A stretch of DNA of 64,000 nucleotides, from assembly GCA_030265395.1 (NCBI GenBank), contig JARFYF010000012.1:15872032-15936031 (forward strand), in the 5' to 3' direction. Of the stretch, positions 1 to 64,000 are shown piece by piece. The position numbers were made by a program, and so were the translations under genes. The notes under the pieces are model-generated. The model was not told the DNA's origin. It saw only the letters and a program-made list of their open reading frames with translations, and searched no databases. Origin of the DNA: Rhina ancylostomus (lineage: Eukaryota). How positions within the stretch are numbered: position 1 is the stretch's first letter; the number at the start of each line of letters is the position of its first letter.

Positions 1-930
1 TATGTAGCATTAACATTGGCAGGTTTTTTTTCTCATTGTTAGAATATGGAAATATTTACCACTTGATTATTGAGGTAGAGGTTGTGATTTTTTTTTAGAT
101 GGAATTGGAGGAGTAGTTGAAAAAGGCACGGGGTAATGAAACTTCACTAAAGTAATGTGTTTCACTTAAAGAGCCAGCACTGATCAAGATTGTTCATTGT
201 TAATTATAAATACACAATCCATGTCAATACAGTTTGTTAAGAGTTTATCCATTCAAAAGGCATAATTCCAAAATTGTATCTTTCTAAGTAATGATAAATA
301 ATGATTTAAGATTACACTATTGGTACAGACTTGGAAAAAATATTAAATTAAGGGCTATCAAAATTAAAATCAAGGTGCTAGAGGAAAGCTCCCCACTGGC
401 AAAAAGATTGAAAGTAGAATCATACAGCATGGAACTAGGCCATTCTGCCCAACTCATCCATGCTGAACAGTGGGCACCCTGGCAACCAGCCAGATAAAGA
501 GGCTGGCTGACGGGAAGCCTGTGATGAAAGGCTGTACAGATAATAGTGGGGCTGGACATTTAGGATAGCAGGCAATTGTAGGGAAAGAGATAGAAAACAG
601 TAAGTAAATTGGGAGTGTGGGGAAGATGTTTGTCGTGGAGTGGATGGAAACATATTGGTTCTCAAGAATTGCTAGAAGCACATTTGCCCGAAGAATCCAG
701 CTGTTCTTGCCTCCTTGGCAAGAACGGACTCTGGATATCTAGTCCGTTGCTGGTAACTGTAAAAGTGTCTTGGCACAAAGTTATCACGTGACTTAGTGAA
801 CCACATCAAGTATTTTTGAATTTTATTTCTACTCTTCCATCCTGAGGGAATAAAATTTCTTGCACCTTGGCCCTCCTTCAGCCTCTTGCCCTTCAAGCAC
901 CTCTCCTCTTTTCTTGACACCTTCCCCACC

Positions 931-984
931 AACTTCATTCATCTTCCCAAGGTAACTAACTTCATTCATCTTCCCTAGGTAATT
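931..984. repeat. 27-bp tandem duplication
   Basis: aacttcattcatcttcccaaggtaact followed by aacttcattcatcttccctaggtaatt (2 mismatches). Confidence 0.9.
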
Positions 985-1279
985 GCAAGTTACAAAATAA
1001 CTTGCCATCCCATTTTCTTATTCACCTCTTCCACAATGAGCTTGCACTGATTCTCCTGTGCCATGTATATCCTGATAATTCAGTTATTTTTGTGCATGAG
1101 CTAATTGAATTGGCCAATTTAAATTAAGCAAAAAGTAATGTAGAAAATTAATGGCTAAATACAGTGATTTTTAAGGGTAAATTGTGCATTTAATACAATT
1201 TATCCAGCTTGTGTTGTGTCAATAACAGCCATCTTTTTAAGACAGGAAGAGTACCAAGTGGTGGGATTCCAAGGTAGTT

Positions 1280-2580
1280 CATAGGAAAAGGCCATTCAGT
1301 CCATAATATCTGTGCTGGCTTAAATGAACTTTATGTAATTACACTCCTGGCTGTTGGTCCATAGCTCTTCACTTGAAGCGTCAAGTATTTAAACATAATG
1401 ATGATTTCTGCCTCCACTGCTCTTTCAGACAGAATTACAGGACACCACAATTTGTTGAGTGATTTTCTCAACTATTCTCTGCTCTTTCAACCAATTAATT
1501 TAAATCTTTATCTTTCTAATTACTGACCTCCCTGATTAGGGAAATAGATTAAACACGACAGAACTATCTGGGTTACTCTTAATTTTGTACACTTTTTAAT
1601 TCTGGTGCCTTTGTTTCAAAGAAAACCTTGTATATCGTTTCCACCTTTGCTACTGCTATCACATCCATCCTGTAATGTGATGGCCAGAAGTCATATTCTT
1701 AGAGCAATGAAGTAGAACCTTTTGACTCACTGAGTACAAGTACCCATTTGCACTGATTATAGTTTATTCGTCCCTCATTCCCTTCAATTGCCTCCCCACC
1801 CCAGATTTTACCACAAAAGGGGCAATTTACAGTGGCCAATTAACTGACTAACTCCCTATTCTTTGGGATGTGGGTGGAAACCCATGCACTCACAGGAAGA
1901 GAGTGCAAACTTCACATAGCACTGCATCGCTGGAGTTGAGGCAGCAACTTGACTAGCAGTGCCACTCAGTGCCCAGTATTCTGGCTGTGGCTTGACTAAA
2001 GTTTTATACAGTTCTGTCACAACCTCTTTGTTCTTCTAATCTGTCCCTTAACCAAGAAAGGCAAGTTTGTTCCATCCTGTCTTGATCATCTCATCTGCTT
2101 ATCCTGTTACCTTCAGGAATTGTGGACATGCACTCCAAGATCCCTCTGTTAGATTATCCTTCTTGGAATCCTGCCTTTTATCATGTATTCCCTAGCCTGG
2201 GTTGCCTCCCCAAATTCATTTCTTCACAATTCTCCAGAGTGAATTGCATTTACCCTTTCTGTGTTAATCTGTCCAGTCTGTTGTTATCACCTTGTAACTT
2301 AGAACTTTTTTCCTTGCACTCAAACACAATTGCAATTTTGGCATTATAAGCAAATTTCTTAGTTGTGGTTTAGATCCAAATAATTTATTTATACAATGAA
2401 AAGTGAGGGTTTTGGTACTAAGATGAGAACCCCACTACATTCAACCTTCCTGTTACTAAATACCCACCAACCATTTGTTTTATTCCACTGAACAGGATAC
2501 AACATGGTAATTCCACTTGGATCCTAGGGCCTTTTACATGTTCAGTCAGGCATGTGAGACATTGTCAAAAGCCTTGCTAA
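1280..2580 (-). mobile_element. Degraded CR1 LINE 3' portion, interrupted by a SINE at about 1700-1968
   Basis: Reverse CR1 3'-end motifs (aggccattcagtcc..., gcctccactgctctttcagacag, atggccagaag|...cagtattctggctgtggc). The text resumes after the SINE. Confidence 0.55.
1700..1968 (-). mobile_element. tRNA-derived V-type (HE1-like) SINE
   Basis: Reverse V-domain core tctttgggatgtgggtggaaacccatgcactcacagg...gcaaacttcacatag; head ends ...gtgccact. Confidence 0.75.
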
Positions 2581-3964
2581 AATTGAGTTGGTTAAATCTG
2601 GAGAGGGGGATAATGGGTTCAGGAAAGCAATCTTAAAATTTAGGACTAGGCAACCAAAAGCATGGCTATTGTTGGTGGAGTGAGGAGGTTTAAGTTTTAT
2701 CTGTGACAACATTATGCTCAGTTCTAGCTGTTAGTCATTTGGAAACCATTGAATGCTTGGACTAGACTGCAACTGTGAGAAATTCTTAAGCGATAAATTA
2801 GTTTTGCCTGCTAAATTCTACAACGTGTTTTCTTGCAACATAATTGCAATCAGTATTGAAGAGGTTAAATGGTATAAGTTGGGATTTATTTTTGTCTAAT
2901 TTGAAATTATCTTTAACTCGAGAAAATACTTAAGTTATTTGGATCTCCTCACGTGAGAGAGAACCTTAAATTTTACTAGTCTCTGTGGGATATCCTCTAC
3001 TTAACTTCCTGAGTTTGTTTTCCTGAGATAGCTGATAGCAGCTAATTAAGTTGTTTTAACAAGATAGAATATTTCTCCGATACAAAAAGATTGAAAGTAT
3101 TAAAATTATAGTTTTACAATTTAATTAACACTGCTGAGATGTTTGTTCTGACTCAAAAAAATTAGAGCAAATGTTGCAGATGGATTTCTTATTCTCTGTG
3201 ATTATTTAGGCTTTGGAAAATAGAATGCATTGCACAACAGGAAAAATGCTTTTGATTTCCATTAGCAAAAATTAATCTTGCAGAAGCACAGAATAGCTGT
3301 GTAGCTGATATAAAAGTTGATAGGATATTTATTTTCAAAATTATCTTCATATGTTTGCATACTGCTTGAAGTTATGTATCCTTCAGTAGTTTATCATTTG
3401 ACTGTCCAACCTTGAGAACTATTTGTAATTAAATGTGTTATGTCAGTAATGTGTTATTTACTGCTACTTGTAAAACTTCAGAATTTATATTTGTATGAAT
3501 CTAGACAGTATGATCATATTACCTGGAATTTGAGCATTAACCATCTAATGCAATAAATAATGTTTCACTTAGATTATTTAATGACTTTATGAAATCCTGT
3601 CCTTTTAGCAGATATTAAGTTAACCTTATCAGCAGTTCTTATTTTATCTGTAGTGTCCTTACTGTTTCTTTCCAGAATTTTAATGCAGTTGATTCAATAA
3701 TTGGTAGGTTGCAAGCAGTATTTATAGATTGTAGTGTGGAATTGCTCTTTGATAATCTACGTAGTTATGGTATATGTTTTTTTGTTACAAAGTATAAACC
3801 TACCAGTTTTCTTGATCGATCCAGCTTCTCCAGTTCATTGCAACAAACATTTGTGATGTATTCTCCATTTTGAATTTTAAAAAAAGTCTGTTTGTGAGAA
3901 AAGGATGATATTAATACCTGTATCTGTTATTATCAGTTGAGGCTTAAAGAGCTGTCTCTGCTGA

Positions 3965-4345
3965 ATCTCATGGCTGTGGATTTAAGAATACTTGAACTTT
4001 GAAGTCTAGATTGACACTACTCTGCTCTGCTGAAAAGATGTCACACTCTCAAAGATACCAATTTACAGATTGAGCTTTCTCTGTAAAAGTTCCCATGGTA
4101 CTACTTTGAAGTATTGTGGGCAAGTTACCTGAGGTGTCCAAACCAGTGCCTTAGTCAACATCACTAAAACCAGATTGATCATTATCAGAAAGCTATTGCT
4201 CTGTGCATAATTTGTGCAAAATTTATCATCAGTTGTGGTAACACCACAGAAGCTACACTAATAGTGCACAAATGAAGATGGAATATTCCATTTTGTTTTG
4301 CTTTATCTGGAGTTGCAATATTGTCTAAGTGTATTCATTTGGATT
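3965..4345 (+). mobile_element. Old Deu-domain SINE (SacSINE1/AmnSINE1-like) remnant
   Basis: gtaaaagttcccatggtactactttgaag...gtgtcc...caacatcactaaaaccagatt resembles the Deu core. Related reverse copies at about 4590-4700, 6260-6310, 27320-27530 and 45130-45420; forward copy at about 33655-33830. Confidence 0.5.
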
Positions 4346-5004
4346 ATCAATATGGATATGCAGGTGTATATATATGGAATATCAATAGAGATGTTATTTT
4401 GCAGTGTTCAATATTATACCTTTCTTTGCTATTCAACTAATTGACATATGCTAAATAAGTAAAAGAAAGTGTTTTTAATTAAATAATCTCTTTTCTAAAC
4501 TGCTTCTGAAATGTTACTTTGTAGAGAAATATGGCAAGTACTTTCCAAACAACAATATGATGCAAGTCCAGTTAATCTGTTTTGATATTGTTTGTTGAAA
4601 GATGAATGTTGGCCAGATCATCAGAAGAACTTCCTGCCTCTTTTTAAAAAAACATACTTTTGAATATTCTGTTGCTAGAACCTGAAATGGTACATTTAAC
4701 TGTGAATTCTGAGAGAACACTTATTAAACCAAGCTCCTTATCTGAAATTTACCATTGTAATAAAAAATTACTCCAAGTGTTATCTAGCTGAATCTGTAAT
4801 TTAAATGTTTACAATTAAAAATGGTAGTTTTCATTGACAGTTTTGCTCTCTTTCCCCTTTTATCTTGTTCCTGATGCAAAAATTAGCACATTTCACTTTC
4901 ATTTCCAACAGCCATGTTGTATGTTATGATACTTTTCCGTGCATCCACAGGAAATGCAATGCCTGTCGTTTGACCCCTTCCCATTCCATCATGCACAGAC
5001 TTGG

Positions 5005-5660
5005 ATGACTTGCACTTCCAATCTAATATACAGCATTCTCCATTCACGTTGTGGTCTACCAAATACACACTGGGTGATCACTTTGCGGAGCATTTGCATT
5101 TAGTCCACATGAACAACCTGACTTTCTTATTTGCCAACCACTTTAATTCTCCATCCCACTTTCACTCTGAAGCTGTCTGTGGCCTGCTGCATTGCTACAA
5201 TGGGACTCAACTCAAGTTTCCAACTGGGGCATATTGCAGCCTTGCAGACTCAATGTTAAATTTTCCTACTTTAGGTAACTTGCTCTATCTGTCTTTGTCA
5301 GAACTGGCCATTTCTGTCAGTCATCCATCTATGATTTTTGGCTTAGTTTTTCTTTCTCCATTAGCATAGGCTGATCTTCTGAGCATTTCCCACATTAGTA
5401 ACACATGACACAAAGAAGCATAATGTGCTTCTGATTGCCACCTTAACCCATGTGGTCACATCCGATTAGAGATTTTGCCTTTTATCCAATATGTTCCTCC
5501 CACATTTTCTCTGTGCCTAAAACTAACTTGTTTTCTCTTTTCCCCAGTTCTGCTGAAGGGTCAGGACCTGAAATGTCAATTCTGTTTCTCTTTCCACAGA
5601 TGTTACCTGACCTCCTGTGTTTTCAGCGTTTTCAGCCCTCTGCACCTGGTCCATATAAAT
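5005..5660 (+). mobile_element. Penelope-like element 3' fragment: degenerate GIY-YIG endonuclease, 3'UTR and terminal repeat
   Basis: Translation LGDHFAEHLHLVH...ANHFNSPSH...GLLHC matches the PLE endonuclease C-terminus (RLGDRFAEH, VA.HFNS). A pyrimidine-rich UTR follows, then CTGCTGAAGGGTCAGGACCTGAAATGTC, a hammerhead-like terminal repeat. Confidence 0.85.
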
Positions 5661-6826
5661 GTGGGCCAGCAAGCTGGGACAGCAGACTGAAGTTTTAAAT
5701 ATTTTAATGTGATGCAAGCAAGCAGCTCAGAATATTATTAAAAAATGAGACTGTCTGCTTATCCCACTGTTAAAGTAATGGAAAACATCCATGCATTCTT
5801 TCATGTGAATGTAAGAAATAAAGCCATTTGATTCCTTGGGTTTGCTCCACCATTCAATAAGATCTTTTACCTTGGCACCACTTTCCTGCATTAACCCCAT
5901 ATCCCTGAACCATATTTCATGGAAATGTCTCTTTATTCTGAAAATAACTATGCACATAATTAACAAATTTTCTGTNNNNNNNNNNNNNNNNNNNNNNNNN
6001 NNNNNNNNNNNNNNNNNNNNNNNNNNNNNNNNNNNNNNNNNNNNNNNNNNNNNNNNNNNNNNNNNNNNNNNNNNNNNNNNNNNNNNNNNNNNNNNNNNNN
6101 NNNNNNNNNNNNNNNNNNNNNNNNNNNNNNNNNNNNNNNNNNNNNNNNNNNNNNNNNNNNAGTGTTGTGGTGTAGAAAATGTGATAACCAATTTGCTTCC
6201 ACAAATAATGGTGTCCTGACAATTGGATAATCTGCATTTTAATTTTGATCAAGAATCAAATGATGGCCAGGACACCAGGAATAATTTACTGTCTTTGCTT
6301 TAGTAAAATTCCAATAATCGGCTATCGTATGATATGGAAATCGTGATGGTTTGGCATTTGGCTCACAGGTCATGTTTCCCATTCTCCCCTTGAACTTAAC
6401 ATTGCTGCTCACTATTCACCCTTTAAACTTACTGGGGGCTGTGTCTCACACATCCTTTAAATTTGCCATTGGAAAATTTATTATAACACTATGAAACATC
6501 TTTGTAACAAAAAACTAAGTCATTTGGGTGTTAATAGGAATAATATCCAATAGTCTGATAAACCTGATAGTCTGGTACAACCAAAGTCTTGAGCATGCAG
6601 GTTTACTGTAACCAGGGCTTTTTTTTTACCCACCTGAGTGAGCAGTCAGGTTCTCGTCTAAGATGTGGGAGCCATGAAAGAACACGCTGGAGGCATCAGC
6701 ACATATTTTTTGTGCTCAAATGTCTAAAGTGGAGCTTAAGTTGTCAATCTTATGATATGGTAGAGCCTCTAGCAATAAATGTGAACTAAGAAACTGCTGC
6801 AAAATGATCATAATTAATAATCATAA

Positions 6827-6922
6827 TGGAAGACTGAATCTGTACAAAAGAATATTTCTTGATCTTTAAATATGTTGTGAAGTTATTAATGATTTCATAG
6901 GTAGTCTGCTTTGAATTAATCA
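6827..6922 (+). repeat. 96-bp diverged copy of the DCLRE1A stop-codon/3'UTR junction (8013-8108) inside the upstream intron
   Basis: Direct alignment shows 4 substitutions in the visible part. The 8-N gap at 8057-8064 corresponds to tatgttgt in the copy. Confidence 0.92.
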
Positions 6923-7213
6923 TAAGTGAATGCATTGTACAACAAACTCTAAATGAAACCATTGAAACTTTTTGTAATTTAAGTTTGAACATCCAGTGCT
7001 CGAAATTGACTGAAAAATCAGTATGCTCTCAACTATATAACATTTTTAAAGCCTCTTGTCCATATTATGTTATGTGCAAATTAACTCTTCTACCAAATTT
7101 GAATCGTCTATGAATAAATTATTAAATAATTACCGAGGAAGGGCAAGATTGTTGTTAGTTATTGAAAATCTGATCATTTGATTGTGTTCTTAAACTGCTT
7201 TTTCTATTTATAG

Positions 7214-7355
7214 GGTTTACAAGTGCATATGAATAAATTTCCAGGAAAGTATGACCAAGTTGTAGCATTCAAACCAACTGGATGGACATATTCAAGCCAG
7301 AGTGGCACAATTCTTGACATCAAACCTCGGGTCCAAGGAAAGATTGCGATATATG
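7214..7355 (+). CDS. DCLRE1A: DNA cross-link repair 1A (SNM1A), penultimate coding exon (beta-CASP region)
   Basis: Acceptor tttctatttatag|GGT, donor TATG|gttggt. 142 nt, phase 0 to 1. Translates GLQVHMNKFPGKYDQVVAFKPTGWTYSSQSGTILDIKPRVQGKIAIY(G), which carries the SNM1A 'AF(K/R)PTGWT' motif. Confidence 0.96.
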
Positions 7356-7875
7356 GTTGGTACATTATCAGTAAGATGTGGAAGTACTTTTTTCTATGTT
7401 CTTTAAGAACTTTGTCTTCAGCAAAAGTGCAACAGTGAAGTTTTTTGTTCAATTATGGTCTATTTTTGCAATAAGCAACATGCCAAAATATGGAAAATAA
7501 GACCCTAGTCATGTTGAACTAAGTAATGCTGTGAATAGTTTTAATTTTTTTAAATTCTAGGATAATTTGTTGCACAATCCCACTTCCCAAAAATCATTCC
7601 AACTTGATTGATAGTCATGATTTTTGAGAGGAAACAGAAGTTTTATTTTGTTACATATACAGCGTAAATTGCTAGCAAAGAAATTTAACCATGATAGTTT
7701 ACCAACTTGTTCATCATTGAGCATAACCAAAATTAAATATTGAAAACATAAGGGAAATGATAGGAATATAACAAGATTAATATGTGTAGAATGGTATGGG
7801 GATTATCTATTAACATTCACCCTATTATTAATCTGTGATTTTTTTTTCCTTTCTTGAAATTCCCATCTCTTGCAG

Positions 7876-8048
7876 GTGTACCTTATAGTGAACACAGCAG
7901 CTACCTTGAGATGAAGAGATTTGTACAATGGCTTAAACCAAATAAAATTATTCCTACAGTTAATAATGGAAGTTGGCAAGAAAGGAATATGATGGACAAA
8001 ATATTTAATGAGTGGATGACTGAATCTGTGCAAAAGAATATTTCATGA
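7876..8048 (+). CDS. DCLRE1A: DCLRE1A/SNM1A terminal coding exon
   Basis: Acceptor catctcttgcag|GT joins the previous exon in phase. Translates (G)VPYSEHSSYLEMKRFVQWLKPNKIIPTVNNGSWQERNMMDKIFNEWMTESVQKNIS*, with the hallmark PYSEHSS...IIPTVN motif. TGA at 8046-8048. Confidence 0.97.
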
Positions 8049-8434
8049 TATTTAAANNNNNNNNGAAGTTATTAATGATTTCATAGGTAGTCTGCTTTGA
8101 ATTAATCAAAATATCTTTCAGAAAGATGTTTTACAATTGTTGAATGTATATTGAGTTTTAAGAATGTATGATGTAAAGTAATTGTCTTACTATAATATTT
8201 AAAACTGCACAGATTATTTGGTATAACATATTGACTGCAATGTATTGCTTTAAATGATCTGCAACACATAAATATGAATACAGTGATATAGAAAGATTTT
8301 AGCATTATATTGTTTTGCAAAAAGTACTTGTACATGAATTATGAAAGTGTACCAGGATTACTTCAAGTGCTTATTTAGTAATACAGGCATTAAAGTACAG
8401 TAAAAGTATTCATTTATTTTAATAAGATTTGATA

Positions 8435-8588
8435 AATAAAGAGATGTGACCTTTTGCTGAACTGTTATTTTACCTATTTATTTCAATTATACAGGAAAAG
8501 GAACCATAATAAACAGTTTTATTAGCTGCTTCTTTGGCAAAAGCAATACATGCAAACATGTACATTCTATTCATTCATTGTTAATAAA
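8435..8588 (+). promoter_or_regulatory. Candidate DCLRE1A polyadenylation signals
   Basis: AATAAA at 8435-8440, 8508-8513 and 8583-8588, about 0.4-0.55 kb after the stop codon. Which one is used cannot be determined from sequence. Confidence 0.5.
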
Positions 8589-9765
8589 GATGAGATTTTT
8601 GAGACATTGGACCATTACCCTGTAGTTATAATGGGTCTCATGCAAGTAGAATATTTTGTTTTGCGTACAGATTTTGTCAGTTGGAAAGCCAGCTACTTCT
8701 TGATTGGGTTAATCATCGCCATTGATTATTTTTGATTGCATCAGCTGGAACATATACTGAAAGTAATACATGACCTGAGAAGGAAAGCTTTTTTCAGATC
8801 CTGGTCTGGATAAGGGGTGAAAATTTGGGAAAAGCCTTGACAGAAGTTGACAACAAGGATTGGAATTTTAAAATCTGGGTATTGTCAAATAAAACTAATT
8901 TGGATCAGAAAACACAAGGGTCCTGGGAGCACAGTGCTTAATACAAGTTAATACATTGCATTTTGGATGATTATGTAGGATGGAAGATGGAACACTGACC
9001 TGGAAATCTTTTGAATAGTCAAATCTATTGTTAGTACACATAAGCATTTTGGAAGCAGATGAACTGAGGGAGAGGAAGAATTGTGCAATGTTACAGGAGT
9101 GATAGCAGGCAGTCTTGGTGATGGACTTCTGATCAGAAGCCCATCTCTGTCAAGGTTGGTAAAGTTCTGATACAGCCTTTAGACAAGATAATGAATGACC
9201 CTTAATATGTGTGGTGTACCAGATGCCTGTAATTGTTGTTTGTTATTTCTGTACTGTCTACTCTCAAATAGGCAAAATAGTCACCTAATGACAGAAGTTA
9301 TAGATTCAGTGGCTTAGACTGTAAAGAGACTGTTAAAGGGAAAAATATATAGGTTCATTAATTAATAAACTGCCAAGGATCATGCTATAATTTGAAATCA
9401 TGATAAATGCTGACAGTACTAAATATACTGAAGAAATGATCAACCTTAAAAAAACATTTTGCAATTTATAATGTATGCTGAATAGATGGCATTCTCCTCC
9501 TATGCCCAAATGATGACTATAAGTCCAAAAACATTGCTATCCTGGAAAAATATTACTAAATATGGGGAAGACCAAGATCCCTTTCTCTGCTACTGCTTTG
9601 AATCCCTCTTCTGGGTGATACTCTAAAACAACCCCAGACTAATCACAGCATTGGTGTTATATCAGACCACATATCTGCAGCATTACCAAGTAACCCAGTT
9701 CCTGGTTGTCCATTCTCATCCCGTTTCAACTGCTGAAACCCTCATCTATAGTATTTGTTGTGGTC

Positions 9766-10098
9766 AAAGGAATAGACAGAGTGAATGCAGCCAAGCTGTT
9801 TCCCTTGGTGGGTGAGTCCAGGACCAGAGGGCACAATCTTAGAATTAGAGGGTACAGGTTTNNNNNNNNNNNNNNNNNNNNNNNNNNNNNNNNNNNNNNN
9901 NNNNNNNNNNNNNNNNNNNNNNNNNNNNNNNNNNNNNNNNNNNNNNNNNNNNNNNNNNNNNGGAAATTGGGGTTAATTTTTTTTTCTCCTCTTGACTCTC
10001 TACCCTCGTGCCCCCCCCCCCCCACTTCTCCATTCTCATTTCTTTTTTCCTGGAGCAGACTCAATGGGCCAAATGGTCTACTTCTGTTCCTTTGTGAT
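9766..10098 (+). mobile_element. CR1 LINE 3' end spanning a gap
   Basis: KGIDRVNAAKLFPLVGESRTRGHNLRIRGYRF is the CR1 ORF2 C-terminal 'TRGH' motif. The CR1 tail gcagactcaatgggccaaatggtctacttctgttcct follows the gap. Confidence 0.85.
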
Positions 10099-11062
10099 CT
10101 GGTGAACTATTTTGACACTAGTGAGGCAGTTTGTCAGGATCAAGGATGACTTGCTTCCAATTCAGTTCTAAGGTGGTCAATGAGGCCATTGTGGACCTAC
10201 AGACACCGTTACTAGTAGGGCAGGAAGTTCTTGATGGGACAGGCAGGTAAGATGTTTTGGAGGCGTGGTGCTCCTGAGATTTTGTACAATTTAACAAACT
10301 TCATTTTGTCCTTTATTTGTGAATAGTTGTAAGATTGCAAGCTTAAGGTGTGATGGGAAACCTGGCTTAGTAAATTAAAGATTTAAACTTGTGTAAACCA
10401 TACATGTGATGGCTCCTGTTAACTGCAATAAGGTTCTTTGGTTTGGTAATCACCTGAGAAGTTGCTGCAAAACTAAGGGTTTGTTAATGTGGCCTTTTCA
10501 TGCAGCAACTGTTAATGCAATGAGCAATCAATTTCTTATTTTGAAAGATTGGGAACAAAGATGAGGCAAACCAAAATACCAGAGTCATTAAATTTACAGA
10601 GACAAGGGGTTATGACCAATTATTTATTAGGTTGAAAGACTGCAGGAAGAATGGAATTGGAATGGGTATGAATATCACATTAGAAAAGCAAATGCAATTG
10701 AACAGAGATTGGGATGATAGCTTAATTTATTAGTAAACTTTTAAAATATAATTGACAAGTTAAAAAGGCAAATGACCCGTTTGAGGAATATAATATTAAA
10801 CAATGCTGTTGTACTGTGAGTTGCTGACCTGGATGAAGCTAAGTATCAACTGGAGTCTTAAGTAGCTGTGGTATTTTTGACCACTGGAAACAGTGAATCC
10901 AGTGGACTCAGTTAAAACCCACGCGGATATTGATTGATCGACATTTGAGGACTGAGGGATAAAGCTAAACGTGCTTGGTTAATTTTGCATAGAAGATAAG
11001 AGGAGAAAAAAGTTGAAGCATATATCATCAATATCCATGAGACCCCAGAGACTAAGGGCTGT

Positions 11063-11697
11063 GAGCTACTAAAATTTGGCATGTCCACTTTAATCCTCAC
11101 CAATTTTTATCGATACACCATAGAAAGCATCCTATCTGGATGCATCACGCCTTGGTACGGCAACTGCTCTGCCCAGGACCGCAAGAAACTGCAGAAAGCT
11201 GTGGACACAGCCCAGTGCATCATGAAAACCAGCCTCCCCTCCATGGACCCTGTCTTTACCTCTTGATGCTTTGGTGAAGCAGCCAGCATAATCAAAGACC
11301 CCACCCACCTGGGTCATTCTCTCTTCTCTCCTCTCCAATCAGGCATAAGATACAGGAGTCTGTGGGCACATACCACCAGACTTAAGGACAGCTTCTATCC
11401 CACAGTGAAAAGACTATTGAACGGTTCCCTCATACGATGAGATGGACTCTTGACCTCACGATCTACCTTGTTGTGATCTTGCACCTTATTGTCTACCTGC
11501 ACTGCACTTCCTCCGTAGCTGTGACACTTTACTCTGTACTGTTACCGTTTTTACCTGTATTGCCTCAATGCACTCTGTACTAACTCAAAGTAACTGCACT
11601 GTGTAATGAATTGACCTGTATGATTGGTATACAAGACACGTTTTTCACTGTACCTCAGTACAAGTGACAATAATAAACCAATGCCAATACCAATACC
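11063..11697 (+). mobile_element. 5'-truncated Rex1/Babar LINE
   Basis: LTNFYRYTIESILSGCITPWYGNCSAQDRKKLQKAVDTAQCI is the Rex1 ORF C-terminus, with an in-frame stop at 11264-11266. The 3' tail is tttcactgtacctcagtacaagtgacaataataaa plus (ccaata)n. Confidence 0.92.
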
Positions 11698-12089
11698 TTA
11701 GGAACTGGCAATCTCAGGGTTAATTCTTGCAGGACACCCTACCTGGTGAAGCCTTCCTGCCTGTGATGTGCAAGTGAGAAAAGCCATTGGAAGGAATACA
11801 GGAACCCCATGGAGGGGAATGTGTGCCAGTCTCAAGGATGTGCAAGTGTCTGAATATCTGACCTTGGAAAACCTTAATGGCAAACTACGAATTAAAAACA
11901 CTATGATGCGAGATTAAGGCTGCACATTGTGTATTCCCTTGTTTCTTCTTCATCTCCATTCAACTTAAACAATTTCACGTCTGCTNNNNNNNNNNNNNNN
12001 NNNNNNNNNNNNNNNNNNNNNNNNNNNNNNNNNNNNNNNNNNNNNNNNNNNNNNNNNNNNNNNNNNNNNNNNNNNNNNNNNNNNNTTTT

Positions 12090-12450
12090 TTTCCAAAGAC
12101 GCTTTAAGAATGTCCTTGAATCTTTTCCTTCATCCACTTGATAATCTCTTGCCATAACGGAGCTCTAAATAAAGTGCCTATTTCTGAAGCTTGTGTCAGG
12201 CATGCAACTGACGTGGCCTGCCCATTGGAGCCGATGCAGTGAAATTAGGGCCAGAACACTGGGGATGTCTAGGAGAGAATGCTGACAGTTTGCTTATCCT
12301 GTTGGATGATTTTAAGGAAACAATATTGTTGGAACCTCTCTAGTGCTTTGAGGTGGCTGCTATATGTAATTTATGTCTTGGAAGCATAGGGGGAGGGGGC
12401 GATCATTGCTACACAGTACATCATGAGGTTTTGTTAAGTTTGAGGTTTTG
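12090..12450 (-). mobile_element. Degraded RTE (BovB-like) LINE fragment
   Basis: Reverse translation gives HLKALERFQQYC and LHRLQWAGHVSCMPD, matching the RTE 'LRW.GHV.RM' motif, with frameshifts. Confidence 0.75.
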
Positions 12451-13574
12451 AAACTTTGAAGATCAGATCAATGATATCCTTGAACAGATCATAATTTGTG
12501 TAATGAGCAGACTAAAACAGGTGGGCTATACAATATCATGAGGTGGGGTGGAAAAGAGCTATACTTAATTTTCAGAGACTGTCATATGTAACTGTGCCCT
12601 TCGTCCAGCATATGCTGGGTACTATGTGTGGGATGATGTGCTGTAACCTGCCTATTGTGATGGATATGTCTTTTCATCATTTGTGGTTTTATCTGCACCT
12701 CAAGATGTCCCTGAACATTTTGTTCATCCTGAAATGCAATCATACAGAGCAAGATTTGATCCCTGGACAACAGTGATTTTGCACTTCATGCTCCCCCATC
12801 CACTGCCAGATTGTCTCATATTTTATGTCACATTCTTCTCCAAGGTGGGGATGGGTTCCAGGAATAACAACAAAGGACTGAGTTTGGAATGCACATTTGT
12901 GGTGACATCAGAAAGTAATTTTACTAACTGAGTGAACTTTCAACAAGATTTTACAATGCATCCAATAATCTTTTCATTTCAAGTATAGGAAATATAAATA
13001 GTTCAGCCATATTGTAATTAAACTTCATAAGAATTTACTGCATGCTATTGGCAAATTTATTATGAAAAACTTTCTGAATAATATCCTTATGCAGGCTTCT
13101 TTGAGTCAACTTTAAGAAAAGCATTTTTGGGTCTCCTGGTCAGAAGAATTTGCATCATTTTTTAGTGGTCATATTGTACACAGGTGGCAGAGTTATCTTT
13201 CTCAGAAATGCATTCTGTTGCGTGCTGTATCAAATTATTAAGTTCTGTGCAATGTTTTGTATAATAAACTTTGTTGATTGCACAGACCTTTTAGTAACCT
13301 TCTATTATGAGCTTTGTTGTTACGATGCCAAGCAAATTCTTGCATTTTTCTTCACTGAAACCATTTATGTTTATTGAAATGCGTTACTTATCTTTAGTAG
13401 CTATTTCCTGGTTTCACTATCACTGTAGCTTTTGCTTAAATTAGCTGTCTTTTTCTGCTTTGTGAAAATTATTTAAAGTTGCTTCTAGATTATATTAAAT
13501 ACTTTGATTCGTTACAGCATTAATTGTAGATTGATTCACAAAAATAGGAACAACTTATCTTTAACTTAGTAAAA

Positions 13575-13950
13575 TCTCACGAGATGCATCACAGGAGCAT
13601 TAGCAAAGCAAATTGGACACCAGTCCACCCAATGATCTATTGCGACAAATGACAATGGCCATAGAAATTGGATTCGAGATGTATTTTAAAGGAGGTGGAG
13701 ATGTTTAAAAAGCAAATTCTGCAACTTAGGGGAGAGGCAACTAAAGGCAAGGCTACCAAAGAGGGAGCAAATAACATTGGCAATACAATCTAGATTTGGA
13801 TATGTAAAGTCAGCCAGGGTGTAAAGGGCAGGAGGACATTAAAGAGGTAGAAAGGGAAGAATGAGAGTTTTCAAACTGAAGCATTACTTCTCTGAAGCCA
13901 AGTAGGTCAGTGGTCATAAGGGTGATGGGTAGGCAGGATCTGGGCAGAAA
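13575..13950 (-). mobile_element. Old L2-type LINE 3' fragment
   Basis: Purine-rich reverse-L2 pattern (ttttaaaggagg...aaattc...cttaggg...ggcaactaaaggca). Similar copies at about 8750-9200, 37690-37880 and 61950-62400. Confidence 0.5.
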
Positions 13951-15510
13951 TGTAAAAGTATAATTCTGTATTAAAATTAACGTGGTCAATGGCTGCACAG
14001 TTGTCTTTACCCCTGCTATTAAATACCTGTGCAAGAGTTTTAAGAATTGATGTTTCATCTCCTTCTGGTTATTTCACCAACAGATCAGGTTTCCATAACA
14101 CTCCAGTTACTTGTGCACAAATGGGTATTTTATTTATTGAAAGGCTAGGTCCCAATTGAGAGTGGAACAATCTACCCTTACTCTGTAAATTAAGGTATCA
14201 GAAAAAGAAGCAGAATAACTGAAACTTAAGAAGCAAGATAATTAGAAATTTGATTCAATCCTAATTTCAATTTGATTTATCTTTTACCTAAAATAAAATT
14301 CAATATTCATTTACCACCTAGATGCCGCTGGTGCTATTTGATCCTTGAATTTATTTAGATTTAAATTAGTCAATATCAAGTAACTAATTGTTGTCCTGGT
14401 AACCACCTTAGACAAACATATGTTTCATTACTGATTAGGCTCAAAAGGCTCTGTTGAAATTTCTTGATAAGGCAATTGTAGCCATCAGCCAGCATTAATT
14501 CTTACTACTCATGTTACATTCCATCATCGGCTAGAAGATTCAAACAAATGCATAGTACTTAGTGTACTCTCCTTTTCTGATTGAAATTATTTTGGTCACA
14601 TTTGTCTTTCTCCTGCTCACACTCTCTCCTCCCCACCTCTATTGATAGACAATAACAAAACCCTTTAGCGTCAATTTTCTAATCTTGAATAGAAAATCAA
14701 TCAGGAAGAATTAGATTTTCTCTCCTTTGAGATGTAATTTATGATTATGTGTTCCAAAGAATTGATAAAAATTAACCCTTGCATTTGAACGGGAACTTGT
14801 ACAATGCTTGTTTGATACAAAAATATATTTACTTTCTTTTACTCCACTGGGTATTTTACAAAATAATTAAAGCTATGCATTACAAAACTGTTTTCTTTAG
14901 CCTAATATTTTGTGCTTCAAGTCAAGTGATGCCCATCACATAATTTATTTGGTGGTTGATCTGAGTTAGATTTAACCATAGATAATAATGATTTGTTTTA
15001 AGCACAGTAATGTTAAAAATTTATTCGTATTTTTGTGGTTTTGTCCTTTGTAGATGACAGATTCCAAACATTATANNNNNNNNNNNNNNNNNNNNNNNNN
15101 NNNNNNNNNNNNNNNNNNNNNNNNNNNNNNNNNNNNNNNNNNNNNNNNNNNNNNNNNNNNNNNNNNNNNNNNNNNNNNNNNNNNNNNNNNNNNNNNNNNN
15201 NNNNNNNNNNNNNNNNNNNNNNNNNNNNNNNNNNNNNNNNNNNNNNNNNNNNNNNNNNNNNNNNNNNNNNNNNNNNNNNNNNNNNNNNNNNNNNNNNNNN
15301 NNNNNNNNNNNNNNNNNNNNNNNNNNNNNNNNNNNCTTTCAAAAATTTATCTACTTTCTCTTTAACTATGTCCGGAGATCCAACAGCTCTCTGGGCTAGA
15401 GAATTCCAGACATAGATTTTGGAAGGTGTCAATAGTTCAGGCAGAATCTGATTCTCTCCTTAGATGCTGTCCAACCTTAAGACCATTTTCTGTGTTTATC
15501 AAACACAGAG

Positions 15511-15764
15511 GGGCGGCACGGTAGCATAGCGGTTAGCGCAACGCTATTACAGCGCCAGCGATCAGGGTTCGATTCCCATCGCTGTCTGTAAGGAGTATGT
15601 ATGTTCTCCTGTGTCTGCGTGGGTTTCCTCCGGGTGCTCCGGTTTCCTCCCACATTCTAAAGACATACAGGTAGGTTACTATGGGGTTTAAAATGGGCGG
15701 CATGGACTCATTGGGCCAAAAGGGTCTGTTACCATGCTGTAAATAAAATTTAAATTTAAAAAAA
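15511..15764 (+). mobile_element. Near full-length tRNA-derived V-SINE with CR1-type tail
   Basis: A-box-like ggtagcatagcggtt, B-box ggttcgattcc, V-domain tgcgtgggtttcctccgggtgctccggtttcctcccaca, tail ttgggccaaaagggtctgttaccatgctgtaaataaaa with an A-rich end. CpG-rich, so relatively young. Confidence 0.9.
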
Positions 15765-15984
15765 GCCTGAAAACAATATGAAATGTAAAAAAGACATAGT
15801 TACATGGAATCTTAGTTGGAATATATCAAATATCTTTCTCTGTTCAAGATTATATTTTATTAAACCAACCTTGTACACCTGAAATGTATTTTAACATGCA
15901 ATAACTATATTTGGGTCTGCACAATCAATAATTTTTCATTACTTAGCATATTTCTCAAACATTAACAGAGAAGATTTCATGGTA

Positions 15985-16290
15985 AAAGCAAAATTTTGCA
16001 GGTGTTGCAGATCTGAAATATAAAATGCTGGGAATGCTCAACATGCTGGACACCATTTGTGGAAAAGTAAATTGATTTAACATTTCAGGTCAATGGTCAT
16101 TAAGAGCGGCAAAGGTTCATGATAAACAGGTCTTAAGATACAAAAAAAAAGGTAAGAGAGAATAAAAGGGGATGTTTGTGAAAGGGAGGAAGGCAGGACA
16201 GATCAGACGGGTGAAAGAGGGTGGAAATGGAACNNNNNNNNNNNNAGATCAGAGAGACCTGATCAAAGAAAGTAATGAAGGAAACAAAGA
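15985..16290 (-). mobile_element. Penelope 3' terminal repeat and UTR remnant
   Basis: tgcagatctgaaatataaaatgctgggaatgctcaaca...ttaacatttcaggtc is the reverse of the 5550-5650 motif, followed by purine-rich reverse UTR. Confidence 0.6.
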
Positions 16291-17194
16291 TTTAACTATA
16301 CTTTTTTTTCACTCATTCTAGCAAAAGAAGCCAATTGTTCCATACCTGTTTTTACCTCTTGGCCAATCCTACTGCTTCTTTCAAGAACACATGCATAGAT
16401 AAGTTGGTCTGTGTCTTCTCCTCCTGACGGTAAACTGGCATAACTTGTTATAGAAGTTCTCCCTTAAGGTGTACGTCCTACCACACCAAACATTGGCTCA
16501 GAATTCAGCAGACTACATGTTGTCGATAGTTATTTTGAAGGGATGTGTTAGAAAAATCCTTCAGCCCAGGTGAGCAGGAGGAGGTGACAATAACAAGGAA
16601 GGCCAAGAGAGCTGTCCTAAGTGTCAGCTCCGCTGAAGCAAAAGGAAGTGTTGTCCATTAAAAAATTGATTCATGTACACCAGAAATTATTGTAGGCCCT
16701 GGACTGTCTATTAAACAGTTTAAAGGATAATGGTGACTATAACGGTAAAGTCTACTACTTGCTTAAATGAGGTCCATGACATTGTAAATCTGCAAAAACC
16801 ATGGAAAACATGTTTATATGGGTCTATTTATGCTAATCATCCCCTACCCATGACTTTACCTTAATAAAATCTATCAGAGACGTTTATACTGGAGTCAAAC
16901 TTCAATCACCTCCTCTTTACTCGATAGATGGGAGGGTCAGAAACAAGAGCTTCATACAGCTCAGTAATGATAAAAGTCAAAACACTGTGTGCAAAGCAGC
17001 AAACAACGCACAGGACTTCAAGAATTTCTAATATCTCAGCAGAGAGCACCACCTTGCTGCTTTGAGGATCCAGAAAGTGAGATATCTAAGCCATTAAGCC
17101 ATTGATTATCCAGTTAATTGGCTGTCATATTGATTTTGCCTTTGACAACTGAAATGAACCAGGACAGAGAAAATTAGAAATGTTTGATCTATCA

Positions 17195-17490
17195 GCTGGC
17201 TGTAGATGTGGGTAATGCTGGCACTTATCACCCTTCCCCAATTATCCTGTTCCAAGTCACTGGCTAAACCATTTCCAGAGCAGTTAAGGATCAAGCACAC
17301 TGCCATGGATTCTGTGGTCACATATGGACCAGACCAGGTAAGGATGGCAGATTTCCTTCCCTGAAGGAAATTAACGAACAATTCAGTAATTTCACAATCC
17401 CTGTTACTGGTACCAGATTCTCCAGCTATCACACTGAGATTCAAAAACTCATATCTCTGGATTCTCAGTAACATGATCACTATGAGTTAA
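17195..17490 (-). mobile_element. tRNA-derived SINE (second family; another copy at about 61260-61580)
   Basis: Both loci share the core gtcacat...ccaga..aggtaagga..gcagat.tccttcc.tga.g and a reverse tRNA-like head (ctctggat...cactatg). Confidence 0.65.
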
Positions 17491-18339
17491 CTCTGGCAGG
17501 GCTCAGCACTAATACAACAATTGTTTTAATGACTGAAGACAGTTTTGGGCTCCAACTGAAGGTCTAGTACAGAGCCCCTAAAGAAAGGAAACATTTATTT
17601 TACAAAAGATGTCATTAGGTAATCTTCCCCTGAAGCTCCCAACCCTCTTTTGGTCAGGAATTTCTCATTATTGATAGCTTGTATCCTGACCATTGTCACT
17701 ATCAACTGAGGAAAACTGTTTCTTTGTAGTTTACTTGCCTGTTGTTGCACATTATTTCATTTAAATAAGAACTTGACTGCATAGTAAGTGGTGTGGCACC
17801 CAATCACCAGTTGACCATTACTCCTCACCTGGTTGCTGGATATTTGGAATTCTGGAAGCTCATGCATGCAGTGAGTGAGGACATCTGCCTCAATGTATGA
17901 AGTATGCTTGCCTGGGTGATCTGTGTGTAAGTGCATTGACTATCCAAGTGTATGTGTCTAGGTTCTCAAATGTTACATGTCTGGAATATCCAGGTATAAG
18001 TATCTGGGTTATCTGAGTGTGCATGTCTTGATGTGTCAAGTGATTATTTCTGAACAGTTTCCACAAGTGGATGGAGGAGCTTGAAAGAGAACTGGACTGG
18101 ACTAGGTGCCAGATTTTTCCAAGATCCTGAATCAAAGGTTTCTCCTACATCTTTGGAAGAGGAAGAAAAACATCCACTGACACTGCACTGACACTTTAGC
18201 TGCCTGCGTTACTTCTTTGTGAGTTAATAATCCACAAAGTTAAAATTGGTAGCTTGGAAACTACGGCAAGCAAAAGCTCACCAAATTATTTAAAACATTT
18301 TTTTCCTCATTTGCATTAAACATTCTTGTTGCAGATATC

Positions 18340-18580
18340 CGAGATGAGGGGAAGTGGGCTGTTTGATGTGAAGAAATGGCTGATACCACTGGATTGATCA
18401 AGGGCTACAGGATCAGGCAGCACCCCAGCTCGAGCACTGAATATGTGCACCCCAGCCATAGCCATACTTTTAGTCAAAATGAACCAGTACCATTTCAATC
18501 CAGAAGATTACGCAGGTATGGCCTACCAACAAACAAAAGGACAAATCAAGCCTCTAATTACTGACCAGTCATTGTACTCC
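18340..18580 (+). mobile_element. Degraded CR1/L2-group LINE RT fragment
   Basis: Frameshifted remnants of VKKWL..LD..K..G and KI.QV.P..K.KDKS...NY.P, the motifs upstream of the RT core. Confidence 0.6.
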
Positions 18581-18584
18581 CAAT

Positions 18585-18798
18585 TTCAACATGAAGTTGG
18601 ACTGGGAAACTCAGCAAAGCAGCAGATCTCAGGAGAGTGAGTTGGTGGAGTGTTTACGGGACGGCTTTCGGGAGCAACTTGTTGATGAGCCCACCAGGGG
18701 ATCGGCTGTTTTGGATTGGGGGTTGTGTAATGAACCGGAGGCGATTAGAGAATTAGAGGTAAAAGAGCCATTAGGAACTAGCGACCATAATATGATTG
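18585..18798 (+). mobile_element. CR1 ORF2 APE-endonuclease C-terminal fragment running into a gap
   Basis: QESELVECLRDGFREQLVDEPTRGSAVLDWGLCNEPEAIRELEVKEPLGTSDHNMI contains the EPTR...LD...SDH motifs. Confidence 0.92.
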
Positions 18799-18898
18799 NN
18801 NNNNNNNNNNNNNNNNNNNNNNNNNNNNNNNNNNNNNNNNNNNNNNNNNNNNNNNNNNNNNNNNNNNNNNNNNNNNNNNNNNNNNNNNNNNNNNNNNN

Positions 18899-18930
<32 letters not shown>

Positions 18931-18955
18931 TAGAAAGAGAGAGAGAGAGCGAGAG
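18899..18955. repeat. (GA)n microsatellite at a gap edge
   Basis: Imperfect GA dinucleotide run. Confidence 0.95.
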
Positions 18956-18990
18956 AAAAACAGTGTGGGGTGTGTGGGGTGTTCTCAGTG

Positions 18991-19130
18991 GAGAGGGAAA
19001 CAATGAATGTTTCAGATATGAGACCCTTTGTCAGAACTCATGTTAACTCTGTTTCTCTTTCCATAGATGCCTGTCCTGCTGAGGGCTTCCAGCATTTTCT
19101 GTTTTTATCTCAGGTTTTCAGCATCTGCAG
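18991..19130. mobile_element. Partial inverted pair of Penelope terminal repeats
   Basis: Reverse copy (atgtttcagatatgagaccctttgtcagaac) abuts a forward copy (atgttaactctgtttctctttccatagatgc...cagcatctgcag). Confidence 0.7.
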
Positions 19131-20929
19131 GCTTGTTGATTCGCACTGAAAAGTGGTGTTTGGATCAATAAATGTTACATGACAACGTTTCCAGGGTAAT
19201 ATCCAGTCAAAGCTGACAATCCCTCTTCATTCCTGACCTTAGTTCTGTTGCAATATGTGTTCTGTTCTGGGGCCTGTTATCCTCAAGGCCTCTCTATTGG
19301 TATAATCTGACTCTGTCAATAGTTATGAAAGGACCTTCTTTTGACTCCCAAGAATTTAGCTGAAGACAGGACAGTTTTAGGCAAGTGTATCTAATCATTT
19401 ACACCAAGTACACACATCTGCACCCTGTGAAGTTTTGGCCATATACCATCTTTCCCTACCGTTGATTTATTTTCTTCAAGACCACTTTGAGAGGTAGACA
19501 TGCTCCTTTATAAACTATTGATTGGTTTATGGAAGAAACCTTCCACTGCAAAAATGGTAGTAAATCTTGTCAGTAATCTTTAATTTTCAAGACAGAAATA
19601 AACTCAAGAACATGGCAATGAATCTGGAAAGAAATAACATGTAACTGCAGTTCACAATAAAAAACAATGAAATAAGCTCAGTGGATTTCTTATTGAAAAA
19701 GTAACAATCCTCTTTTGTTTTGTTAACAAGATAAACAAGAAATGAATTTAGACTGCTGTTTGAGTAATTATAATGGCCAATTTGTTGCTGGAGACTTTTG
19801 TTCTCTGGTCCATTTTTGACCCATTACATCAAATAGGTCCTAATTAACAGATGGCGCTGATTGATTAGGGTTAAGCAGCTTCAGGCAATGTTGGAAAGCA
19901 ACCACTGCTTTGATACCTTTAAATCTTATTTTTAAAATTGAAAACTGATGTTAAAAGACCGTATTCAGAAATACACACTTAGCTCAGTCTATTGGGTCTA
20001 TGTTGTACGTGTCAAACAACAAGCTGCTTAGATCTTTACATGGTGTTGTGCTAGACTAATATTACTTTATGTTCTCTTGCCAGAAGTGCGGCAAGCTCTG
20101 CAAAATTAATAATCCTAAATTGTCTTTCGCTGCTTGAATGCAACAAAAGATTTTTTATAAACCTGACACGCATTCAAAAAAATACTTTCATATTTGGTAA
20201 TAATGTAAAACTTTCTGTAATGGTAATATATTTTTCTTCCTTCTTAACCGCATATATAAATAGAAAAAATTAAATGTAGGTATGTGGTAAGTTAAATGAG
20301 TATAGTAGGAGCCAGCTTCTGAGCTGAACTGACAGGTTAGCTGAAGATGAATGCACTAAAGCTGTCTGAGAACTTGGCTTCTATGTCAAAGCTAATTGTT
20401 GGGTAAATGTCTCACTTTATGACATGGAAATTAAATATAGCACTATCATTTTTAAATAACTTCTGAATTTAGCAAAATTACAGAAAGCCATGATTTTGAT
20501 GGAGTAAAGAACAGAGCTGATTGGAGTTACTTGGGATCAAGATGTACCTTGTTATAAAGCGACAATTGTCTCTAAATTGTGGCCTCAGCTTTAACACTGC
20601 TGCCACTTCCCTTACTATGCACATATTCAGTGAAAGCCAGGAATTGGGGGAGTTAAAATGTATACTTCTCACTTCTTTCCTGCCCAGCTGGCTAACAAGG
20701 ACACACAACAGAATGGTAATGAAATACTAAGTAAAATACTTGTACTGTCGGGTTCCAATATACTAAGGGAGTTAAAACCAATTCCTGTGGAACAAATGTT
20801 TTAACTGAGTACAAATTCTTTCTGTAATACTCCATGCAATCCGATACACTTCCTTCCATTATTTTCCATTATTTGAATAATTTGGTACATTGGCAAGTTG
20901 AAAGAGAATGGAAAGTTTACTATTTAGAC

Positions 20930-21205
20930 CATGGAACACAGAAGAGTACAGAAGAGGAACAGGCCCTTCAACCCACGATGTCTCTGCTGACCATGCAGTC
21001 TGTCTGCACATGATCCATCTCTCTCCATTCCCTCCACGTTCCTGGGCCTATCTAAATGCCTCTTAAACATCACTATCGTATCTACTTCCACCACCACCCC
21101 AGCTGCGCTTTCTAGGCACCTACCATTCTCTGTGTAAAAAAAAACTTGCCCTGCACATCTCCTTTAAACACTCCCGCTTTCACCTTACAGCTATGCCCTA
21201 TAGTA
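20930..21205 (-). mobile_element. CR1 LINE 3' end
   Basis: gaacacagaagagtacagaagaggaacaggcccttc...tctacttccaccaccacccc...ccattctctgtgtaaaaaa...cttgccc is the reverse CR1 end. Confidence 0.8.
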
Positions 21206-21529
21206 CTTGTTGTGTGGATTCACTATTCAAGATAAAGATAAAGATATCTTTATTAGTCACATGTATTCCTTAGATGTTTTAATTTTAATAGAACAAAAAA
21301 ATACATATCCCACTTAATGAACCAAATAATTTCTGTTGGATTTGTTTAATTAGCAAGTTATACACAGCACTGCTTTTATAATCTTGTTTGGCTTATGCAA
21401 AGCTAACGGCCCTGACCAGAGTTTATTGAATTGTAAATCCACCACATTTTATAGTGCAGTAGCTTGACTAGAACTTCTTCCACTCAGCTTGAAAATGCAA
21501 CAAATATCAAACATTTCTCATCAACAGTA

Positions 21530-21822
21530 TAAGACAAGACAAGATCTCTTTATCAGTCACATGTACATCAAAACACACAGTGAAATGTATCTTTTGCGTA
21601 GAGTGTTCTGGGGGCTGCCCGCAAGTGTCGCCGCGCTTCCGGCACCAACATAGCATGCCCACAACTTCCTAACCCATACATCTTTGGAATGTGGGTGGAA
21701 ACCGGAGCACCCAGAGAAAACCCACGCAGACATGGGGAGAACGTACAAACTCCTTACAGACAGGGGCCAGAATCGAACGCAGGTTGCTGGTGCAGTAAAG
21801 CGTTATGCTAACCGCTGTTGCA
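21530..21822 (-). mobile_element. tRNA-derived V-SINE with Rex1-like tail
   Basis: Reverse complement shows head gcggttagcataacgct, B-box gttcgattc and the V-domain, then tail tttcactgtgtgttttgatgtacatgtgactgataaa plus (tcttg)n. An isolated tail fragment lies at about 21229-21267. Confidence 0.9.
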
Positions 21823-22021
21823 TAATATTTATTTGTAAGTGTTCTTGGATCACTTACTATTAACAAATTGGCAAACGATTTGCCGTTGTTATGCGTAATA
21901 CTGTCATTTCTTGTATTACCATTCCTGGACACTGAAGGGTTGTAACAGAATGATGGTACTTGGAAAAATGGTTGAGATAATTTCTCAGTCCATGTGAAGA
22001 AGCTATGGGAATTTTTTTTTA

Positions 22022-22138
22022 AACTGCAGATGCTGGAAATCTGAAAATAAAAATGATGGAAATACTGAGCAGGTAAGATGGCATCTATGGAAAAGGAAAA
22101 AGAGTTAATGTTCCAAGTTGAAGACCCTTGATTAGACC
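22022..22138 (-). mobile_element. Solo Penelope terminal repeat
   Basis: actgcagatgctggaaatctg...gcatctatggaaaagg...gttaatgttccaagttgaagacccttgattagacc. Other solo copies at about 37346-37436 and 47700-47778. Confidence 0.75.
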
Positions 22139-22914
22139 AGAGATTGAATCTCTTATTCTGCCAATGGATTTGGAGCATTTTGCAGAGGTATCGCAGACAG
22201 GTGTATTTTGCATCCGAATGACTTTACTAAATTGAATAGCATCTGATTGTTCGGACAAGTTAAATTTAGGTTAAACTTGATTTATTCCAGTGCAATGAGA
22301 TAAATGATTTGGCCTGAGATCAATGGGATAAAAACACTGGCAATAAAACAATACTGATCAAGGTACTCGTGCAGAGCAACAGATAACATGATATACCATT
22401 GAAGACATGTTCTTCGTCCAGATATAAATTTGTGACACAATGACTTAAGACCATATTTCTTTATTATTGTTTATAAGAAATGCTAATCTGTCATGTGCAA
22501 ATCCTTCACTGATGGGATCCAAACACTTGGCATCAGTTCTAGCTTTAGAACACATTGACTTTTAAGTAAATCTTGGAAAGATTTGGAACATGTAACAAAT
22601 TACTCAGATGTGGATTGAAGTCTGACAAAATGCAGGTGCAGATGATGAGAACACTGTCGAAAGAGAGAAAATGTTCATTCTGGTCCCTTTATTAAAGTTT
22701 CAAGTGAAGAAGAACAGATGGCTCAGATTACATTTATCAGAGAACAATATGAATGTGTTTGAAAGACGGTAGTGGTACAGATATTCATTGCAGGACTGGG
22801 GGCAGGGTGCATTGTTACAGCTGTCAAATTTTTGACATTAAAGCAAAGGTTCCAATTACCTGTTCAGTTGCATGCAATAAGATCCTCTGTTGCTATTTGA
22901 GGAAAGGAACCATA

Positions 22915-23240
22915 GGATCTTACAGCACAGAAACTGCTCGTTTGGCCCACTGAGTCTGCCCCAACTATCAAGTACCCATTTGCTCTAATTGTACACTTAC
23001 CTCATATTATTCTCCATCGCTCCTCCTCACAGAATCTACAATGTACAGTGCCCAATTAACCTACTAATCCATGTGTCTTTCAGTTGTGTGAAGAAACAGG
23101 AGCATGAGGAGGAAACCCAAACTCCACACAGGCAGCAGTGGAGGCCAGGATTTGAACCCAGGTCATTGGAGATGTGAGGCTGCAACAGGGTGTTGGAGCT
23201 GTGAAGCAGCAACTCTTCTGGCTGCGTCACTGTGCCACCA
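22915..23240 (-). mobile_element. V-type (HE1-like) SINE
   Basis: caattaacctactaatcc...caaactccacacaggcagc...ggatttgaacccaggtcattggagatgtgaggc...cactgtgccac. Further copies at about 41150-41497, 63430-63725, 59505-59580 (head only) and 37445-37635 (+, 3' half). Confidence 0.75.
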
Positions 23241-23814
23241 TTCTCCTGTGCAAAATATCTCCTTCAACCAATAAATCCAACAAAATTATAGAGAACTATC
23301 TCATTTGCCTGCTATGGATGTATTTTTATGAAGGCATGAATTGGCTGCTGCACTAGCTTAGCTACTAGGATTGACTACACCTATATATAGGATAAAGAAT
23401 TGCTGTGGAATACCTTGGTTATATCCTAAGGGTGTACTTATATGATAACGTGAAAGCTGCACATAAAAACTATACAGGCATTAATTACTGTAATTGTAAC
23501 ACTGGTGCTTACACTGAGAAAACTATCAAAAAAGAATCAACCCTGTACCCTGAGAGATAATAGCAATGGAAATCCAACATATTGTATACAATGCACTTGC
23601 ATTATAAATTGTTCAAACTCAAAGGTAGTAAATTAACTTGCTCACTAAGTTGCTAATACTTCCATGAATTTTACATCTCATAAAAAATAGAAGTTTGTTT
23701 TCAACTATTAAAACAGTTACAATTCCCAGGATACAATCTGAAATCTTATAGAACAATTGTGTTCACATGGAATAACTTTGGAATGCACAAATGATTGTGA
23801 AGTAATGTAAGTGA

Positions 23815-24760
23815 TTTTTTAAAATAAAAGCTTTATTTAAATATTTACAATATTTACATAATTTTCAAATTAAAACATTTATCATCCTTGTTCAGGATGT
23901 ACTCCAGCCCCCACTGGTTCAGGAAGTCCACCAGTGAGTCAGCAACTCTGCATTTCTCCAGGCATACCCTGACACGGCATATCCTTGGCAAGCAAGCAGT
24001 TCAGACAGTCCCTCAATGGCCTGAACCTGTTAATGGTCTTTATGGCCAGACCCAGGAGCAGACCACTGAGAAAGTCTCCTGACCCGCTCACATCCCCTCC
24101 ACCACCGCTCTCTCACCCCCACCCTGCCGCCACACACCAGGCACCAAAAGATCAGGAGCCTAGGGCTCCAGTGCACCAGCACTTAAGACCAGCTACTTCA
24201 GGCACTCAGTCAGGGACAGCAACCTTTCACATTCCATATAAACATGGAACACAGTTTTCTCCAGGCCACAAAATTGGCAAGCAGCCATGAGCCAACTTAA
24301 AAACCAGCTGCATGGCACTGCTCTATGCAATATCCTCCACCCCTGGTCCCCAATTTAAAGGGTAAGGGCTCCCACTTAGAGAGACCACCAGTATGCCCCC
24401 CTCACTACCAGGTGGTAGAAGGGACTACAAAGGCATGTCCCGATGGCAGACAAGGGTAAGGAAGTAGAGAGTGTGTAGGAGCAACCCTTACAGGAAATGT
24501 CTCTATGTGGTGTGGAATGACACTGAGGGCATTTCCAAGAGATGGTTCACGTTGTGTGGGACTGGCTACCAAGGAGGGTTTCAGAACCTAGGCCCGATTA
24601 GCCGTTCTGGCTGAGTGGGAGTTGGAGTGATTTTAGGAGTTCCTTCTATATATTGACAGAGTGTCAGAGACACCTCACCTTGAATTTGGCAACAGAAACC
24701 CAAATGACCACAGGGCTCTCACCACAGGAACTGCTCTGTTATCCGTAAAGGACTATGGGA
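23815..24760 (-). mobile_element. Tx1/L1-clade LINE 3' portion, degraded
   Basis: Reverse translation gives IGDQGWRILHRAVPC (zf-RVT 'W..LH.A' motif) and DFLSGLLLGLAIKTINRFR. AATAAA and a poly(A) remnant lie at the left end. Confidence 0.8.
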
Positions 24761-25641
24761 ACTGCAGATTTTTATGTCTACAGATTCAAGAAGGATGTAG
24801 AATGCATCACTTTAAAATAAAGCTCGCAGCGAGCAGCATACCAAGTCACAGATGGACATAACCTTAGACCCAGTTTGAAAATTTCTGTTTTACACAACTT
24901 GAAACAATTATGCTGTGATTTGGAACAATGGAATTTAGAACTATAACACAACAGATTGCTTTCCTAGAATTTTTCTCAAAAATTTAAATCCTTTCAGAAC
25001 TTCCAGTTAATCTTTGTTACAGTACCACATGCAATTTATCATCTGTTCTGTGTGGCTTGATCATAGGCTATGCTTGAAAATGTAGCCTGAACTTAAAGTC
25101 TGTTTTATTGTTTATGCAGAGAGCAATCCCAAATGTAAGGTATTCAAAGTGGAATAAAAACTCCTTCAAGATAAGATAAACAGATAAGATGGAAAGCAAA
25201 CAAGAACAGCAGGATAAATGCCTTTTTAAATCCTCGTTAAGATTGTGCTCTAAAATAGAACATTTTTCCATACTTGCAACTCATGAGTAAGCCTTACATA
25301 CTTCTAAATTAGGTACAAGAATTAGACCTTGGAATTTCTGAGCCGGGAGAGAGAAAGACCTCACCGAAGAAGAAACTGTAAATCAAATATTCAGAAATTT
25401 GTAGTTTAATTTTCTTTAAAAAAATGTAATCTTTGGGGAGGCGGAATGGAGGTGGCAGCTGATGCAGCATCAAATCTGACTTTAGGGTCACTGCAACCAC
25501 ACTGAGAAGTCTAGGCACCAGAAAAGGGAGCAGTAAAATTACGCTGAGCACACGTGAGCCCTTGATGGAATTTGAAGGCCAGGGTGATGGTTATCAGTTT
25601 TGTGGAGACCATTGTGCAGCTGTACATCTAAAATTAAATTA

Positions 25642-26471
25642 GCCTGGATTTTGTGGTTAGCAGCCACTGGTCTTGAAGTAAGCTCTCAGTAAACATCTGA
25701 TAATCTCTGCGGCATTGAGCTTCCCAGTTCCAAAGTCAGTCACTGTTACGCATCAGTTGTTGGCAGCCCCTGACAGTAGCAGCCAATCAAACTTAAAGAA
25801 TTCATCCAGACAGCAAACCAGGAAGTAAAAAAAAACAATTTTTTCAAGATTTTGCACAGGAGATTAAGGTTGAAACTGAAATATAAATTATTTTTAAATT
25901 TAATATAATTTAAATTGTAAAATGTTCATCCATATTTTTCAAGATTTTGCACATGAGATTAAGGTTGAAACTGAAATATAAATTATTTTAAAACTTAAGA
26001 TAATTTAAATTTTAAAATGTTCATCCATATGGTTAGCAGTTGACTCTTAAAAGCCTCCTCAGTTCAAGGGCAATTAAAGATGGATAATCAATGCTGGCAT
26101 TACCAGTAATGTCTACATCCCATGAATGATTATATACTTGAAGAATACCTACATACATAAACTAGTTATTTACAGGTAGAGTTTGCCGAGCATGAACTAA
26201 AAGAGAACTTTATTAAAAGCTCATGCAACAAAACCTAATATTTTAGGTTGGTTTACTGCTGGGATAGTTTGTAAAAATCTGAAGTTTTCAATAACTTCAC
26301 TAATTCAGGAACACTATGTTGCCGAAGGTTTTAATTAAAACAATGAATCCTGTGGATCAGCAGGGAATCATCAACGGCACTTTTGGTTTCCTGCATTGAA
26401 CTGCACATGTGCATAGCCGAGAAGCTGCTGGCAGTTTTACATCGAGCAACCGCAAACTATAAAATTCAGAC
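25642..26471. mobile_element. Putative non-autonomous DNA transposon (MITE-like)
   Basis: Degenerate terminal inverted repeats: gcctggattttgtgg versus ctataaaattcagac (11/15 match). AT-rich interior. Confidence 0.4.
25841..26030. repeat. 95-bp x2 tandem duplication
   Basis: Units 25841-25935 and 25936-26030 (ttttcaagattttgcac...atgttcatccatat) with few substitutions. Confidence 0.95.
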
Positions 26472-27593
26472 CACAGAGTTTGGGTATTGTTAACCTGGTG
26501 ACTTTCAGTCCATCTCTGTGAAAGTTTGTTACTTCAAAGTATTCTGTATTGATTGTTCAGGCTCAATTACTATGTGGAGCATTAGCATGGACAAGTTGAA
26601 ACACAGTGGAAACAACTACTGGTGCACCAGATGTGAACTATCCATTAACTGAAGAGTTTAATGGGGATATGTTATTTTTTTGCATGTAAGTATTGCAAAG
26701 GTTTAAACATTGTGGGATCATGAAGCCATTGAAAAAGTAAGGTAAGAGGGAAGTGGGGAAGCTGAACCACAATAAGTTGCTGATCTATCCCTCTCCCTGT
26801 CAGGCAAGAATATCCAACTTTCTGGACCAATGATTGTGTTTGTGGCAGTGTTGTTGAACTGCTAAAATAGAGCTCCATTTAAAATGATCTTTATAGTCAT
26901 TTATCTAGTATTCCTATGGGAACTTGGTCTGAGCAGGGAACTTCAAGTTCTTCCTGCTGTTCATAAAAACAGAGGGCAGTTGTAATTACTTGTAATTTTA
27001 TGGTTTTAGATCAGATTAGTCCAGATTATTTTGCATTTGAATAATGCTGAAGCATGGTTATGTAGAATCATCCTCTAGATGTGCTCTAAGTGCAAGTATT
27101 TTATTTGTCATGGATATTTAAACTTATCAGTAGTATAGTATTTGATAAGAAAAGAAAAACTTGCATTCAAAACAGAAATTGTTTGATTTCTGGATACTAA
27201 ATGAATATAGGGATATGCTGTATGATATTGTAGAAAATTAGCCATGATCTGACTGCATGCTGGAGCAAGCTCAAGGGGCTAAGTAACCTACTCCTACTTC
27301 TTTTTCTTAGGTACTTATTTTGCACTTATATAGCACCCTTCACACCTTCATTGGGTTCCAAATTCCTTGACGATTATTGATGTATTTTTGCGGTCGTACT
27401 TTTGTAATGGAGGAAACACAACTGCCACAGAAGCTCCACTAGGTAACAATGTATTAATGTGCAGATAATAGTCTAAATATTTTTGGGAGGTGCCAATATT
27501 ATGTTGTGCAAGTGCCATCAAATTCAGACCATGCAAGTCCCAAAAGTGCCAATTAATTTTTAATGGTGATTCCCCAACTGCACTCTGATGGAT

Positions 27594-27873
27594 GACTAGG
27601 GCATGCATTTAAGATGAGAGGGGGTAGGTTCAGAACAGATGTGAGAGGTACATTTTTTAACTGAGAGAGTGGTGGATGCCTGGAATGCGTTACCTGATAG
27701 GGTGGTGGAGGCAAACTCATTGGGGGCTTTTAAGAGGGGCTTGGATGGGCACATGTATGAAAGGAAAATAGAAGGATATGGGCATTCTGTAGGTAGGAGG
27801 GAATAGCTATGTCGGCACAACATTGTGGGCCAAAGGGCCCATTCTCTGCTGTACTGCTTTATGTTCTATGTTC
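27594..27873 (+). mobile_element. 5'-truncated CR1 LINE 3' end
   Basis: gactagggcatgcatttaag...tttaactgagagagtggtggatgcctggaatgcgttacc (F.TERVV.AWNALP motif) and a (tatgttc)n tail. Confidence 0.92.
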
Positions 27874-30000
27874 CTCATGAAATGCGGCACTGATAGTGCA
27901 ACCTTTTCTACAGTTACACAGCAGTTATGATGTGGAATGAATCAACATGCTGGATCTGTATCAGTTTTGATCTGCCTCAGGAACAACCTACTCATTAGGT
28001 TTCAGCAAAGGGGAACAGCTGCCTGGGACCCATGTAAGCACAAGGAAATTTAATTCTTTTGAAATAATTTAGCTTTAATTATTTAAGAGCATTTTGAGAT
28101 TTTAAGATTTTACATTTTAATATTTATTGATGTTTTTAATTACTTCATTGATTTTTTTAATGCTTTTTGGGTGTTAATGATTTTGGGAAGCATTCAAATC
28201 CTTGACAGGTTTGATAACCCAAGGATCAGCAAGCTAACAAAATTTATTCCAGCTGTTTCATGAGTGTACCTCGTACTGGTCCACTCCCATCTCACTGGCC
28301 CACACCCTTTGGATGGTTTGGGGAGCAAGTCAGTGGTGTGCGTGGGAGGCTTGAAGATGGAAGCAAGTTCTGGCCAAAATACCTTTCAGATGTCAGCTGT
28401 ATGATAAATAATGGCCAATTCTCTGGGAGTTACTCTCCTCCTCTCATTCAAAAAATTCCACCTGAGAATTCAATTTGGCTGTGCTTCTACATTCACCTAT
28501 TTGATCTCATCTGAAAGAAGACAACTCTGACAAGGCAGCCTTCCCTTATTGCAGTAATGCCATGGTTATAGTGAAGGAATCTCAACAACATCCTTTTCAC
28601 CTTGCAATAAAAACCAAAGACTGAAATATCAGAATGTCAACAGTATTGCAAAGTTTTGTCAAATGTTACAGGGTTCAAGACCTTTGTACCACGTAAAAAC
28701 TTTGGTATTAAGTTCTATATACATGTTGTCATGGAATAATAGTTTTTGGCAGCCTGGAGCTAATATTAAGCTAATGGGAACATACATGCCTGCCCTGATG
28801 TTAACGTTCAATAAAATGTTTTGATCCTCTTGCCGTGCAGTTACAATCTTTTCCAACTGTATTGAATTACAACATTCCATCTTTGGTTTGAGTGTTAGAC
28901 TTCCAGACTTGTAAATCATCAAAATTGGCTGTGTCTCTTTAACAAGTTTCAAAATTCCTCAGTTATGTTACAGATCGAGTTCACGTGGAGTAGTCAATGG
29001 AGACGGCCATGAAATAGAATTCTTGATATTTGGTTCATATTGAGGGCCAAAAGCAATTTGTTGTTTTATTAGTAACACACGCATTAGCAGCGTTTTACAT
29101 CAAAGCTTCGAAAGAAAATCACATCATATTGATCCTTGTTTTCTATTTTGTTTTTACTGAAAAAATGCAGTTGGTGCTTGAAGATTCAAGGTCTCCAGTT
29201 AAGACTATTACAATTGCAGTTGCACAGGCAAATCACAAGTCTCCCTTCCCTCACATGAACAAGGTCACATTTTGGATGGAGTTAATTAACCATTCAGTGC
29301 ATCTCCTCTCCTGGGATGACGAGGCAATGAAATTTTGGGGCTTCAGTTAGTCTGTTTATCACAAGTCTGATTAAAATCTATTTGCTTCTGAGGGATTTTA
29401 AGTACTAATTCTGGAGATGAGTCTGTTTATTTCAAAGTAGGATCAAAGTAAATAGTTCCAAACAATTGAAGCTATGCCCATTGGATTAACTTAACCATCT
29501 CACTGGATGATTTTTTTCTATATATGCCCAAAGAACATCAGAGGAACTTGGAAACCATTTTCACCTTTGCAAACCAGTAACAGAATGAAATAATCTTAGG
29601 TCAGATATAGTAGAGTCAAACACAGAGGACAGCTCTGATCATCTGCCACTGAAGCATACTTTAATTCTGTCCTCAAGGAAGGATTTACCACTTAGTTGAT
29701 AAGAACATCATGTTGGAGTCAATGTATACAGGCTTACAAACAGATCTGAGTAGTATCTCACACCTAAATGGAAGTGATTTCTGATTGCCCATTTATAAGG
29801 CTGCTAATGCATAGAGAAGACATGCTGTTTCATCACTGTGGGTGACCTATGTCTGTGAGGTAAATGGAACATACTATGCAACAGTTTGTCATCCTGCTAT
29901 TCAAGATGGCTCTGCATGTTCAACAATGTCAAATGCAATTTTTGATTCATGTCCACTTCAGGAGAAAACGAAGAGTAAAATATTTATTCCACTTGAACCT

Positions 30001-30960
30001 AATGTTGACACTAGAACGTGGTTCCATGATAAGAACATAGAAGCAGAAGAAGGCTATTTGGACCTTAAGCTTGATCCTCCATTTAATTAGATCCTGGCTG
30101 CCCCACATCATCTCCACTTACTCAGCCTTGACTCTTATCCCTCGATACTCTTACTTAATAAAATACTGTCAATCACAGCCTGAAAATGTCAATTGACACC
30201 GCATCCACAACCTTTTGGGTAGAGAATCCTATATTTTCATTACATTTTTGTAAAAAAAATGATTTAACTTCCAACAGGCTTCATTAACTCCTGATTTCAC
30301 ACATAGCTCACTGATTTCACTTCCAACAGACTTCAAGTTCAGCTTGTTCTAAATTAAAGTTTCTAACTTCACCTCTCCCCCCTCCCTAGACTTGAATTGC
30401 CCCACTCGAAAAAAATAGTTTCTCTAAGTTGCTTCATGAAAAAAAACTGTATGGTAAGGTAATTATGTCATATAAAGTAAATGTTGACACTGGAACATGG
30501 TCCCATGATGAGATATTGAAACAAGAGGAGGCCATGCGGCCCGTGTACTTGTTCTTCCATTTAATTAGATCCTGGCTGCCCACTATGTCAACTCCATTTG
30601 CTCAGCCTTGAGCCTAATTCCTTGATACCCTTATCTAATAAAAGACTGCCAATCACAGCCTGAAAATATCAATTGAAGTGGCATCCACAGCCTTCTGTGT
30701 AGAGAATTCCCAAACTTTATTTCATCATTTGAAAATAATTTGATTATCCCTCAACCTTCTAAACTCAAAGGAATAGAAGCCAAGGTTATATAACCTATCC
30801 TCATAATTTAACTCTAAACTATGGTCTAATGCTTGTGAACCTGTACTGTTCCCCATCCNNNNNNNNAATATCATCCCGCTGGTGTAGTGCCCAGCACTGT
30901 ATATAGGATGTCAGATAGGGTCTATTCAAGACTTGATACTATATTCCAAACCTCCTTCAA
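30001..30960 (-). repeat. Old tandem duplication (period about 479 bp) of a flank plus CR1 3' end
   Basis: 30001-30240 aligns to 30480-30720 (aatgttgacact.gaac.tggt.ccatgat; ccatttaattagatcctggctgccc; caatcacagcctgaaaat.tcaattga). Confidence 0.85.
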
Positions 30961-33900
30961 ATAATGGGCATGTATTATTTGCTGATCTCTTCCACAAGTA
31001 GCTTTAAAATATGAAATAGTGAAATCAGAGATCATTCATAAGTCCATTGTATATCATTACATGCGATATATAACTCATAACCTAATAAACTGGGACAAAG
31101 TGACGAATTGCTGTGGGATTACTTCATGTGTCCAATAAAATTTTAGCAGGAATGTGAACATCTTGTAAAAATTGTCTCGGTGGCTTTAGTAAAAACATAA
31201 GAGAGTGAGAAACAAGAGCAGGAGTAGGCACAAATAATGTTATAGTAGCATGCAGTATAGTAGTAAAAGAACAAAATAAACATCAGATATAGACTCTTTT
31301 ACTTGAAGTGCCTAGAAATTAAAGCATTGATTTGCTGAGGCTTCTGAGCTACCTCAAATGTCAAGAACAGTCATAAAGGATTTACAACCACCAAAATCAG
31401 AGCAAACAGGACTATAAATTTTACATGGGGTTCATGGCATCTGATGGATTTGCAAGTGAAACTCTTAAAATCTCTCCAGTCATTTCTAAATAGTACCCTT
31501 ACTCTGTATAAATAATGCGCTTTATTTTGTTAAGATATTTTATTTGTGAATCACTGTAAGATCAATAAAAGCAGAAGTTAAAACACAATCACAGAAATAG
31601 CACTGATGAAGGAAGCTTTTGAACTCAGAACATGCTTTTTGAAATTCTAGCTCCGATATCTGATCTGGAAGTCCATTGATTATGTTTACCTGCTTCTTTT
31701 GCGAAGGAGAAATTTCTAAATTGAATTTGTTTTTCATAGTTTTAAACCCTTTTAAGGTGCAGAGAAGAGAACATACTCTAGATAGAAATCCAAACTATAG
31801 GAAATGGAAGGAATGGAGATGATATATTATAGTTCTTCCATTTGCTTAAAGTTACTTTTGTCAAGAAGTGCCTTTGTTCCCTTCAGAATATTTGTTAGGA
31901 GGTCTGATGCATCAATTATATTTGGCTGATTTACTGGTTAGTATGGTACAAAGATGATTAACTCCATCTTGAATAANNNNNNNNNNNNNNNNNNNNNNNN
32001 NNNNNNNNNNNNNNNNNNNNNNNNNNNNNNNNNNNNNNNNNNNNNNNNNNNNNNNNNNNNNNNNNNNNNNNNNNNNNNNNNNNNNNNNNNNNNNNNNNNN
32101 NNNNNNNNNNNNNNNNNNNNNNNNNNNNNNNNNNNNNNNNNNNNNNNNNNNNNNNNNNNNNNNNNNNNNNNNNNNNNNNNNNNNNNNNNNNNNNNNNNNN
32201 NNNNNNNNNNNNNNNNNNNNNNNNNNNNNNNNNNNNNNNNNNNNNNNNNNNNNNNNNNNNNNNNNNNNNNNNNNNNNNNNNNNNNNNNNNNNNNNNNNNN
32301 NNNNNNNNNNNNNNNNNNNNNNNNNNNNNNNNNNNNNNNNNNNNNNNNNNNNNNNNNNNNNNNNNNNNNNNNNNNNNNCTCTAATGCTGGTTTTCCTAGA
32401 GTTTCGGTGGTATGCGACTCTGCAGCCCTACCACATCTGGCTGTGAAAGGTGGCGGACAATTAATCTAACTGGAAGAGGAGAACATATCCATCCTCGAGA
32501 AAAGATGAGATGATCTCCAGGAGACTGAGTCACAGAGCTTGGGCCAAATACCAAGTAGAGTATAATTCCAGCCTGAAATGAATTGCTGTTCAGCAGTCAT
32601 GCAGGTAGTCCTCTGGAATTAATTTTAACCATCCCATGGAGTCAGTTTAATACTTGGGCAAAACAAATGACATCACCAGTTCTCCCTTTTAACTGCATTA
32701 ATAATGGGTGTTAAAATAGCATTCTACATTTTTTAATGCATATATGTCAGAATTTGCATATGAAATGAAAGTTTGATGGATGAAATGAAAGCATTGCTGA
32801 ATACCTTAGCACTAGTTCACACAAAACAGCTACAGGTTGCAGATTTGATGTACGGTGTATTTATGTTTCATTCTATTATTATAAAAAGTTCCATACAAAA
32901 ATGCCTCTGAGAACTCACGCATATCTCAACTTGTATTGCCAACTCAAGAAAATATGTATGAGCTTCCTCACTGAATGTACTATAATGACTGATAGTATCT
33001 CTTCCTTATAATTCTCAGATGGGTTTAGGATAAAAGCAAGATTAGCACACGCAGAGTGGAAGTGCCGGTGTAATTGCTGCTTCTAAAAATAGTTGTCAAA
33101 AGTTCTTGTTTTCTTTCTGAACCAGTTCTATCCTCAACAGATTGTTCAGTCCTCTTTTAAATCAATCATTCTTTGATTTATATTTATGCTGAGTTATTGA
33201 AAAATATGGTGTCAGCTCCCACAGTGAAGTTTGCTACTCTATGGCATGAACTGATTGGGCTGGAGTTGCATGTGTTGTGTTAATTTCCTCCTTGAATCTA
33301 ATTAATTTTTCACAGAAGAGTGAGATTCAAAAAACTTAATGCATTACTAATGAAAATTGTTGTGTGTTAATGTTTGTGCTTAGTAAGATTAAGTGCATCA
33401 TTGAAGGATAATGAAACACTGCTGCATAATTATAATTAATGTGAATAGATTCTTTAATAAAGTAGCTTCTTTTTTTAATTCACTTTTACAGATCAGTGCA
33501 ATTGGGGGTTTAAGAACACTAAAGTAAATCTTTGAAAAAATGTTGCAAATAGAGCTTTCTCACGTTAAAATGGGGCCCTAATGAATCAGTGAATACACCC
33601 TTTAAATGGACATATTAGTGACTTGCAGCAATTTTGCTAAAGAATGTTTGATACGCCTCTGCGTCAGTAGGTCATGGGTTCAAGTCTTACTCCACAGACT
33701 TGAGCACATAATTGAAGCTGGCAATTTAGTGTTATAGTGAGAGAACTGTGCTATAAAATGTGCTGTCTTTTTTATGTTATGCTTTTTGAGGTAGATGCAA
33801 AAAGTCACAGCACCAAATTTCAAGACTATCTTGGAGATTTAAGCACTGCTGGTAAGGACAGCATTTATTGTACATTCCTAACAGCCCTTGAAAGGACAGA

Positions 33901-34978
33901 AGTAAGTAACCCTCTCCAGATGCAAGAGTCCCTGGGGGTGAAAGTACACCACAGTATTGTTAGCTAACCTTAGAGATTTAAACCCAGCCATTAAGAAGGA
34001 ATAACAATTTTTCCAAGTCATGATGCAGGGGATCTGGCAGCTGGAGGCATTCTGATGTGTGTGTTACTCATCCCTTTCGGTTAGTGGAGGTCTGGGGTTT
34101 TGGAGTTGCTGTCAATGGGTTGATACAGTGCAATTAGTAGATTGTACATTCGGTTAAAGTGTATTAAATTTAATGAAAGGAACAGACCATTCTCTCATCT
34201 AATCAATGCAGGCATATTTTTAAATTCTCCATAGAAGCTGCATCCCATTCAAATTATCTCATCTCGGTGTGTTAGCATAGCCTTTTATTCCTTTCTCACG
34301 TAAGTACTCATTTGCCTTCCAAAGATAAGTTGGCTTCTCTGCTGTTTGCACTTGATGTGATATTGAGTTCTAAACAGAGTGAAGAAGCTCCTTCTGAATT
34401 TCTTACTGGGTTTATTACTGATGACTGGAAGATGAACAGGGGAGCCTTCCCAGTGTCCAGGCTACTGTTCAACCCTCTACCACTGTACATTCAATGGATT
34501 ACCTGGCAATTTATCACAATGCAATGGTCCTTGCTGTATACAATTTTAGCAACCACAGTTCTCCTTACATTATAACTATGCTTCAAAGGTGAGATGAATG
34601 ATATGACAAAAATAAATCTGTGCTTTCACTTTCTAGTAAGCTACTCAATACTAATTAATTAATTAGGAATAAAATTCTGTTAAGCATGAAAAGGTTATAT
34701 TAGAAATGCATAAACTGCTTTTGGTGAAAACATCTTGTCGCACCGCTGTCCCTAATACCTGTACTGTACTGGTGATCTCAATAGAAGACAAAATCATATC
34801 AAGATCTGCAATGTGATTAAACTTTCTACAAGAAACTTTAGTCTGATAGCAATCAGTTGAGTAAAGGCTGATTTCAGCAGTGCATTACAAACGTTAAGTG
34901 CTGTTCAATAGAATATTTCTAGCCATTTGGCTAGTTCCTTCTGGCATTTTTATCTTAAATATACAATGTGGACTTATT

Positions 34979-35472
34979 TCATAGAGTCATAGAGTCATAG
35001 AATAAGGCATCACAAAAATAGACCCTTCAGCCTGACTCATCCATATCTATGATGCCTATCTACACTATGCCCATTTTCCTGCATTTGGCATATCCCTCTA
35101 TTCATTTCCTATCCACGTACCTGTCAAAATGATTTTTAAATGCAATGATTGTACCTGCTTCTAACTTCTCCTCTGCAGCCTGTTCCATATACCCACCACC
35201 CTCTGTGTAAAAAACTTGTCCCGCAGACCTCCTTTAAACATTTCTCTGCTCACCTTAAACCTATGTCCTCTAGCTTTAGAAACCCCTAACCCTTGGATAA
35301 AGACCGTCACTGTCCACCCTGCCTATGCCCTTCATAATTTTATAAACCTCTGTAAGGTCACCCCTCAGCCTCCTGCTCTCCAGTGGGAACAATCCTAGCC
35401 TACTCAATCTCTCCTTACAACTAAAGCCCTCTACTCCAGGCAACATCCTGTTGAATCTCTTCTGCACTCTTT
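34979..35472 (-). mobile_element. CR1 LINE 3' end
   Basis: ORF QKRFNRMLPGVEGFSCKERLSRLGLFPLESRRLRGDLTEVYKIMKGIGRVD. (catagagt)n tail at the left end. Confidence 0.94.
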
Positions 35473-38400
35473 CTATATAGACTTTCTATGGTGTGGTATT
35501 TGTTTACATCAACTTATTTAAATCACAGTGCTGAAACTTCAAAGGTTTATCATATATTAATGAGTGTATCAGGTAAGGATTTAATAACAAGGGTTTAANN
35601 NNNNNNNNNNNNNNNNNNNNNNNNNNNNNNNNNNNNNNNNNNNNNNNNNNNNNNNNNNNNNNNNNNNNNNNNNNNNNNNNNNNNNNNNNNNNNNNNNNNN
35701 NNNTGTACTTCTGCTTTCCTGACCCTGGAGCTCTGTTGTCAAGCAGAAACTTTTGACCCAAAGATGTGCTTAATGCTGTGTGGATGTCAAGTTATACCCA
35801 ATATTCAATCAATCTTGATGGAAAATGTTCATATTTAAATTAGATGTAGTTCAGCATAAATCAGCATCAATAAACAGGGCCCAAGGAAATGCTAAACTTA
35901 CAGTTGTATATTTCTTCTTTGAGCAATAAAATTTAAGATGCAACTCTTATTCATTATTCATGTGCAACAGGTGCATGCAATTGAAGAGAGTTTTCAACTT
36001 TTAATCTGGCATACATATACCATAAACATATACCAAAAGGGAAGAAGATATGATGTAATGTAGGTCCCAGTAAGGATTTCTGTTTTGGTAAAAGGCTTGA
36101 GTAATTGTAATTGCATTTAAAAGAACAGAAAGGTAACTTTGTTTCCTTCTGCTGAGAATCTGATTATGACATTGAATCATCCCATGAACAAAGCTGCTTG
36201 GAGAACTCTCCCATTTGGAAGTTGGTGGATTCATCAGNNNNNNNNNNNNNNNNNNNNNNNNNNNNNNNNNNNNNNNNNNNNNNNNNNNNNNNNNNNNNNN
36301 NNNNNNNNNNNNNNNNNNNNNNNNNNNNNNNNNNNNNNNNNNNNNNNNNNNNNNNNNNNNNNNNNNNNNNNNNNNNNNNNNNNNNNNNNNNNNNNNNNNN
36401 NNNNNNNNNNNNNNNNNNNNNNNNNNNNNNNNNNNNNNNNNNNNNNNNNNNNNNNNNNNNNNNNNNNNNNNNNNNNNNNNNNNNNNNNNNNNNNNNNNNN
36501 NNNNNNNNNNNNNNNNNNNNNNNNNNNNNNNNNNNNNNNNNNNNNNNNNNNNNNNNNNNNNNNNNNNNNNNNNNNNNNNNNNNNNNNNNNNNNNNNNNNN
36601 NNNNNNNNNNNNNNNNNNNNNNNNNNNNNNNNNNNNNNNNNCCACTGGTCTGCTCCTTCCCCACTTTTCCATCCACTGCCAGCTGTTTCCAAACTTCTGT
36701 TCTTAATCCATATTATTTTATTTCTCCTGCAAATTCTTTTTTCTCCTGTCTAAATGTTCCTAGTACGCTCCCAAAAAAGATTATCCATTTAGAAAAAGAG
36801 GCAGAATCCATTTCCTGCTGGTGAGTCTTTACCTTCCATTAGATATATGTGACTAATGTGTTCTGAAAGCCCCAGGAACTCAGATGACAGAGTCATGATT
36901 AGTAGCAATGATTTATCTCCATAAGCTCTCTGTAGCTGAGGCAATGAAAGGTATAATCACTGCATTTTGTAATAATGGTGGAAAGACATTTGGTAACAGG
37001 AAATCATAATTTTTTTGTTGCCCCCTGCAGTGCAGAGGTTTCATGTTGGAAGTTAAAAGTATTTCACATGCTTCTTAGAATCTTAAGACACTATTGTTCA
37101 GGATTATGATTCATCCGCCCAGGGCCAGCCATCCTGCTGCAGTTTTTCTTCTTGTGTATTTTCTTACGAATATTGCTTAACTTTAATTTATTAGACAGGA
37201 AGAACAACTGGAGATGTAGGAGTGAAAATTTTGGCTGTCACCCATTTTAGGTCTTGATCGAACACTTGCAAATAGATATGGATTTGCCTTCCAAGAATCC
37301 AGGTAATATATGGGGCTTGTGAATCTTAATTAACTGATAGGTTAGCGAAAAACAAACTGCTGGAGGAACTCAGCAGGTCAGGCAGCATCTGTGGAGGGAA
37401 ATAGTTGACATTTTGGGTTGAGACACTTCATCTGGAATATCTGAAAGGATAAGTGGCTGCTGTAGATTACTCCTTAGTGTAGGTTAATGGCAAGAAGAAT
37501 CACAGTTGATAAATATGCAAGAGAGAATAAGTTGCAAGGGTAAAGGAAAATGAGGAAACGAGAAATAGAGCCAATACGATTGCTCCCCTGGGAGCTGGCA
37601 TGGACTTGATGAGCCAAATGGCCTCCTTCTGTGTCATTAAAAGTAAAAGATCAGTACTTACTGCAGAACCACAACCTGTGTAATAATTTCCATGCGGTAA
37701 AACATTCAAAGGTGCTTTACAGGAGAGAGTTTTGAACAAAATTTGATATTAAACCAATGAAAGGTTTTGGGACATGTGACTAAAAGCTTGCTTAATATGG
37801 TAGGTTTTAAGCTGTCTTAAATTAGGAGACAGGGTTAGTGTGAAAAGATTCAGCAACAAAATTCCACAGATCAGGGGTTCAGCTGAACCAGCAAGGCATT
37901 GGCTTTTCACTAATATTGCAAAGTATCAATAGCAGATTTTACTTTAAAAATAGTTGATGCATTCATCAAGAGTAAGCTTCTTACTTCCAGACTCTAAAAC
38001 ATTTTGTTTCAGTATAATTAGCAGACTGGAAATGTTAAAGCTCATTCAGTTGGCCTGCAAACAGCAGCCTGTCTTGTCTGATAGTGTTTATTGCAGGCAA
38101 GGATAACCTTTTAAGTAGACGTGATTTTTGGCACAAGAACTGCTTGAACTAAGACCGAGAGGAAATCTGAAAGCTCGAATGTTGATTTTACTCAAATATG
38201 GTGGTTTCTGATAGCGTCTTTACTGCTATTTACCTCTTTAAAATTATGCTAATATTCAGAAATACTAGTCAGGAAAGTTAAAGCTTTTGCAAACGAGGAG
38301 GCTAACACTTGATAATTCTGTTTTAATTCCCTATTCACAAGACCATTACATCCCGCATGGCCCGTGCATTGCGTTCTTTTGGGAATAAAATTGGGGAAGA

Positions 38401-39209
38401 ATGTTTTCAACGCAGGGTCTATGGCAATTCTGTGCTAGAAGAAATTCTGTTAAGAAGTTATTCTGAAATAAAATTCCCTTTGTGAGAACGAACATTAATC
38501 TAATTCAGAGGAGTGAGTGGAATCGGTCTGTGTCAGTTATGTGCTCGCCAGAGATGATCTGCTGCTTCAGCATGTCCCGGCACGGCCGGTGATTTTCTGT
38601 CCAACAGTTAAATGTGTGTCCCTGATCGTCCAGTGCTTCTGGAGATGATTGAAGTTACAAGCCTCAGATTCGCCTTATCTACCTGGTGTGTTAATGGTAT
38701 TTATGAGGACACGTTAAGTTTGATAAATTTATGGAAAGATGTAGCTGAAACTCACGTTTTTAACTATTAAATTTCAATCAGTGTGGTAACTTGGGAAATT
38801 CCTAAAGGTGTAATTCCCATCTATTGATGGTATTTGGGGATTTGTTTTCAACAGTGGACCCTCTGTGTTTGCAATTTGAAGAACGGGTTCTCCGATGGGA
38901 CAGCCAGACAGGGCCTTTGTGGGTGAGGTTCATTTTGATTTGGCCGAGCAACTGCTGTCTCACTTTGTACAGGGACACCACAGCATGAAAGTTCTTTCAA
39001 AAAAAGCTCCAACACCAGAGTTGATGAACCAGGGAAAGAAACTACTTGTAGTATAGGATCCTCACCGGATTGGATTGTAATGTACTGCAGGAGACAACTG
39101 TCTACATGATTCAAGACCCCTCATGTATGAGAGAAAATGCTACCGGAAGGTTTTATATTTAAAGTTGAGCCTCCAGGCATTAACTGTTCCCTCATAACCT
39201 CCTCTAAAC

Positions 39210-39450
39210 AGGGTGTGGCTTCTTTCTCCAGAGGAGGATAGGGGTAAACTAATAGAGGTCTTTAAATGAATGATCAGGCAGCAGTAGATAAATGTTTTTC
39301 ACTTGTAAGGCGATCCAGATCTTAAGGGACATAAATATTACAATGTTTTAAACACATTTGAACAGTGACATAGATAGGAAAGGTTTAGAGTGATATGGGC
39401 CAAATGCAGGCAAATGGGACTAGTTTAAGTGGGCATATTGTGGGCATGTG
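39210..39450 (+). mobile_element. Degraded CR1 3' end
   Basis: ggggtaaactaatagaggtctttaaa...gtttagagtgatatgggccaaatgcaggcaaatgggactag. Confidence 0.7.
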
Positions 39451-40499
39451 GTATCACTGATCTGTACTGGATACAGCGTAGTTTGCAAATCCAACTTAGT
39501 ATAAAGATCTTGGGTTCAAGCCTGCAAGAAGCTCTCTTGTCTGCATCCAGTAAACTTACAATGTGGTGGAAAAGCCCTGAGGCAGGGACTGATCTATCTT
39601 ATTGATGCTTCAGGATTGTGCCTGCATATGCTAGTAAACACACTGAGAAAATCTCTAACGGCAATGGGACAGCTGGAGCAGAAATGAATAATGCTCTTGT
39701 GTTCTCTGTCCTGTTGTCATTCTACCTCTGACTCATCTTGCAATTGGACAGGATCGACCAGTCATAATATCAAAAACATAACAAGCAATCAATTATAGTA
39801 CCTTCTCAGAAAATAGCACTAGAAGAACAAGGCCCTTTCAGTGTCAATTGGTTCCCATCAAAATCCAGTCACTAGCTCCATACAGCCTGACGTCAGAGTG
39901 AATCACTTATAATTCATAAGTTGAAGTTACAAATTAGCTACTCCTTCTAAGCAGTATCAAAATCAAGATACTTGATCAGTACACTAGAAATGAGCTCAAC
40001 ATTTCCTTCCCAATTCCAGCACTGGCCAGAGTAGAGCGTGCACTTAAGTTCACTTTGAGAAACACGAGAGTTGTGACATTATTGAAACTGAACCAGCTGC
40101 AAATTCCCACTGTGTGGAACATGGACCTGGTGGGACTGAATGACCTCTTTCTGTGTAAGGCCACACTTGAATATCTGCCATTGTCCCTTCATCATCATTG
40201 GACTAAACTTTGATCCCTACATCAGCATGGGAGTGCCATTGTCCCAATGAGTGCTGTGGTCATGATTGAGGTCTATACTCGTGATTTATAGATGTGAAAT
40301 AAATGTGGGCATTGCTTGTGGTATCCCCATTCCAGTGTTTTTACATAACTCTTTCAACAAGTCCATGTTATGTTCTTTGGTGTATGGCAACGGAAGTTCG
40401 CAGAAACAGTAACACTCTGTTATTGAGGTTCAGCTGAACCCAATCCTGAGCCACAGGAAGTAATACTGCTCAGTCATTGCCATGTAACTCAGTCTGGAC

Positions 40500-41615
40500 A
40501 CAAGAAATAGAAGCAGGGTGAGGCCATATAACACCTAGAGCTAACTCTGCCATTCCAAAAGACCCTGGCGGTCCAATATCTTGTCCCTGTTCCTTCTGCA
40601 CCCCCAGTCTCCTTAAACTGAGAAGTTGCAGTCATCTGGCAGAGAAACCCCAAAGATTCTCAGCCTTCCATGAAGAAAGTTCTCCGCATCCCAGCCCTAA
40701 ATAACTGACCCACTTATACTGAGCCTCTGCCTTCTATTTGAAAAATACTCCTGTTTTAATATCCTTCCTGATAAAGTGAAAAATACCTAATATTTTCTAT
40801 GTGGTAAGTTAGCCGCCTAGTTTTAGACACTCCACCCAGAAGAGGCATTTTATGCAGTGGTCTGTCAATTTTTCATATGCTTCAATGACTTCTAGGGAGT
40901 AGAGATCTTTTCTACTCAATATCTCCCTGAAGGACAAAACAGTCATCCCAGAAATCAATCTGATAAATCCATGTTACATCCCCTCCAATAGAATATATTC
41001 TTCCTTAGGTCCAGAGATCAAATCTGTACACTGCACTCTAGGGGTAGGATCCAGACAGTACTTCACTAACCCCCATGGCAATGAAGGTCATTGTGCCATA
41101 AATGCTTGCACAGGTTCTTGTAAACTTTCTCTGTTTTAACCTACTTAGTACAACACAGGTGGCCATTCATCCCATCAAGTCAATGCAAGGTCCCAACAGA
41201 ATCCCATCATTCCCATATCCCCCTGTTCTTCTGTCTCTGCATCCCTACTACTTATTCTCTCCCACATGCCCAACAACTCCTCTTTCATGTGCCACTTACC
41301 TACCCTGAGGTGTAATTCACAGGAACCAATTAACCTACCAGCACGTCTTTGGGATATGGGAAGAAACCGGGGCATCCCACAGAAGCTCACAGTAATTGGG
41401 ACAACATACAAACCCAACACAGACAGCACCCAAGGTCAGGATCAGGCCTGGGTCCCTGGAGCTGTGAGGCAGCAGCACTAACTGCTACACCACCATGTTA
41501 CTCTTCTGTCTACAAGCACTCCCAGATCTCCCTCTATTTACTGGATTTTTCACCATTTGAAAGATATTCCTGTTTTAATATCCTTCCTGACAAAGTGAAA
41601 AACCTCATATTTATG
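40500..41615 (-). mobile_element. Degraded CR1 3' portion with nested V-SINE (about 41150-41497)
   Basis: Reverse CR1 end caagaaatagaagcagggtgaggccat..., cagtcatcccagaaatcaatctg, ctgtacactgcactcta. Confidence 0.65.
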
Positions 41616-43538
41616 AGATCTGGATAGTCAGTCTTCAGTTCATTTCACATCCTAAACAGTTTGCCCTTGTTCCTCTGCAAGGCCAAGTATGAGAAGTACT
41701 TTGGGAACAATAGACCTGAAAGGTATCTCCAAACAACAAACAAATCATCATTGCTATGGTTGGGGGTTGACTCCTGGCATGTGATAAACCATATGATCTC
41801 TAACATCTCTTTGAAATGGACAAAAAATTCATGAAGGCATATACATATTACTTTCAATATTCAACAGCAGATCTGCACTGAAATCAGCTGAAAAATGACT
41901 TGGACAAGACTGCAAATTTCCCAGTGGAAATCCAAGGCATTATTTTGAGTGCTGCATTCAGTGTGCAGGGAGTATGAAAGGTCAGTATGTGGTAAAACTC
42001 TGGATTCCCAATGCACATTTGCTGCTTGTGCTGGCTATTAATAATCTCTGTGCAGTGTGCCTGATGAAAATGCAATTATATTTTACTTTTTTTATTGCTT
42101 TCCAAAGTTATAGAGTTCCAATCTGTGTGTGGTGATGCTGACCACAGGCTGATAGGACTTCATAAGATTATGTGAATAATGTGTAGCCAACGATTCCCAT
42201 TTAATTTTGAACCAAATCCTTCCTTTATTTTCTGTAACTTTTTTTGGCACTGTGACAGCAGAGGGAGAAAGCTGCCTATCATGGCATTGACTGCAAACTG
42301 TAACAGATGTTGAAGCTGAATGCTATAAAAGGCTTTTAAAGCTTAAAACATTTTATCTGTTGGTTGCCTCTCTTCAGCTAAATTAGCAAAGATTGTCATA
42401 TTCCAATTGTATGAACATTAACTTGCTTTTTCTACTTTAATGGAGCTATCAACTGTCTTAAATTTTCTTGAGCTTTGGGAAACAAAGCCACTGGTTGTTA
42501 CTTTATATCTGGGCTCCTAACTCCAATGGGGTTAGGCTAACATAAATATGTTAATGAGGTCCCAGTCAAGTCCACAGTTAGCCAGCCCTTGGTATAAAAG
42601 CATCAGCAGACATCTCTATGAGAGATTGGGATTGGGCTCCCCCATTCACATTTTATAACCACCCTTCTCAGCAGCTTTCTTCTCTGAGCAACTCCCTCCT
42701 GCCTGCCACAGGGGTTAAATATGAGGCCTGAAGCTTTCTGCAATTGAAGGTCAGTTGTTAGCTGATGCTCTGGTATTGAAATGGAAGTCAACTGTAAGGC
42801 TTCAAAAGACATTAACTATCAGCAGACAGAAATTCAGAATGCAAGGTGTCCAATACGAGCGAGGGCTTTAAGATGGATTAATTCTTAAGGAATCAAATGG
42901 CTGACCCAAGTTAAATAAAAAGATTCAGTTGTTGAAAGTAACAGTGCAGGTGATGGTCAGCAGTTTAAGGCATTGAGTAGTGAAGCCAAGCCAGGTTAGA
43001 AATTTATGGGTTTGATCCTCTGCCTGTGCAGGGCTCCCTAAATGCAACTGGAGCAGTGCGATACCCACAGTCAGAGAGTGGTGGGGGACTTAAAAAGTGT
43101 TCCTGTCCTTTGAATGGTTTTTGTGCTGGACAGCAATGCTTTCTTCCAAGGTTAGTCTGGTGTCCCAACTGGATCAGGAAGCATGATGGTGACAGGATTG
43201 TGAAGTAATGAAAACAAAAGGAAATATTTAGCTGCCTTGTGTTTTGTTTAACCTTGGGGTACCACTAAAGCAATTCAATTGATATGGCTAAAATCTTTGC
43301 TGCTAACAAACTACAGTGTTTTTACTTTATAAAAGTACTTACAGTGGAAGCATAAAGAAAAGGGAATCTTCCAAAAAAAGCATTTGGGTCAGTTTGCATG
43401 TCACATAACTTGACAGTAAATGAGACTGAGAACATTACATTCAGGGTTACTTAGTGTCATTTTGAAATGCACGCAAATATCTTTTGCAGAGAACACAAAG
43501 GAATTGATAATTACAGCTAATTCACGCATAAATGAGTT

Positions 43539-43544
43539 TTTATT
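43539..43544 (-). promoter_or_regulatory. Candidate PLEKHS1 polyadenylation signal
   Basis: Plus-strand tttatt = AATAAA on minus, with a U/GU-rich downstream element (plus-strand gaacacaaag near 43491). Confidence 0.35.
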
Positions 43545-46359
43545 GTAAAAATGTATTCATATTATGTTTACATTACACATTATTTACACATTTTGCAATA
43601 TGCAATAACTGTGGCACCTGCTGGAGATTAGGAGAACTACAAGTGACTCCAATACCAAAAAAGAATGTTGCTTCTTTTTGGTATTACTTCCTTCAGGTTT
43701 CTTTCTTGGTAATTCTAAGATGGAATCATAGGAGTTTCGTGCCATATTCTTGTATGAATGGCATAACACATCAAAGTCATGCAAAAGGGGATGGACAACT
43801 ACTTGGCAACATAAATCTGACCCAAGACATTATCAATAATGGATGCAATGGTGAAATTAAAAAGGCTATAGAACAGAGTATTAAAACTCTCTAGTGACCA
43901 ACAGGCAATGTGAAAGGCCAGCTCTTGGAACCTTAAGCTTTACTGGCTGTGCTTTAATGTTTCCTGTTTTATTAGCATCTGGCTGGTGACTTGTTGCTCC
44001 AACTGTGTGGCATACTCCAAGCACTCAGCTGCTATGGTATCAGTTACCCATAGACGAATCCAGCCAATGGGAAGCAAGCCCAGTGGAGGAGTAAGGATGA
44101 AAGCCTAAGAAGCCAGAAGCCCACAAGTTGCAGTAGGTCACAGCAACACTAATCCATGCCAATATTTTGACATCTTGGTCAGGCCACTAAAAGAAAGATT
44201 CCAGGCAAAAACAAATGACAAACGAGCATAATTGAGACAATGGCTCAACTAACCCCAGTTTTAAACTTGTTAAGTCCCACTTCTATCTGCTGGAGGGTGT
44301 TTTAGTCTCTGCTCTAAATGAAATTTTAAGGGTTGAGGAAGGATTGTGTTATAAATTATATCAGCCATTCCCTTTCACATTACTTGAGCCACAATGTGCC
44401 TTATGATAAACATGGTAACTTTTCAATAACTTTGACTTTTTTCATTGTTTGAAATTATATCATTTTAACACACAAAATGGTATAAAGTATAACTTTCACC
44501 AAACATGTACTCAAATAAACATTACAGAGCATAGATCAATGAGCGACCATTATATGACAGTTCAAGTGTAGGAAGGTCAGATACCAATTGCCACTAAATC
44601 TTGAAATATCTGATTGATATCTCAGTCGATCATTGAACTCTAAGGGAGTTCTGAATGATCTGACATTACAATCTTTTAAAAGGTATGAATGCAGACTGTT
44701 GTTACATTTAGTTTCTCTTAAAAAATATAATGCATGGAAATGACATAATACTAGATTAATTTATCAATATAAATCATATTAAACATAATATACAGCAGTT
44801 TCAAGTTCTTAATCTTCATATAAAATCAATGCTTTAAACTTCCACTAACTGAATGCCTAAATTACAACACTTAAACATATTATTGCAGTGATTACATCCT
44901 GAATCTCTGTGACACAATTGTAGAAGACAATTATAGTTTGATTATTTGTGTTATAGACTTCATTCCACACATATTTCAAATTTTCAAGTAGCAATTCTTG
45001 CTGAAGATTTCAAAGGTGCTGCTAACATGCTTTTTTTTAAACATTCATACTTTTGAGATTATGCTTTGGAGTACAGTGACAGTGAACAAATTGTTATAAT
45101 AGAATGAAAAGAATATTATGTGTTTCATGACATCAGGATATTCTGGAGCACTTCACAACAAGTGAAGTTCTTTTGTTATGTAGTTATTGGTGTAGGGAGC
45201 TACAGCACCCAGTGTGTGAATAGCAGGGCTTTGTATACTGTAGCAAAATTACCAGATAATTTGTTTGAATAATATTGGATAAGGCACAGATGTGCAGACT
45301 GTCTTCAAAAACTGCCACGGGAACTTTTACTATCCACTTGAGATAATAGCAGATGGCTCAATTTATAATCTGGACAATGGCAGCTCTGGTACTGAACTAA
45401 AGTGTCAGTTTGGATCATGGATACACAAAAGCACAGAAACCATGCAGAATTCCAAACTAATGATTGGGTAGTTAACTAATAAGTTTTGCTACTTATTAAA
45501 TTCTTGCATTTTGAGTATGCGCACAGACATAATCAAGATGCACAATAACACTTTTTGGGAAAGGAACAAACAGCATCAGGATCAAATAATCTCGGGACAG
45601 ATACAGGGCAGCAATTACACATTAGTACTAATTCAATTCTGTACTACATTTCATTATGAAAACAAACTTTTTATCAACTAAACCATGAGAAAGCATCTAT
45701 GAAGGATAACGACTATTAACTGTACATTTGCCAAGGAATAATTACTATTCCACAATGGAAGGGAAAAGGCAAAAAGGTTAAGCACGAAGTGCATGTTTAT
45801 AATGATATTAAGTGTCTTACAAATGAAGGACATTTTTGACAGCAGATATTAACACATTTTTTTGTTCTATTAAAGTAAATGTTGTAAACTGTAACAAAAA
45901 TATACCTCAGAAACATTACTATTTACCTGTTTGTGCTTACTCCTCACCAAGTGGTGCCTCACTTGTACCTTAGTGATTATATTACTTCTTTAGTAAATCA
46001 CATGTTATACTTGAAATCAGAACAGTTGATTAACTAAGACACCATACAATAACTGCCTATAAATCATACAGTGTTAAGAATTTTTTTTATACTTAATCTT
46101 AGCATTTGCAAAAGGGATATCACCCAGAATGTCTAATATAATTCAAAGAGTGAACCTGTGAGTGTCTTCAATGAACTCAGACCACGTGAGTGGAAGAACG
46201 ATGAAGGTTTCTAGAGCTAAACATTGTAAAGATGTTCAGCATTAAATCGGTAGCGATCCATAAGGTCCAGAAGAGCATAGCAGTAAAATAAATACTGATG
46301 AATGTATGCTGGATGACATGATGTGATCATTGCTGGCTTTGATGATGTTTCCATGGTGA

Positions 46360-46394
46360 TTAGTTTGTTGATGGTTCTTTGTGAAAATTACAAC
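46360..46394 (-). CDS. PLEKHS1: Probable terminal coding exon of PLEKHS1-like gene
   Basis: Acceptor ttttgtttctttgtgcataag|GT, phase 1. Translates (C)CNFHKEPSTN*. Followed by about 2.8 kb of AT-rich putative 3'UTR. Confidence 0.5.
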
Positions 46395-46795
46395 CTTATG
46401 CACAAAGAAACAAAATACAATTAATTTGAAAAAATTTCCCTAAACATAGTTTACTACAATTACATCCAATATGCAAACAGATTTCAGAGATTTTTAAACT
46501 TTCTCTTCAGCTTGATGATATTTATCTTTCATGTTCTAGTCATTTATCAAAATATCTTATTTGCTTTCTCAAGAGTCCTATCCTAACCATGGACCTTCAG
46601 TACTTTATATGAAATATGACTCCTAGATTATTCTCATGCACCAATGTTAGGGACACAGACCAGCAAAATATGTCCATGCTTGGATATGGTGTAATTATTT
46701 GCTTAAGGTAATAGAGGGATACTCAAAAGAAAAATAAAAGAAGCTGAAAGGAAAGTGTTCCGAGTCCAATAAAACCTGTAACTCAGTGGCAATAC

Positions 46796-47197
46796 TGTCA
46801 CAATGTTGAGCAAGGAGCAAGCAGCAAGCTTGCAGGGAACCCAAATGCGGCACACTGATACAAGACTGGAGTCAGGATACCTCCTCAGGACAAACACAGG
46901 CAGCGACTGGAAGGAGTCTTGCCTCAGAGATCAGAAGAGGAATCCCAACACAAAATGGATCTTCAAAAAGGAATAGAGAACACAGGACTGCTCTAGAGTA
47001 CACCACTCTAAGCAACTAGGAGCCAAAGGTAGATCAATACTCTAGCAACTAGTGCAAGAGAAACACAGGTACTTATGCTAGGACCCTGATGGGGCTCAGG
47101 TGAGTGTCACTATACAATCAGTCCACATCAAATCCATGTGCTGTACAACAAGGCACCTAAGGGGCCAAATCAAGGGCCAGTACTCAGAACCATGACA
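46796..47197 (-). mobile_element. Gypsy-type LTR (about 400 bp)
   Basis: Termini TGTCA...TGACA form a perfect 5-bp inverted repeat. Reverse-strand gtgtgccgcatttgggttcc is U5-like. A homologous terminus lies at 48064-48139. Confidence 0.7.
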
Positions 47198-47780
47198 GGT
47201 AGTGACTTACAGATCAATCGAGGGTTAGGGATAGTTATCTTAAATAAGCCCCAGATTATTTGATTGGTTGTTGTTTCAGTTAGGGCTATACTTAATTTCT
47301 GCAGAGTGAATCAGAGTCAATGCACCACATTGTTTACTCCCAGGATTTTGCGTTACTTTTTAAAAGCAGTAACTTAAAAAGATGCAATGTATAGAAATAG
47401 GACTGATAATTTTCAGATTTTTGAACTGTTCCCTGTTAATAACCTGAAGAATTGAACCAGCATGAAAATAAGTAAATTGGAAGGAAATCTAGACAATGTC
47501 AGTTTTTTGGATTTGAGCCTAAACTCCTTGTTGTTCCTGAACAATTCTTCCGGCTTGAAGTTCATAATCCAATTGTTTGACTTGACTGACCTAATAAGGG
47601 TAGGTTGGATTTATCCTTAAATATCAAAGAATAGATAAATGTTGTTGGTGGGAGGTACAGTTAATCACATACGATCCAGGGGACAGCTGACAAACGAGCT
47701 CTGCAGGAACTCACAAACAACAGCAACAGGGAACATCAATAAAAACAGGTCAGGCAGTGCCTGTGGACAGAGGAATGCAA

Positions 47781-47963
47781 TTAGTTGGTAAATTGGTTTA
47801 TTATTGTCACGTACTGAAGTACAGTGAAAAACTTTGTTTTGCATACTGTCCATACAGGTCATTTCATCATATCGGTACATTGAGGTAGGACAAGGGAAAG
47901 CAATAACAAAATGCAGTTACAGAGAAAGTGCAGTGCAGGCAGTGAGGTGCAAGGTCATAATGA
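47781..47963 (-). mobile_element. Rex1/Babar LINE 3' end running into a gap
   Basis: Reverse complement of the tail seen at 11470-11690 (ttggtttattattgtcacgtactgaagtacagtgaaaa...agtgcagtgcaggcagtgaggtgcaaggtc). Confidence 0.88.
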
Positions 47964-48063
47964 NNNNNNNNNNNNNNNNNNNNNNNNNNNNNNNNNNNNN
48001 NNNNNNNNNNNNNNNNNNNNNNNNNNNNNNNNNNNNNNNNNNNNNNNNNNNNNNNNNNNNNNN

Positions 48064-48139
48064 CCAGCATGGAATCAATGTGCTGGACAACAAGGCATTA
48101 AAGGAGCCAAATTGAGGGCCAGAACTCAGAACCATGACA
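48064..48139 (-). mobile_element. End of a second LTR of the same family
   Basis: Roughly 80% identical by eye to 47124-47197 and ends ctcagaaccatgaca. The rest is hidden in the N gap. Confidence 0.75.
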
Positions 48140-48168
48140 AATACTGCTAAACATACAAGAAGCGCATC

Positions 48169-48420
48169 CTTTTTTTTTTACAAACAATACAAAAAATTTT
48201 TTCAACGAAAAGTACTACAAAAGATATACATATGTATCACTACATCAACTATTACAATAATTACTACAACAAAAGGAACTATACATATGCATAACTACAT
48301 CACATGCAAACTAAACTACAGCAAAGCACTATTTCAAATTAACCTACCATTAACACTGTCTACAATACGCTCGATCCCCTGGGGGGGGGGCACCCACTGA
48401 TCCTGATTCTCCCAGGGTGT
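48169..48420 (-). mobile_element. Tx1/L1-clade LINE extreme 3' end
   Basis: Poly(T) at about 48170 and an AC-rich reverse UTR. Reverse translation ..PQGIERIVDSVNGRLI* resembles Tx1 ORF2 ends. Confidence 0.65.
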
Positions 48421-48790
48421 GCGCGGATACCAAGAAGCTCAGCCCTGTCCATTAACACTAAATGTGTATGAACTTATCAGTCTTTGGTTTTACTTGCCTT
48501 TGATACACCCATTTCCATTGCCATAAATGGAACCGCATGTGTGAAGGTAAGCACAACTGGCAGCCAGTGCTGGCACATGCATTAAGTGCCAGTGATCACA
48601 GGCAAATTTATAAGACATGTACATCGTCTCTTCTGCATTAAGCAGTGCTTCCACATTTTGGTGAGTGGGAAATAGCAACTGCGAGACTACATCCATTGTA
48701 GCTAAACCTATGAAAACTCCTGCAAAGGATACAGTGGATAATAAAGGTCAACAGGAACAGTTCTACTGGCTAAAAGAATAGGACACTTAC

Positions 48791-48875
48791 ATTTTATTAG
48801 TTCTTTTCTTAGCTTTTCCATATTTTCATTGCGGACTGACGGTGCTTCAGGCAGTCGCAATATGGTGGCAATCAT
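48791..48875 (-). CDS. PLEKHS1: PLEKHS1-like exon, end of PDZ-like region
   Basis: Acceptor ctcttgcccccag|ATG, donor AAAT|gtaagt. 85 nt, phase 0 to 1. Translates MIATILRLPEAPSVRNENMEKLRKELIK; 'TILRLP' corresponds to the last PDZ strand. Confidence 0.8.
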
Positions 48876-50976
48876 CTGGGGGCAAGAGTCATTTCCTTTA
48901 AGTTCCAGAAGCACATCCAACATACTTGCCAGCACGTTAATAAGCACTGAAGAGAATCTTCGAAGATGTTTTTACTTCACACAGTTCACCTGTCCCGATT
49001 CTAATCTTCAATCTCCTCCACTCTCGAAGCACAACCCACCTTTCCCTTTCCTCTGACTACAGTTTAATCTCTGGAAATCCTTTGTTAGAGCTCCCTCTAA
49101 AAATTTTCTGAACCTTCAACTCTTGCAGTAAGCTTTTGATTACTCTAACTTCTCTCTTTTTGTTGCTGTGGCGTATCGTTTCCATCCACCTGTCTATGAA
49201 ATTCTGTCTCTTGAAAGCACAAATGAAATGCAATTTGACATCTTAAGTTTGCTCCTACTCCACCTGACACACGTGTTGCGAAATTGTGCACAGCAAGAAC
49301 CCACTGACAGTTATGACATAATGTAAAGATAATCTTTGGTGGCATTAATTGAATAAAGTGTTCCTCAGGAAACTACAAAAAAAATTTTATATAGTGACAT
49401 GGCACCTTTTACATCCATTAAAAGGATAGATGAGATCTTGGATTAATTTCCCTGGTACAGTACCGAGCCGTCAATATAGCTTATATGTTCTCAAGACATG
49501 CAAGAACTTGGCCTATGGGCCAAGATGGACTAGTATCCAGTTGTGTTTTGGTTCACATGCCATTGATAACTTGTTTAGGCTGTGTGCCAGGACAGAAGTT
49601 GTATGTCTCAAACATGCCAATTGACAGGATTGGTGGTGCCTTGGCATGCTAACTTTCCATTGCTTGTGGCATGTTGAGCATTCCCATTCAGCAAGGATGG
49701 GTAGTCTCAGCTGCAGCATTTTAAACTCCAACAATATTGACTGACATGACTAATACATTCCAAAGCTGCTGGCAAACCTCACCACACATTAATGAATAAA
49801 ACTCTTTGTAACCAAGGAATATTGGCAAAGAAGGATTTCGCTGGGAAATTGCTTGTACAAATATAACATTCAGTAACTCAATACACTTGAAGTCTTTTGC
49901 AGAGAAAGCTGGAATCCGTGATGGAGGAGGGGGCAACTCTGCCTACTTTGTGGTTGGAAAAGACAAATGCTCTTTTCTCACCTGCGTTCTCGTGACTTTG
50001 CAGAGACCCATTGCTTTCTCTCGGTATTAAATTAGCAGCACTGATATTGGTTAGGAGTCAGCTTATGTTTTCAACTTGTTCCTCAGGTACTAGATAGATA
50101 TTTAAATTAAGACCAATTTTATTATCTGTCTAAAATTTTAAAGACTTGTATGTGAAGGAATTGGTTTCTGAACCGCCTCCCACTGTGTAAAACCACTTGG
50201 CAACCTTTCAGCAGCAGACTTTGGTAGCTTATCCCATGGGGAATCCTGGATATACACCTCAGTTATACCCCTGTGCCACCATCCCTTAAAGAGTAAGGGA
50301 ACTAACTGTGCTGGTTGCAGCAGGACAGCCCACGAAGCCAGAAATCTTCGGGTTAATCAATGCACTTCTGCCATCACCCTGGCACATCCATGAAAGGAGG
50401 CCTGGAAAATAGGCCAAGACTTGGAGTCACCTGACTCCAGCCTAATGAGGTGGAATCTCCCTCTACCAGAGACAAGGGCAGAACCTTGCCCAAGGGTGGG
50501 GCTTTTTCAGACTATGTACGCGCAGTGAAGAGGCTCACTGGGCATCTTGTCAGAGTGAATGTGGACCACCTTAGCAGGCTAGTCCAGGGAACTGTCCGAG
50601 GTCCCTGAAGATTAAACTAGGTTGGAGGCAATTCCTTTCCCCAATAAAAAGGGCCACGTGGATTCTGCTTACTGTTTTCTAGGGGCAGGAGGTTGCAATT
50701 TCCAACCCTCCCTCAAAATGGCACCTAATGCAGCAACCTAGGATATGTGTGTGCTTGCAAAGTGCTCCATTAGCAACAACAACCAGCACCACTGGCATAT
50801 TAAAAAGGCCAACATTCTACAATGGGCTCAGAGGGAAGGGGCCTGGTTTTAGGAGTGGGCTGGTGGTGTTATGATTGTCATATTTGTCAAAACTTACTTT
50901 ATTTATACCAAGGTACTATTCAACATAATTTGACTTAAGAGCATTCATTATTAAATGCAAATGAAATGTGACGTAC

Positions 50977-51100
50977 CTCCTCTTCCATTGACCTGTTTAT
51001 TAACATCCCCACTTCCTCCATGTTATGGATCTGAAGCTTGTTGATTGCCACAATTTGGTCACCAGATTCAAATGCACACTTCTCATCTGAATATGCGACA
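50977..51100 (-). CDS. PLEKHS1: PLEKHS1-like exon, PDZ-like core
   Basis: Acceptor cttcttgctgacag|T, donor GAG|gtacgt. 124 nt, phase 2 to 0. Translates VAYSDEKCAFESGDQIVAINKLQIHNMEEVGMLINRSMEEE, with the PDZ-type GD.I.AIN signature as recalled for the PLEKHS1 C-terminus. Confidence 0.88.
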
Positions 51101-51232
51101 CTGTCAGCAAGAAGAAGAACTTTATTAGGAGGCATTTATCACACTCTTGATAAAGTGACTTACGGAAGGAAAAGTACCATAACAATTGGGGAGAAAATGT
51201 ACTTTGGGAACCGGTGACTTGGGTGAAATGAA

Positions 51233-51246
51233 CCACAAGGTGGCAC
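51233..51246 (+). promoter_or_regulatory. CTCF-like motif
   Basis: CCACAAGGTGGCAC fits the CCACNAGGTGGCRC core. Motif match only. Confidence 0.35.
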
Positions 51247-52119
51247 CATTATTCATCAGCTTCCCGGGCCGTGATTCAAGCTGGCGTTGTGTTGATGCCA
51301 TTAGGTATGAGTTTATGGAACATTACATTACACTTTCTTCCTTTTTGTCTTGAAGACAAGTTTTTGCTTGGGTAGGATGCACAGAGCAAATCTGAACGGG
51401 GCGAACCACCCTACTAAAAAGATCCTGAATTTCTATCCATTCATCTTAAATGGATGAAAAATCATGCAGATTTTATTGCAGCCCCATGACTCTTACTCCC
51501 CATTTTTTCTCTATGCACATTGTTGTGCACCGGAAGAAAGTCAGTCTCTTCCACTCAGTGAAGGCCTAGGCGGTCCCTCAGGATCGAGGATAACAAGTAG
51601 ATTACCAATGTGAGCAACTCAGGTGCTGTGAATTGCTGCAACAAGAATATCAATAATTTTCTGGTTGTTGACTCTGAATTTAAATAGGATATGAAATGTG
51701 CTGTTGCAAGTAAATGGTAACATAGTTGTAACATGCACCCAGCAATATTCCATGGACTGTATCTGTACTCTAGTGGCACCAATTACTGCAAATATTGCCA
51801 AAAAGCATAGGTTGCCATTTCGTCAGCTCTATTCAAAACACCAATGCAGTCCAGGGCTCTGGAGAGCTTTTCCTTCTTTGCACTCTGACATATGGAAATA
51901 TCCTCTTTTCTGAGCAATACTGGCCATGCAAACATTTGTTTTAACTGTGTAAGTGCTATATACATATATTTATTTTAAAACTTGCTAACAGTGATCAAAA
52001 ATTTCATATGAAGTGTTTTACAATAACTTGGAAGGAACATTTTTTAGTTCATGACTTAATTTGAAATTTTTAAAAAATATTTTAAAACACATTGAAAGAA
52101 TAGATCAAAAGCTACTTAC

Positions 52120-52221
52120 TAAACTTTGTCATTTACTTCCAGAAGTGAAACATTGTTTTTGAAGTCATATTGGAAAACTACAATATTCAATTTTAGCAGC
52201 TTGGCTTCCTCTGGAATTTTG
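52120..52221 (-). CDS. PLEKHS1: PLEKHS1-like exon, start of PDZ-like region
   Basis: Acceptor gttatttttcag|C, donor TTA|gtaagt. 102 nt, phase 2-2. Translates KIPEEAKLLKLNIVVFQYDFKNNVSLLEVNDKV(Y), resembling the PLEKHS1 'DLKNYLALTE..GRIC' segment. Not in the ORF track. Confidence 0.82.
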
Positions 52222-55200
52222 CTGAAAAATAACGAGATATGTAAATTTTGAGAACAATTTAGTGTAAGTATCATCAAAAAGGTTTGAGGTTTAGGCTAAC
52301 TTGACATTCTAGGTCACAAGACTTGCAAGGCATCTGTTTAAAAAAAATTAAAAAGAGTACTTCCATATCCACAGATACATGCCTGCCTCAGAATTAGATG
52401 GCAACAACTTTCAGCTTATATTTTTGCCAAGAGTGGACCCTGCCAAACAGTTAGTCCAGCCCAAGGGCTCAAATTTACAGCAAAGCAGGAGGAGGCCATT
52501 CTGCCCACTGGGTCCATGTCAACACTTTGGGGAGCAAGCCCATTAGCCCCATTCCCCATCTCCTTCTTTCCCTGCACCAATTTGTTGACAATTTTCACTG
52601 CAGGGGCTCTTGTTCAATCCTTTTAGTACTTGAGTGAGACGCACAATGTCAAAACTTGTTCCTCCGCTCAGTGGCTAACTATACTGAACTCAGGTAATGT
52701 GAAGAACAATAAATTTGACTAATGAGAAGACCATTTCCTTGGCTCTGTGGATATGTATTATTTAAGTAAATGGTGCACCCAGGGAAAATCTTCACTCTTT
52801 CTCTTACACCAGATGAGTCAGTTGTGCATGTTCCCCAATATGCCCACCAGCTGATTACAGAACTGTACTGACCAAGAATGAATTATTTGGATACATGATT
52901 TGTGAAGCAGAGGTGTGATCAGGAATTTAAATTCGATTGCTTTTGGAGAGCACTTTAACATATTTGTGAATGAAGTATGTACTTAACAGAAGAACAGGCC
53001 ATACCACTGCTGCCCACCCCATACACACACTCCTGCAAGAAGTAATTAGAATATTTATTTCAGATTTTTTTAAAAAAAGTAAAAATGTTAAGATATTTAC
53101 TAAATACTTAGACTTTTCTTTTAATATTTGTTAAGTATTCTTTGACCTAAAGTGATCAAACACATTGGAACCTGACAGGGTATATTCAAAAGATGTTATT
53201 ATATGGCAGATACTGTTGAATTGCTGCTGGTTTAAATCAGTGCAGCATTAGTGGTTGTGTATAATACTGCTGGGTTCAGGGTTTCTCTTGACCCAGGGAA
53301 AATGCAGCTCTGCTCATCCTACTTTATTGTGCCTTAATTTTAATTGTTATTAGGCAGCTGATTTTTAATAGAACTATGAAGAAAGCAGTCCAACAGATCA
53401 CAGAGAACATTTTAAACTGAGCATCAATGGGAACTGTGTTCTTTAACAGGGCTTTTATAAATATTCTTTTTGATGCTTGAAGCAATGGGTTCTATAAGAC
53501 ACAATACTGATGGCTAATAATGCAGTATTTGGTCCAAAGTACAGAATCCCATTGAAGTTTTACAAACATCTATGGTACATCATAATTTCACACACTTAAG
53601 CCCGGCTATGAGAGTAAACATTATACTTTGATGGATTTCTTTTACACTTACTGAGATAGAAATTGGCACAAACTCTAAAGGAAAATAATCTGGCAACTGA
53701 AATTTTTGCTGTAGGGAACTTGTTAAAAATAGGAAACTATTTAACTATTAAATTCTGGATAAGCATAAGCATCTCACAGCAGCTAATACAAATTTTTGGA
53801 TTATACATTAATAGTATGAGAAACATTTCACAAGGGGAACCATGTTATCTGAAGCTGAAAGTACAATAGAATTGTGTAAAATATGTGATCATTGAGGTAG
53901 AATATATATATATATGAGAGAGTGCAGTAATTTGGATCATTCTCTTTATAAAAATACCAAAGACAAGAAGAGAGAAACTGAATCCAAGTTTCCTTCTTAT
54001 TTGTCACAGAAGCCAACTAAATGGCTGTAATGAAGAATGACAAGCAAACATGTCAAAAAGTCTAATAAATCTTAGAATTAACATCCTTACTTGTCAAACC
54101 CACAGATAATAACATTAACATAGACTTACTATTTTCATGATAGATGCAGGAGATTCAGTAAATAGATGGACAGTTTCAAGTACAAGTGTCCAAAACTCTG
54201 GTTTACTTGGGTGACATAGTTGTCTACCACTGATGTCCTGATCTACTAGATAATGTAAATAGCTTAACATTGAATGTATTGCCAATAGTAAAAGGACCTT
54301 GAAATTCAACATTCAGGAATGGAGGCTACTCATGAGCTTTTCTTGAAATATAACAACAAACTGTGCCTCAAGAAATTCAAACAGAACCAAAAGGAACAAG
54401 AAGTAAATGCAGAAACAGGAATGGAGTTACTGATTCATTGTGGGCCACACATTCAGAGCTCATAGCCAGCATGGATCCTACTAGTTGACGGATGGATGCT
54501 GTAGCATTAATGAATTCCAGTAAAGGAATAATTTAAACTAATACTGCATTTGGGATCTGAATAGAAGGTGAAGCAGGACGGAATGGAATGGGCTCATAAA
54601 CTGCTTTACTTGCTCAGTATTTTGGGAGAATTTCTTTATTACAGACTGCAAAATAACTTTACATTATTTAGTTACTGTATATAATTCTTGGCTAGTAGTA
54701 GACTCCAGTTGAATCCATTTGTAGTTTGTTCTGAAAGGCTGAAGGAAACTACTTGCATTAATGGGGTATAAGGAAAGTTACTCCAATGCCAATATGAACA
54801 ATTAAAGGCCAACAAATTCATCTGAACTCAATCTCTGCCATTTAGACAGTTGCAGAAGTCTTTCTAATGTTGTTTTCAAAAGCTCTAAAGAAAATTAAAT
54901 GTATTTGTATCCATCCTAAAAAAAAAAGCACCTTCGATTCCCTTGCATAATGCTACTCTTATTTGGGAATAGAATTTGGGGAAGAGATGGGGAAAGTGAC
55001 TGGACTCCAGCTGAATTTCTCACACTGCTAACATGTATCCTTTGTCCCCAGGAAGAAGGCCATAGAGGGTCAGACCATAAAAACAGCTACTGGGGTGCGT
55101 GGGCAAGGGATGAGTGCATTCTCCATTAATAGGAGGGAGGTGGAAGGGTCTTCCAGGGCAGAGGAGTCTGCACAAGCAACAGAAGAGCAGGGTGTGCAGC

Positions 55201-55512
55201 AGCCAAGTTCCTAGTATAAGGGCACTTCTTGTAGGATGATGCCAAGGAGGTGTCTGTAGGATCAAGAGCACCCTCTCCTCATGCCTGCACTGCAGTCAAA
55301 TGCTCCTGCTGGGTCTAAATGTTAAAGTCATACTCATCAAAAATCAAAGGATTCCCACTGTTATGACTGAGCTTCTTTAAGCTTCTGGCAGTGAGAAGTA
55401 ATGTGTCAGCAGGGGCTGCCTGAAAAGTGAGGTTTCTGGGTGACTTTGACTGTGTCGGTTGTATGGAAGGTTTTCTAAGGTCTCAGATGTGAATGAGGAA
55501 CTTGAGGAGTTG

Positions 55513-55795
55513 GAGATACAAGAGACTGCAGATGCTGGAATCTGGACCAACAGACAAAGCACGGGAGGGACTCAGTGGGTCAGGCAGCATCTATGGAGGG
55601 AAATGGACAGTTGACGTCCTGGGTTGGGACCCTTCCTCTGGACTGAAAGGTAGAGAGGAGATACTGGCTATCTCCCCTCTATCTTTCAGTCCAGATGAAG
55701 GGTCTCAATCCGAAATGTTGACCGTCCATTTCCCTTCATAGATGATGTCTGACCCGNNNNNCCGCTGAGTTCCTCCAGTGCTTTGTGTGTTGTAC
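55513..55795. mobile_element. Penelope-derived palindromic element (inverted terminal repeats)
   Basis: Arms 55548-55663 and 55669-55792 are reverse complements around a 5-nt loop. Flanked by cttgaggagttg and cttgaagaattg (10/12 direct repeat). Confidence 0.9.
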
Positions 55796-56751
55796 CTTGA
55801 AGAATTGTGGCTCTCACAGATATTTTTCATGTGAGAAGTGTTGAAGCCTGATTTTGGGTGCCACCCTTTCATAGATGTCGTTCTCCTTATATTTGCTCAC
55901 TCCTCTTAGACAGGGAACCACTTCTCTATTTGCAAGGTTTCATCTGGCATTTCTGGCCACAGAAATCATCTGGGGGTGTGATGATGGGACCCCTAATCTA
56001 GGTCAGTTTACTTGAAGTTTATTTTACAGCCGTCGGTCTATGACAGCAGGACAGAGCTGTCTGGCCTTTTAATCAATGCTGGTGTGGAGCTCTCAGCAAA
56101 AGTAAAAGCTATATGTATACTCTGTGAGTGAACAGTGGCTGTTGTTATTTTGACCAATGTGGTTGGAAAACTTGCTGTTGACAACTTATTGTTGTTGCTA
56201 CTTGGGCAGACTAATTTGCCAGAAAATTAAGGCCATGCAAGAAAATTAAGGTGCAAGAAAATCTCACCCCATATTAAGACTATTAACATTAAGACACCCC
56301 ATATTAATAAGATATTAACCCATATTAACCCTTAGTGTTAACTTGCATCAAACCAAGCAAAGGTTTGTTTGATATCTTGTTAATGCAAGTTTCATCTGTG
56401 AAATATCCATTTTTCTTATATTTTACAGACAAATTTCTAAGCTAAAATCTTTTCCTTATGTTGGGGGCCTGAATATTTTGCTGAATAAATTGTTCTTAAG
56501 TTTTCTACTTAATGACATGGCAAAGAAATCTTGTGAAATAATTACAAGAAGAATGTTTCAACTTTGTACATACTGCTAACAGAAGCAGGTTAAGATTTGA
56601 CATCAAGGCAGTGGGATCAATATGACTAACCTCATCTTAAATTACCCTTACCCGATATTTTCCAGGTAGAGAGAATTCAAATTAAGAAATGACATTACAA
56701 CATCACGTTGAAAAAGTTACATCAGTGAAGAAGAGCAGAATGCTTTCTTAC

Positions 56752-56862
56752 CTAAGCAATGCTTTCAAAGACTCTTTGGTAAATAGTTTTCCTTTGTTTG
56801 ATTCATTGAGCGGTGATTGATGCTGATTTTCAGTGAAGAAAACATCTGGAACCATGTCACCC
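56752..56862 (-). CDS. PLEKHS1: PLEKHS1-like internal exon
   Basis: Acceptor tttctttgtacag|G, donor TTAG|gtaaga. 111 nt, phase 2-2. Translates GDMVPDVFFTENQHQSPLNESNKGKLFTKESLKALL(S). Confidence 0.7.
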
Positions 56863-57554
56863 CTGTACAAAGAAATCAGGCTGTCAGTGCCATGTTCATC
56901 ATGCACTGTGCTNNNNNNNNNNNNNNNNNNNNNNNNNNNNNNNNNNNNNNNNNNNNNNNNNNNNNNNNNNNNNNNNNNNNNNNNNNNNNNNNNNNNNNNN
57001 NNNNNNNNNNNNTGTGCTGCACAAAGTTTAAGTAAATTTTTAAAGAGCATACTAAGCCTGGGTTACTGCTTACTTAATTAGCATGAAAACTAATTTAATG
57101 TTCATTATAATCCCTTCACACAAATACTTTAAAGTAAGCAGTCTTTAGATAAATATATGAAATATAACAGAAATTAATAATGATATTCTAGGTTTTACCT
57201 CAACCATATACAAATTGTTATGCTTCAGTCTTTATTTAATGCCCCGTAATGCTTAAAAGGTTAAAACCATGCCGTTTTTGCTTCCTAGTATGCTGCACGT
57301 GAGAATTTCTTTTAATGCAATTGGCTGCTCAGCTAGCTTCATGACATCACAATTGTTGGGAGCCAGGGATCCTCATGACTTATGCCTGACAGCAGCAAGT
57401 ACTGGAAAAACAAAATCAATGCCACAGAGATAACCCGATCTCCGGTGAAGCTTTTTTCAATTGGCAACCAGCTCATTTGCTTTGCTGCTCATTGCAAATT
57501 CTGGAACTGTAAATTTAAGTGGGTGCGAATCAGTGTAATGGGGAAAAACAATAA

Positions 57555-57780
57555 AATGTGGAACGAAAACCGAAAATGCCAGAGACACCCAGCAGGTCAC
57601 AGAGCTTCTGTGAAAAAGGAAAAAAGTCAGCATTTTAGGTCAATGAGCCTTCGCTAATTCTGATACAAAGGATCATGAACCTGAAATGTTGATTCTATTT
57701 CTTTCTCCACAGATGCTGCCTGACCTGTTCAGTATTTCTGCCATTTTTGGTCTTTGTTTCAGATTTCTACCAGCTGTAGT
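57555..57780. mobile_element. Older Penelope-derived palindromic element
   Basis: cagcaggtca...gtcagcattttaggtc mirrors acctgaaatgttgatt...tgacctgttc, with the centre near 57655. Confidence 0.75.
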
Positions 57781-58514
57781 GTTTTTGTTCAAGAAATTGA
57801 CAAAACTTGTGGAAATATTAATTTCAATGTCACCTCACCACTGGGGTGCACGGATGAAAGGAACAGAGCTCAGCTCCGTAAGCAGTATCCAATCAATTTT
57901 TAATTAAGGGCCGATAAAATCAAATCCACACTGTGCCACTCCCTGGCATTTAATTGCAAACTTGCTATCGCATCAGAATTCCTACTGAAAAGCATCTCTT
58001 GTTGTTTACAAAGTATAACGTTATAACATTGTTAACATGGAAATAAACAACACCTGAAATGTTGATCATAAATATGTCAAGTGAATTTAACAGAACTGGA
58101 TAGAAATTTATCTTGAGATGCATCCATTCTATGCGTTAATAGAGTAGCAACTGCAACTTGTACTCTGCCCTTTGAAATTCATTTCCATTAATAAATTTTG
58201 TCCCTGAAATCTTTTCAATGTCACACCCAAAGGCCCAAATCTAAACCAATGCCCAAATGGGTTTGACACCATAATCTACTAATCCCTATCACTCAGCTGT
58301 GCATTCCATGTACAATGAAAAGTGACTCGTTGTTATCTTTAACCACAGCTCATTATCTACTGGAGTTTGAAACTAATTTGCATATGAGTCATGAAAGGAA
58401 TAGGATAGAGAACAAGCCATTTTATTTGTAAGATGTATTTAGGGAGGTGAACTGCCAAAGGTAAACAGTAAAACTTATGGTTGGTGTCCATCTTGTAACG
58501 TTATAAGTACATAC

Positions 58515-58601
58515 TTTGCCATATGATTGTGATTGTCTTCATGTATATGCTCAGAAGATCCAAGACAGTTGATGGATGAAGTTGAGCCATTCCAGTCTTG
58601 A
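58515..58601 (-). CDS. PLEKHS1: PLEKHS1-like internal exon (Ser-rich linker)
   Basis: Acceptor ttttttatggcag|T, donor CAAA|gtatgt. 87 nt, phase 2-2. Translates QDWNGSTSSINCLGSSEHIHEDNHNHMA(K). Confidence 0.62.
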
Positions 58602-58787
58602 CTGCCATAAAAAACATTGAAATGTAGCTGGTTTGATTTACCAAATACTTAACTATCCATGTTTAGTTTTTTTAACTGAGTATACTGCTATATGGAATGG
58701 TATAAAAGAGATTTGAAATAAATACAACTTTTTCTTCTAGGCATGATTGCTTGTCTCTAATATGGCTCCACTCAGTCTTAAAATTAC

Positions 58788-58839
58788 CTGTCTATACTTA
58801 TGGGAAGTGTCATGTTAGAATCCTGTGTCGACCCAACTG
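58788..58839 (-). CDS. PLEKHS1: Possible PLEKHS1 internal exon
   Basis: NAGNAG acceptor tcttcag|cag, donor CAG|gtaatt. 52 nt, phase 1 to 2. Translates VGSTQDSNMTLPISID(S). Confidence 0.45.
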
Positions 58840-59704
58840 CTGAAGATAGATTTTAAAAATCAAAACTGCTAAAGAGAAGACCAGATGTAGCAATTTTGAT
58901 TTTTAACATCTTTTTTATATGCCCCTCTTCTGGTACAAATAAATTTTTGTATTTTAAAATAAATTAATTATTTTCTTTTGATGCAAATCTTTGAGTGGCT
59001 TTTTGTTACTAAAGAAGAGACAATTCATCTTCAACTTATGTAGATGGTGTACAGATTTTGACAGTGGATGGTGTATGGGAATGAAGAGAGGATGGAGCTG
59101 GTGAGCTCAACATTTCACATCTCTCTGATGGAAAAAATGCATTCAGTACTAGAATACCACATCAAAGAGGCCTCACTTTGAAAAGCTTTCCAAAAACCTT
59201 TTCGTTTGGAAAGCAAGAATTAACAAGGAACCAGGCATCATCTCTCTCAACAAGATCATAATTCTGTTAAGTCTGGCAGGCAACTCAAAAGAAGATTTAG
59301 TGAATCATTTTTCACAGCAGCTTGCTGGTTTGTAAACATTTCCCAACACTTTTGGCTGCAGGATGCCATCACAATGCTGAATATGATCAATTTTTCTTAA
59401 ATTTCTTGTTGGAGGAAGATTATTGCTTTTGCACAGCAAGGCCCACAGATATTGGGTGTGAATTACCAGTGCAGTGCTTACAGCGATAGACCACTCTTTG
59501 GGACCTGAGAGGAAACTGGAGGTCTGGATTGAACCTGGGTTTCTGGAGCTGTGAGGCAGAACATCCACCAGCTATCCCAGCACTGAAACCTGATTGAGAC
59601 CAGCCACTGTGATGGGTGACAATAGCAGAAAGCCGTCTGATTTACTTGAATGTGGGGTGTAGTGAAGTATTACCATACCTCATGTATCCCATTTGGGTAC
59701 ATAC

Positions 59705-59733
59705 ATGTGACCAATTGACCTCTTTCTTGAGAG
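59705..59733 (-). CDS. PLEKHS1: Possible 29-nt PLEKHS1 micro-exon
   Basis: Acceptor gtttgtgctgttag|C, donor CAT|gtatgt. Phase 2 to 1, giving SQERGQLVT(S). Invoked only to bridge phase to the 58788-58839 exon. Confidence 0.35.
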
Positions 59734-60323
59734 CTAACAGCACAAACCTTTAAGCCACTTGATATTTCCTGACTGCAGCCAGAGCTGGCTGCCCCACACC
59801 AAATTAATCGCATAGCAGGGCTTGGAACTATTAAATTTATTTGAATATGAGAAAGGCCTCAAGCCTATTTCAGGTATGGCCNNNNNNNNNNNNNNNNNNN
59901 NNNNNNNNNNNNNNNNNNNNNNNNNNNNNNNNNNNNNNNNNNNNNNNNNNNNNNNNNNNNNNNNNNNNNNNNNNNNNNNNNAATATGAGAAAGGCCTCAA
60001 GCCTATTTCAGGTCTGGCCACTGCATTGTGATTTTATTTATTTTTAACAATATGGTAAAGGGTGAACTTTTAGCTTATAGTGAACTTAAACCTCCACCAG
60101 GAAAGGTAATGATGGAAGAGATGCTGTCTAGAACTAAAATAAAAATGGGCCCATCGGTCAATTTTAAACAGGATCTTTATGTGCCCGTTAAACAAGCACA
60201 TTGTGATTGACTGTATCTACACAAGTACCTTTCTCTCATACATTGCTTAAAACATCTTTCTATGTACTGTGATCTTTTACTTTTGACTATTGAGCTGCCA
60301 TTCAAACTCTCTTTTATACTCAC

Positions 60324-60385
60324 ATCGAGGCCATAGGCTCATAGATCCCTGAGTCGGCCGACATTCCTTTATTATTTCTCCACTC
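60324..60385 (-). CDS. PLEKHS1: PLEKHS1-like exon with YxxM motif
   Basis: Acceptor aaatttag|GAG, donor GAT|gtgagt. 62 nt, phase 0 to 2. Translates EWRNNKGMSADSGIYEPMAS(I); YEPM fits the p85-SH2 YxxM consensus known in mammalian PLEKHS1. Confidence 0.8.
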
Positions 60386-61647
60386 CTAAATTTGTTTTTA
60401 AAAAAAAACTGAATTAGCTTTAAAAAGTAAATATAAATGAGCCATTTGGCATATTCAAATACACTGTCATTTTTTAAAATTATCTAAATACTTGAATATT
60501 AAGGTTTCTGGATTTGTCAAGTCTACTTACAGGTTGGCTTTTTTGAGCTGGGGGCTAATTGTGTGGATCAATTTCTGTTGACTATTAAAATTTTGCCTAA
60601 TGTATATAATTAACTCGACTACAAGAATGGTGGTCTGGCTTTATAATGTATCAATTTCTTGGCATAAATCTTCAAATGTTATTTTCCTTTTAATATCCTG
60701 TCCAATTGATCTAATGGAATCTCAGCAATGTAACCTCTAAATTGTATGGAGAATGGAGCATCCAGTGTCACTGTCAAATGTTTCCAATGGAGGTGATGAA
60801 ATAATGTTCCCATCACTCAGCCTAATCCCAAATGGGAAGAGAGAGGATGGTCCATCCTCTAATTTCATCTCGTTCCTTCTGGTTTTGATGCATCATCACA
60901 GCTCTCCCAGATGACAGGATTGGTAGATGACTCCTCCTGGCAGGACTCCACTACCAGTTACTTGGAGATGAGTAAAGCCAACACAATGAAACCTCTAGTC
61001 CATTAAAAGTGTTTGGCCTTTACCCACAGTAATACCATATGGAGTTGGGAACAGGATGGCAACTTGTGATTTTGACTTGCACATTTCAAGTGTGGGATAC
61101 CTTACACCTTATACAATATATTTTACAAATAAATAATACTTTTTGAACCTCATCCATGCCAGTCAAAGTTTCCAGATGAAAGGATTTGGTACACATTAAC
61201 CTTTGGTAGAAAAAGTTAAGTAATTAATGGATATTTTTGTTTATTTGCTCATAGTATATAGTTGAGCAGCATTTATTGCTAGTCTTTAATTGACCTGGAA
61301 CTGATTGGTTTACCAGGCCTTTCCTGAAGGTAGATAGTAGGTGGGCTGGAGTTACACATAGGCCTGATCAGGTAAGGACTGCAGATGTCCTTCCTTTGAT
61401 GATGCTAATAAGCCAGTTAAGCTTTAACAACAATCCAGTAGTTTCACAGTCACCATTACTGATACCAGTTTTTGATTGTGTTTTTTATTTAACTGGCTGA
61501 ACTTAAACTCAAACTCATGTCTCTGGATCGATAGTTTATGTCTTTGGTTCAGGAATTTAACTAAAATGTTACTATAGCCTCAGTGGAAAATAAACACACT
61601 TTGCGGGTAAGGAACAGGAATTATTTAAAAACTCTTGTTAAACTTAC

Positions 61648-61749
61648 AGCAGCTACAATCTTCCTGGGTACATCATAGAGGGCTGGTGGATCTGGGGCAG
61701 GCAGTGAATAAGTGCGTTGCTTTTCTTTGTTGACTGGACGTGGTGTGGG
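61648..61749 (-). CDS. PLEKHS1: PLEKHS1-like adaptor, internal exon with YDVP motif
   Basis: Minus-strand acceptor ttttatcacttgtag|CCC, donor GCT|gtaagt. 102 nt, phase 0-0. Translates PTPRPVNKEKQRTYSLPAPDPPALYDVPRKIVAA. Confidence 0.8.
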
Positions 61750-62529
61750 CTACAAGTGATAAAAGATGAATGAAACAACTTAGTGTTTTGACACCTTTTC
61801 AGAGCAATTACGTTCATGTTGTAATTTAATTTTGCCAATATTTATATGATAAGCACTTTTTCCATTTCTTCTGCATTTTGTGTAATATTGCTGATAATTT
61901 CAAACAAATCAATGAAATATGATACTGATGGTCATTTCCATTTATATAGAACATGTAGTGTAGCAAAAAAAGTCTCACAACTGGGACTATCTAACAAATA
62001 AAAATAGATTCTATGCCATACAAGGAGGTATTGGGGTGGATAATCACAAGCTCAGTCAAAAAGGTAGATTTTAAGGAGTATTTCAAATGGGGAAAAAGGC
62101 AGGAAGAGGCAGTGAGGATTAGAGAGGGTGTTATAGGACCTAGAGCCTTGATAACTAATGACAAGGTCACCAGTGATGGAAATATTAAACCAGGGGATGA
62201 ATTGGAGGGCAGAATTAGAGGACTGAAGATACCCAGGCTTGTTACAGAGAGGGAAGGCAATAGAAGAATTTGAAAATAAGGATGAGAATTTTAAAACAAA
62301 AATGTTGCTTTACTGGGAGTCAATGTAGGTCAATGTTACACTGTGTCAGGCGAATAGGATTTGGTTTGAGTTATGATCTGTGCAGAAGAGTTCTAGATGG
62401 CATCATACTTGAAGTCAATGAATCTGAAGGTGTGGAGACACGTACAGTAGGCAAGAAAAATCCTCCCGAGATTAGTGCTGACAGCCAGTGATCTATTTCT
62501 TCTCTTATATCTCACAAAGTACCTTTAAC

Positions 62530-62850
62530 CTTCTCTGCCATTCAGTAAGATCATGGTTGTTCCCAGTCCCCATTGCCCTCTGATTCCCTTAATATGCCTC
62601 GTTAGAATAGAGAAAAGCTATCATGTTCACAAGTAGTATGTAACATATCATTAGAAAAGAAACAGGAATAGGCCATTTGGCCCCTCGAGCCCTCTCTCTC
62701 CCATTTAGCAAGACCAAATAGGATCTTTTACTGAAGCAACACTTTCCTTATCACTTGATTCCCCTAACGTCTAAATGTCTATTGATCTTTAATGTATTCA
62801 GCAGTTCAGCAACCACAACCCTCAGTTAGAGAATTTCACAGATTCACCTC
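62530..62850 (-). mobile_element. Degraded CR1 3' ends
   Basis: aacaggaataggccatttggcccctcgagcc...agagaatttcacagattcac, plus ctgccattcagtaagatcatgg. Confidence 0.65.
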
Positions 62851-64000
62851 TCACCCTTTTAAACCCAAAAGAGTGTAGAGTAAAGGATGCTTTTGCAAAT
62901 AGTTCAATAACTTGCCAGAATATTCAATGCAAGGACTGTTTGGTGAGCATTTGGCATGAAGCAGATCTTTGATGACCTTAAGCTACATAATAATAGAACT
63001 GTATTCATCTGTGAGAGAGTGCCAGATAAGTCTATTTTTCTGCTGCCTAGACACTATCGCAATGCTTTCTGCTCTTTGTGGGCTGGCTTGTCTGCATCGA
63101 GAATACTAGCACTATAATCTACAGCATCGTCTGGTTTGTTCACCATCAGTCCTTTCCTAATGATCAAATGGCCACATATCACCACTATGAGAAAGGTAGT
63201 GCTGGGTACACATTACAAGGCAAGTCAAGACTGATGTGTCCACTTGGATGTTCCTTCGAATATCTCTGTGAGTTGGATGAAGGGGAAAGGGAAAGGCCTG
63301 AAATCTAGGGCTGGTAAATCACCTTGACTTAACTCCATCTTCTGTAACTCATCTGTCATGGGACAGGCTGCTGCTTTTGCAGTGTGCTCTCAACTTGAAC
63401 AGAATTTATAGAGTCATCAGTCATCATAGAGCATATAGCACAGAACACAGGCCCTTTGGCCCAGCAAATCCATGCTGACCATCAAACAGCCATTTTACAT
63501 TTATCCTAATTCATCTGCAACAATTTCCCCCAGATTTTACTACTCTTCTGCTCTGAGCAATTTACTGTGCTAATTAACCTACCAAGTCACACACATCTAT
63601 GGGATTTGGGGAGAAATAAGGCACTCAAGGTGGAAAGTGCAAACTCCATGTAGACAGCACAGAGATCAGGGTTGATCCTTGTTGCTTGAGCTGTGAGGAA
63701 GCCGTTCTGCCAGTGTGTTATTGCCAAAGCTTTATAAAGAGGACATTTATATTACCTGTGACATCCTGTGGAGAATATTCCTGGGAATGTCATAAATTTG
63801 TTCTGTCTCTTCTGAGAAAGTATGTTCAACAAATGGTTTTGGATTAATCGCTGTTCTTTGTTGTTTGTTAACCTGCAAACAAAATGCATTAGTTAATTAA
63901 GTCTGCCCAGTCTACCACATTCATTCAAATATGTAGCACCTTCTGTGTTTTCAGCACCTGCTCAGCTCAAAATGGTTTAACTAAGATATTCAGCCTTATG

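Follow-up and report, generated by a model that had tools for sequence, protein, structure and literature searches.

The hairpin at positions 55548-55792 of the window (the stretch of 64,000 nucleotides of Rhina ancylostomus DNA that was analyzed) is very probably the remnant of one old insertion by an EN+ Penelope-like element (PLE), in which two 5′-truncated 3′ ends lie head to head. It was likely built on site from a master lineage whose hammerhead ribozyme carries a U4A core (CAGA rather than CUGA). The locus itself is ordinary debris, and the subfamily is the useful part. This U4A lineage went through a burst of thousands of insertions, and we entertain, with some doubt, the idea that it reveals one of two things. 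The first is that U4A is an active but so far undescribed core variant within the minimal dimeric hammerhead. The second is that the lineage offers genome-scale natural evidence that insertion can proceed without ribozyme cleavage, while long-term survival of a lineage needs it.

Structure, age and present state of the hairpin

A reading made from the sequence alone had described a hairpin with a ctggc loop at 55664-55668, a hammerhead-like core motif in each arm, and a 12-bp flanking repeat, and all of these features are located where that reading had placed them. The inner arms (55577-55663 and 55669-55755) match at 72 of 87 positions and differ at 15, and the outer arms (55548-55575 and 55765-55792) match at 25 of 28. 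The palindrome spans 245 bp with arms of 116 and 124 nt, although the latter value is inflated by about 8 because the right arm contains a 5-N gap with a 3-base CCG overlap. No contig spanning this gap (55757-55761) was found. The predicted fold has a free energy of -140.4 kcal/mol (z -14.3), and none of 200 shuffled sequences is equally stable. The complete insert of 283 bp can be divided into a minus-strand copy with a 35-nt tail and a plus-strand copy that lacks this tail, with the following features:

55501..55512, plus strand: left copy of the target-site duplication (TSD), 10/12 matching the right copy; its last base is possibly the end of the element
55513..55547, minus strand: PLE 3′ tail of 35 nt, present in the left arm only, without a mirror partner
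55548..55663, minus strand: tailed copy, a pseudo-LTR fragment that consists of a 5′-truncated PLE 3′ end; over 55513-55663, 88% to L010, a natural copy
55608..55645, minus strand: decayed minimal hammerhead; U4A at 55639, AGGA for GAAA at 55620-55617
55661..55663, no strand: inversion junction with a 3-nt microhomology (ATA) readable in both arms; family copies extend upstream of 55661
55661..55792, plus strand: tail-less copy, a 5′-truncated PLE 3′ end that includes the "loop" (55664-55668) and ends at the tail-less boundary; 82% to L010
55687..55724, plus strand: decayed minimal hammerhead; stem I 55687-91/55720-24 (one mismatch), core 55692-98, U4A at 55693, stem II 55700-11, GAAA 55712-15, expected cut after 55719 (U; the family has C)
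55757..55761, no strand: 5-N gap with CCG on either side, likely an assembly pad; 3 extra letters are absent from family copies and a few reads
55796..55807, plus strand: right copy of the TSD, after 3 spacer bases (55793-55795)

The "loop" is element sequence that forms the start of the plus-strand copy, because non-palindromic copies read through it into upstream sequence. Family-wide, 3′ ends fall into two groups located about 35 nt apart, one tail-less and one tailed. Ends corresponding to 55511-55513 recur in thousands of other copies whose flanks are unrelated, although these were counted as loose ends.

The direct repeat that bounds the insert matches at 10 of 12 positions, and its score of 6 sits exactly at the threshold used for a TSD. 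The match rises to 11 of 12 in the contig of a related organism (A>G at 55804). Scores of at least 6, with repeats of 12-16 bp, were reached by 9 of 17 evaluable palindromes compared with 6 of 323 evaluable swapped-flank controls, and by 15 of 71 simple copies compared with 15 of 419 controls. The earlier proposal that the palindrome inserted as one unit is borne out, since one TSD frames the whole palindrome. These duplications of about 12-16 bp are longer than the 8-10 bp quoted for rotifer elements.

In related organism B, one contig spans the left junction and shows 14 changes. In related organism C, contigs enter the element from both flanks, by 27 and 24 nt, which is below our bar for bridging. 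The insertion therefore likely predates those splits, and the locus is likely one old, decayed insertion that has undergone neutral decay since. The minus core has lost GAAA, whereas the plus core carries a stem I mismatch and a U at the cut site. Forcing the plus-strand hammerhead helices yields -90.3 kcal/mol rather than the -140.4 kcal/mol of the hairpin, a cost of 50 kcal/mol. Both local ribozymes have decayed, and the hairpin would bury them. The locus is predicted to be inert. The sequence-only reading had proposed a hammerhead core on both strands, and both core strings do read as it described. That wording is overstated, because the minus core lacks GAAA, the plus core is further changed, and the hairpin would bury either one.

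In three RNA sequencing runs of related organism C (X22-X24, 18-24% of each run read), no reads mapped to the unique flanks. Reads from the family as a whole occurred in both directions in these runs, numbering 8,324, 10,865 and 18,775. No pile of read starts or ends was observed at the family in the three runs, and fragmented libraries need not show one. We also rejected the possibility that the hairpin is a miRNA precursor: Rfam models matched it below their gathering scores, and such models score any long hairpin.

Junctions across the family and the origin of the palindrome

Our sample for family junctions comprised 139 copies on contig C1, picked in genome order (70 CAGA and 69 CTGA, with one assembly duplicate dropped). 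An adjacent inverted partner is present for 26 of these copies and absent for 80, and the remaining 33 have a gap there. Junction offsets among the 26 pairs are scattered, spanning -364 to 0 in one arm and -125 to +99 in the other. Outer ends could be scored in 20 of the 26 pairs: exactly one tail is present in 17, no tail in three, and two tails in none. This one-tail bias corresponds to a binomial p of about 0.001, assuming a tail probability of 0.43 per arm, and it constrains models of PLE integration.

A plausible route to this arrangement begins with a staggered cut by the GIY-YIG nuclease of the element, with the two nicks 12 bp apart. Both cut ends would then prime reverse transcription on element RNA, with the U4A master lineage serving as template. 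One priming event would begin at the distal start and thus include the tail, and the other would begin about 35 nt further in and yield a copy without it. Synthesis of both cDNAs would cease some 25-30 nt upstream of the hammerhead, the two would be joined through the 3-nt microhomology, and fill-in would then create the TSD. A PLE protein has been shown to cut and extend both strands, and its two start sites delimit the tail (PMC11167929). Furthermore, the layout is a published one for EN+ PLE insertions, including Pen2a_Av and others (PMC3846280; PMC8557442), which share with our locus a head-to-head inverted 5′-truncated copy, a one-sided tail of 30-40 bp, a TSD, and microhomology at the 5′ junction. 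The locus differs from them in that its arms are only 130-150 nt long, such that no ORF lies between.

The inverted arm might instead have formed by fold-back, or self-priming, of one cDNA or antisense RNA, rather than by two primings. Such self-priming, with an antisense template, was put forward to explain palindromes of Penelope elements in rotifers (PMC3846280), and microhomology is common at junctions in the family, for example between the stem I strands in L258/L259. We nevertheless judge fold-back to be unlikely because it predicts near-equal arm offsets, whereas in many pairs the offsets lie tens of nucleotides apart or further (the arms in the window differ by only about 5). Fold-back alone also does not explain why exactly one tail is found in 17 of 20 pairs. 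Another alternative, suggested by the sequence-only reading, is that the palindrome belongs to a non-autonomous, non-coding hairpin family that is transcribed and re-inserted whole by PLE proteins. Consistent with this, a single TSD surrounds the entire palindrome, one other locus (L127) has the same junction and tail side, and PLE proteins are able to work in trans on whatever sequence lies between pseudo-LTRs (PMC3846280). The junctions tell against it. A genome-wide search for the 19-nt junction gave 3 exact matches, 10 with one mismatch, and 60 with up to 2 mismatches. Among 30 loci inspected, including all 13 best, the window is the only one whose arms meet directly. A short duplication follows the junction in L127, the only other locus with this junction, and because the junction rests on a 3-nt microhomology, occasional recurrence is expected. 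The best whole-unit matches included 10 other readable palindromes, and each has its own junction.

A count of copies with the same loop had been proposed as a check. Among the loci inspected, only L127 shares the junction of the window, and junctions differ from one locus to the next. Most copies are single and non-inverted, long copies reach PLE coding sequence, and the three RNA runs of the related organism gave no reads on unique flanks. A self-propagating hairpin family is therefore largely refuted, and we regard it as very improbable. Animal non-LTR retrozymes (PMC7229834; bioRxiv 10.64898/2026.07.22.740005) are also short, non-coding, hammerhead-bearing, and related to PLEs. However, retrozymes as described there consist of tandem units arrayed head to tail, each of which has its own complete hammerhead, and the locus, a single unit made of a head-to-head pair of decayed PLE ends, was rejected as a member of this class.

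Some inversion junctions (L258/L259, L278, and L279) use the self-complementary strands of stem I as microhomology. As a result, the cleavage site looks like the beginning of one arm and the 5′ edge of the ribozyme like the beginning of the other, which confounds any claim that a junction marks cleavage. In addition, about 35 of 105 ungapped copies in the contig C1 sample start within 1 base of the 5′ strand of stem I, a count that is censored because the sampling motif begins there. Upstream flanks are unrelated in many of these copies.

Penelope identity of the family

A search of the 2.2-Gb genome returned 4,526 first-look candidates, of which 40 were scored. When read on the hammerhead strand, the copies are the 3′ ends of one retroelement family. 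Proceeding upstream, long copies of the CAGA lineage contain a pyrimidine-rich stretch and then decayed coding sequence that corresponds to the reverse transcriptase (RT) thumb and GIY-YIG regions. A 179-aa frame in L236 has a match (BLASTP E 3e-11) in this genome to a PLE protein whose GIY-YIG domain was verified with Pfam. The GIY-YIG endonuclease was detected by tblastn upstream of the 3′ pseudo-LTR in seven of eight extended loci (E≤0.004), which are longer copies of the subfamily located outside the window. RT-thumb pieces match at E 6e-7, and the thumb region is present in L236 and L237 only. The matches are confined to the thumb, and the copies are truncated before the RT core. The longest of the eight extended loci stops at the thumb, and neither a full-length copy nor an RT catalytic core was found. 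GIY-YIG was not matched when five decayed fragments of the family were scanned directly with Pfam, and longer proteins, searched for homologues at 1e-10, contained none.

One frame, in L240, ends in a GIY-YIG remnant whose motif includes two cysteines, and it has an intact CX4CxxC linker upstream of this remnant, as seen in Neptune/Nematis PLEs, for which a CX2-5CxxC linker before the endonuclease is part of the motif definition (PMC8557442). The linker has decayed in L236 and L237. From these sequence features, the element appears to be an EN+ Penelope-like element, putatively of Neptune/Nematis type, with the clade label drawn from motifs because the RT core is absent. The suspected Penelope origin and minimal type I hammerhead anatomy are both upheld by the coding remnants in long copies and by the stems of the family majority.

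Two other sets of PLE sequences were encountered. The loci L093 and L095 (G000 contigs C27946 and C12343) carry a different PLE family whose 3′ end enters degenerate (CCCTAA)n telomeric repeats at both loci. L095 has a 377-aa open frame with an RT C-terminus and a Pfam GIY-YIG domain, and this family is possibly an EN+ PLE that targets telomeric repeats. The loci L092 and L094 (G000 contigs C39495 and C23785) are AT-rich PLE frames on very small contigs. They are unlike the other copies of the host and may be contamination.

The U4A subfamily and its ribozyme

Exact matches to the 19-nt core number 3,724 for CAGA, 5,468 for CTGA, and 531 for CCGA or CGGA genome-wide. With 3,724 copies, the A of CAGA is not the outcome of random decay. 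The previous suggestion that it is a subfamily trait is well founded, because thousands of copies carry it and diagnostic sites on either side are linked to it. Copies were also sampled with a downstream motif and judged by eye. On the TCCA background, 100 matches listed included 56 with A, 20 with T, 3 with C or G, and 21 whose core could not be read, whereas on the TTTA background A was seen in only 2-3 of 100 matches listed. We compared 232 distinct segments, a set partly selected by likeness to the window. Copies with A/TCCA (n=112) and T/TCCA (n=23) differ at 3 of 238 sites, and U4A is the only fixed difference. Either group differs from T/TTTA (n=42) at 13-22 sites. Non-CpG divergence is 13.3% for A/TCCA, 12.6% for T/TCCA, and 7.8% for T/TTTA. 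These comparisons indicate that U4A arose in one branch of the older lineage and was amplified, and that the CUGA lineage was active later.

The canonical core (CUGANGA...GAAA...UH) is absent, with U4A present in both arms of the locus and in the subfamily, and with GAAA lost on the minus arm. The family majority has GAAA, and it also has stems I and II and the palindromic stem III around the core, in which the plus arm of our locus has its stem I mismatch. The stems are alike in all three lineages except for one A>G that keeps a U-G pair, and the 200 matches listed are nearly all from one family and so provide no stem variation for a covariation comparison. The same anatomy of a short stem I, an extra base before stem II, and a palindromic 2-nt stem III is known from the minimal type I hammerheads of metazoan PLE pseudo-LTRs (PMC4209133). 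That 2014 study also reported opposite-strand hammerhead pairs located 100-700 bp apart and a U3-A8 core variant. In contrast to the hammerheads described there, U4A is fixed here in a high-copy subfamily, and U4A is not mentioned in the portion of that paper available to us. Our literature searches found nothing relevant on a U4A or CAGAUGA hammerhead, although Lunse et al. 2016 on PLE hammerhead variants may list U4A, and nothing on PLE hammerheads in sharks or elasmobranchs. The palindrome architecture is already known, and the U4A core variant at the level of a subfamily is probably undescribed.

Rfam hammerhead models gave no match up to an E value of 10. Monomer folds of both 43-nt motifs were no better than shuffles (z +0.39 and +0.54), which is uninformative because such a result is expected for minimal hammerheads. 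Among the copies listed, those starting within 2 nt of the cut site, judged by eye, number about 5-6 of 100 for TCCA and 0-1 of 100 for CUGA/TTTA. At least 2 of the 5-6 TCCA starts are explained by stem I microhomology. The copy-start footprint provides no in vivo cleavage signal in either direction. In a pairwise mutagenesis study, activity was low whenever one or two positions of the CUGA turn were changed, except for a C3-G8 swap (PMC9901934). For U4A itself, the literature consulted yielded no cleavage rate, nor did it yield one in a minimal dimeric or protein-assisted hammerhead. A survey of natural core variants names U4C, which keeps some activity, and U4A is not named in the accessible part of that survey (PMC3088659). 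With U4A predicted to lower self-cleavage and thousands of insertions present, cleavage is likely not needed for insertion. Most likely, then, the subfamily would carry a weakened ribozyme in a lineage that inserts regardless. This agrees with the finding that a PLE protein in vitro performs insertion normally with a dead hammerhead (PMC11167929).

Perhaps U4A is instead a working natural core variant that cleaves as a dimer or with the help of PLE protein, in which case insertion would occur in the same way and the lineage would be fully functional. All hammerhead positions other than U4A are majority-intact in the 112 CAGA copies, as a working ribozyme would give, and 785 genomic matches have CAGANGA and GAAACGTC at the right spacing. 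Other natural core variants, including U4C, are partly active (PMC3088659), and the PAc hammerhead, which cleaves only with protein (PMC11167929), is a precedent for such dependence. However, only 3 of 238 sites separate the CAGA lineage from its CUGA sister, so it has had little time for drift, and its intact stems are no sign of selection. No change that compensates for U4A is apparent at N7, which is U in nearly all of the 100 CAGA matches listed (by eye). The low activity of CUGA-turn mutants (PMC9901934) and the presence of CUGA in the younger subfamily likewise weigh against cleavage by U4A, and we consider a working U4A ribozyme improbable compared with the weakened one.

One in vitro study has reported that cleavage is dispensable for insertion (PMC11167929). 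The near-isogenic U4 and A4 sister lineages, each with many copies, allow a direct test of what PLE hammerheads do. Specifically, the pair permits cleavage rate, truncation pattern, and inversion rate to be compared with and without the canonical core.

Other elements are present in the same window. A second copy of the CAGA subfamily, which is single and tail-less, is located on the minus strand at 37360-37448 (84% to L010). Older and more diverged PLE 3′-end fragments from related families are found at 5545-5621, 19043-19133, 22023-22129, and 57668-57780. In addition, a 95-bp AT-rich unit at 25840-26030 is duplicated in tandem, with the two units being 95% identical.
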